Assembly: GCA_904063045.1 (NCBI GenBank)
Contig: CAJFCJ010000003.1
Span: 1,550,001-1,614,000 of the forward strand
Direction of reading: 5' to 3'
From: Dimorphilus gyrociliatus
Taxonomy: Eukaryota > Animalia > Annelida
DNA: 64,000 nt
Position 1 is the stretch's first letter; each line of letters begins with the position of its first letter. The notes below the pieces were generated by a model. The model saw only the letters and a list, made by a program, of their open reading frames with translations. It had not been told where the DNA came from and searched no databases. This document shows positions 1 through 64,000 of the stretch, in pieces. The position numbers and the translations under genes were made by a program.

Positions 1-1
1 T

Positions 2-199
2 CCAAAAAAGGGTCAAGATCTTTCTTCAAGTTCCGCAAATTTAATCTCAAGACGGACATCAGTCGCTAGCTCTTTAGTTGAAGAAGAAGAAGAACCCGAA
101 CCCGAACCTCTTGATAGTCTAAAGCAATGCCGATATCTAAGGATTCCAGGTCATGTTGAAAGAGAATTAAGTATTGATGAAGTTTTTGCCGATGATTGA
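2..199 (+). CDS. 3' terminal part of a gene that begins upstream of the window; C-terminal CRYLR...ELSIDEVF motif resembles the CCDC190-type C-terminus
   Basis: Open frame from nt 2: PKKGQDLSSSSANLISRRTSVASSLVEEEEEPEPEPLDSLKQCRYLRIPGHVERELSIDEVFADD, then TGA TGA TAA at 197-205. The motif similarity is from memory. Confidence 0.6.
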   Translation, partial: PKKGQDLSSSSANLISRRTSVASSLVEEEEEPEPEPLDSLKQCRYLRIPGHVERELSIDEVFADD

Positions 200-891
200 T
201 GATAAACAAGCACTTCAGATCACTTTTTGCTTTTGATTATAAGCTGAAGAGTTACATTTTCTTTTTTTTTCTTTTAAAAAAATAAACGATAGGGAAAAAA
301 AATTACAGCATTCTTGGATAAATACAGTAGCTTATTCCGATAAATAGCCATTTTTGTGCTTAGTTCAACTGTTACTTTATATAAAGCATTCAATTTATAG
401 ACTTATTTTTGTACCCAAAGGATTTGCCTTGTAATCGAAGGCGACTATAACTTACTTTCATCTTACGAGAATTATATCTTTTTTTATGGAATAAGTCTTT
501 CTTTGTAGATTTCTAAACCTCAACAGATGGCGTATGAAGCAGGAGGAACAGTTAGCTAAATAATACACTGCATATTTCATGTAAAACTTTTTGTAATCCA
601 AATTAAAGAATAATGTTACAAATTATTAGTTACATATAATATTGAGGAAAGTTAGCGAATATGAAAAGAATTTTTCTATTAATGAAATATTTCACCTAGT
701 ACGACCCTACTGTCTAAAAGGTCAAATTGCAGCTGACTTTATTTAAAAGATGGTGATTTCTTGAAAATTTAAACAGACCTGTAGATAAGTCTGTCGAAAT
801 TATAATTAATGTTTGGTTTTCGAAATTTCTTAGAAGAAATCAGATAAAAAATATATTATTTAGCTGCTGTATATTGCATTAGTATACAGTG

Positions 892-894
892 TAT

Positions 895-913
<19 letters not shown>
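892..913. repeat. (TA)n microsatellite
   Basis: Direct reading. Confidence 0.9.
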
Positions 914-926
<13 letters not shown>

Positions 927-1222
927 CTATATTACATCTGTGGATATAAAAGAAGAAGGATCAAATGTATTTTAAAGCGCAAACAGAAGAAAGGAAAAAC
1001 CTCAACTCTGACCTACGTACGGTATATTTTCAAGAGCAAACCTGTAAATTCGAATATAAACAATTGGTAAAAGTTAAGAGAGGGAGCCAAAAAATTAGTA
1101 GAAAAGGGTGTGAATAGGAAGAGAGGAGAGGGGGCTGCTGATCGCAAAACTGTATACATCTCACTCTCAGACAGAAGTTGATCATATACGAATAATACTA
1201 AAAGCTGAAAACTTATGAACCT

Positions 1223-2631
1223 ATGAAGAGAGCTACTAGAAGATGGTGTAAAAGATTCTTTTTGTATGGGGGAGTCTTTTGCGTTGTATTTCTATTATTA
1301 CTAGCTATAAAATTGAATTTCGATATTCTAAAGCATGATAATGTTTTATTACAAACAAGTTTTGTTAAGAAGACGACATCTCATTCGAAAGTGGATTTTA
1401 TATCAGAAAATTATTTGCGGATCATCAACGAAACAATTATTTATCCTCCGTTCAAGATAAGAAGACCTAATTTCATAGATGAGAGAGATAAAGTAGCCTT
1501 TCTTACTAACAAGATAAATGATGAAGCAATGAAGAAGGTGTCTAGAGAGAGGTTGATTGGTCGTATTGTAATGCAGCAAAATGCAACGATTCACGAATCT
1601 TTTGATTGTGGCTGGAAAACGAAATTCAAAGATTTCGAAAATAAATCAAACAAACAAGGTAATATTTTACAGGTTGCTGCTGGTTTGCTAGTACCTCAAT
1701 CAGACAGTTTTCAGCATTTTATGGACGGAGTCTTACCAAAAATTGTTCAGGGGAGTTATTCAGAATTTCCGTTGAGAGGTGTTAAATTAATTATCAACTC
1801 AATACAGAGCTAAAATTTAACTCAATCGCATGATAAAAGCAACTTCTTGAAAAAGTATTAAATGAAAAGTTTAAGAATTCTCGAATCTGGAAAAGAGATT
1901 ACCAGATAACTTAAATTTGACCTTTTTATAATTCTGAATAACACCTCCAGGCCAGTAACGTTTTAAAAGAAACGCGGGCATCAATAGTATTGTTTAGGCC
2001 AAGGAGCAAACTAATAAGACAAATTCTACAAAAGTTAGGTTTCGGTGAGAGAATTGTTTACTACGATCGAACCTTCTATACTGTCCATTATCACGTTAAC
2101 GCTTGCTTAACACCACCTCTACATCCGTACCTTTGGCGAGAAGCTAGACAAAGACTGATTGGAGGAAGTAGCTTAAAAGTACCTTTAGAGAGTACCAGCG
2201 TCATATTTATATATACTTCTGGAGGAGAGATGCAGAGAAGTATTATTAACTATCAAACAGTTGAAATGTTTTTAAAGGAACGTTATACAACAATCTATAG
2301 TCTCTCTTTCGATGACTTATTGTCTTTACCGACCACCATCGATATATTTTCCAAGGCTCGAATAATAATTGGCGTCCACGGTAGTTCAATGTATACAATA
2401 CAGATGGCGACTTTAAATGCTACTATAGTTGAATATATGCCGACAACACTAGACGGGATCATAATACCAAAGAATACTGCTCATACAATAATTTGGCAAA
2501 CTGCGGACATGTTGGGTCAATCTTATTGGAGAATTAATGAATTGCCATTGAATTCTTTTGGTGATATGCGAATAAACATTTATAGACTAAAAAAGGCGCT
2601 AGATGAAATAGACATTAATTATAAATTATAA
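1223..2631 (+). CDS. Glycosyltransferase family 61 (DUF563) type II membrane protein, 2 exons (1223-1750 and 1951-2631, about 402 aa)
   Basis: N-terminal TM anchor (FFLYGGVFCVVFLLLLAI); SFQHFMDGVLPKIVQ; C-terminal ARIIIGVHGSSM and IVEYMP motifs typical of GT61. Strong acceptor ctccag|GCC at 1950 gives ASNVLKETRASIVLFRPR in frame with ORF 1990-2631. The donor is uncertain (GG at 1751 or GT at 1781). Confidence 0.8.
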
Positions 2632-3071
2632 AGAAATCATAATTCGTTAAGATTATATTTATTAAAGGGTGTATTCAGAAACAGAAAATAAAAAGAGGCA
2701 AACGATTTGTTTTTTTTTAGTTGTTTTACAGCAGTCAAAATAACAGAAAAGTTAATTAGGCACCACCTGGCCTTTTATTTTTAGATTTTTTTTGGCTGCT
2801 GATCATCAGTCTGGTTTTTAAAGCTAAATTTCCGATTAGATTTAAACAAACTCGAATAAAAAAAAAAAACACATCATCAGAATTGAATGAGTAAAATTAA
2901 AAGGGATATATATGGATTTGCTAAAAATTTTCTCTAACATTTTACCAAGAGAATGATAACATCTATGGCGCTGTTTAAACTGAGAAAAGACCAAGAGACA
3001 TATAGAAAGCTTCCTAAAATTTAATGGAAGCTATGCTAATCTACACAACTGGTGGTTAAATATATTTTTTA

Positions 3072-3871
3072 CTATTTTCTTCTTGCAGGTTTAATAATAG
3101 AGTTGTCATACTTTTTAGCCATTTCTGAAACTAACGTTCTCCTTTCACTTTTCTGCTCTGGCATGTCTGTTTTAGGTTTAGGCATCAACTGCGGGGGCTC
3201 TAATTAAATTTGAAAAGTTACGTTTAATTAATAGAATTGTATAGCATTAAAAATCCGACAAGTTTATCTACTAACCATCTTCACAAATATTTAAATAATC
3301 CGATTCTGTTCTTTTAACGGATCGTCTTGGAGCAGGTTTTGCAGGTGGTTCAACATTTTCATAATCCGTATCTGTGTTGTAGTTCTTATGCAATGGCTCT
3401 CTAGTAGGTGTGTCTTGGGTATATTCTTCATCCGAGTCATTGTCGACGACCGAATATTCGTGATCATCTACGTAGGAGTAGTCTCCATCTTCAGCTAAAT
3501 AAACAATTTAAATTGTACATATTATTGTTGTAAGAAACTTATAAGGAGAAAAAATGGGAAAGCTAGAATAAAAAACAAATTAGTTATAACAAAGCAAACA
3601 TTTTAGATTAATGTTGAAGGTAAGAGGTCATACATGTACTATTTGTGAGGTTGCTCTGCAGTGAAGTAGTTTTTCCAAGTGATGTATGAGACGAAATACG
3701 ATCATAATTTCGATCTGACGCTGGGGTACTTCCTCCTGATTGATTCTGATCATCTTCCGGTATCGGATTGTAAATTGCGCTGGCAAACACAGCGTCCAAA
3801 TCTCTTACTAGGGTACCATAAACGTCATTCTCCTCTTCCGCACCTATTTCCTCCAGCCATTGTTGTTTAGC
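3072..3871 (-). CDS. Last three exons (3871-3634, 3494-3276, 3199-3072) of the Pil1/Lsp1-like gene; acidic, disordered, Tyr-motif-rich tail (194 aa)
   Basis: Canonical GT-AG junctions with matching phases (entry phase 0, then 1, 1) give AKQQWLEEI...VYGTL...DYSYV...EYSVV...DYENVEPPAKPAPRR...DYLNI...KPARRK*, with TAG at 3074-3072. The first of these exons starts at an acceptor with no Met, so it needs an upstream exon. Confidence 0.85.
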
Positions 3872-4750
3872 CTAAGGGAAATAGTTTTATTTTTTCAACT
3901 AAGAATAATAATATAAATTTGTTCATGATTAATATTTCTATGTATACACTTTGCAACATTTTCTCTGGTCTAAAAAAAACAGACTAGTTTATAGTTTTCT
4001 ATTTCAGAGGGTATTTGTACGTGCCTTCCTCAAATCACCTTTATTCCCTGTCTCAACCCTTTCTTCAGTTACTATTTTCAAACAAGAAACGGCACGTATA
4101 CACATCAGTTTGAAACTAAGGTAAGTTTGTCAAAATAAATATCTGTGATTTTCTTAATTACTTTTCCCCTATTTAATACAATATGAATTTATATGAATTT
4201 ATACTTTTTGAATTATAAGCGAACGTTGCCTTTGAAATATTTATTGTAATTTAATCTATTTATAATTTAGAATCGAAAGAATCTTATATTTATCAAATGA
4301 TCACAGACCTAACTTGAGTCGTGATATTCTCAAATAAGAGATATTTCTCAAAATGAAAATCTATAAGGGGGTATTTCCATTCCTGCTGAGAGGAAAAAAT
4401 AATTTGAGGCTATATCATTGCCTTAGGGAGGAGAGAGGGCATTCTTTGAAACAAAGATATTAATCTATGTATAATTTTACCAGAGTTGGAATTTGCCACA
4501 CTGGATTTATCAAACTAACGTCGAACATGTTTAAAGATGAAGAACAGTGGAACTTTTCTTTGGAAAGAAGTTAGTTGGAGTTGTAAAGGTAAAAATACTC
4601 TTTGAACAGACGTTGAGACTTTTTTCCCCAACTACAAGAAATAACAACTTTCACATTTATGTGTTTCACTACGAATTTATTATTATAATAGAAAATGTAA
4701 ATTTTTCTACTTCCTCACAATTTGGATAGATTCTATATGAACAGGGGAAA

Positions 4751-5981
4751 ATGAAACTTTTCGAATATCTGTGCCATTTTCTTATCATTTTTTTTATATT
4801 TTCAACTGGATGTTATACTACTCCCAAAATATATATCTATGAAAATATCTCTTTCGCTACTCCCGTTTCTTATGGTAACACTTCAAATGTAGAATTATAT
4901 GAAACAACACCAACAACCCTTCAAACAAATACAAACTCAACTATATATACTCAATCAAGAACGAAAGCAGATTATATAATTGAATGGGTTGCTATTTCCT
5001 TGGGATCTTTCGGAATTTTTGGCAATGGTTTAGTAATTTTGGCGCTATATCATAAGTCAATAAAAGTACATGAATTGTTAATTATTAATCAAAGTATAAT
5101 CGATATGTCGTGTTCAGCTATGATTATCGTACATTTTACACTTATTATCGGTAAGTTTTTATTTATATTATTATAAAAAATATCCTCAAACTTGAAACAT
5201 ATCTTTTTCTGAAAATGAAGGGAAAAGTTTGCCATTTGCTAATCATACTTGGTGGCTTAATGATATCCAGTGTAAGCTAATAAAGGGAGAGATGTTTCTC
5301 TGGGGTCTTTTCGATATATCAAGTTGTAACTTGTGTGTTGTTACTATCGAACGATACATTGCTGTTATATTTCCTTTGATTCATCATATACACATAACGA
5401 AGTACAGAACCCGAGTAGCTATGGTTTTGGTTTGGATATTAGGGATAGCAACACAGGTTACTGGGGGATCCATTGTCAATAAAATGATAAAGAATAAATG
5501 TGCACTATATTCGAATTTTGTGCCAAGCGGTAGAAAAATATATGGTTTTTTCCTCTTGCTAATCGAATGGACAATACCTGTAACCGTACTGGTTATATGT
5601 AATACTCATATGGCATGGAAAATTCATAAAAGTCGTAAGCTTAATGCGCTAAACGAAGATAAGAAAATATTGGCCAGAAATAACTTGTTTAAAACTTTAC
5701 TACTGGTGGCAATAGGTTTTATTCTTTGTAACAGTTGGAATGCCATTCTATTCTTTTTAATGAACATGGGAGCCAAAATTTACAACAGAAACTTATTCCA
5801 CTCCACAAAAATGATGTATTTAGCTAACGCTATGATAAATCCGTTCGTTTATACTCTTCAATACAACCACTTTAGACGTCGTTTACGCTCTATATTCTGC
5901 TTTGACAGGAAAAAGGAAGTTAAAAATACATGTAGCACATCATTCGCAAGTGATCGTTGTAAAAGTAGTAGTCAAATATAA
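4751..5981 (+). CDS. Orphan class A (rhodopsin-like) GPCR, copy 1; exons 4751-5150 and 5221-5981 (386 aa)
   Basis: GIFGNGLV (TM1), LLIINQSIID (TM2), TIERY (TM3), NPFVY (TM7). Phase-1 intron G|gtaagt...gaag|GG restores a frame that aligns to copy 2. Confidence 0.93.
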
Positions 5982-7766
5982 AATGAATAAGTGTTGAAGA
6001 CATGAAATGTTAAGTAAAATTACTATAAAATGTTAAAAATTTTAGTATATTACATTCTATACTCTCTGTTGTGGATGTTAACCTTATTGGGTCAAATATT
6101 TTGCAGTTGTTGTTTTCGTCAAGATGTTAAAACAAAGCTATACTAAAAGATGATGAACAATATAGCCTCAAACATAACTTACTTAATAGGTAATTTGTTA
6201 AATATGGACAATAGTGTCAACTTGTTAAAACAAGTGATATTTGTTTGTAAAATATTTGTTTACAAACGCTTTTTAAAACTTAATCGACTTACCGGCTCGA
6301 TGAAAGAGTTTAGCAGAAAACATCTCAAGCAAAAGCTTGTGACGTCACACTACTGAGAAACATGAGAAGTAGCCTCATTTGGGAGTAGTTGACTAAAATA
6401 TTACTTATCAATACCTTAATTAGACATTTAATTAGATTTCCTTTCATTGACGCTTTATCATGTTTGTCTCAGTGGGAGAACTCGAATATAGAAATTAATA
6501 ACGGTCAACTAGATTAGTATTGATTTAAGCATTGTTTTTTTGCACTCTTTTTCTTTTCCTTCTTGCCTTTGAATCTCTAATTTAATATCATATAAATTTA
6601 TATCAATTACCAGAGATAGCCGGGATAATTTAAATAAACAAATATATTTAAAAAGTCCTGTTGTCCTAAATGTAGAGCTAGTATTTTAAAAAAGAGGGAA
6701 GCTACCGATAAAAGACTCATCAACTGTAATAATATGATCTGAAATTTAGGTCTTGCAAAGCTATAATTAAACATCCTAAGATGTATTATTTATAGAGAGT
6801 TTAATTACCGTTTGCATTATCTTCAAATAGGCAGATTTTAACAAGTTTAGCTATACCTGTTTAATAAAGGACGATGATAATGTTAAGTTTTATTTAAAAT
6901 CATAGTATATTTGGCTATGCCAATGATTTATCTATTATTGTTAGTTGGATTGCAATGTAATCATTTCCCAAGCTAGTTAAATATTGATAGCAGACAAATG
7001 AAGAAATAAAAAAAAAAGGTGATCTTTCCTAAAAGGATAACTGTCATTCAAAAATTTCCCATTCTCCGCCTCTTCTTTTTCCACTTTTAATATTATGCAT
7101 ATAAAAACTATTGAACTAGCAAGAAAGCTATTGAGCCGTGATTTTATTTTGTAATACGCTTAGATTAGACGTCCTGTGTACTGTTATTTCTATTTAATAA
7201 AACAAACGCATTAAGTTCAAACCTAAATACTTGTTGGGCGTCACTTTATTTGTACATAGTTAATTAGAAATATTAGTCATTCTATTTCCTGGAATAGAAA
7301 CCGTTCTTTCTGCAAAAAAGCGATTATATACGATGACATAATTTTTGCTTGTCAGAGTTTGTTTTAAAAATACATTTGCAAAAAAAAATTAGGATTAGCG
7401 GATCATACTATTGAATTGTAAATATTAAAGAAAACTATTAGTAAATATCCAGAAGCGTTGAATATTAAAATAGAAACGCCTACGCTAGCATAAATTAAAG
7501 AACGCTTTGATGGAACAGTCAGTCATTTCTCTATCCTATTTGAACCAAGTGTTGTGAAGCTGACTAAATGAAAAAAACACAGAATAAAATATGACAAAAA
7601 TTTTTATTTAAAGAATTTATAGAAGCGGATTTATTTTTCTACTAGATGCAACTATAATTTTCTTTAAAGTCTGTTGTTCAATGACAAGAACTATTTTCTT
7701 ATGTTTTCTTTTCTCTCAGTGTTTATTTTATACTCTACGTCAGATTTTAGTATCATAGCTGTCGCT

Positions 7767-8834
7767 ATGAGTTCCACTTCTTTGATTATCAATTCTACGT
7801 ACAACTTTACTTCTCAAATGAAGGAAGAAGACGAGATTACGATGCAAAAAGTATCTCAAAAAATAGCTATAATTTTTGGTAGCTTTGGAATTTTTGGCAA
7901 CGGTCTTGTAATTGTTGCACTGTATCAAAAAGGATTGAAAATCCACGAACTTTTAATCATTAATCAATCAATTGTAGATTTATTATGTTCAGTTTCCATG
8001 ATTGCACATTCTGTGTGGGTTATTGGACAAGATATTGCATATAATCAATTGAACTGGTGGCTGAAGAACTCATACTGCAGATTAATTAAAGGAACTTCAC
8101 TGTTATGGGGTCTTTTTGATGTATCAACATTCAATTTATGTATTGTGACTGTTGAAAGATACGTGGCGATAACTTCTCCTTTATTCCATCACGTACATAT
8201 AACGAAATTCAAAGCTAAGATAGCAATGTTGACGGCTTGGTTCGGTGGTTTGTTAGTACAAATAGTACCAGCCGTCAATGTCAATCAGGTGGTAGGTGAT
8301 AAATGCCTAATCTGGAGACAGTGGAGACTACCAAACGGACGAAAATTACTCGGTAGTTTTCTTTTTGTTACCGAATGGTTGTTACCAGTAACATTACTGG
8401 TTACCTGTAACGCTCATATGGCATGGAAAATTCAGAAAAGTAGGAGATGTAGCCATCAAAGATTTGATATTAAACGTTTAGCAGCAAGAAATAACCTTTT
8501 TCGCACAATGTTATTAGTAGCTATAGGTTTTATTATTTGCAACAGTTGGAACGCATTTTGTTTTTTCTTTACAAATATTGGATCCAAAAATATTCAATAT
8601 TCAAGCAATTACTACCAACTAACAATTGTAGCCTACCTCGCTAATGCTGTAATTAATCCGTTTGTTTACACTTTACAATATACACACTTCAGACGGCGCC
8701 TATTTAATTTAATATTTAAATGTCGAGGCAAGAAATTACGAAATAATGATAGTTCAGCCTTATTTGAAACTGGTAAAGTGATAAAACAAAAACAGAAGCT
8801 TTTAATTAAAAAAAAAAAATTAATGACTTCTTAA
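7767..8834 (+). CDS. Orphan class A GPCR, tandem paralog (copy 2), intronless CDS (355 aa from Met 7767; ORF open from 7674)
   Basis: GIFGNGLV, LLIINQSIVD, TVERY and NPFVYTLQY motifs, collinear with copy 1. N-glycosylation sequons NST and NFT follow Met 7767. Confidence 0.93.
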   Translation: MSSTSLIINSTYNFTSQMKEEDEITMQKVSQKIAIIFGSFGIFGNGLVIVALYQKGLKIHELLIINQSIVDLLCSVSMIAHSVWVIGQDIAYNQLNWWLKNSYCRLIKGTSLLWGLFDVSTFNLCIVTVERYVAITSPLFHHVHITKFKAKIAMLTAWFGGLLVQIVPAVNVNQVVGDKCLIWRQWRLPNGRKLLGSFLFVTEWLLPVTLLVTCNAHMAWKIQKSRRCSHQRFDIKRLAARNNLFRTMLLVAIGFIICNSWNAFCFFFTNIGSKNIQYSSNYYQLTIVAYLANAVINPFVYTLQYTHFRRRLFNLIFKCRGKKLRNNDSSALFETGKVIKQKQKLLIKKKKLMTS

Positions 8835-9968
8835 AAGTGCCAGTCTTGGTGTCATCTTTCTAAAACAAGTAATTTACTTAAAAGTACCAACGACACTTGA
8901 CATAATACATTTCTTTTTAATAAAAGTCAATGGCCTATGAATATGGATAAATCATGACAGAATGTTCACTATCATTAAAGCTCAAACGAACTATTAAAAT
9001 TTCATCTGATAAACAAGAGAAAAAGATTCAGCACGAATGCAAGATAGAGGGTGTTCTAATCATCAAGTTTTCAACAAACTAAAGATATGGTCTAATTGTT
9101 AATAAGACTGAAAATAAAAAAGAAGTATTTTAAACTCTGTCCAAAGGAAACTAATTTTCACTTTTTTATCGATAAACCTCTCTAAATTAAGACTGACGAA
9201 GTGACTCATTTAACTTTTTCTATACAGAAACAAATAGTACAAATGATACGTTAGGTCACACTTACGTGAACTACAGTAATAGAGTACATGATAATAAAAC
9301 GTCTAAACCTTTTGTGTTATAATTAAACCAATAATAATATTTCTAATAGAAAATGTATGTAACAGGGACAATGTTCATAATATATTTAAATGTACTATTC
9401 TTGTAAAAGTGTAAAAACAAAAATAAAATAATACGATCTTATAAAGCTAATTAATTAAACTTTTCAAATTAGATAAAAGCATAGATACATAATATTGATT
9501 TTTATCTCATCTGCAACCCTGTATCTCTATTTTCATACATGTGTATATATTTTTTTTTGTGAAAAATTAATAGGCTTTCCTCCTTGCCGTTGATTGATGG
9601 TTTATGACCTAAATTAAAAACATAGAAATGTTGCAATACACAAAAAAATGTTAAGGTTTGGTATTTCAATTTAGAGAAAGATTAGATTTAGAAAACGCAT
9701 AACAAAAGACCCTCAAGTTATTTTTTCAGCGGAGCCATCTATTGAGTGTGAAAGTACTGAACACTTTACATATATTCATTTAAGAGCATACAAATTTACG
9801 ATTATCGACAATGTACTTTTTTTTATAAAATAATTATTCTCACCGTAATCTATTGGATAGATAGACACTAATCGATCAACTCAAAGTCCAATAGATGATA
9901 AGACTGTAAGAGCTGTTAGTTAGATTTTAATTTAGCGACAAAGAACATTAGGTCATATACATTGAATC

Positions 9969-10529
9969 ATGTCCGTAGAGCCGTATATGTGTAAATGGAG
10001 ATCGAATACCATTGAAAATTTCGATAATTTTATGAAAGAATTAGGTATGTTTATATAAATTGAAAAGCAACTCTTTTCAGAATGTTAAGAAAATTTACAT
10101 CTCTATAATTTTTTACTTGAAAACATAGAGGTTGGGTTCTTACTTCGAAAAGCCGGTGGTATGGCAACTACTTATTACCAGCTAAGTTTGAATGGTGATA
10201 CCATCAACTTTAAATACAAGATTGCAACAAAAAAGGGTGACTTATACTTTAAACTAAACGAAGAATTTGACGAAGTCACACCAGATGGCAGAAAAGTAAA
10301 AGTAAGTAAGCGTATAATAAAGTAAAACCTGATATCACTAGTCACTCTGTCGATTCAGTCAACATTCTTTATGGAAGACGGCAAATTTAAGCAAATTCAA
10401 AAAGGAAAGCCTTACGATGCTCATGTTGAAAGGTCTATTACTGAAGATGGTCAACTTTTAGAAATAGCTGTCGCAAATGGTGTTAAATGTACCAGAACTT
10501 ATAAACGTGATGATTCGTTTAATTTATAA
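9969..10529 (+). CDS. FABP: Fatty acid-binding protein (iLBP family); exons 9969-10044, 10129-10301, 10359-10529 (139 aa); missed by the ORF track
   Basis: MSVEPYMCKWRSNTIENFDNFMKELEVGFLLRK...FKLNEEFDEVTPDGRKVKSTF...VERS...VKCTRTYKR. Classic ENFDxFMKxLG, EEFDEVTPDGRK and R-x-Y carboxylate-binding motifs. Canonical introns at the family-typical positions 1 and 2. Confidence 0.95.
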
Positions 10530-10538
10530 AATCAGATA

Positions 10539-12527
10539 ATGGCCTATGTAAGTTTGCCCATAAATACATATCGTGGCTATTTTGAAGCTCTTAGGAACGG
10601 TGATATCAATTCTGTGACAACTTTCTTCGATCAAGCTGAAGTATGTGATTTATAGCTTAAAGATATATAGAATAAATTATAATTTAAAGATATCTTAATA
10701 TTTCTATATATTTTTAATGTATATATCATGTTAATAGGTTAACACTTATGATTTAATCAATGGAAAATTCATAATTCCCAGAAGAAAAGTATCTTTCTTG
10801 ATTGAAAGACCGATTCACGTCGCTGTATCTTCAGGAAATATTGATCTAATAAAGTTATTATGCAGGAATGGCGTAGATATAACGGCAATTGGGAGCAACG
10901 ATGATAATACCCTTCATATTATAGCTCTTATTAGTTCAAGAAATCAAAATAATGAGCAAATGTTTATTAATGTTTATAACTATTTATTACAAGAATTTGA
11001 TATTGCAATACTTGCAAAATTGTTTATGAGCGAAAACAAACAAGGTCTTCGCCCAGTAGAGTTAGCAGCCAAAGTTGGAGCCTATAAAGTACTTTTAAGA
11101 TTTTTCGAAACTAACGGTGTTTATAGGAAATCCTGTAAATTTCTGGGATATTATCAAGAAATACTCTACGATATAACAGATTATGAAACGACAAGGAAAA
11201 CGATTTATTACTTAAGCTTAATAATTAAAAAAGTCTAGTTTATTTTTGATATAATTGATAATTTGAAACATAAACATAAATCGTCTTCCAGAGTCGACAA
11301 AAGTCCTCTCAATGACATAACAAAAGTAACTATGTATGAACTCAACAACACTGCCTTCATATCTATGATAAACTCTCCATTTTTTTCAAAATGGATTTCT
11401 GCAAGTGTAACTAACATCTATTTGCTTTTCATACATCTTATGTATAGGGTAATTTACATGACTCTTCTTGTTTTAGTAGACCCTTTTACTTTTCGATTAG
11501 AAGCAAATTTGGGAAATTCTACCAATGATAACTGTTCTAAATATGTACAGGGTTTCATAACCCCGCAGTTGCGTAAAGCGTTACGTTTCACATTTCTTGT
11601 GTTTAACTTACTTATTTTATTATGGAAAATAAGCTGGTTTCTCAGCAAATTAATTCAAAAGAAGCGAGTTCGTGTTAAACACTATCAAAAGTTGAGAATA
11701 GCAAAAGCATCACAACTTGTTCTTCAAAATGATCAGGAATACGATTTTAAATAATTCATATGTAAAATATAATTAATTTTTCATATTTTGTAAATAGTAC
11801 TCTGGTATAAAAATATATTAAATGATTTCTATAAAACACATTCAATGGCTTATTAAGAATGGTTTAAAATCGTATTTAGATCATATACTCTTTTTATGAC
11901 GTAACATTGATTCTTTGTTCAACAATTTTTGAGGTAATGCTACTATCTCACTCTAACGTCGATGGAGCTGATATAATATACTTGGCATCTTATATTTCTG
12001 CTGTCTGGGTGATGCAATCGTATTTGCAGACGATTAAATTTTTTGGAGATCATATAATAATGATGAACAGACTTTTAACAGACGCCCTCAAATTTATACT
12101 CGTGGCTGTATTAATCTTTTCAGGCTTTAATCTCATACTATTCAAAACAAGTACAATCTACGGCGATTGTCAAAATATTTTCATTGTCAGCTTCTCATCT
12201 GCTTTTTATCACCTCTTACAATTGATGCTAAATCTAGTAAACGTTGACGAACTAGCACTATCGAAAACAAGTGGATTTCAGCTTGTACATGGACTATTTG
12301 TTGTAACAGTGTCAATCATATTGGTTAATTATCTTATAGCAATTATGTCAAATAATATAGCGTCGATTAGTGGCGAAAAAGACGAAGTTATGACCCTACA
12401 TCGTCTATCATACAGTCAGTGGATGAAAGGAAGCATATATACGTATTTTCTCAAAAAATGGATTCCTCTAAACAGGAAGTATATTAAAAGTGAAAATAGA
12501 ATATATATTTCGTGTTTAGAATATTAG
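10539..12527 (+). CDS. Ankyrin-repeat TRPV-like cation channel; proposed exons 10539-10640, 10738-11195, 11292-11736, 11880-12527 (550 aa)
   Basis: Ankyrin repeats (PIHVAVSSGNIDLIKLL, NTLHIIAL, GLRPVELAAKVGA), a YDITDYE linker, 6 hydrophobic segments, pore helix FSSAFYHLLQLMLN and TM6 NYLIAIMSN. Intron 1 is canonical; introns 2 and 3 appear to need GA donors. Confidence 0.85.
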
Positions 12528-13215
12528 ATATCCACTTTGAAGGGGAATGATGGAGAAATTGATGGAGACAATTAAATAATAATGAAAATATCTAAACTAA
12601 AACGTTTTTCTTTTATGCTTAGCATCATTTAATGAATTATTTAATGATATTGAATTCTGTTTTCTTTTACTTTTCTGCTCCTTTCCATTATGGATTCTTA
12701 TATTACATTTATTAATCATAGTTTCAGAAATAAATCCCTACTTCTTTAGAGGATATTTATATAAACGTCTGAAGTATTCAATTTGGCTTCGCTTGAGTTT
12801 TTATCATAGCAATTCACCAGAATTTAAAAAATTTCTTTTTTTTTTGTCTACAGGTAAATTGTTTGATCTTCATGAACTAAAAGTATAGTTAAAGCTTTGG
12901 TCTTCGATAGGATATAACAATGATTAAGACTTAAAAAGTAATTTGAAATAATAACACAAACTTAGACGATAAACTATTTCCTAGCATGAACAATTTCAAA
13001 GGTAATAAATAATTCGTAAAGTAAGATATTGATAGGTTTAATTAATTGCGAATAATAAAATAATAAAAACTGTGTACGTAGACACTTCCGCTCACTTACA
13101 TACGGTATATTCAATATAGTAAAATAGCTTTAGCTATTATTTTTATGACTCAGTGAAAAGAAATCATGATTATTTCAATGACTAATTACAATAAATAATA
13201 AATTGATTTGCTAAC

Positions 13216-14229
13216 CTGATAGTTGTCTCCAATGAACGATCCTTGAGAAATATTCCCCAATCCTATAGCTTGACTTACTGACGTAACAACACAAGCACTA
13301 AGGTGGATTTTGTCGTGAGATATTGAAGTAGGATCCAAGTTTGACAAATTTCCACTGAGGAAAATATCAACTATTTCCTTTTGAGAATCGCATAATTTTA
13401 AACAATCAGAATAACTTCTTTTAAAAGTCTCTGTTCTAGATGATACAATTTTTTGAAATTTAGACATCTGTTTGTTAAGATAGTTATATTTCAAAAATGA
13501 ATGTTGAATTATTATTCAACTATTACTTTAAAAACATTGTGATTATCTAGTAGTATGAAATATTCGTCGGTATGTTTCTCTTGGTCAAGCATCAACTGTA
13601 GAAATGATAGATAATTTTTAATAAGTAAATAAAAGGTGGCTTAAACTTTTATCTTTTGATAAGTTTAAAGATTTTTGAGAATAAAACCTGTTGCAGAGTG
13701 GTCTCTCTTTTGTCATTGCTCTTTTTATTTTCAATCTGAGGTATGTGAAATGGAATATTAAGAAACTGGACGATATTAGCAGAATTAAGTTGTTATGAAA
13801 CAAACTTTTTGTAGTAGTTTATTCACTTTAGTTTCTAAGGTTTTGGCTTCTATTCGCTTTATATCTAAAGTTTTTTCTCCTTCTATTACATCCTTAAAAT
13901 TAACTTTCTGCGCTTCATACTATATATAAAATATCAATGTTCACAGATAGAAGAAGTGTTCATTTAAGACAAAATACCTGAGAAATACAATGTCTCTGCA
14001 GTGTGACCCACAGACTCTCTAGACCAGCAATTCTGGTAAACATTGCTTGAAGTACTTTACAATCTTCTTGCATTGCCCACTTCATCATTTTTTTTATACT
14101 TTGTGCCTTGGCATCAACCATTTTTTTCCACAAGTCAATAAACTTTTTATCATATGAGAGATAAAGGTCAATTCCCGATCCAGGTAGACCAGCATTAGCA
14201 GCAACCTCTTTTTTTAAGGATTGAAACAT
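13216..14229 (-). CDS. First five coding exons (14229-13978, 13919-13806, 13735-13688, 13595-13527, 13467-13216) of a helical BAR-like protein resembling eisosome Pil1/Lsp1 (245 aa)
   Basis: All introns are GT-AG, phase 0, and join into one frame: MFQSLKKEV...SIKKMMKWAMQEDCKVLQAMFTRIAGLESLWVTLQRHCISQYEAQKVNFKDVIEGEKTLDIKR...GDNYQ. It ends at an open phase-0 donor CAG|gttag. A 5' UTR intron spans about 14238-14323, with an in-frame stop upstream of the ATG. Confidence 0.85.
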
Positions 14230-17200
14230 TTTGTCGCCTAGAATTAGTGATTAAAGGTACTCCTACTGTTGAACAGGCAGAGATATCTAGGCCATTAGTC
14301 ATATGTCAAGTAAACGGACTTACCTTGACAGAATTTTAAAATAACTTTTTAATTGAGGACGAAAAAATCCAGAGAAAACAATATTTTTCTTAAAACGAAA
14401 AACAAAAAATCGATTATCAATGTTTTCTTAAAACCTAAAAATTGGTCAACTATTTATTTTCCTTTTAGTAGTGAAGGTAAAATATTGTCAAAATTATACC
14501 GGTTTATATAAATGTTTTATTTGACAATCATTCAGCAATAGGTACGCAATATACTTGAAAGGTGTGTTTATCGCTCAAAAGAAATTTTTCTTATCTCATA
14601 AAGCAAAGTATATATATTTCATAGATTTGACCGTTAGAAAGATGACGTTTCATATAGAAAAAAACGCTAATAGTTAAGATTTATATATAGAAAAATATAT
14701 TTTAAAAAGGAACTTTAATTTCAAATAAAAGCCATTAATTAAAAAGTTTAAATTAATTTTTGTTCAACAAGGGTTAAATTAGAAAAGAATAAGCAATGAT
14801 AAATATTTTTAGAACTAAGCTTTACTGTGTTTACTTTGAGTATAAGTCAGAAAGTTTATATAAATAAATTGATAGCCTACATGGGGTAAAGAATGAAAAA
14901 GATAAAGGAGCTAACAGTTCTCTTGAGGCAATCTTATCGCAGAACTTTGATAATAGATATTAGATCGATATATTAGATACTAATGAACCGCAACAAGGAG
15001 GGAGTGGACCTAACTATGAGACATAAAACTTACACAAGTGTTGTATATAGTATTTGTATTTTTACTAAGATTTTAAATGTTTGGCTTTCTAGCTTAACTA
15101 TTACTGAAATCTAAAGTATATCAATAAACCATAATCAGTTTATTTAAGGAAACTTTGCAATTGTATGAGATCTATCGAAACGTCTGCACGGTATATATGA
15201 AGTATTAATACTTTGCTGGATCAAGTAGCTGTCAAATTCAAAAGCCTGCAGCTATATCCGTGGAGTTGTAAACCGCAAACAAGTACGACTATAGTAATAA
15301 TTGTCAAGAGAGTAAAATGGATAAATATCGTACAAGATCAGAAATGTACTATCTCCTATACGTTCTGTAAAGGAAGTCTTACATATAGCGTTATTTCTTT
15401 CAAGCCAATCTTAAAACGAGACTTGCATATATTGCATATTCACTAAAATACTGTTTGAGCATTTACAAAAATCCTAAATATTATGTCTTTCACGATGCTA
15501 GAAAAATATTTGAGGTTTTTATCAAGTTCCCTTACAGCTAATGATAAAAAGCATTACATGAAAATGATTAAAATGAATTACATATTATTAATATTCAAGA
15601 TCTATTCGAGCTCTGATTTCATTTCCTTCTAAACTCAACCTCCACGTCAGACATCCACTCGAACATCGATATCTCTTTTACAAGCAATTCTATCTGGTAG
15701 TTCCAAATCTCGGTCGGTTCTGCTAGTCTGTTTCTCATATTGAGTTTCCGATGCTTGTTAGTATTTACTATTACTACACTAGCTCTTTATCATATCCAAT
15801 AGCAGTATTACTTTGTTTGCGTCCTGAAATTTCCTTCGTCAGAGTGCATCTACCTTTGAGTAATAATTTCCATTTTCATTATGAATGAAAACATTAACTG
15901 CTTACTCTTAATAATGCTCTCCACTACTTATCATTAATGCCGGATTTTCCTGACTACACGCTGATTTTGTTCTTAACAGATGATCTAAAATATATCAGGC
16001 ATTCATCATACTCATATACTCTTCCATACTAAGTGAACAAGAGTTAGCACTCTCATTTTCATTTTTCATGTCAACTTTCATTACGTTTACGAATAATATT
16101 AAAGTGTACATTGATTTCGCATAGGCTAAACATAGCCGATTCTGCTACAACACTTGATTCTAGAACTATGAAGATCAGTTAAAGATCACGAGAAACTTCA
16201 ATTATTTTTGTGTATGTCTTTATCACAGCTTGGCAACAGCAAGAATCATATGCAAATTGCGAAAACCTCTAGACAATTCTACTACATTAAAAATTCATAG
16301 CGATGACACTAGGAGAATGTTTCTAGAAAACGCCTAAATTAAAATATAATTCAAGTGTGCATATAATACATATTTTAGTAATTTATTTCTCCAAGCGTTT
16401 CATGACTATGTGCTACAATTATAACTTATAACTTAAATCTCAGCCGACCTAGTATCTATGTCATAATTTTTCATGAAGAAAGCGCATATCGATTAATTTT
16501 TCAGCAGATGGCTATCTAAATTTATAAACTAACTTTTCTTAATCAAGATATTTCAATACTTGTAACTTTCTTTATAAACTATGTGTTGTCATTTGTAAAT
16601 TGTATCAATTAGAAATTTTAAATTCCTATTTTGATAATATTACATACCATATGATTTCATTATTTACCCTTAAGACAAAACAGAAGATGAATAATTCATT
16701 AAGTTACTATTTTAAAAGAAATTTCTATTTTCAACTAAGATAATATAGCTGGACATTATTTCTATCTTGCAATAATACTTTTTTCCTCTTAACAGATGAG
16801 GCACTAGCACATTCTATATTGATTAATGATATGTTAATTTTCACATGGAAAACAGACAGCTTTACCAAAAAACTATAAGGTTTAAAATAGTAGTTGCGGC
16901 TCTCTTATCTGAAATTTTTCACCGGAAGTTACATTACATAACCTTGGCAGTAGGTGAAAGTATCTATTTTATGGACAGCTGTCCATTTAACAAACAAGAC
17001 AAAAAAAACTATTACAAAACTATTTAAAAAGTAAAACATTTCAAAATATGTTTTTTCTTGAAAGTAACTGAAAAGTTAACAATATTAAGTAAATGTAAAG
17101 CCAAAAGTTATAAATATCTTTAGCATTGATATGGAATGGTTATCATTATAAAACTTTGAGCTAAATGAGTAAACTGACATTTAACGTTAATGATAAAGTG

Positions 17201-20200
17201 ATCGATGTAGGTATCCTTACCCTGATTTCAATTAAGTGTTTTTTGGAGATAACTTACTGAATATGGATTATATTAGATAATCGATATGAGGCATTTAACA
17301 GTATACCTACTATATATATTGCATATAAACTACATATGTATGTACTCTGATCGCAATTAAAGAACGTTATAATGATTATTTTTTTTGGCTAAACACATGT
17401 CAAAGAAAAGCGAACTTTTGCTTAGTTTTTTTTATTTAAAAGAAATGATTGAAATTAAGAAATAGATTAGTCAGCTGAAAGCGTAGATTTATTTATTGTA
17501 AGGGTTCTGTACAAAATAATAAATTTGTTGTAAAACAGTGAACTTCGATGCTTGAAGCAAGGATCAACAGACAATAAAGTTTAAACGGGGGAATTTTAGG
17601 CATCTGAAGAAACTTATGTGAACCAGTTTAAAAATGCCATTTTAATGATTTTTTGGTCGGAGGGTTAAATTTTATGCTCTTTGGAAATAACATAAATAAA
17701 TATAGCATGTTGATATGACTCTTGCACTCAATTGAAGAACTTTGAATAAGTAAAGCAAAGGTAGATTCTTAGCACTAAAGCCATCTAGATATTGTGTAGA
17801 AGAAATATAGATATTGCAAATAGAATTATAAATATTCATACAATGGTATCTTTTCTGTAAATAATTGTGTCATTAAAAGGTTTAGCCTATAACAAACAAC
17901 TTTTCTGATAATGAAAATATTTAGAACAAATAAGCGTTATCTTTATAATGATCATATAAAATTAGATGTTGTATGATATGACAGGTCTATAAAATGAACA
18001 ATTTTTATATATATTCAATACATAGTAATGTATTTTTGATTTCTAACCTAAATTATGCATGAAAAATTAAATTAATTTCAAAAAAAGATGAAGAACTAAT
18101 TAAGAAACAATAAATTCAAATTACTTAGAAATTTTATTTCTTCAGCATTGAATCTATTTTTCTTGAAAATGAATACTATACTTGTATTTAATTCAATGAC
18201 TAGGAAAATTTTTGAAGACCTGTTCTAAGCGCCATCTGATGGTTATAAATATATAAAATATTGATTTATCCTCAAGTGTTTACGTCATTCAAGATTCAAA
18301 TAATGGTTTCTAGTACAAAGGTCGTAGATTTTTCTCCTTTAGAAATATCTTTCAAAAGAAATTTATCTTTTTTTACAACATATCTTTGGCTTTTACATTG
18401 AAATTGAACAACAGTAGACTAAAATGTATTGACTATTTTAAGAGTAGAAAACTGTTCCAATAATCACTGTCTGAATATCATTGAAAATATGAATTTTAAT
18501 AAGTCATATATATTATCATGTATACTATACATATGTATATATATATATATATTTATAGTATATATATACAAGAACTATATCTTTTTCACTCAATCCTAAT
18601 CCTTGTAAAGGCTGATTTAACTTAATCCTAGTAAATGATTCAGTATGAATATATTAGTATTTCTGCAAAATTCCTCCCCCTTTCTCGCACCTTCCAAGCT
18701 GTACTAAAAATAGTATACGTGTACTTTTATTTTTGAAATCAATACAATGCTAATCTGAATACTTTTTGTATTTTTTCCGGGTCAATGTAGTTTAAGTTAT
18801 TTACCAACTTAACCACAGAAGCACCAATGAGAAAATACAAGCTGAAGATCAGTGACTAATTGAAAGTTGTGTCAAAATGAAAAATACCACAAATAATTAT
18901 AATCATGCATACTACTCAAAACTATATTTTTAACATAAATCTTTAATGACGTTCTAGTCTCATTGGTGATTAAAGTCATTTTGTACTTAGAAAATATGTA
19001 TCCAACAAAAATGAGGTAAAATTAGAGACAATGCGATTTATATTATACTATGCCCTTTATGAAATACATACTTTGTTCTTCCCTAATTAGATGGAGAAGT
19101 CTAAAAATATTTCAAAGTTTATAGTCTATTAAACTAATTGATGTTAAAAAAACTGTATATATATATCAAATTACTAATTATCTACACCTAAACAGGGACA
19201 GAAATTCGACTTTTTAACTGTTTAGAATGATTAAAAACTGATTAAAGCATATTTTTAAGAGTAATTTTTTGATGTCTGAATCAAATTAAAAATATGTTGT
19301 TTTGTAATATAATTGTAGTTCTTTGTCTATGCAGATTTTTTCATTTATTGTTTTAGTTGATTACAAGTCCTTGGAATGGAATGCATTATGACCCTTGTCT
19401 TATAATTACGAAGAGTATCTAATTTAGACAAGAAAAAAAAATTAAATTGGATCAATTTTTCCTAGTTTTCATGATATTTTCAGTTAATATAGTATAACAT
19501 TTAGTGTTGATGATCTTTTAATTGAAAATTGAAAAAAATCCACATTGCTTCTATTTATGTTATTTGTAATATTAAATAAGCTTTGTAAGTCTTTGAAATA
19601 GAAAGAAAAAATATTTACAAGCACTCTTAAGGGCTAAAAAAGGGATAACGAAAATACGTACTGACAGAATTCTTGGCTAAAAAATGTCACTAGATCTGAT
19701 GTTTAAAGTTTGTAATAAAGAGCGAGTTTTTCTTTAAAGGTAACATTTTTTTATAGTTTCTCTTTATAAAGCTCTGCTTTATTGCTAACGAGTGCCACAG
19801 AATTCTATGTACAATTTTATATAGTAAATTCATCAGATATAGGCGTATTTTTTTCAACAACCAACAAAAGTCAAGCAAAAGATCTTAATTTGACATTGTT
19901 GAAGAATCAAGTGTGTTTCAGAAATCATTTATGGAAGAATATACTAACTGTAACATCATCCCCTGAGAGCAAATGCAACTATGTTAATGTCTCAAGAGAA
20001 TTTCTGGGACTAACTGTAAAGCAAAGAATATTGTAAATTCCCTTTTATTTGGGCTAGGAGATTTCTGAAAAGTTATAAAATATATTCAAAACGTTTATTG
20101 AAATAATAAATCGAGTTTTATAATTTTATTAAACAAATTATCTATTTATTTATTATTTAACAACTGTAATCTAAATGCTTATAGGAATACATTTGATGAA

Positions 20201-21010
20201 ATAATAATTAACATTTCTATAAAATAGAACAAGGAAAAAAAACCTGATAATTAAAAAATACTTCACTGCAAGCGAAATATGCCAATTAAATTACTACACG
20301 AATAGGTCAATTATATTAATTTATATGTAGTTCATTTATTGCATAAAGCATAATTTTACATATACCTCTGTTGCACTGCATTAAATACTAAATACATAGA
20401 ATTATAGCTATAATTCTATAGCTTTTTTTTGGATAGTAGCAAAATGTTTTAGCGGAAATTGAAATTAGGAAATTTCTATAAACTATCCTTGTGTATGCAT
20501 ATGCATAATATGCGTTTAAAATAATTAGTTAACAGAGGTTGTTTTAATGATTAAAGAGGAATAAAAAAGTATAAAATATATTATCAATCTCTTTTTATTA
20601 CAGAACTTTTCCCATTTATTTGTTTTAAGTTTTATTATTGTTTCGTGGCTTGTATCATTTGATATGCACTCTGTTATAGTTTTCCCATTTTTGTCAATTA
20701 CATATTTGAAATTCTATAAATAAACAATGTCTTTTAAAAAGAAAAAAACAACAAGCAGAAATTGAAAAATGAATGACCATTATCCTAAGTAAAAACGCAT
20801 TCTATATTTAAGTTTATATATGCTCATTATAAAACTATTTTTATTTTATTTAAAAAGAAAACATCATTTTTCTGCTATAGATAAGGTATTTTTAATAATA
20901 TTTAAAATAATCTTAATTTTATCGCTGTACTTTTAGAGATATCTTGTCCTATTTATATTTAGAAATTAACTATTATTAATGCATTCCCGAGCCAATTATT
21001 TTCTGCAAAA

Positions 21011-21034
21011 ATATATATATATATATATATATAT
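21011..21034. repeat. (AT)n microsatellite
   Basis: Direct reading. Confidence 0.9.
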
Positions 21035-22225
21035 GTATAAAGAGTTGAATACAAAAACTCGCTAGTGATAGCTAATCAACATAACTCTATGGAGAGTAAT
21101 TTAACTACATCTTATATAATTTATTTAGCATATAGATACATATTATAAAATCTAGAGCTTTTCACTGATAAAATGTCAGAGGGAAAAAAAGCAAGTCGGA
21201 TGCATCTTTAAAATAGATCTGTCATTACAAATAACATACTCTCTCTTTTGAAAATAAAAAGTAACATTGACTAACGTTATCCGATTTAATGAAATATGAT
21301 TTCGTCTAACATTAAGTTTGTTACACAAGCATCTGAAATAGAACAACGATAATTCTCTATTTGATTATTTAGCGAGAGTGTTCTTGTCATCTAGGTTTTC
21401 CGACAATAAAAGAAACGACTATAAGGCTTTCTAAAAGCTAGAAATGAAATTTCAGACTTTAAAAGGTACTTGTTTAAATATATATTTAAAATATAGAATG
21501 ACTCGAAACAGAAACAATAAAAATAAAAGAATAAAGCTATAAATCACAAAGAATGATAGAAATCAATTTTTTCCCTGTAAGCAATACATCAGAACGGTCC
21601 TTTTTTCATATATAAACTCAATATAACTTTGTATGGAAAATATCAGATGAAAAAATCGAAACTCTAACAAATCCTACTGAAAAGAATCGATACAATGGCC
21701 AGACTCATAATCAATTATGGAATAAGAAATAGAATAAGCGTAATACAGTATATGTAAAAAGATTTGCAATTATGGAAAATTCTAGACAAAGAGAGAAGAA
21801 GCTTAAATATTTTTTCTTTAATCTTTTCAGACTTATTTCCTTAAGTGAATCCATTGTATCAATCACTTTTTTGGTACCTTTTATATTTATTAAATATTTT
21901 TCAATAACATATATAATGTATAGATTTACAAATCTTGAAGGTGACCCTTCCTTTCTCGTCTGTTGTTTCTCTATTTATAACAATTTGTTTTTAGAGAGCA
22001 AGTAAAGCACTTAATTATTTCCTTGAAAGAGAGACAAAGATTTTTTTTTGTTGTTAAAAATGACCTTGAGCATATATAAGAGAAGAAGAAAGCAGAAACT
22101 AGCGAAATTGATAAAAAAAAGGAAATTTTACAATAATTTATATAACACAATTTTTTCCCGTCTTGAAGCAGAAATTTGACATTTTTATTCTGGTTATAAA
22201 AGTAATATTCGCACACATAGTATTT

Positions 22226-22245
22226 TATATATATATATATATATA
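22226..22245. repeat. (TA)n microsatellite
   Basis: Direct reading. Confidence 0.9.
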
Positions 22246-25200
22246 GATCGAAAGTGGATGAAAATGTTAATTAAGAGACCAAACTGCTTGTTTGTTTTAC
22301 AAGTACTTTTAAATATGACAGCTTACTAATTGAAAATAGTTTATCTTTGATTTTGAGGAGTTTGTAAGGAGTGTTGCTGTATATAAAAAGTATTAATTTC
22401 CAGTACAGTATATCATTAAATGTAATTTTATCGTTCAACTTAAATAAGGCAAAATAGAGCAAGTCAATAATTTCATCAGTGATAACAAAATATGCGTTGG
22501 TGTTTAATGGATAAAAGATCATATTGTTAAAATAGATACTCTGATTTATATATTGATTGATCACCAAATGAAACAGGCTGAAATAGAGTTTTCTCAGTAC
22601 AATTTGAAATTGATTAATGTGGATCCATTGTTGACTAACCTTGGTTTACAATTATTAGTTTGTTTCATACAGAACGTTTATTTGGATTACTAATAGCAAT
22701 ATTGGCTATTTCATGTTTATTTTAGTAGTGATCAGTTTTTCAGTTTTGCAGATATATAACTTATATCTCCTCCATTTGTACCATTTAGATTAAATACTGT
22801 TAGGTTCATTAAATGTATCTGCAAAGTCAATAGTCAATTTAAAGCATAGGGCAAAATTTTTATTAACATATATGCATTATAGTCATAATATATCTACTAT
22901 AACTATATTGTACATTAAAAATAGTATGAAAACTAAACAATTATCATACTGTCAGAGGATAAAGCATTTTTTACATATTTTGTTCAAATGATAAGAAAGG
23001 CAATGCTAATATTCTCTTTTTCAACTAATCTTGCTGATAAACAGTTAATTTGTATTACTCTGTTCAAACGCCAAATTTTTCCTAAGCTAACAACAATTCA
23101 CTTCATTTCGTATAGATAGCAGTACTGTTAAAATATAGGTCTTTGTGCTAAATTGAGGTTTTTTTTTATACAAAATTACAACTAATTCACTTGTCTGTTA
23201 GTAGACTTTCTAAGGCATATTCTGTCCTCTTTTATTCGTTAGAGAATAAGAAATAGCTTTATCTACGCGCTCTTTATATCTTAAATCATTTATATTGAGT
23301 AATATAATTAAATACTTGGAAGTTGATTTCTTAGAAACCTTTCATCCTCCATTCCGGACATTAAATTCCACTTTTTTACGTAAATAAAATAAGACAGCTT
23401 GTCTACTATTCAATAAAAATATATATTAATCAGTGTTGATTTACGAGTGAACAAGCATATATCTCAAAGAATGTAAATTGAAACAAACTACAAAATATTA
23501 ACAACAAAAAAAAAAGAAAAACAATATTTCAGTTATGTTTGTTTTGAAGATTGTTGAAAAAAATGAAAACTATTTCTTCAAAGAATATAAAAATAGCAAT
23601 ACTTACTGAGGAGGGGAAAAAAAAAAGAACAAACATAATACTTCTTCTGCAGATATTTTTTATTTAGTTTTTTCAATGTATGGTTTAAAAATATTCATGA
23701 AAGCGTTTTTCATGCCTAGTTTTCTATACATGCAGAGTTTTTATCAAAAAGGCCTTTTTTTATTGTCATCGTTTTAAAAAAAAGAGTTTCACATTCACAT
23801 GTTTAACATTTTACAAAAAATGTAATGGAATAATAATAATTACAAAACTTTCAAGTCAAACTCCCTACTCTATGATGTAGAGCAAAGACTCATAAAATAC
23901 AAATGACAGATTGACTTATTCGATTGTAAAGAATTACTTTATGAAAGATCAAATACAATCTATTGGGGTTTCTACTTTTTTTGAATACACTGTATTTATC
24001 AAAAAAATATGAAATAGGTTAAGACAATGTTTTGTCAATTTTGCATAGAAAATAATAGACGAGTAACAGAACGGCGAGTGCTGAAAAAATGTTCTATTAG
24101 CCTAGTCTATTAGCGATCGCTGAAACGTACAAAAAAGTGCTGTAATTTTGTACCTACGTAGAAAAGATAAAGATAAGCAAGTTTCACTAAGACGATATAC
24201 TATGTAATTTATAGCTTCAAGTAATCAAGATAAAATTTTTAATAGAATAACATTCAATAATAGGTTGACAGCATCAATTGTATAATCTTTTTAATATCAT
24301 CATACTAATTAGAGAAAGTCCCTTAGGGTATAATTCTGATTTAAGTACGTTCTTAATTGCTTTTTCTCTCAAGCCGGTTATTACAGAAAAAATATATATT
24401 AATAAGAAATTTGAGGAAACTTGTATTATATTTGTAAAGGTTAAAACGTAAGGAATGATTGAAAATACACTAAAACGATAACATATATTTCTATCTTAAA
24501 TAAAGTGCTGAAAATCTAAAAATCTAGGATAGGCCTCATGAAATATTTATTAGTCATATTAGAATATCAGACTAAACAACCATACCGCCCAGCAACTGTA
24601 TTTATTGTACCAACATAAGCCTATTATGCAGGAATATATTTTTATTCAATAGAAATTTTTATAATATATTCTCTGCTATTTTTTTAATTTATACAATACA
24701 ATGAAAAAAAACCCTTTTGTATTTGATGAAGAAAGGCATATTTTTTTCCTATTCCTTTCATATTACCAATTAATTATTAACGATTATGTTTGAAAATATT
24801 TGTCTAGTTTTGAAGAAAGAAAACATTAATGATAAATTTGTTATATAAATAGAACATATTTCTCACAATCACAGATGTGCTACAGCACACCTGAATTTTA
24901 CATATATGAAATGTAACATTTTATTGAATTTAGAAATTAGGAAACATGTTTATATTCCATTTTCTACCAAAGTAGATCAGAGTTATTTTTAAATCATCTG
25001 TTTTCTATAGATTTAACACTAATTCAACTCAAGATTCTTTGATGCTTTATATCAAATATGATATATTTTTCAAAATAGAGGTTTTTATTGTTGTGTTTCG
25101 AAAACCCGTCTTGAGAGCTTGATTACAAAAATACAAACCAGTTTTAGATAAAATAAAGTTGAAAGAATGAAATCTACCAACACATAAATGAAAACCTCTT

Positions 25201-26648
25201 TCTTCATCTTTGCATCTATTTCTCTCTAAATTACTATTACAGACTATTGAAAATAATTCTATAAATTGCGGAATCATAAAATACTGCTGGAATTATTTGA
25301 TTAATTTAATAGAATTAGATAAAGATTATTTTGAATGAAATTGAAAATTTCATAATTTGCTATGCTTAGCTTCTGGAATATTTCAGCAAGACATCCTATA
25401 TATAAATCTGAAAGATAGGTTTTTTTATAAAAGTAAATTGCTATTTAGATCTGTTATTGGATATTTCATATATTTGAAATATGAGAAGTAAAAGTCTTTT
25501 AATTTAACAAGTATGAAAATATACATTCAGTCTTGTACTCTACTTGAGAATATAGTAAGAAAATTTGATGTGATGGTGTAATTTATCCAAAAAGAGCTGC
25601 TAATGATACCAATCACCTTATAGAGAATTGTATACTCTTATTTAAATATATCCTAAATACTTTTGCGATATTTCATTCAATTTCTATCGAGGAAAAAGCG
25701 CATGGTACGAAATTCACTATTAAAAATATAACAAAGGAATTGTGTTTAGAATACTTTGGAGCGCTAGCCAAATAACAAAGTACCGAAAGGAATTCGATTA
25801 CGTTAAAAAAATTGTTGACTGTATAGTTAAAATCGTAAAGCAATCAACATTAAAAAAAGTACATATTACAGGCTTAGCAACTTATAAGAGAGAGAGGAAG
25901 CTTATTTGCTCTTAAGGGAATATGATTTTATGTATTAGCTACTCTCATATTTGCACAAGAAAAAGTTGTCTTAGGGTTAGCGATTTTTTAAATCGGAAGA
26001 AATTATTTTGACAATTGTTAAAAAGTGTACTATTTATATATGGTCTATTTATATGGCTCAAGATAGGCCTTACATATTCCTAGATTATAAAAGAAGTAAT
26101 ACAATATGTTTTGACACTAGCAAATAAAAACAGGCTAAATCATATTGAAAACCAGTTCTTTCAAAGTTTGACTCAATTTTCTTAAAATGTACTTGAAAAA
26201 GTTTTTTAATGAAATTTTTTTTTTAAAATTACCATTTTCCCATGTCATACAAAGGGTTGAAAATATAAAAAGAGTAATGCTTTTAAATGCCAAGTTTCAA
26301 TGAAATTTACTATGTTTACAAAACAATGTGTAATTAGCTTTTTTTCATAAAGATTAATGGAATAATACAATTAGCTAAAGAATTTTTAAAGTATGATAAA
26401 TAAGGGCATATAATTGTACATACTATGTGTAATAATGAGAAACAAAGCCAGAATAGGCTCTTAAGTCTACTACCACAAATGAAAACAATATTTATTGGAT
26501 AAAAGAGTAAAACATCGTAAATTAAAGACAATAATATATGAAAAAGTAAATAAGTATCAGAGAGAATCTAGATCACATAAAACATTTCTCTATCGTCAAA
26601 AGCAAAATCAATATTTTGTGTGCCTTCTTGCTTTCCTTTTATATATCA

Positions 26649-26650
<2 letters not shown>

Positions 26651-26679
<29 letters not shown>
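26651..26679. repeat. (AT)n microsatellite
   Basis: Direct reading. Confidence 0.9.
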
Positions 26680-27465
26680 CTGTATATTGATAGATTAGAA
26701 ACTCTTTTTTATAACCCAGTAGGAACCTAATAGATATCACTTAAAAATCTTTTTTAAATGTTATTTGAAAATTAAACTATCATGTGCTGCTCTCAATAAT
26801 TACTACCAATTTATTAGCATACTACAAATTTTATACATTATTTAATTGTATAGCCTTTGGCTTATTTCGATTTAAAGTAAGCCTATTATGAAATAACGAA
26901 TATATAAAATATGTAATGAATGTATTACATAGGCTTGATCTGCTCTTCAGTCTATTAAAAGAGAGATTCAGCCTCTAGATAATGTAATGAGCATTGGAGT
27001 ACTAACAAAATTAATACTTATTTATTTAATCTTTTTGTATTTTTTTCATCATATAGAATAGTAGAGAATCTGAAGAATCTGAACTTTTGTCTTTTTTCAA
27101 CAATCCAATAGGAAGATTTAGCTGAATTTAATAAAAGACTGTCAAACACACTCCAAACAAAAAATTTATAATTCTATAAAATTGATTACCCTAAATACTC
27201 CGAGTTAATTATCAATACAAAAAGATTACACATATTATAACTTCTTTGTCATATAGACACTGTTGTATTAATAACAAGATATGAAATATTAGATTATTTA
27301 ATATCATCATGAGCGTTTTCTATTCCCAATTCACAAGATTTTGAATATCAATGTAAATACAAACAAGTAAATCGGACTCGATGCAAATATCACTGATGGT
27401 TTTGTATAAAAGAAATCTATATAGCAATAGTATCGAACCAAGAATTTTATCGAATCAGAAATAAA

Positions 27466-27490
27466 ATATATATATATATATATATATATA
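27466..27490. repeat. (TA)n microsatellite
   Basis: Direct reading. Confidence 0.9.
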
Positions 27491-28590
27491 CGAATTGCAA
27501 GATATAGTTACAAATATTGCGAATTTTTTTGTCACTTATCTTCAGTTCTATTTTTATAAAATGCTTCACCTATAGGAGAAATGAGATAAAGCTAATTGTA
27601 TATTTCCTACGTAATAAAGATAAAATTAATGAAAAAGTAAAGGTTTCTTTTTTTTTTAACTTCCAATAAATGTTATTGAAAAATTAAGCGACTTTTACTT
27701 ATAATAAGGATCAGTCGTTTCCTCAGAATTATTATTGATCTGTTCGTCCTTCTATTTAGTAAATGCAATCTGCTGCTGCTCACCATTTGTCGATTTATCA
27801 AAAGGATATTCGCGGTAAAAATGTGACCTATTTCCTTTATTAATATGGAATATTAATAAACAAGAGAGGAAAATTTTCACACTATAAATGATTTGTTATT
27901 TGTTTCACATAAAGTAATAAAAAAGAAGTTTACAATACTGAAGTGAAAAAATAGAAAGATCTTTAAATCTCAAATCAAAAAAAGGCCGCAGAAAGATGTA
28001 AATTGATTATTTATGCACTAGTATATAGATGTAATGTAAAATACATGTTTTTGAAATGATCATATTTCATTTTCAGGTACATGTTCGGAAATTTTGTAAA
28101 AATTTTGCAAAAATCAATAAATGCAAACATTCACTAAAATATTGAAAAGCTTCTTTCGAAAAATCAATAAATTTAATATAGCTTATAGGAATGTCTATTT
28201 ACAAAAAGTTAACTAGAAATTTGTTTTGGTTTTTAAATTATTAAAATCAATTAAGACTATAAAGCCATGTATAGAGACTGCCAAAGACTCTCAGGGCGAG
28301 GGATAGACAAAGAAATTAAAGAAGGGAAAAATTTTCAATTATTGGCTGAAATTACAAAGCCATTACATTATATTTCAGATGAATTTTAAATAATGTTATA
28401 ACCTATTTAAACATAGCGAGGTTGAAATTTAGTTTTGCTGTATAGATTTTCCTAAATTGTTCAAATTATAGAACATGTTTATTCGTGACTCAAAATGAAT
28501 AATGGGAATTTTTGTTCGTGTGATTCGTTTTTGGCACGAAATTTAGGATGATAAATTTCATTTTATACATAAAATGTTTTAAATAATTTG

Positions 28591-28597
<7 letters not shown>

Positions 28598-28633
<36 letters not shown>
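28598..28633. repeat. (TA)n microsatellite, the longest pure run seen
   Basis: Direct reading. Confidence 0.9.
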
Positions 28634-28636
<3 letters not shown>

Positions 28637-28783
28637 TTATATACAGTATATATATACAGTACATATAGTGAACTAGATATAGCAAACTAATGTAAATTGT
28701 AAAAAAAGAATGATTTTACATTTCAATTAAATAAACTATCTACTGTGCATATATATAGTCAGTATTTATGCAATAGGAAAGTT

Positions 28784-31269
28784 TTAGTCAAAGTTATAAT
28801 CCCAATGATCAATCAACTTTAGAGCAACTTTTTGGAAACTTTTAGGCTTATTTTGATGAATTTTTTCCAAATGCTTCGTCATATGATATCTGGAATTAAA
28901 AATCTGACCACAAGAATTACAAACCAATCTTTTTAATAAAGTATTTGCAATTGAAGCATGATTATTGAGAAAGTGATTTTGTAAGTCATCAGTCAGTTGA
29001 GTACGATAGTTGCAATGCTTGCAAGTAAATATTATATTTTTGACGTCTTCGCTGGCTATTCTCCTTAAGATAACATCGACATTACTACAAGTTGCTTTGG
29101 AGAGTTCATCTTTCAATTGAATTTTTACAATTTCTTTCAATTTACTTCCATTGCTGGTAATTTTGCAATCACTTATATTCTGTGTAATGGAATAATTTGA
29201 AGTAGTTTGATCTTTTGAAATTGTTGAGGAGTCATTGTTTGATATTTCTGGAAGAATGGACACATTTGTTGTTGCTGTTGTTGTTGACTGGTTCAAAGAT
29301 TTTACGTGCCTATTACTAACAGTTTCATGACTGTCATTACCAAATGCCATAGAATTAAAACTGAGGGATTTCAAATGTGACTTGGATAATAAATGAACTG
29401 GATACTTCAGAGATATTTGTTCATCTGCCATTGGTAATGGTTGAACCACAAGACGTGTTTGACTATGGACATAACCAAATTTTTTCTTAAACAATTTTTT
29501 CAACTCTTTTAGTTTTCTTGATTCATAAGTAGTATCCTTGGAATGATGAACTCTTATATGCTTTCGCATAGCATCTGTTGTATAAGATTGATGAGGGCAT
29601 TTTGAACACGAATATGCGTAGAATTTGATGTGCTTGTTCAAATGATCGTTTAAATGATGGTGTTTTAATGATGTATAGCCACAGAGAGCACACTCAAGGT
29701 GCATGGCCCTGACTCGTCTTCTGCGATATGAGCTGTGAAAAAATGATAAAATAATAAATAATAGAGTAAAAATTTTATTTTCATCATGAAATTATCTTAA
29801 TATTGTTTAAACTAATGATGAAGTAATATAATAAATATCCGTGATTAGTATCAATGAATCATCCTCTGTTTTAGGAGCGCATAGAGTTACTAATTATTTC
29901 ACATATAGGACTAGACTATCCAGATTTTTCTTGTAATTATAAATGCATTAAGTTTAAAAAAAAAAACTGATTCTTTGCTACAAAACTGAATTAACAATCG
30001 ATTTTATAACAGTTTGTTAGTGGGAAATTCGAAAAGAAACGATAATATACTATTAAAAGGGCGAATTTTAGGATTAATTCACGGTAATAATTGTTATTCA
30101 TTGCCATGTGAAATAATAAAATAGCAATGTCTTTTTCATATTATTTTCAATACTATTTCGATCCGGTTTTTCAATAGTTATTCCTATTGCTATTGTTTTA
30201 TCAGTGGTTGTTTAAAGTGAAACTCATTAGCCTTTGAAGAATATTTATGTATAAACATGAATGTTTGCAAATGTTTTTAAGATGAAGAATTTGATTTTGC
30301 CTTTAAAACCTACCTTTGGAAAGATTTACACGATTTTCCTTTCAAAATTCGTGTTGTTGGGGCTGCAAGCTCATCATTACATTTCACATTTAATTCGTTG
30401 TGTGATTCCACAGTTGGCATTGTGTCTGACACCTTCTTTTCCCCATTAGGGATTTGAGACACATTTTGAATTAGAGGTGCTATAACACCAGCTTTTTCAA
30501 CTGGCCTTCGCATCAGATTATGCATGATTTTTTTATGAACCATAAGCATTTCTGTATTTTTAGCAACCAGTTTACACTCATCACATTTGACTCTTGTTAA
30601 AATTGATTGATTTTGTTCAGTATCCCTTCGTTCGCATGACTCATCACTATCACCAGTCTCGTTTTCGTTTACACTGTCTTCTGTTTCAGCAGGTGTAAGA
30701 CATGAAGTGAACATATTCCCACTGTAATCATCTTCTGATTTTAACTCTTCATGTTTATCAGAAAATGTCAATGTCTTAGGAAGAAATAGGGGTCCACCCT
30801 CAGTAATGAAGGTGTTCTGTTCATTAGGCGATTTTGGAGGTGTTTCCAATTTGATTTCGTTTTCCTTCATTTCATCTTGATAAGCCTTAATAAAAGCAGT
30901 TTTAATTTTCTGCGTTTTAGCTTTCTGAAAGCGTGTTCCAGTTACTGATTTACTGTTGAAAAAATCACTACTGATACAATAATCCATTGTCTTATTGGTT
31001 TTATCACCGCTGTTTTCAATATAATCCTTATTAGAATGAGTAGAAGTATTAGTTGAAGAAGTTACAGCAGTATTTATAATCCTTTTAGACTGCCATTTTT
31101 TTATCTCATCATCTGTTAGTCTTCGAAGACAAACTTTAGTATTACATATTTTATGTAGATTCTTCATTGTCAGTTGTAAGAGATTTTTTGAAAATTTTTG
31201 AATTTTTCTTCCTTTTCTACGATTCATATTGTTATTGATATCGCTCTCGAATTCGGTGATATCCTCCAT
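28784..31269 (-). CDS. Dispersed multi-C2H2 zinc-finger protein; exons 31269-30314 and 29732-28784 (at least 634 aa)
   Basis: Five C2H2 fingers: CDEC..HKKIMH, CALC..HLNKH, CSKC..HIRVHH, CKHC..HFLNNH, CNSC..HLEKIH. Phase-2 intron AG|gtaggt...cacag|C joins the two ORFs. An in-frame acceptor just upstream of Met 31269 may add more N-terminal sequence. Confidence 0.9.
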
Positions 31270-32254
31270 AAGTACAATAGGAGATAAATCAACCTAATTA
31301 AGGGTAAAACATAAAATTAATTGGACGGTTGGTAACAAAGAGAATAAAAATACTACAGATGTAGAAATCTGAGGAAATTTTTTCATAAATAACATCTGTC
31401 AACCAAGTGTTGACGTAACATGTTAAATATCCAACATTCAAAATCAAAATGAATGCCTGCGACAAGTTTAACAAAGGCCTTACCGATAAGATTTTATCGG
31501 CTTATTTTTAGTTCAGCAATCAACTAACGCAAAGCTATTTGTCAGATAAAGAGAGTTTATTTTCTGTGGAAAAAATTAATAGCACTAGAGTTTAAAAGGT
31601 ATTGGTTAGGCTGTTGCAACGTTATATTTAAATGCTTTGCTCTTATTTATAAAATATATATGATAGCTGTTTTCCGAAAGAGGTACACTCCTCTTACGCT
31701 ACAGTTGAATAAAGGGGAAATTATGATATTTTCTATAGGATTTTCTCAGTTGAAAGCTGCTGTTTTATTACTATTATATATAAAGATTGACTGCTTAACA
31801 TAGGTTTTATCTCGTTGAAAATTATACGGGTTCTACGTCTTTGTTTAAAATATAAGCTATATAAATCTCACATGGAATTAGTTCTATGTTACCTATTCAT
31901 TTATGTATTTTTCTAAGACTTATAGTAGCGCGCTGATGTAATAAAAAAAACAACAAGAGGTTTAAGAAGCGTTGCAGAAAGTCAATAATTGAGCTTTGCG
32001 TCCCAAAAACAGGCAAATAAAGCAATCAAAGAATGCAGTACAATAGAATACACAAGGCCAGTATGACCGTGTATTTCCTGCATTAGATATAACTATATGC
32101 TGTTGGCAGAGCACCGTATATATGATTCGCTTTTAACTAGGTCACGGCTAGTTTAGAGTAAAAGGTTGTAATGCTACTGCTTTATTTATTCAACACAACC
32201 TGTAAGAGCAATTTTTTTTCAAATTGTAGTGATTCAACCGTAAATTTATGTATC

Positions 32255-32370
32255 TATATATATATATATATATGTATACACATATATACGTATAGATATC
32301 TCTATGATAAATATATATATATATATATATAAATTTATATATATATCTATACAGATATCTATATATATAC
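32255..32370. repeat. Compound interrupted (TA)n low-complexity tract
   Basis: Several TA runs separated by g/c interruptions. Confidence 0.85.
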
Positions 32371-32539
32371 AACAGTTCAAGAGAGACAAAAAAAAGCGTA
32401 CACAAAAGGCTTTTAACGTTTATCATAATTCTCATTAAAAGTTTTTAGTAAGGAAAAGGAGTTATAAAAAAATAGTAAACATTAATGGTTACAATTAAAA
32501 ACTTATTTGGGACAAAATATTCGAGCAGTAATTCATACC

Positions 32540-32670
32540 TGAACAAAAAATAAGATGCTTGTGTTTATAAAGGCCACGTTGATATCTTCCAATCTATAAC
32601 TAAGCACACATGCTAGAGTTGAACAGTCGGGTAACAGCTCCGTTTCAGTGGGCCGATTGGTTAGCTTTCA
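32540..32670 (-). promoter_or_regulatory. Candidate promoter and non-coding first exon of the zinc-finger gene
   Basis: Locally GC-richer, with a CCAAT box (ggccgattggttag, about 32651-32664) and a minus-strand donor ttcag|gtatga at about 32540. Confidence 0.3.
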
Positions 32671-35400
32671 TACGGAAGACGATACCACGTTTCCTCTATA
32701 AAGATAACATCAAGAAAGATTTTTTAAAATCTTCAACAAGATGTAAACTAGTTCTTATGGATCATAAAAAGATTTAAATATGATTAAAAATACATCTAAG
32801 TAAATGTCTGTAATGAAGCCTTATCAGGCAAATTTTCCTTTTTTTTCTATAATTTGCTGACTGTAGCTAACCGCGCAGTGTTTTTTTTTTGTTCTAGTTT
32901 ACAATTAAATTTCATTCATTACTGGACTATTAATTAAAATTTTTTTATTAGTATTACTTCATCACACAAACAAAGTATAATTCCTTTCATTGTTAGTATT
33001 AATTAGCCAACAGGTGCTAGAAAATGAAATATAAAATAACAAGAAGCATTGACTAAATATAAATCATTTAAAAATTTTCTCTTCTTTTTCTTTAATGAAC
33101 AAAAAAATATTGAAATAAATAAAAAAGAACTGGAATTTTCACCTTTAAAATGTAAAGCATAGAATAAAAATCATAAAAATTTCTTAATTAAATTAAATAA
33201 TCTATTAAGAATAGTAGTTGTTTACAATTATTCGATATTGTTTCACTAACCCAAAAATATTCCAAGATATTGTAAATATTTCATGAAAAAAGTAATTTAA
33301 AAGAAAGAATTACATACATATTCTAGTCTTTAAATTATAACTATAAAGATGATTTCTTTTTATTGGGAATGGCATACATATATTATACGTAAAATGTTTA
33401 TACAGTAAATTTCCCAAAGGTGCATTAGGAATAATATGTTTATTGCTATCAATCAAGATATTTTAATTTTCTATTTAATTCTCTTTGGATTGTTTCAGTA
33501 CAAAAATTTCCTCTTTTTTATATTTCTCTTCTTGATCGTTTGATAAAAATGATAGAAGAAAAGACACATCTGCCTCTGAAAAGCAGCTTGCTTTTCTTCT
33601 ATTATAGATATATGTGAAAGAGCCTTAAATTAATGACCTTGAATTTTACATGATATTATTATCCGCCTCTTTGTACATGTAATAAATACTTCAGATAACT
33701 ATTCCTCGGGTTAATATCTAAAGAGTGTATTGTTTAATATATTAATTTAAGAAATTATTAATTTCAGTTTAATAATGCTTGTTTAAGTTTATCTATAAAG
33801 ATATAAAAATACTTTTAATCTTTATTCAATCTTTATTTTTTTCTAAGACAATTGTTTAATATTTTATTGTTGTATCTCATATTTTAACGTTCTTTTAGAT
33901 TGCAATTCCTTTAATTTAATTGATAGGCTGGAGAATGATTTATCGATAAATCTCTCCTGAAATATCCTAGCGTCACTCGTTTATCGAGCTAGTAATATGT
34001 TTATATTGGTTTCTATAGAAAAATATAGATATAAAAGTATATTTAGAAATTTATGTAATAATTACTATTGGTAATTGCCGTTGATATGCATTAATTAATT
34101 TTAATAACCATACCTATTCATTAAAAATATTTAAGAAAATGACCTTGGCCCTACAATCCATATAATATCAAAAAAGTATCACCTTGTGTTATAAATCACT
34201 TTATCCTTACACATAGAAGTTGAAACAACCTGGGAATGCTACAAATTTAAATGCCTCACTTTAATATTTTACTTGATATTAGAAAAATCTTTTCATATAA
34301 TATAAACGTAAATATTTTTTTCTCTCAAATACTAACGACATCTAGTTGATAAGGCCTAAAAATACAACTATAATGTACCATTTTAATGAATAGCGATATT
34401 TCGAGACAAATCGAAATAGCCGTTGTAACTCTCTATAATTAGTGACCAATGGCCAAAATTTTATAAAAGTTTTATCTTTTAGAAATTGAATAATAGTTTT
34501 ATTTTCAAGTTGAACTAATGAGTGAGCTCATAGTCCATTTTAAAGGTAAAATAAGACTTTAAGTTATAACATCTGGATTTTTAGTTAGAGTGTGAATCCT
34601 AAATTAAAATTTATCACAATTAAATTGAAAATTTAATTCCCGAGCGATGTTTAATTTTTCTCAGAAAAATACTGCAGCTTCAATCTATTAGCAACTCAAC
34701 ATTCTTAACTCTTTTTTTTTATCAAAAGACTCTTATTTGTCACTCATTTGAGTGAAAATTTACTAAACTCAAAAGAAACGAATATAGAATATTCAGCAGG
34801 GAAAAAATGAGTATTGCTGACCCAAACTATTTACATTTCTCTTCACTATTAAAAGGCTGCAAAAGTGCAAAGAAGTCCAACAAAAAGGCAATATAAAATG
34901 AATCCTCAACATGCAATGGCATTGATTTAAGGAAGTGGATGTGTTCTCTTTGTTAGTCATATTCTGTTTTTTCACAACATATTTATTCTGTTATCAATAA
35001 TTGAAATAAATGTAATATACTGTATGAAACTGTTTAGGAGTAAAGTATAAATGAAATATAAAGTCTTCAATTACTAATATGCACTAAAACATCTGTTTGA
35101 AAACCACTGTCATATTTTTATAATATACATTCTTTTTAATTTTAGCAAAATGTAGAATATGTTAAAAACGTTCAAAACTGAAATTTCAAATACATTACTA
35201 GCGCTTGATATAAAACATGAAAAAAAAATATTTTCAGGTGAATCTTTTCATTATTGAAAGTAATTTTTACATTTTCTTTACGATATAGTCGATTTTCCAA
35301 TACAAGTTTCTATCGTATTATTCAATTTCTATAATCAAGCTATAGTGTGCGTTTTATAGTGTATGCTGTACAAAGGAACAGTATCTAAAGAAGAAAGGGT

Positions 35401-35430
35401 GAGACAGAGAAAGAGAGAGAGAGAGAGAGG
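35401..35430. repeat. (GA)n microsatellite within a ~90-bp polypurine tract
   Basis: gagacagagaaagagagagagagagagagg inside the purine-rich stretch 35388-35478. Confidence 0.85.
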
Positions 35431-38400
35431 GGGAAGAAGAAAGATGAAGGATAGAAGTAGACAGAGAAAGACAGAGAATGATGTATTGTGTAAAAAAAAT
35501 TAACCAACATGTATACTTGATGTTGACTTTATAAAATTAATTTACTGTTATTACAAATATATAAAAATTAAGAAAATGAATAAAGGGAGTTTATTTATTT
35601 ATTAACATTATTTCTCAGTTTTACCCCATTGTAAAAAGCCAATAAATTTTTTCATGTTGCAAAAAATTCTTTACTCAGGCATAAAATTTAGAATAATCAG
35701 TTTAGCTATGAGAAATATTCTCTCCCATTTAATCATAATTAGTTAGCGTCCTTTCTAAGGAAATTCTATACTGAATAAATGAATCTAATTGGTTTTTAGG
35801 ACTGCCTTTGTTATTCCTTAATTTTATTGTAAGTTTCAAAAAGAAATAGTTTTCAACAAAAATATTTGTTATTTTGTTGTATGAAGGAAGAACAAACTAG
35901 ATATTTTCAAAAAGGCTTTTCCTTATTTTTAACAGAAAAAACAGTTTAATACGATATCATTTTGTCCTGATTAAGTCTGTAAGGTGAATCATTCTCTGAA
36001 AATAGAGCAAAATTTTATTGTTGGATATCAATAAAATTGATATCGTGGGCGATTTAACACAATTAAGATTATTGAGAGTAACGTTATAAAAGAAAATTTA
36101 AAAATGTATAGAGTTTTATAGTAGTTGAAATTTTTTAAAGCATTATTAAGAAAAAATGCGCATAAACTCTGATCTTGTTTTGTCATTTTGATTAAAGAGA
36201 AAGTATTTTTTTGGACATTTTTCAAAATGGAGATAACGGTAAATTGATAGTAAAAATATAATGATACTCCTAAAACAGTTTTCAGCTATCTGTAGATAAA
36301 TTTTGATTTCTTCAAAATATGTTCAAACTTAAATAATTCAAGGTTAAGGTGACAACCACGTAAAAATTTTTGAAAAAACTTGTGACAAAGCCAATTGTTT
36401 CATTGTTTGATATGTTAACAAAATGCTACTGTTTTAATTTACATATTAAATAAATCTTCGTGTGTTCTTTATAACTTAATTTACTATTTAAAATATACTT
36501 TCAAAGTGCACCTGTCCTAAAAAGAAGATAAAATTTTGATAAAAGAATAAATGGTCTTCTCTTATTTTGATATATTTTAGCCTTGTAAATGTAAGAATAT
36601 TGATTGATATAAAAATACATCTAGAATTTCAATTAAGTAATACTAAATATTTTACTCGGTAGTCAAATAGAATATTTATTAGGGCATATATAGTATTTAT
36701 GGTTAGTGGATTAGATCAATTGACTGTGTATTCATTGAATATTTGATATTGTCGACGTGAGACACCTTCATTGTAAAAACAATAAAAGAGTTGGTACTGT
36801 TATCCTTAAAAATGGTAGTTCATCTGTAAAAAACACAAACGAGAGTTTTAAATTGGGTGCATTCTACAGAGTTGCTATTGTACGTACACGCATATATATT
36901 AATGCATAGTTTATTGAGAAAGGTATAAAGATATCCTAATTCTTTAATGTAATTGTTCTCATTCTCTTTTCCAATGTTGTTTTAATTGCGTCATTAATAT
37001 TATTGACTTACTTATTTAAAATTTTGATTAGAAATAGACTATAATGAGGACATTTAATTAGATACATATAAAAGGATACGTACACGTGTCTATACTTTTG
37101 CTCTGAATTACGGATGAAGTAGTCTTGATGCACATTAGTGAAGTTCTAGCCCAAAATATGTACTTTAAGAATATACAAAGCTTCCGGTCATCACGTGAAC
37201 CAAATCATTAAAACAATTATTTTAATCATACTAAACAGTAAAGTAAACTAATTTTTTCTTTAATTAATAGACACATATAATTTTTTACCTGTCTAAAAAA
37301 ACTATCTCTTATGGATAAATAATGGAACTGTATAGGATTCGAAGAAATCTATAAATATGTTTATTACTTTGTTATGAAAATACTGAATTTACAATATGAA
37401 ATTTTATACATACTTTATAAAATAATAAGTAATAATATAATAATGGCTATTGAATAATTGATAGCAAACTATTAAAAAATAATGTATCTAATGGTGATAA
37501 GCAAAATTTATAATCTACTGAGAAACATCTTGTAGACCTCAATCTTTATTTTATAAAATCTATTATTTTTCATATTTATCTTTATAGTGTGCAAACAGAA
37601 ATTGCACTATAATTTGCTGAATGTATAAGATGGATAAATATACCTTACAAAGGACATTGAAATAGACAATAACGCTAGGTGTATTATAATATTGCAACTG
37701 AGGCAGTATTTCAAATGACGCCATTAACTTTGGAAAGGTAAAAACTTCGTAAATAATTGAGTTACATTTGACAATCAAAGTTAAAAATAATTCTAGAAAT
37801 GGTGAAAGTTTTAAAAAAGAAACATTTATCGCTTGAGAGAGATTTACGTCATTTGAAGTATACTGTATAGACAACATGTATCTAAATCTATTAAGTGAGA
37901 AGTAAAGATATATTTCACGAACATAAATTTTCCATTAATAGAATTTAATCGAATTAAGATACAATATATAACGGCAACAGATCACTTATTTTATTACTTA
38001 TTTTTCAAAAGTCTATTTCATGCCTGAAATATTATCATTTTGTTAGTAGTAATGATCAAAGTACTATTTATTGAAGGCGTTAGCTTGATATAAAAATCAA
38101 ATGCTCACATTTGGTATGTAGCATGTTGTTTTAGACTGCCACACAGAGTTTTTAATGAATGGTAAGGTGTTACACTGCTAAACGACTGTTGTAAATCATT
38201 AAACTGCTGTTGAAATCTAATGAATAGAATGTTTAATTTTCAGATATTCAATTTAAATCTTATTGATTAATATTATTAAAAGTTACCAATATAAATATAT
38301 AAAAATTGAATTCCGATTAGCATGACTGTTTACAACAATCGTGAGTATTTTATAGGACAGAAAAAAGAGCTAAGGTTTCGTCTTTATAACTATCAAGTAA

Positions 38401-39514
38401 ATCAAGCTTTGATATTGCAAACATCTAATTTGGTCAATCTCTTCTGATCAAAGTCCATTTAATTTTCCTTTTTTTACTTTATTAACAACTTTAATGTCTG
38501 AAAAGGTAAATTATGGAAAATCCTTGTACAGGAGCATGCTTAATCATCAAAAGTGTTGAAGTACTTATATTAATGGTACAATTTCAAAAAGAATTTTCTT
38601 GCTATTATCTATTAGTTACAGATCTTCTATAGATATTTTTTTAAATTGAATTGAACTTTATGGAATTGAGAACTAGGTCGAGTTTATTATAATATCATTG
38701 TCTTTAATTCTTTTTTTAATATATGATTATCTATTTGAGAAGTTCCCCTTATTATTACTTAAATTGAATAGAAATCCATTTAAAAATGCTCTATTAGGTA
38801 GAAATATGAGAAAGTGCAGAAAAGACATTAAAATATCAATACGTAAGTATTTTTACCTTGAAAAAACATATGCTAAAATATTCATGTATAAAAGAAAAGA
38901 AAGTAAAAAAATGTCTTTCAATAAAGCTCTGTTTGCTGGACTGTTAAAGCTTTTTTGACTTTACCGTGAAAGGCTCTAGTAAAAAGATTCAATTTCCCAT
39001 CGCTAAATGACTTGGACATTCATTAGAATAGAAAACATTTACATAAATTGCTATATCTAGTTATTGACATTGAGATTGGCTCCTTTTTATCAAGAGAGTT
39101 TAATTTACAAAGTATATGCTAAGGGCTATTTTTTTCAATTCTTATATTTAACTAAATATCACCACGAGGTGGCTAGAAATTATACTGCCCTCTAGTTTAC
39201 TTCATAATCATAAAATTAGTTTTTTCATTATAACAAAGAGATATATATGTTATAACGTTACGCCAAGCTAAAACATATTTTGCCATTGTTCACATTAGAA
39301 ATTGCACAATATCATATAGGTGTTATGATAACCGGAACATATAGTAGCAAATTACTATTAAACGATGTATATATATATATATATTGAAGCAATATAGTAT
39401 GATTTAGAGATGAAAAAAAGAATTTTTACAATATTTTAATTGAAATAGTAACAAGAATATACTATCTAAAAGTAGAATAGTCATAAATTTAAAGTAAATC
39501 TATGATATGATTGA

Positions 39515-40140
39515 ATAATTGACAAGTTACTGGTCCTTTGTGCATCAGTTTGGTCGTGCAATTTAGTTTCCACAGTTATAAATTACTTTTTGGGGAATAA
39601 GCGGAAAGGGTTTACATTCAAAGAAAACAAGACTTGCTCTTTACACCTGATTACCTTAACTTGGTAGAGTAATTACCGTAGAAACTGCTGCAATAATGAT
39701 ACGTGGGAAAATTTCGACCATCAAGAAATAAAAGACCTAATTACGTCTTTTTTTATAGAAGATAAAGAACGATCTGAAGGTTTTAGTTGCTCCACAGTAT
39801 TGGTAACTAGGTCTTTTTATTGAGGTAAAAAATATAATTTTGACGTCAGTTTTTTCATAGGATTTGTCCATTTGGCCTATAATAACGAATTTTGGTTCCT
39901 TATGAAGAATCAGTTGTCTACTTCCATTGGAAATTCTGTCATCAATATATCAGTTATAAATGCTAGCACAATAGTGAAAGAGGAGCCTTTCGACGTATAA
40001 TTCGAAGGCGTTTATGCCGAGATAGCGGAAATAATAAGGAAATTTATCAGGAATATGAGGAATTATGCAAAAGATGCGTCTACGATAGAAATGAAAATGA
40101 CGTTTGTAGATCTGGCGATTATATCCAGGATACTTTATAA
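39515..40140 (+). pseudogene. Decayed coding-like island, possibly from a secreted glycoprotein gene
   Basis: One frame runs 39515-40000 with only two internal stops (TAG 39665, TGA 39821). A second frame runs 39967-40140. It has a hydrophobic start, several N-x-S/T sequons and raised GC. Confidence 0.3.
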
Positions 40141-42464
40141 AAATAAAAATATATTTCTATGGCATATTTGGAATAAATTAAAATTTATTAAAGTTTAATT
40201 ATTTTAAGTGTTATTTTAGAAATCTCAGCGCAAACAAAATATTATAGTCATTATTGTTCCTTAGATGGTAATAATATAGAATGAAAGCATATGTCAAACA
40301 ATATGACGTTTTATTACTGTTTATATTTTTCTTTTTTCTCAAATAACTCAGCCATTTATAATGAAATTAATAAAGATGAACGGTTTTTATCTTCAATAAA
40401 AGTAATTTAACCAATATCTATAAGCTTGAGTCTAATCTTAATTGATTTTTTTTAAATTGTATCATTCGATGATGTTTGGTAAAAAGACTATCTAGAAAGA
40501 AGTTTATTTTCGTACCTCTTGGAAAATTTTTGTATAGAAGAGAAAGGGAAATTAATTTTATAAACCTGGTTAATTTAGCAGTTAGTCTTATCCAAGTCTG
40601 ATTAATTACGACTTAATTTTTTCTACGCTTATTGCAGAATTTAATTAATTTAAGTACGATTTTAAGTAGTATAAGCAATTTATTATTATTACAGATAATA
40701 GAATTACTTCCTCATTGTCACGTTTCTATAAAATTGTTAATGTAAAAAAACTATACAAAAAAGGATGTATTTTTATGTTGGTTGCAAAAAAAAAAAGAAT
40801 AAAAAAGAATAAGAAAGGCAAAGATTAACAAATTCAGGAGAATCGTTGTTTTTAGCAAGAAATATATTTTAGCATTTGGAAAATTATTCTCCTTAGCTCC
40901 TTTTTTTTATCAGAAAAGATCGTAAAGCATACTCAATTTCAGTAGATTGGTTTATGCCCTTTTTGTTTATGACTTTCAAAATGACCGATGTATTAACGAC
41001 ATTTTTCGACCGAAGATCATTAGCACTAACCCTAGAAATTAGTCATAACCTTCTAGATTATAAGCTTACTGATTGATTGTAGAGGCAATAATGGCATATT
41101 TCACCAGACACAATTGCATTAGTAAAAGGCTGGATAAAGGAGTTCTTAGTTTTTGAAGATATAGTTTAATGTATGGTATTTACTGTGAATGTATAGCGTA
41201 TATACAGTATAAATATATAGAAAAAGCACAAATATATTTTGAAAGATACTGTTCCCGCTGGGAATATTTTTTTAAAATAATATTTATTTTATGGAAGATT
41301 AAAATAATTTTAGGAAAATGAAAGATTAAAGGGGATTTCTATAATCCTAATAGCCATTACTAAGCGGTTTAACACCAATTTGTTTTTATTGAAATATATG
41401 TTCTAAATTCCATCAATATTGTAGTAGACTCATATTATTATTGTTTGGAATTGAAGTAGTTCATTGAAGTGTACAGAAAGTGCAGTTATAAGAGTAGAGT
41501 GATTGATGAAGTGAAGTGTTCAATTATACGTTTCCTGTTATCGGACTTATTCTTTATGAACTAGAAGTATATATATATAGATATATATGAGTCCGTGATG
41601 AAACAATAGATGATAAACTATCTCATCACATTAGAAGTACAACTCATCTTAAAAATGTTCATTAGAGATCTCAAACTCTGCGTTATATTTTAAGAATGAT
41701 GTCTTACATTGGTAAATATTTTCTTCACAATATTACAAATGCAAGAGAGAAAATGGCATTCTACCACTGTAATCCATTATCTTGAGAAGATAGCAAGTTT
41801 TGTAAGATTCAGAGCCAGTGAGATACAAGCACAGGATTCCAAGTATAAAGAAATTGTTGGATTGTACCAAACCATTAAGGTACTGAGCTTATTGCTCTAG
41901 AGTGAAACTAGAGAATTGGGCGTTTAGCTTTCGATTTAATTCAACGTTACTGGATCTCTGTGTATTTTATAACCAACTTTGATCCCCTCATTGCTACGGA
42001 GAGACAAGAAACTATAAGATTCACGAAGAGGAGATGTTAATATTAAGTGATTGACTTTATCAGTTTTCTTCTTGCTCGTCTTCAATGATCTTAGGAACTC
42101 TGGTTTTATAGAAATTTTGGTTTAGGACATGCATATTCGTCTAAAAATATATATTTCTTTTTTTAGAGATTACAACCTGTAAATACTGTTTATAAGACAA
42201 TTTAATATGAAATTTACGAGGTTAAATTGTTCATTTATCTATTGAAGAAGGTGAAATCGGTTATCTACAATAATATACTCAATTTCGTCAACTTCAAAAG
42301 CGTCAAAGGCAAGTGCATAACTAATAAAATTTCCTTCTGGTCGAACGACCGGAACTGTTGAGATATTGCCCCTGCAGTTACAGCGGTAAGAAACCATTAA
42401 GATTAACGTTCGGTTATCGTTTTTCTTAAACATTACAAATGCTTTTTGCGCTTTTTTCTTATAA

Positions 42465-42481
42465 ACACACACACACACATG

Positions 42482-42507
<26 letters not shown>
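42465..42507. repeat. Compound (CA)n(TA)n microsatellite
   Basis: acacacacacacacatgtatatatatatatatatatatata. Confidence 0.9.
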
Positions 42508-42512
<5 letters not shown>

Positions 42513-42727
42513 GGCAATCTGGTTCATTGTTTTCTTGGACTAACGTCTCATTTTTCCATTTATCAAATGTTTGCACCGCCATCTGCAGGGAAGTCTTATT
42601 CTTCTGTTATATCCTTTTTGCTCGTAAATGTAACTTGTTGCGTAATATTTCGCTGCAATATATTCTGACAGTCAATGCCTAGCTGATTTCTCTTTCACAA
42701 CCTTATTTTATTTCACTTCACTTTGAA

Positions 42728-42919
42728 ATGGTGAGGTATATTGAAAATGGGATTTTCTATAGGAGGAGGTCCCTTATCTGAAGAAGCCTTTTTCTCTTTA
42801 AATCTATCCGGATACGGAAGTAAAACGAGAGAAAAAAGGCCAAAGAGTATTCTTATTGGCCAGTTTATAGCAACGTTACTATGGAAACTGTTTGGCAAAA
42901 CAGGTTTTGTGACTATTAG
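42728..42919 (+). mobile_element. Possible relic of a Gypsy-type retrotransposon integrase Zn-binding region
   Basis: Interrupted frame YIENGIFYRR...KKAKEYSYWPVYSNVTMETVWQNRFC resembles the GxLY...RARxxVYWP...VxxCxxC pattern. It has 2 internal stops and no His pair is visible. Confidence 0.3.
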
Positions 42920-44977
42920 ACGGTCTTCTACACGAAGTCATTAAAAGCTATACGTCATTTATACATCCTCTATTTATAATTCTAGAAACATCTAAAATAG
43001 ATTATGTATGTCATAAAGGCATTTATGGATTCAAACAGTATATCTATAGAGTGCTTGTATAAATAAGTAAATAAGTATTTATATATACAATTTATGCTAT
43101 TTTAAAAATGAATCTGCTCTTTTCATATCTATATTTAAAGCATTTACACTTACTGGCATAGTAATATGTTTGTTTGCAAAGAAATTATAAGTATGTATAA
43201 AATACACTGCATAATAAGCAGAGATGTGGTAAGAATCATTCAAAAAAAATTATTGACGTATCGCACGGAGGCTTAAAGATTTTTTGGGATTTTAGCATAA
43301 AAAGCATAACAAGAGAGCATATAGTCGTAAATCAGTACGCTTTTTATACCCAGCCCATTTCAGAGAGAGGAAACTGTATATAAAGAAAAATCTGGCCGGC
43401 AAATATTATAGACGGGTTAAGCCTATTGACCCGCCTTCTATTCCCTAGAGAGACGCCTGTCTGTAGGTTTTTTTCGACGCCGAGGTATAGAATTTAAAGA
43501 GAGAAGGATAGTGTTAAGATAAAAAAAAGTGCTAAAATAAACTGTTGTGAAGAATTTTTTTTTGTTTTTCAAATAACTGTCCTATCAAATTTGCTTCTCG
43601 ACGGGAAATAATTTGTCTACAAACTTTTAGATAAGTGAGTTAGTTGATCCTTAATTATTGGCATAATTTATTAGCTTTAATGTAATTTCATAGAAAATCA
43701 TGATATATTAGTTTTAATTGATCATAAGCCGGATAACGTCAACCCATCATTTTGTCAAACAGGCTGTAGAGATATAGAAAGAGAAGAGTCAAAGGAAAAG
43801 ATCTTTAAATTAAAGTCATAAAAAGAGCTGTATGCGTTAGTTATTGCTAGGGAAATAGATGTATAAAAGGACAGTAAACGTATCTCTAAACGAATTGATC
43901 TAAAATAATTCAAATATGAAAGATAGCATTTATACTTTACACATTAAAGAGATTTTCCATAGAAATTCTTATATTTTTCAACTCGATTTGTAAGACAAGT
44001 TTCTCGAATAACAGTATTATAAATGAATTTATTGAGCATAATTTCGATCTAATATTATTGTATATTGTCTTCATTGCAATATTCAGCTCAATAAGGAGAA
44101 AATATTCATATATATGTATTTTTAGTACAAGATTCGACTTGTTGATTATTTTGAAATGAAGCAGCCATTCATTTCCTATCATTAAAATAACAATCGATCA
44201 CCTTGTAAAGTGATGCCTCTAGTTTTCTGTGTGAGAATTTTGGATCGTTCTGTGTGGGAAACCTCAGAATGAAACGACTGTCTCTAACCCTCGGGCATAC
44301 GATGTGAATAGATATCTCAAAAAAATTTCTGTCTTATGCTGAGGAGCATAAAAAAGAAAAATTCAACTATGCGAAAGTGAATTATGTATTATATATGTAC
44401 ATATACATATATATATATATATATATAGAGGTAAAGTGTGTCATTGCGTAGTAATATAAAATATGCCAATTTAATTTATATTTATTAGTAAATGTATACA
44501 TTTCTTTCTTCAGAAAGGTGTGAACACTGTACAGAAAGCGCAGAGTATAAATAGACAGAACTTGTTAACAATATACTCACCTATATTAATATATTTTTTT
44601 CTTACATTAATACATTGTAGTCTATATGCCTGTTGGTATATTTGCAACTAAATATAATATGCTCTCACATAAAGAACTCGATCTGTGATTATATAGTCAT
44701 GTCAATAAACAAGGTCAATTATATGATATGCTATACAAATAAAAAATAGCATTAGGTTATGTAACAGGAATTTTATAGATATACAAATAAAAAAGAGGCA
44801 AATTATTGATTTTACAATGAGGAGAAGAAAGTCTTTGTGCTGTTCTATAAATAAAATAAGAAAAAAAGACATGATGAAAAAATGCCAGTGGCTATTAAAA
44901 ACATGATATCATTGAAAGAAACGACATCAATCTGATTTGGAGGACAGTGCTGCAAAGTCCTCTCCCCCCTCCACTTG

Positions 44978-45546
44978 CCAATCGATTCGCTATTAAAGCG
45001 GTTTTCTAGGCCTAAATCAAAAAAAAAATCTGCTTAATTCCTTACGGCGATTGCCCACATCATATACGTGGCATTAGCTAGATGTTGGCCAATCAATTTT
45101 CGCACTGTAAACCTTTGCCCAGAAAACAAGTTTGCCTTGTATTGTTTATAATCAATCGGCGGAGTGTTTGCCTTCAACCCGAAACATTATTTTCACCTCC
45201 TTGTATCACAAGCAATCTCCTATAAAGGTCACAGCATTATAAGTACAGTAACAGAATATACATGCATGAAAAGAAGTTCGATTGGTTTCATTCTATGTAA
45301 AACTATATTTTTAGTGCAAACTAAGTTCTTAGTTGGCAAAAGAAATGATTTACAAAGCTTTAATATAGCCTTGCCTTCACCTTTTTGTTTTACAACAACT
45401 TGTTTGATTACATTATATTCTAATTATAGCTACACCTTCTATGAAGGTTTCAAATTTGTGAAGATCTTCGTTCAAATGATTGGTTAGGTCGAATCTCATC
45501 TTCTCTTCTAATTGGATGATTTAATCACGTGACATTTTGGCGGGAG
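44978..45546. promoter_or_regulatory. Promoter-like cluster: four CCAAT boxes, an extended E-box and an E2F-type site
   Basis: CCAAT at 44978 and 45089; ATTGG at 45479 and 45511; TCACGTGAC at 45525-45533; TTTTGGCGGGAG at 45535-45546. It lies upstream of a GC-richer region leading into the CNG gene. Confidence 0.5.
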
Positions 45547-47588
45547 AATCGGGGACTTAAATTGTGGTTTGCAGATAAAAATTGAGGAAATTTCTAAAAA
45601 GTAGTTAACTAAATATAGAAGCTTAGATGACAGCTGAAAGTAAAAAAGTGTTTGTGATTTCCTTTAAAAAAAAGCTTTACTTCATTTTTCCTCTCGCAGA
45701 ATTTCAGATATTCATGTTCTTTTCCTTTCCAAAACTCTTTTCTGCTGTTAATCACCGACAGAGTTGACCTAGTTATTCAACGAGCCGGTTAAGTGCTCGT
45801 CGCACTGCACATTTATAATGTTTGCCGGCCGACTAATCTCGTCCAGATGTTTATCCGCTAATAATCCTTTAAGAGCTTGTGCTACGAAACGTTAATTAGA
45901 ATCTCCGTACTTAATCACTTGAATTTGGCTATTTTACAGGTCAACTTAATCACAACAAAAGTCGAACTGACCGTGTTTGTAAACAAGAGTTGCGCAAATC
46001 GCTCACTCTCTTCCAACCTCGCCAACAGGTGTCAGTTCGGTAGCTGGCGCAGTAAAATTTTTTGCAGTAGACTCTCGTGAGCATACGTCTTTGACGCTGG
46101 TCAAGCAAAGAGTATGTCGGCGTCTAAATGCTGACGGCAAGAGACGCTTAAACCGGATCTGTGGGATATGCTAGAGTATAGGATAACATAGTGTGTGACA
46201 TGTTGTTTATTTCTTCACTTTCCAAACGTCTTTTATTTTACCTATGAAACCATTCGTTGGCTATCAACCGTCTAATTTGGCTAGGGTAAGGATTTTCTTT
46301 TCGCGCCTTATATACACGTTAATTAGTCACGCGTTTTTTATGTACTCCGGAAATAAATATTGAAGTGTATATATAGTGCATAATGCTATATAAGCATATA
46401 ATATATAAATACTTAATGTGCACATGAAGATGCTAACTTATATCGTATATATACATATCCTAATACGGGTTATCGTGTATAAATAATACATATATTCATT
46501 TTTAGGAAAATTATATTTTCTATCATACCAAAACTATAAACTACTCAGTTTATACATAACTTAGTTCTAGGAATAATACACAAATATAAAAATTAATATA
46601 TAAAATACATATATATATATATATTAATATATATATATCTGTTTTTATAGAGTATCTGTATACTGCAAATGCTTTTTAAATGTATATATATATATTTAGA
46701 TTTTATGAAAAATTATGGATAGATCTCTAAAACTATCTATTTTTATCATCTTTCTTTCAAACAATATCCTTTACCATATTCTATTGCATTAATATATGTA
46801 TAATTATATATATCTGATAATGTATAGAGTAATGTTTTAAGTTTGATAATATATAAAGACAGTTATACGTCCAAGAAAAGCTGTCATATATTTTTTACTG
46901 GAATAAGACAAGTATCTTTGCGTATACGTGAAGAAACGAGTCAAAGCGCCTTACCCACTAATTCAATTTGTTTATGAACGCCGCTTGCATATATTTTCCC
47001 ATGCTAACTGCAGCGCGGTAGGCATTACAGCTAGTTTTAATCATACATGGTTTTTTTTCTCTTCCATACATCTTTTCTGCATTTTCAATGACGTCATATT
47101 TTATCTCTTATACACGGCTTTAAGCGTTTTTCAAAGCAGGAAAAGATGAGGGAACAGCACGCATGCGCGATACCAAATCTAAATGAGTTTCAGGGTAAAG
47201 CAAATGAAAAAGAAATCACCGAGTGGTTCTAATTATTGTTCACTCTTTTATTCTAACGGACAAGTAATCAACGAAAGAGTGTATGCATCCATAGTATTTT
47301 TCTCAATACCGAAAACACAATAGTATTAATAAAGAAACACATGTAGTCTAAATATAAATACACATATGTATGTATAATATAATATGTTGGCTCTATCTAT
47401 TATATGTAAAGCTCAGAAGGAAAATCGGGGTACACATAAAAGAATAAATATTAATTAATATTTCGAAATGCAGGTTTCGATGTAAGACCCTGGCTACTGG
47501 AACAGGCTCGGCGCCAACTTGGCGGGAGCGTCTAGACCACCTATATTGGTTAGCTTACGTCTATCTTGGACGTCGTCGCCACATAGCG

Positions 47589-48849
47589 ATGACTTCGGTG
47601 CTAGTTAGGTCGCCGAATGATTCTGTGAGATATTCGGCGTGCGCAAAAACGGAAGATGAAAACCAAGAAGCTGGCTGCGAACCGGTTGCGAATGTCAGTA
47701 ATGATGATACAGAGGATATAGCCAATGGCCCTCGAACAGATAGGACCAAATTAATTGGAGGGTCGGCTAGAATAGGATCTGTACCCTCCTCTTCTGGGAG
47801 AAATGCCGAATTAAAAGGGAAATCCACATCCAGGGGCTCCTTATTCGAAATTGTGACAAATAAATTTAATAAGAAGCAACATAATAGAACATTTTCAAAA
47901 GAGTCAGTCGCATACATTAACAGAGCTCATATCTCTGATCAGGTAGCTAGGAAGGATGTACGTAAATTGAGAAGGAAGGAAATTGACGAAAAATTTGGTA
48001 AGAGGGCAAGAAAAGGCGGAGCTCGATTCGATCTTTTGGATTCCTCTACAGTCAGTTCGCAAAAAAACTCCTGCAATTGGACGTTTGTTTTCGATCCTTC
48101 TGGTAGATTGGCCTACTGGTGGTCATTGATTGTTAGTATGGCATTCATCTATAACTTTTGGGTGATGATATATAGAGTTGCCTTTGATGAAATCGACCAC
48201 AGTAACAAAGCTATCTGGTTTTCTATGGATTATATAGCCGATCTCCTCTATGCTTTAGATATAGCCTTCCATTTTCGGACTGGTTACTTGGAGGATGGGG
48301 TACTGCAGACGGACGGCACTAAATTGCGTATACATTATATGAATTCAACAGTGTTCTATATAGATTGCCTTTGTTTATTGCCACTTGATTTTCTCTACCT
48401 GTCTATAGGATATAAATCCATAGTACGATGTTTCCGTTTGGTAAAAATCTATAGATTTTGGAATTTTCTAGACAGGACAGAAAGGCATACCAATTATCCA
48501 AACGTCGTTAGAACAGTATCGCTTTTACATTATCTTTTTGCCATATATCACTGGAACGCCTGTTTCATATCGATAATTGTGCAAAAGATGAACATAAACG
48601 AATCATATCGATTCCCACTCGATACCGATAGTGAAAGGAAGAAGGATGTTTTTAGTTTATATCTTATTTCCCTATATTGGTCAACGATGACTCTGACAAC
48701 GATCGACGCTCTTCCAAAACCAAACCAACGAGGAGAATATGTCTTTGTAATCGTGCAATTTATTTTTGCTCTTCTTCTTTTTTCTACAATTCTTGGACAC
48801 GTCGCCAACATCGTCGCTAGTATAAGCACAGCCAGAAAAGACTTTCAGA
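47589..48849 (+). CDS. CNGA: Cyclic nucleotide-gated channel alpha-type subunit, large exon covering the N-terminus, S1-S6 and pore
   Basis: FVFDPSGRLAYWW, FRTGYLEDG, FLDRTERHTNYPN, YWSTMTLTTI and TILGHVANIV motifs. Phase-1 donor A|gtaagt at 48850. Confidence 0.95.
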
Positions 48850-51800
48850 GTAAGTACACTTATAATAAAGCAATAAGCAAGGTATACTGTATAAATAGTA
48901 TACTGTAAACGTATGCTATAAATTTAGCGGAATATTTGTGTAGTATTCAGTCACAAACTTATCACTAGGAGTGAAATTAATGTATTCAAAGAAAGAGTAT
49001 TGGTCTTATAGATATATCTAATTACACTCGCATAAAAGGCACATTATACACTCATACGCTACATATTGGCAGACTCATCGCTTAGTATGGTCTGAAGAAT
49101 TTACAGTTTATGAATATTTCTATCTTTATGATTACTTTGGGTGCTTTTCAATGACTCTCATATTTTTTTAATATCCCTTTTATAGGATATTAAACTTTAA
49201 AGTAGAAAGTATGTCAATGGGATATTTAATAGATAATGATGAATTAGAATGAGAATCATTGTGTGCAATTACTAAGAATAAACGAATAGGAAACATGCTA
49301 GGTAGGTTTCTTCAAAATTACAGATTTGTATTCTGTAGTTATCTTTTTAATTATTTTTTATGGAGAGTATTTAGTTTTACAATTTATTTGGTTTTGTTCA
49401 CAATTCAGAGTGAGAATTATTTATTCACATGCTTAAAAATATGTCTGGCCTCATGCACATTAAAATAGTATAATTAAAAAGTGTAAAAAAAACATATATT
49501 ATTTAGATTTTTATCTTATTGTTTATTAACAAGATTGATTGGCGAATGAATACATCATTTCCCTTTCTCTGTAAATGAACCCACAGCGTTAATGTGAACT
49601 TAATGTAGCAGAATGTAAAGCTAATACTAGATAATTAAACTCTTGTACGATGTTGTTCTACTTGTTTGGTACAAATTATTTATTAGATTTTTATATGTAT
49701 TTATTAATTAGCAATAGCGTCTTTTTAAAAGGAAAGTGTGGAAACCTTAATCGTTTAACCTAATTTAAGGGAAATGAAAGATGAAAGCTTGTTAATGTTT
49801 AAATAGGAAGTATCATCAAATAACTTAAGATAATTAGTTGAGGTATCACTCCATGATATGAATGACCTATCGAACTTTTGATGGAATAAAAAAGATTTCT
49901 TCTTCTGAAAAGTATGTGAGTAGTTCTGCAAACCTACAAAAAAACCTTCTGCTTGCCAAACTAATTTAGATTTCATCGGGCGTCTGAAAGATCATCAAGG
50001 TTAAACTAGTGGCCAAAAACGTTTAAAGGAAAAAATTACTACTGTCTGACATGAATAGACTCTCACAACTATCACAGTCTTCCTTAGAATTAGAAAGCGA
50101 ATATTTCATACGGCCTACAGCAATCACACATGACGTCATAGTCAACTACAAATACGTTAAAGTAAAGTCATTATTGCATCATATGACACCCATAGGGAAA
50201 TTTGTTTATTCCGAAACACGTATGAAAGAATATATGTAGATATTTCGCACGATTGAGCAAACGAAATTAAATCGCTTATAAATATTTATGAACCTATCAA
50301 TTCCCCGTTCTCTAACTATATATACCCGATATATGTTTTATATATATTCTGGGATGTTTCAGCACGAACTTCACGGTTAATTATTAGCTATATAAAGGCC
50401 CTAATTAATTGTTAAGACTTTTACAAACTGTTTCATCTCGTGCATGTTCGTTTTAGTTCGACATTGTTTTCAATTTTGTCACTCTTTTCATGCTTAAGAT
50501 TGCTGCACGATCGTTAAGAAATGATGCAATGTTTGCTATGATGATCAAATTTAGAATTAATTAATTAGTTAATTGCCCATTACAGTCTAATGACTGTATA
50601 CGATATGAAAATATGACAGAATTAGCTGCTGGCATTATTTTACAGCTTTAATTGGAAATTAAGCAGCTTTTGAAATTTTCACAAGCAATGTGTTCATTTT
50701 ATTCTCATGAAAACGCTGTTTTGTGTAAAAATTCTGGATCAGCAAACTGTAAGATGTAAGACAATGTAAGATTAATTTAGAAAAAAAGATTTATAAATTA
50801 AAATTTAGACGATAGTTTGCTATCTATTTGGATTTCCACCTGCTGCAAAGACAAAATCTGGCGCCATATGCTGTAATCGACAGTAAAAAGGTCAAGGACC
50901 TCTAAGATTCTTTTACTCCCTTCCTTATACGCCATTATTAAAAATAGGATTATTTTTTCAAACAGCCCAAAGAGGGTATTGGTTGGAATAATTATAAAAG
51001 TCGCATTGATTGTCGATAAATACATTGCCAATCGATTAGACGCCCTGTGATGCCTTCATAGGGTCCATGTTTTTGGAAAAATATTTCCATTAAAAGGAAC
51101 CCTGAACAAAACTTCAATTCTACCCATACCAAAATTGGCTTTTTACAATCCATTCTCACGCCGATTTCTTTTTTTTTTTGAGGTAAAGAAAAGAAACGTG
51201 AGACAATTACAGATCCTCGAATTTCTCATTACAAGCCCGTCTATGCAGTTTGTCGTATATTGTTTGCCAAGGTCGAAAACGCTTAATGCCGACCCTGGAC
51301 GAAGCCCAGAACTGCTTTTCAATTTCCTGTACAAGTACGGGAATATCGTCTGCATAATAAAGCAAATTAGATTTCGATTTAGATCGAACCGGACGACGGT
51401 ATTATTGAGCATCTGTTGCAGTTTTTTTTTTAATTTTCAAGTGCTGCTGAAAAACTGCTGAGGCAATTCTGCATTTTTTAAACATCTGTCGCATACACAA
51501 ACAATTATAGATCGATCCCGTTTTGCATTTTTATACTCCCACAACATTTAGACAGCTATATACATTATATGTATATTTATTGTGCATAATATATACTTTA
51601 AACATAGTATATATAAATAAATATTTAAAGTAGTATATTTCTATGCATCATAAATATACAGAAGACATATATATGTGTAAATATGTAAAGTGTGCGTACT
51701 GCTTCCATTTGACTGAAAGACTCTTGACACAGTCTGCAATACTGTATCTAAAAACTAAAGTAACCGACATCATGTTACTTTATACGAATACAGAAAGGGA

Positions 51801-53635
51801 ATCGTGTGTGCTTCGACATTCACTTTGCTTCCGTTTCCGAATAATCTTTCAACACTACAAGACAAAAGGCTTTATTTTCTAGTTCAATAGATCAGCATTT
51901 AACAAGTTATTCGTCTGCAGAGGTTTAGTTTCAGTGTTATTCCTTGAGGTGGGGTCATTTAGAGAGAAAGAGTGATGCTATTTTCTTTCCTAATTTAGTT
52001 TTTCCTCTTATGTATTACCTATTAGGAAATTTCATTGATTTTCCTCGTTGCTTTTTTTTGTTTTCCATTTTTAATTATGAACATACGGGTTCATTTAAAT
52101 GAGCAAAGGTAAAATTAACACGTTTGATGCATCTCTTCTAATCAATCATATAATTGGGATTTGCTCTACTATTAACGTTCTTCAGGTTATATTAGGGGAA
52201 AAAGAGGAGATGAACTTTTTTAATTAATCTCTTTTGTATAATAGAATTTTATATACAAATATACATTAATGTTAAGTATTATTTAAGAACATAAAATGAC
52301 AATTTGATTGGACCCTTTCATCTCAGTTAAAGACAACTGCTGAGAATATAAATTAGAAGAGAGCCGGCTTATATACTCTTAACGAGTATCCTTTTGGAAC
52401 TATTCTATAGACTTTTTCTTAACCTGGTTAAAAGATTACCCTAGATGCCTAAAGTTTACAATCACTTTAAAAGCTGTTGTTATATTCAAGTGCTTCAATT
52501 GAAGCTATTCCAATATTTTCTTTTTTACAATGGAAATACCAGCCAATAGCTCAATAAGAAAACACTTCGTCTATTGATTACAAACTAGTAAACCATCTCT
52601 AGTTTATAATCGATGCGTTTCTCGAGATATAAATCCGATTAAAATTCTACATAGGCCTCAAAGTAACCCACAAGTTTGCAGATCAGATAGGCAACACGTT
52701 TAATGCGCTTTCTACAATCTCGTTAAAAAAAATATTTGAATGAAAAAGATGCAGGCGGAAATATTTTACTAATTAAATTGGAAGGCGGAGTTGGAATGAC
52801 AAACGACCTTTTGCATTAGGCCTAATTGCCGTTCTCACGAATCTTATAGTACTTTTGCAAACAGCTCTATCTTTTTATACGCATTTATTGCTGAATGTTT
52901 GATAAAGACGTATATAATTGTTGTGAGATAATGCGAAAATGCAGTTGCCGACTGCAAAGAGAACCCGTAGGCCAACCGCAAAAAATTCTAACTCGATTTT
53001 TTTGTCTGGCGTCTGCTTAAACAAAGAAAGAAAAAGAAAGGCCTCAGGAGAAAATTTTGCCTAGACCTAATCAATATATCGGGGGTCGGCCGTCAACGTA
53101 AATACATAGCAAAGGGAGAAAAACGAGCATCTGTTTTTCGCTAATTTATAGCCCAGATAAATTATACACATATACGATATATAGGACTACTTTACTTTTT
53201 TTCTCTTTTTTCTTTTTTTTCTTTTTTTATAGAATTTTCATTTATATGTGCTTTGTGTACAGAAACTTTTTTGTACAGTTTATCTTTACTTATACATTTT
53301 ATAGAATAATAACAATAATAATAGCTTGAGTGTAAGAAAGCAGCCACAATTTTCTTGTCGATTAATGCAAAGCTGCTAGCCAGCTCTCGGCCTATTTATA
53401 GACTTAATATATGTAAAAACCGTAGCGAGGCTGCAAATCAAAATGACAGAAACAGAGAGAAGAAATGGGTGAATTGACGTTTGGCAACATATTCTGTTAG
53501 ACTTAGGCGTGACTAGAATACACGATTTGTTAGTAGATGGCGCCCAATACAAATTAAAAATTTCTTATTTTACTATTAACACTAATAGTCCTTTTTCTTT
53601 TTTTCTCTACTCAAAAAAAAAATGACCAACAATAG

Positions 53636-55899
53636 CGAAATTGGATAGTGTGAAGACGTACATGACGTTGCGAAGAGTGCCTTTAAGACTGCAGGATCGA
53701 GTGATTAAATGGTTCGATTATTTGTGGCTCAGTAAGAAGTCGTCGAACGAAGAATCGACGCTCAACCTCCTACCGGACAAGCTCAAAGCGGAAATCGCCC
53801 TTCACGTTCATCTAGATACTTTAAAGAGGGTTGAAATCTTCCAGAATACGGAAGCTGGTTTCCTTTGCGAACTTGTTCTAAAACTTCGACCTGTACTGTT
53901 CTCACCCGGAGACTACATATGTAGAAAAGGTAAGCCTAGATTTAAGAATATAATTATAAAAAATTCCATTGTATACGGTACTCATTCCACGCAAATCCAT
54001 TTAGATTTATTTCGATTTACAACCTAATATCAAAAATAGCAACCGTGCACATACAGCATGTGTTAATTCAAAATATTACAATCTAATTTATTAAAAAAAT
54101 AGTTTAAATTAGTTTGCAAATTGATAATTGATTAAGGTGACAAATCATGAAATTTCATTTGGATACCATGTAGAATACAATTTACTCTACCAAAAAAGGC
54201 TGGAATCTCACTCTCTTTTAACCTGTTCTGCTCCCTTTTTTACCAGGAAAATTTTATTTTCCTTCAAAGGTTAAGGAACTCTTGACTTTTAGCCAATCCC
54301 GTTAGACTGCTAAGCGTTCCGTAGGTCGTCTAATTGACTGATTTTATAGATTGGCGCAGAAAGGCGGTCGCCGTGGTGCATTTCCCTACGACAATTCAGT
54401 AAAATGCAATGTTTTCTGATTGATTTTTTGTAATTAAATTTTTACACTTATTTTTATTTATTTATTTTTTAATTACATATACTCATTTACTCTTGTTTGT
54501 CAACAAATAGGCGAAGTTGGGAAAGAGATGTATATTGTAAGCAGAGGTCGTTTACAAGTCGTCGCTGATAACGGAAAGACAGTTTTAGCGACCTTGCGAC
54601 CTGGAAGCTATTTCGGGGAGATATCAATTCTAAATATGGGAAATGCCGGTAATAGAAGAACAGCGTCGGTAAAATCAGTCGGATATTCCGACTTGTTTGT
54701 TCTCAGCAAAAATGATTTGTGGGAAGTCTTGAAGGACTATCCGGCGGCAAGGGTTAGATTGGAGGCTATCGCTGTTAAGCGATTAGAAAAATATAAGAAA
54801 CAACCACTGGAGAACAAAGGCGATGATACAAAAGGTAAATATATCGAGGAAGACTTCGGAAAAAATAAAAAAATAAAAAAGAGGTTGAAGAAAAGCAGAA
54901 AATGTATACTAGTGTATGCGAGTGTATGTGTGAGTGAGTGAGAGCGAGGGTGTAAGTAGATGTGTAAGGGGAAAAAATAGAAATGAAGAAAAAAGCGAAA
55001 TAAGACGGTAAATGAATGCAGAAAAGACCACAATGAGAGGATAGATAGATACTGCGTATAATAAGCTTACCTACCGGGTTTTAATACATTAATACGTAAA
55101 TGGTGTAATGATAATCATGATACACAAAAAATTAACATTCATGAAAAAAAGCTAACAAAGTAGGCCGTTTATAGGGCTTTTTCTTTTATAATTTCTTTCA
55201 TGAGGTACTTCATTTCTGTCAGCCTTATCACGAAGTAAAAGTACTCCAGGATTGGTAGAATCCTCTGGAAAAACGCCGATAGAAGTGATAGCAATGATGC
55301 CAAAGCACCATACTCTACCTCCAGCTCTCCTTAAACAAAGGAATTCACAAGGTTCAACTCATTCGGCACCAGTTTCAACGCCTTGTGTTTTTATAGAAAA
55401 TGAGAAGGTCGGAGAAAAGTTATCTAAAGAGGAACACCTGGCAGTAGCGGATGGAGCGTCAAGTTCTAACAAACAATCACCTTCTCCTTGTGTAACCATT
55501 ATACCAACAACACCGGATAATGACGCTCATTTAACTTATGCTCAACCGGCCTTTTTCCAACCTCTTTCCTTTGCCCAATCGGATCATGTACCTCTTGTAG
55601 GAGTAAGATCCGTTTCACCCTCCGGCTATCTTACAACACCCGTAATCGGTTATTCTGGACTACCTCAACAGCAGCAACCTCAACAGCAACAGCAACAGCA
55701 ACCAGAGAATTTACTTGTTGAACTTACGCGATTAAGAGAAAGGTTGCAAACTCTTGAAGCAGAGAATGCGACTATGTCGCACAAACTTAATCAGCAAAAT
55801 TGGAACGTTCAACAGCGCTTGAACGAAATAGAAATGCATATTTGCGGTTCAGAGGATAGCACTTCTAGTGATCCCCCAAATAGAGAATCAGTTATTTAG
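53636..55899 (+). CDS. CNGA: CNG channel exons 2-4 (53636-53929, 54511-54834, 55223-55899): C-linker, cyclic-nucleotide-binding domain, C-terminal coiled coil (whole protein about 851 aa)
   Basis: [32 protein letters not shown] and YFGEISIL...GNRRTASV motifs. Canonical phase-1 introns; [13 protein letters not shown] after the last junction; polyQ followed by [15 protein letters not shown]. Confidence 0.95.
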
Positions 55900-56389
55900 T
55901 ATAAATTTATAATCATTATAAATAAATAATAGAATTAATAATAATTTAATTAATGTAAATAATGAAGTTTACAAGCTAACATGTACCTAAAACGCAAACA
56001 AAAACGTATTTAAAAGTTAATTGTTTCTCTTTTTAAACAACTAAATATGTTTGTTTTTTTGTTTTTCTATGAGAAAACAATCATTCCATTATTGTAAATA
56101 TGCTTCTCCATCGACCCTTTTTATTGTTTGTTCAATCAATACAACTGTATAACAGTCGTTCAACTCTTAATCTTTAGGGATTAAGGGATAGGACGGCCTA
56201 GCTGAAACGTTTTATCAGCGTTTCGGTGTTAGTTCGGTTCTAGACAGAAATACTGCTGCTTTTAGAGAGCTAGTGAGTAACATTCATCCTAGAAAATATG
56301 TAACACGCAGTTAACACATAGTTAAAATTTATTTTATATATTTTCTTATTAGCACATGCTGAAAATAAACAAATTTATAAATATATACT

Positions 56390-56466
56390 GTATATATATA
56401 TATATATATATACAGTATATTAGTATATGTACAGTATATACACACATATATATATATATTTATATT
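56390..56466. repeat. Interrupted (TA)n tract between the convergent 3' ends of the CNG and GLB1L2-like genes
   Basis: Direct reading. Confidence 0.8.
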
Positions 56467-56556
56467 TATATTATCATTAAATCACTTCCATTACTGCAAA
56501 TAAGCTACTGCTCTATCAACTCATTTGGTATTTGTTTAATCGATAGTGGATATTGA

Positions 56557-59500
56557 CTAATCGGTACACGGTCTTAAACAACACCAAAGGCAAGGACCAA
56601 GACACAGTAGAGGTCGAAGCAAACGAATTTTGAGGCGCTCTCGAGGAGGAACATCTGTTCTGTGGACGATTTCTGTTCCCAACTCGGTTTCAGCGTAGAA
56701 GGCTAAATCTTTGCCTGATATCGGCGACGATTCAAAGACGATCAATGAATTTTCTCCCTCCTTTAATAAAGGAGCTGGAAGGTAAAGTTTTTTTTGTGGT
56801 CCGACTTTCCAATATCGACCCAGATTGAATCCATTAACGAATAAGCAACCCTTAGTAAAGTCAGGTAATTCGATGAAAGTGTCTGCATCCGGTTTATCGT
56901 TCAAGGTTAGTGTAGCCAAACAGAAGTGGCTGCATCCAACATTATCTTTCTTTGAAATTTCGACTGCCTTCCAGCCGTCTTTTTTTTCTAGCAATCTGTA
57001 GTTAAAGAGAAATACGGCAATTAACTTAGAAGAAGAGTTATTATCCCTGAAACAGAAATGAGTTAAATGAAAGAAAATCATTTGCCCTAAAAAATTTCAC
57101 TCTATTTAGCGATGATCATTGAAGTACGAAACCTGATAAGCAAAATTAATAATTCTTGCATAAGGCTTTTAATAAAAGACCTAAGAGAAATCTAAATTAA
57201 CAATTAAGAAAAAAGAACTTATAACATTTGAAGAGAAAAGAAAAAAAATTAAATTATAAATGAAATAACATTTAGGTTGAATAAATTTAAACAAAAATGA
57301 AAAACACACTCGTTTATAAAATCGCTTTCCATTTCCAGGGGATAAATCAACCAATTTAGAACAACCTCCGAGTCGGCATAGACATTTCCTCTCAACCCTG
57401 AATAGTTGAAGAAATCTGTTGCCGCCTAATTTGAGAAATAAAATCAGATTGCTTACCTTTTCTCTGATCATTTAGCAACGAACTATTGAAGCCGCAGTAA
57501 TTCACTCTTCCACAATTCTCTACTAATATATCTAATACTTTTTCGACTCCATCTTCTTGTAATTCTAGAACTACGTTTTCTTCCTTACAATCAATATTTC
57601 GGACAAAAAGACCGTCGATCATAACCTGAACGAGGGGGGAAAATAATAGAAAAAATACGGTGCAACCGATTGATAAATCAATAATATACCGTTGCGTAAT
57701 CTCGGATGCCTCCAGATATAGTGACCTTTGACACTCGTTTCGAAATATGGGTTCTATAAAGAACATAACCTAACGATTGCCCAGAATACTTATTTGCTGA
57801 ATGCTTTAGGTTTTCCATTGTTAGAATGGTTTTCGAATTAATAGGCTCAATAAGGCCTATAGCATCGTTGAGGGTTATGTATTTATTTATATTCACTTTC
57901 CCTAAGAAAATACAGTATATTCAATTTTCGTCCAAAAATAAATAGATTAATGCTAGTCTAAATACAAGTGATACAAGAAAAAAAAAGAGAATTGCACGTT
58001 TGGAAATTGAAGAAGCTACATTTCCATCTGCAATACTCAGATACGCTTGCGGATTAACGAAAAATAAGCCGTTATCGTTCTATTGACTATATACGATGTT
58101 TACAGGATATTAAAATAAAATTCTCTTTCTTTCATACTTGTTCTTTTCTTCACTCTCTGCTTTCTTTAACCGATTATGTTTACTTCTTAAATAAATTATT
58201 TACATCACGAAATGTACAGGTTTAGCTTGTTAAGTTTCTTCCTATAATTCATATGGACCGGAATAAGCTTATATATAACATTTATAATATATATATATAT
58301 CATTAGCATCTAAAAATATACGCTTCACAGTTTAAGCAAAAAAAAAATGGAGTTAAAATGCTCAATACCGTAAGATTTCGTTGGAATCGTATTCGGAAAC
58401 GGTGGAAGGTGTTTTGTAACTGAATATGGAGAAGAATTTGTGACGTTTCTCTTGCAACAAATTACCTATATATTATCTAACCGTCTTTGGGGCAAATTTC
58501 TTTCAAGACTTTTTCGACTATGTCGTACTTTAAATTGCGATCTCCGTTTTCAGAAAGTGGAGCATTGTAGTCTGAAAAAAAGCGCTTTTACTATCTGCTA
58601 CCAAATTTTCTTAGCCTCCTTCCAACCATAGCTAGTGACATCTGGTGCGTAGTTCATTGCCTCTTGTTCGTTAGTTGCCGACAATTCCTCGTTGGCACCA
58701 TTCCAAAAACCAAAATTTGAACCACCATGAAACATATAAAAATTCACCGAACTTCCTTCATTCAGAATCCAACGAAGTACTTTTTCAAATTCTGATTTAC
58801 AAAAATAAATTAGAATCAAGCTTTCCCTAGTCTCTACTTTTCCGCCTAAGTAAATTTTCTATTATTTTACTTTATGTCCTTTTACATAGTTAGGAAAAGT
58901 TGACATTTATAGGAAAATTTAACCTTCTGCTGGCCAAACTTCGTGCTTTCCCTTCCAATGATCGAACCACCCTGACCAGAATTCCATTACCATTAACGGC
59001 ATTTTCGGTTGAAGCGAATGCTTCAGATAATGAAATAAAAGTTTCCCATGCTCCAATTCTTGGAAATTAACAGTAGCTAAAATACCGGATAAAGGGCCTT
59101 TCATAATTCCGGCACCGTTGTCCGAAGTAAATAACAGCTCTGTTACTCCTTCTCTTTTCAAGCAGCTCTCTAAAAAATTCGTATAAATTCTGTCTTCTCC
59201 ATATGAGCCGTATTCGTTTTCGATTTGCCAAGCTATGATAGGGCCGTTATTAGATGCTTGTAGATCAACTAATTCCGGTAAGAGGGAAAGGAAATATTTT
59301 TCTACTCTCTCTACAAAAGGCTTATAAGAAGATCTAACTTGCATATAAGGGTCACTCAACAGCCAGCTATATAGGGTGATGAAAGATATGGTAATTAAAG
59401 TAACAGTTATGCAAATATTTATATTCTAATTTCGTTAATTATCATTTGTACCAAAAAAAAACTTCTAAGGTACAATAAATGTACAACAATAGACAAAAAT

Positions 59501-60042
59501 TTACTTAAGGCTTTTAATATCAACCTAGGTAAACCACCAAACTCCCATTCGGCACAAATATAGGGACCAGGCCGGATAATAACCAAAAGATCCAATTCTT
59601 TTGCCAGCATTACAAAACGCCTAATAGAGGGGAATGGGTTAAATAAACGAAATATTGAAATTCAAAAAACCTAATATTCCTCCATCCCTTGAAATCGAAA
59701 TTGTCTCTATGTCTTTCGTGGAAATTCCATGGAATATAACTGATAAAAAATAATGAAAAAGAGAAGCATTCAACTTTCTAAATAGATAAATTAATTAAAT
59801 AAAATTGGTTACGTTTCAACGCAATTTAAACCAGCTGCTTTCAGTCTTATTAGTCTATCTTTCCAATATTCAGGAACAATTCGAAAATAATGGCATGCTC
59901 CACTGAGAATCCGGATTTGCTTCTTCTTAAGAAAAAATTTTCTATTTCTGGCTTCCAAGGCTTAAAATAATTGACAAAAAAAGAATTGATTCCCTAGTGA
60001 TTCACAAAGCGGATGCTACTGAACAAACTCACCTGGGGGCAT
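56557..60042 (-). CDS. GLB1L2: GH35 beta-galactosidase of the GLB1L2/GLB1L3 type; 12 exons (60042-60033, 59960-59813, 59739-59671, 59620-59525, 59366-58924, 58791-58627, 58571-58482, 58419-58369, 57901-57690, 57625-57457, 57397-57310, 56995-56557; 659 aa)
   Basis: [39 protein letters not shown] (acid/base Glu), [11 protein letters not shown] (nucleophile Glu), [19 protein letters not shown] and NLGRYW. All junctions are GT-AG, phases match and the total length is divisible by 3. Confidence 0.95.
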
Positions 60043-61924
60043 TTTAATTCCAAGTTTATTAATGCAAGAAACTTTTTGCTATCAAATATATAAGCTAAAG
60101 GTCTTCCTTTTAACCTATACAATCAAACGGTACAGTGAGACAGTAACATGTATTAAAAATACACAGATAGGCCTGTATCATTCGAAAGGTTGACAGTTAG
60201 ATAAGATTCTTATCTGTTTCGAATTGAAATTGGGCTCCAAAAATAAAGACTGATTTTGACGAGTTGAAATTTTAAATTACGTAAAAGTAAACATTTAAGA
60301 AAATTATCTAAATTTTAAGGGGCTGGGATTGCAGTCAAATCAGATGAGTAAATTGTCTTTTAACCCTAGTGATCTGCAAAGCTAAAGTTAGTCAGTAGGA
60401 AAGCCAGCGGAGCCTTGACGTTCCATTGAATGGTAGCTATGTCCAAAAATCAGTTCCCTTCCCTTTCATATAGCAAGCTTAGAGTAGATTTTTAAACTTC
60501 AAATGCATGGTTTTAACATCTTACGATCTATTACCTTAGGACTACATTTTATCTTCATTTATAAACAATATTACAGACATGTCGATGTGCTCTCAAATAC
60601 AAATAATTTATTCTTTGTCTGATTCACTTTAATAGTTTGTGAAACTCTATGAGCCTCTCATTTTTATACTAGATCTATCAAATTCAAATTATATTTATTC
60701 TATCATCAAGACAGAATTTTCTTTCTTTATTTTTAAAAATGCTAATTTGAGATTTTTTGTGCGATTTCTATGGAGAAGAAATGATTACGAGAGCGTCTTC
60801 AAAGGATATCTCTTTCAAAAGGAGACAGAGACAAGTGAGTACTGAAGTAAATTTTATCACTTTTTCAATTATAGAGTGAGAAAAAAAATTTCTCAACGAA
60901 CTTTCATCTTTCCCGATTATTCAGTTTAAAATTAAGCTTCTTAGTGGAATATGTTTATACATGCTGGCTATACCCCTAAACTTACGTGCCTCTCTCACCT
61001 GAAAAAAGTACTGTGAATGGCAAGTTATTGCAAACCTCCTCAATTATTGATTCACATATTTGTTTCCCTCTATACCTTTTTTCATTAATCATACTTTGTA
61101 CAGGTACAAACATCGTCTTATGCATTTGTTTGCGCATGCGTCGATCAATTTAGCTTTTACATATTCCAGAGCGGTGGACTTTCATAATGCTTTGGCTATG
61201 ACATTGATCTGCTAGAAAAGACCCACATTTACTCTTTTAGATAAATTTACCTTAATTGGAAGAATTTAGAAATTGAAGGTAATAAATTCAATTTCTAAAT
61301 AAGAAAGAGGCAAAGGTGAGACAGACTTTTGAATATTAATATACGGTAACGCAAATACGATAACGAAAGGACAAAATTAGCAAATATCCTTGCCATACAA
61401 AATGTATTTTAAGTCAAATATATTTGACTAAAAAGTAATATTGAACGACATGGATTAGATACCTATAGTTTACGAAAAAAGTGACATTTTTGACACCAGG
61501 ACGTAATTAATTACTATTCATTAAATTTATTTTCAACGTGCTCCATTGAAACAATAATCATGAATCTATTTTCTATTGATCCATTATCTTATTCAATTTC
61601 ATAAAAAAATATTTACAGTTACCAAAACTAAAAAAACAATACAATATAGTTTTGACTACATTCGCAATAAGCTTTATTTTCGGTTGGGTCAAAATTCTTA
61701 AATCGTTATTGTGAAAAAAAATCAATCAATTGGCCAGTAAAATCGGTACCACCTTATATAGCTGATCCTGTTTACAATTCAGTATTAACGATTTTTTGCC
61801 CTACAATGTTTTTAACAGTAACTAGGAGATAAAGGATTAAGGAATATTCTTCAAGAAAGGGATACAACTTATATTTGTATTCTTAATTTCTTCTGCAGAG
61901 TTTCTAAATTAAATGAACTGAGGG

Positions 61925-63967
61925 ATGCAGCTATTGGTGTCCTCTATCCTAATATTTCTTTGTACATGTGATCTCTCATCCTCTGCTGATCCAGTTCTTC
62001 AACCTAAAGAAGTTAGCGATGTATTAGGCAATCGTGCCAATGAAGACAGTAATATAACATGGTCTGAATTGCCTAAAGGAAAATCATATAAACAAAACGA
62101 AACAAAGTTTGAAGATAAAGGTCTTCAGCCTTACTTTAATCTTGTAAATTCCTTCTTGAAAACTACTCAGCCGAAAACTCCGCTTCACGGTATACTCTTG
62201 ATTTTTTTCTATTCAATCTAAGTTTAATTAAATTAACGCTAAAATTAACAGAGATACTTGATTATACGGAGGGTAACTCATTGGACATTCAAAATGTCAT
62301 AAAGGAATATGGAGTAGGCATTATTATTTGTGGGAGTCTTGGTATTTTATTTGTAATATTTATGCCCATTATTGGACTATGTTTTTGTTGCTGTCGCTTA
62401 TGTGGAAATTGCGGGGGTAAACGTATTCAAAATAAAGGATCTTATGATAGAGTAAAAGTGATAATATTTTCGGCCTTACTGGTTATATTCACAGCCTTTA
62501 TCGGGTGCGTATAGTAAATAAATCTTTCATAGTTTCTTTTTGAAGATGAGATATAAACAATTACATATTACTCACTTTTCTTATATATATTATTATAACT
62601 ATTGTAGAACTAGTGCAGCTTGTGTGATAGCAACTAGCGAGTATACAACAGATGCCATAAATAGTTTATATAATATTATATCCAATGATTATGATGACTT
62701 GAACACTTTTTTGGAGAATGTAGTTGATGAGACTAATCACGCTACAAAGAGAAGCTTTGATTTTGCTGGCACAGTTATAAATAGGGATTTAGATAGTAAG
62801 CTATTAAAAGAAAACATAATAAATGATTAGACTAACAATTAACAAAATGATATTTTAGATGTTGGCTATCTCATGGGAATTCCTCTACGAAACCATCTTG
62901 GTAGTTCTTCAGGAGCAAATGTTGATAATAGCATTAATAACATAAAAAATCTCGATCCAAGTATATTCTGATCATATTTTCAAAAACTTTTAATTAACTT
63001 ACTTTAAATAATCTAGGAGTCGATGAACTGGAGAAGCAGATGAGTACTATTAAAAATAACACCGATAGCATAAAGCCTGACGGTACGAATTTAGAAGCCA
63101 GTTTATTGGATATGCGAAACAAAATAGCCGCTACTAAAGCTCAGACAGGAGCTTGTTTAACCTCTTGCCAAGCCCTAGACCAAACTCTACTTACTATGGA
63201 AGTTGATTACAACCTAGTAATGATTTTTCTTTTACCTACATTGTCCTTTTACTTCTGTTTAATGAATTGTGCTCGTGTGTATTTTTTAGCTACCCGATAT
63301 AACTACAGATTTGATTGCTATAAGAGCTGTTCAGGCTCAAGACATTGCGAAAAAAGCAGATCAGGTAGTATAATATTGTTAACAGCTTACTATTATATCA
63401 ATAGCATTATGATTATTTAATTAAGTTTGTGAATATATAACGTTTGTCTTACATTTAGGGTAAAACACAATTTGATTTGATACCTTATCGAGTGATAAAT
63501 GAATCGCTACCTACTTTACTCAGTAAATTATATTATTTCATATTGTTTTATTCCCAGACTAAGCAAATTTTCTTTTGGACAGGTGTAAAAAATCAACTAA
63601 GTAATTTTAGTAAAATTTTAACGGATCTGCTTGAAAATATCAATAAACTCCCCCAGGACGTAAGAATCTCATTTGATACTTTTTCCCTAAAAAGAACTCA
63701 AATAAACTCAAATACTTACATTTATTTTTCAATCTAGGCTTCTGAAAATCTAGATGATTCAAAGAAAGACGTTTTGAAATATCTTGATTACGCAAAGGAT
63801 TACAATCCTTATAGAAGATATGTTGGCTTTGGCTTTGGGGGAATAATAGCCTTAATAGGGTGTTTGATTTTGTTCGGACTTTTATGTGGTTTACTTGGGT
63901 ACAATCATAAAACTTCGCCCGTGGATAGAAGCTCTTTAAGTAATCATGGAGGAAATACGCTCATTTC
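61925..63967 (+). CDS. PROM1: Prominin (CD133-family pentaspan glycoprotein), first nine coding exons; continues beyond the window
   Basis: Signal peptide MQLLVSSILIFLCTCDLSS; TM1 followed by the hallmark GLCFCCCRLCGNCGG; TM3 LILFGLLCGLLGY and SNHGG. Exons 61925-62189, 62252-62504, 62608-62795, 62859-62960, 63017-63216, 63290-63364, 63459-63522, 63583-63659, 63738-63967 with consistent phases. Confidence 0.95.
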
Positions 63968-64000
63968 GTAAGAAATATTTTTTTTAGAGACACTGATCAC

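What the first reader, a model, noticed from the sequence alone, without database searches (positions are those of the whole stretch)
10359..10737. FABP stop codon and TRPV start codon are only 9 nt apart: dicistronic, trans-spliced or chimeric unit
FABP ends with TAA at 10527-10529 and the TRPV frame starts with ATG at 10539 (TAA aatcagata ATG), leaving no room for a FABP 3' UTR or a separate promoter. The spacer holds a CAG acceptor (10533-10535) 3 nt before the ATG, in phase 0. It could act as a spliced-leader acceptor as in operons, or accept the phase-0 FABP exon-2 donor (10301) to give an in-frame FABP(1-83)-TRPV chimera. The first AATAAA after the FABP stop (10671-10676) lies inside TRPV intron 1, so intronic polyadenylation versus splicing could switch between FABP-only and read-through mRNA.
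Basis: partly seen in the sequence, partly recalled or inferred. Interest (0 to 1): 0.75.

Follow-up and report, generated by a model that had tools for sequence, protein, structure and literature searches.

The report
FABP and TRP-like genes share an exon
A fatty-acid-binding-protein gene stops 9 bases before a TRP-like ion-channel gene starts, RNA assemblies show both ends on one shared exon, and a related worm keeps the layout; there is no sign of trans-splicing or a fusion protein, and whether a single mRNA carries both genes is still open.

Summary
A three-exon FABP gene ends at TAA 10527-29. ATG 10539 opens a 550-aa ankyrin/TRP-like channel gene, 9 nt later and in the same frame.

RNA evidence:
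- A transcriptome contig confirms every predicted intron.
- It runs unbroken from 10359 to 10640, so the FABP last exon and the channel's first coding exon are one transcribed exon.
- It shows no 10301>10536 junction, no foreign leader at 10536, and no coverage of intron 10641-10737.

An orthologous locus in a diverged relative (L001; about half of synonymous codons differ) keeps TAA, a 9-nt spacer and ATG in frame. The spacer's CAG is ACC there, and the intronic AATAAA is absent.

An earlier scan note, which I did not verify, names the genome Dimorphilus gyrociliatus. Its genome paper reports no spliced leaders or operons (PMC7854359).

The operon and chimera readings are therefore not supported. 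Overlapping or read-through transcription is supported. Contigs cannot separate a true dicistronic mRNA from an internal channel TSS. I lean slightly towards read-through with alternative polyadenylation and low-efficiency reinitiation. CAGE or long-read cDNA would decide.

The scan's first readers flagged other dicistronic candidates in this genome. None has been followed up.

The parts
9969..10044 (+). FABP exon 1 (ATG 9969; phase-1 donor GTATGT at 10045)
   Evidence: Read directly. RNA joint 10041/10126 with cut +3 gives 10044/10129.
10129..10301 (+). FABP exon 2 (donor AAA|GTAAGT)
   Evidence: Matches FABP4 residues 25-81, E 3.8e-10. RNA joint 10301/10359 is seen in two runs.
10359..10640 (+). 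Shared transcribed exon: FABP exon 3 coding part, spacer and the channel's first coding exon
   Evidence: One RNA contig piece lies unbroken on 10359-10640, between joints 10301/10359 and 10640/10738.
10527..10529 (+). FABP stop codon TAA, followed by A
   Evidence: Conserved in the relative.
10530..10538 (+). 9-nt spacer aatcagata with CAG at 10533-35
   Evidence: The relative has aatacccta: same length, 4 of 9 bases differ, CAG lost.
10510..10539 (+). 9-codon upstream ORF in the +1 frame, whose TAA (10537-39) overlaps the channel ATG (UAAUG)
   Evidence: The same ATG, length and TAATGGC are present in the relative. It may be a by-product of FABP coding.
10539..10640 (+). Channel start codon and first 34 codons
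   Evidence: The ORF is open in both species, 47% aa identity, no indels. It is spliced to exon 2.
10559..10568 (+). Poly(A)-signal-like hexamers CATAAA and AATACA, 32-36 nt after the FABP stop
   Evidence: The relative has TATAAA and AATAAA at the same offset. Function is inferred only.
10641..10737 (+). Channel intron 1 (GT-AG, 97 nt) holding AATAAA at 10671-76
   Evidence: RNA joint 10640/10738 and no contig coverage of the intron. AATAAA located; it is not conserved.
10738..11195 (+). Channel exon 2 (ankyrin repeats)
   Evidence: Pfam Ank_3 at E 4e-6. The RNA contig ends at 11195.
11196..11291 (+). Channel intron 2, GA-AG, partly retained
   Evidence: Joint 11193/11290 with both=2, plus an unspliced contig 11166-11319. 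The donor is conserved in the relative.
11292..11736 (+). Channel exon 3
   Evidence: RNA contig 11290-11734. The frame is kept.
11737..11879 (+). Channel intron 3, GA-AG
   Evidence: Joint 11734/11878 with both=2. The donor is conserved.
11880..12527 (+). Channel exon 4 (TM5-pore-TM6, stop TAG 12525-27); the RNA continues to about 13001
   Evidence: Pfam Ion_trans, weak. PDB hits to TRPC6 and TRPV3 at about 4e-5. RNA contig runs to 13001.

Best explanation
FABP and the ankyrin/TRP-like channel are two separate protein-coding genes. They are fixed head-to-tail so closely that they share one transcribed exon (10359-10640). The FABP 3' UTR is channel coding sequence, and the channel's 5' leader is FABP sequence.

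The mechanism I think most likely has three steps.
1. Transcription from the FABP promoter runs into the channel gene.
2. Cleavage at a proximal poly(A) signal gives the FABP mRNA. The candidates are the NATAAA-type hexamers 32-36 nt after the stop, or the intron-1 AATAAA.
3. Read-through plus splicing of 10641-10737 and the two GA-AG introns gives a dicistronic FABP-channel mRNA.

The channel would then be translated at low efficiency. Ribosomes that end at the FABP TAA (9 nt upstream), or at the +1-frame upstream ORF whose TAA overlaps the ATG, would reinitiate at ATG 10539.

Shown: the exon structure, the shared exon, the absence of a leader or chimeric junction in the contigs, and conservation of the layout.
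Inferred: a single molecule carrying both ORFs, the poly(A) choice, and reinitiation.
For: - One RNA contig passes FABP exons 1-3, the stop, the spacer, the ATG and channel exons 1-2 with all introns removed.
- Nine nt leave no room for a promoter or a UTR.
- The layout (TAA, 9 nt, ATG, same frame, invariant TAATGGC) is kept in a relative in which about half of synonymous codons differ.
- Other same-strand neighbours in the same host intron lie 1.1-1.7 kb apart in both species, so general compaction does not force the tight link.
- Every upstream AUG in exon 3 has its ORF closed at or before 10539.
- The stop-to-start distance is under 20 nt, as in known reinitiation after long ORFs (PMC10275272).
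- PAS-like hexamers sit at the same offset after the stop in both species.
- The 550-aa model starting at ATG 10539 fits family length: 560-660 aa, with the first ankyrin about 45-60 residues in.
Against: - Contigs of short reads cannot show that one molecule carries both ORFs.
- The same contig also bridges 1.1-1.7-kb intergenic stretches to two upstream GPCR genes. All four genes lie in a 9.3-kb intron of a well-expressed minus-strand gene, whose pre-mRNA could supply bridging reads.
- No TURBS-like motif or stable structure lies upstream of the stop (z +1.54), and there is no Rfam hit.
- There is no excess synonymous conservation at the FABP 3' end.
- TAA followed by A is a strong terminator, and reinitiation after a 139-codon ORF is normally poor.
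- The purine at -3 of the ATG is not conserved (A versus C).
- Conservation of the spacer length is not significant.
- The genome paper describes canonical promoters and no operons.
Confidence: 0.42

Rival explanations
1. Overlapping but separate transcription units. The channel has its own TSS inside the FABP gene (intron 2, exon 3 or the last about 26 nt before the ATG). FABP mRNAs end inside channel exon 1 or intron 1. The two mRNAs merely overlap and may be made in different cells.
For: - Monocistronic mRNAs are the rule in animals, and the genome paper reports canonical promoter and CAGE profiles with no operons.
- The contig evidence fits overlap just as well.
- A rough depth calculation on the 6681-nt contig suggests FABP is several-fold more abundant than the channel's 5' part if the GPCR and intergenic parts are low (inference).
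- TATA-like strings exist at 10312, 10500 and 10525.
Against: - None of the TATA-like strings is conserved in the relative.
- Any TSS upstream of 10513 puts 1-7 AUGs in the leader.
- No conserved non-coding block marks a promoter.
- Starts cannot be seen in contigs.
Confidence: 0.38
2. A spliced-leader operon. The CAG at 10533-35 accepts a trans-spliced leader, so the channel gets its own capped mRNA from a polycistronic precursor.
For: The genes are closely spaced on the same strand. A CAG lies 3 nt before the ATG and is as good as local acceptors.
Against: - No loose (foreign) letters appear at 10536 in RNA contigs; the contig reads straight through.
- The CAG is ACC in the relative.
- PMC7854359 found no over-represented 5' leader and concludes that the presumed species has no trans-splicing or operons.
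Confidence: 0.03
3. A chimeric protein, made either by splicing FABP exon 2 (donor 10301) to an acceptor at 10536, or by read-through of the in-frame TAA to give a FABP-channel fusion.
For: Both junctions would be in frame. The FABP frame and the channel frame are the same, with a single stop between them.
Against: - No 10301>10536 joint is seen in either run.
- The acceptor is not conserved.
- TAA-A is not a read-through context (established knowledge).
- FABP ends at its natural C-terminus relative to solved FABPs.
- The channel N-terminus fits family length without an added domain.
Confidence: 0.04
4. ATG 10539 is not the real channel start. The true 5' exons would lie elsewhere, or the 10539-10640 exon would be UTR.
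For: The first exon is the least conserved part (47% aa identity) and has no Pfam hit.
Against: - The ORF and ATG are conserved without indels or stops.
- The exon is spliced in frame to exon 2.
- No other joint enters the exon.
- No further channel-like exons exist in the window.
- The next in-frame ATG is not positionally conserved.
Confidence: 0.05

Closest known systems
Dicistronic genes of Drosophila (e.g. stoned A/B, Adh/Adhr) and mammals (SNURF-SNRPN, CERS1-GDF1); recalled from my own knowledge
   Same: Two unrelated, non-overlapping ORFs on one strand with a very short spacer, no spliced leader, and an arrangement conserved between species.
   Different: A single mature mRNA has not been shown here. 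The spacer (9 nt, in frame) is shorter than most. The upstream ORF's stop is followed by three exon junctions. The host is an annelid reported to lack operons.
SL1-type or SL2 operons of nematodes and operons of Oikopleura (cited in PMC7854359)
   Same: Same-strand genes with almost no intercistronic DNA in a compact genome.
   Different: No spliced leader is seen, the acceptor is not conserved, and the species is reported to lack trans-splicing.
Termination-reinitiation after long ORFs (calicivirus and influenza B TURBS; review PMC10275272)
   Same: Stop and restart codons lie within 20 nt, and a UAAUG overlap exists for a +1-frame upstream ORF.
   Different: No TURBS motif or upstream structure was found. 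This is a cellular gene pair, and reinitiation has not been shown.
Read-through or overlapping tandem transcripts of compacted genomes (microsporidia, nucleomorphs); recalled from my own knowledge
   Same: UTRs lie in neighbouring genes, and contigs span several genes.
   Different: Here the neighbouring spacers are 1.1-1.7 kb, so the overlap is specific to this pair.
FABP5-TRPV1 functional link in mammals (PMC9163147)
   Same: A lipid chaperone paired with a lipid-sensitive TRP channel, which gives a reason for co-expression.
   Different: The mammalian genes are unlinked. The channel here is not demonstrably a TRPV, and no functional data exist.

Membership tests
Spliced-leader operon | The downstream mRNA carries a trans-spliced leader at an acceptor just upstream of its ATG | tested here: not met
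   The RNA contig reads through 10530-38, with no loose end at 10536. Contigs can drop rare forms.
Spliced-leader operon | The acceptor site is conserved | tested here: not met
   CAG in the window is ACC in the relative.
Spliced-leader operon | The organism has SL RNA and trans-splicing | not testable with these tools
   PMC7854359 reports none. The species identity comes from an earlier scan note and was not verified here.
Dicistronic mRNA (Drosophila type) | Two complete non-overlapping ORFs on one strand with a short spacer | tested here: met
   A 139-aa and a 550-aa ORF, 9 nt apart.
Dicistronic mRNA (Drosophila type) | One mature capped and polyadenylated molecule carries both ORFs | tested here: inconclusive
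   A contig spans both with introns removed, but a contig is not a molecule. Raw or long reads were not available.
Dicistronic mRNA (Drosophila type) | The arrangement is conserved in relatives | tested here: met
   L001 has the same order, stop, 9 nt and ATG. Only one relative was available.
Dicistronic mRNA (Drosophila type) | The downstream ORF is translated from that mRNA | not testable with these tools
   This needs ribosome profiling or reporters.
TURBS-type termination-reinitiation | Stop and restart codon within about 20 nt | tested here: met
   9 nt for the FABP frame, and a UAAUG overlap for the +1-frame upstream ORF.
TURBS-type termination-reinitiation | An upstream structured element with an 18S-complementary motif | tested here: not met
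   No conserved UGGGA by reading. The fold z-score is +1.54. No Rfam hit.
FABP / intracellular lipid-binding protein | Sequence similarity over the beta-barrel, length about 130-140 aa | tested here: met
   Exon 2 matches FABP4 residues 25-81 at E 3.8e-10. Exon 3 is collinear with residues 86-134 at E about 0.01-0.04. The model is 139 aa. Pfam on single exons gave nothing.
TRPV subfamily | Six N-terminal ankyrin repeats | tested here: not met
   Pfam scores only one ankyrin repeat clearly, and about 190 aa precede the membrane part.
TRPV subfamily | The closest relatives are TRPV rather than other TRP channels | tested here: not met
   TRPC6 at 3.9e-5, TRPV3 at 7e-5 and Inactive at 1e-3 are all weak. 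Family members hit Ion_trans or PKD_channel.
TRP-like 6-TM cation channel (superfamily) | TM5-pore-TM6 similarity | tested here: met
   173 library proteins at E<=1e-3, mostly about 560-660 aa.

The most novel reading that the evidence does not exclude
A conserved cellular dicistron in an animal without trans-splicing. One FABP-promoter transcript would encode an abundant lipid chaperone and, by termination-reinitiation 9 nt after a 139-codon ORF, a scarce lipid-gated TRP-like channel. Poly(A)-site choice inside the channel's first exon or intron would set the ratio. This would be a cellular case of reinitiation after a long ORF, and an exception to the published 'no operons' description of this genome.
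Probability: 0.2. Interest if true: 0.75.

Novelty: new member of a known kind. Interest (0 to 1): 0.5.

Why it matters
The genome paper of the presumed species uses the absence of operons and trans-splicing to argue that compaction left gene regulation canonical. This gene pair has no promoter or UTR space of its own, and the layout is kept in a diverged relative while its neighbours sit more than 1 kb apart. That makes it a concrete locus for testing the claim.

If one mRNA carries both ORFs, it would be a rare cellular example of translating a second long ORF right after a first one, which the reinitiation field still lacks (PMC10275272). It would also tie a lipid chaperone to a TRP-like channel, echoing the FABP5-TRPV1 link in mammals.

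If instead the channel has an internal TSS, the pair is an ordinary overlap of tandem genes in a compact genome.

Tried and rejected
- Word-index protein search with channel exon 2 found nothing, because the length filter shuts out full-length kin.
- Exact-product look-ups for the upstream intronless GPCR with two start choices found nothing. A homology search with it found only the relative. The window's own species is therefore not visible in the protein collection, and I could not see its official gene models.
- A second GPCR hit (P0152) was a paralogue at another locus and gave no information.
- Two family members of the channel from other animals are intronless, one of them in a tandem array. 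Neither has an FABP next door, so the adjacency is not a family trait.
- The window holds no further channel or FABP paralogues or extra 5' exons.
- The bacterial-type promoter scan was uninformative.
- There is no Rfam family and no stable fold at the junction.
- TATA-like strings in FABP intron 2 and around the stop were rejected as promoter evidence because none is conserved.
- The GTAAGT inside codons 3-5 of the channel was rejected as a donor. It is not used in RNA and not conserved.
- A literature search for the run accessions of the relative found nothing.
- Searches with the joined (spliced) FABP and channel proteins were not made, because no reference exists for them. Exons were searched one by one. 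A local script joined the exons only to count length and stops.

Full report
**What is in the sequence.**
Reading the window gives a three-exon gene on the + strand.
- ATG is at 9969.
- The exons are 9969-10044, 10129-10301 and 10359-10529.
- The donors are GTATGT and GTAAGT, and the stop is TAA at 10527-29.
- The product is 139 aa.

Nine bases later (aatcagata) ATG 10539 opens 34 codons up to a GTATGT donor at 10641. The frame continues at 10738 and runs through four exons to TAG 12525-27, giving 550 aa. The FABP stop and the channel ATG are in the same frame, so a single stop separates the two ORFs. The first AATAAA on the + strand after the stop is at 10671-76, inside the channel's first intron.

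**What the two genes are.**
- FABP exon 2 matches solved adipocyte, heart and myelin-P2 FABPs over residues 25-81 (E 3.8e-10).
- FABP exon 3 is collinear with residues 86-134 (weak). The upstream gene is therefore an FABP that ends at its natural C-terminus.
- The downstream gene has ankyrin repeats in exon 2 (Pfam).
- Exon 4 holds a TM5-pore-TM6 region that hits TRPC6 and TRPV3 about equally weakly (about 4-7e-5).
- An exhaustive profile search with exon 4 found 173 relatives, mostly 560-660 aa at 22-32% identity.
- Sampled family members carry Ion_trans, PKD_channel or Ank hits.

I therefore call it an ankyrin/TRP-like channel. 'TRPV' is not established. The 550-aa model starting at ATG 10539 fits family length, and the first detectable ankyrin repeat lies at a similar distance from the N-terminus as in a family member. 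No N-terminal domain seems to be missing. No further channel-like exons exist in the window.

**RNA evidence.**
Only two public runs were offered, both as assembled contigs.

Run X2 behaves as a transcriptome. One 6681-nt contig does the following:
- It runs from about 4.5 kb upstream of 8800, through the FABP 5' region.
- It skips 10045-10128 and 10302-10358.
- It lies unbroken on 10359-10640, skips 10641-10737 and ends at 11195.

Further contigs carry the channel on to about 13001. This settles four points.
- (i) All predicted introns are real.
- (ii) 10539-10640 belongs to the channel mRNA.
- (iii) The FABP last exon and the channel's first coding exon are one transcribed exon.
- (iv) There is no 10301>10536 junction and no foreign leader at 10536. 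The depth arithmetic also shows no contig coverage of intron 10641-10737.

The limits are equally clear. Contigs show neither starts nor ends, nor single molecules. They drop rare variants, and a short poly(A) tip would be clipped by the assembler (my knowledge of such assemblers).

The same contig also bridges the 1.1-1.7-kb spacers to two upstream GPCR genes. A loose end at 13215 matches the letters just before 3871. All four + strand genes therefore sit in a 9.3-kb intron of a well-expressed minus-strand gene. In an unstranded assembly that gene's pre-mRNA could supply bridging reads. Continuity across the 9-nt spacer is thus expected under any model in which either mRNA has a UTR.

**Comparative evidence.**
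The best library hit (P0001, 83% identity) led to a 131-kb genomic contig of an unnamed relative (L001). It has the same gene order: GPCR, GPCR, FABP, channel.
- Protein identity per exon is 76, 86 and 91% for FABP and 52, 58, 58 and 83% for the channel.
- Only about half of the codons for conserved residues are identical, so neutral sites are well diverged.
- In the alignment the relative reads TAA aatacccta ATG. It has the same stop, the same 9-nt length, the same frame and an invariant TAATGGC.
- Four of the nine spacer bases differ, an identity like that of the introns.
- The CAG 'acceptor' is ACC.
- The GTAAGT inside channel codons 3-5 is lost.
- The relative's intron 1 has no AATAAA.

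Two things are shared. The first is NATAAA-type hexamers 31-36 nt after the FABP stop, although these overlap conserved Ile-Asn codons. The second is a 9-codon +1-frame upstream ORF whose TAA overlaps the channel ATG, which may be a by-product of FABP's Asp-Asp codons.

The length conservation of the spacer is not significant by itself: there are 9 indel events in about 303 non-coding bases, so the chance of none in 9 nt is about 0.77. The contrast with the neighbours is more telling. In both species the other same-strand genes of this nest lie 1.1-1.7 kb apart, so general compaction does not force the 9-nt link. Channel relatives from other animals are intronless, sometimes in tandem arrays, and have no FABP next door.

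**The species and the literature.**
An earlier follow-up note of this scan names the genome Dimorphilus gyrociliatus. I could not verify this, because the window's own proteins are not visible in the collections. The low G+C and the very short introns fit. The genome paper states that no over-represented 5' leader exists and that ATAC and CAGE profiles are canonical. It concludes that operons and trans-splicing do not occur (PMC7854359).

**Interpretation.**
- The spliced-leader reading fails three tests: no leader in RNA contigs, an acceptor that is not conserved, and a species reported to lack leaders.
- The chimera reading has no junction support and no conserved acceptor.
- Stop-codon read-through is unlikely at TAA-A (established knowledge), and FABP ends where FABPs end.
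- A gene pair that must overlap in its transcripts remains.

Either of two things is true. (A) Read-through from the FABP promoter gives a dicistronic mRNA, with a proximal poly(A) site producing FABP-only mRNA. (B) The channel has a TSS inside FABP.

Under (A), and under (B) unless the TSS lies within the last about 26 nt, the channel AUG is preceded by AUGs whose ORFs all close at or before 10539. Reinitiation is therefore the likely way to the channel AUG. The stop-start distance fits the under-20-nt rule known for reinitiation after long ORFs (PMC10275272). However, no TURBS-like motif, stable fold, Rfam element or excess synonymous conservation is present.

I lean slightly to (A), at 0.42 against 0.38, for two reasons: no promoter-like element is conserved inside FABP, and the tight link is specific to this pair. 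The data in hand cannot decide. A functional reason for co-expression exists by analogy, since FABP5 modulates TRPV1 signalling in mammals (PMC9163147), but it is speculative here.

**Verdict.**
A shared exon with overlapping or dicistronic transcription stays open; the operon and chimera readings do not hold.
- It is a new member of a known kind (tandem overlapping or dicistronic gene pairs).
- It is of moderate interest because it sits in a genome described as free of operon-like units, and because CAGE and long-read data that already exist for the presumed species could settle it quickly.

The joined spliced proteins were not sent to any search.

Noticed in passing
window 11196-11291 and 11737-11879; L001 about 9260 and 9836: Both later channel introns are GA-AG. 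RNA joints confirm this (both=2 shifts give GA..AG). Their extended donors are nearly identical (AAG|GAAAACGATTT and CAG|GAATACGATTT). Both GA donors are conserved in the relative. Intron 2 is also present unspliced, at about a third of local depth.
   Followed up: partly
L001 8700-8805 versus window 10641-10737: In the relative, the donor aligned to the window's GAA|GTATGT is CGA|GAACGT. Only a GA donor keeps the frame there, so the same intron appears to be GT-AG in one species and GA-AG in the other. No RNA is available for the relative.
   Followed up: partly
window 3845-3871 and 13215: The loose end of an RNA contig at 13215 equals the letters just before 3871. The 9.3-kb intron of the minus-strand host gene is therefore real, and it holds four + strand genes: two GPCRs, FABP and the channel.
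   Followed up: partly
window 10002-10487 and 11801-11938: A coral metatranscriptome run (X1) holds a correctly spliced FABP fragment at 99+% likeness and an unspliced channel fragment. This worm or a very close strain therefore lives in that coral sample.
   Followed up: no
L007 3589-13791: In another, unidentified animal, five channel relatives of about 600 aa lie in a same-strand tandem array and are intronless. The window's copy has three introns at apparently new positions.
   Followed up: no
window 4751-5981 and 7674-8834: Two paralogous 7TM receptor genes lie upstream. The nearest named hit is a somatostatin-receptor-like protein at 26% identity. They are conserved in order in the relative, and a third paralogue lies elsewhere in the relative's genome.
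   Followed up: no
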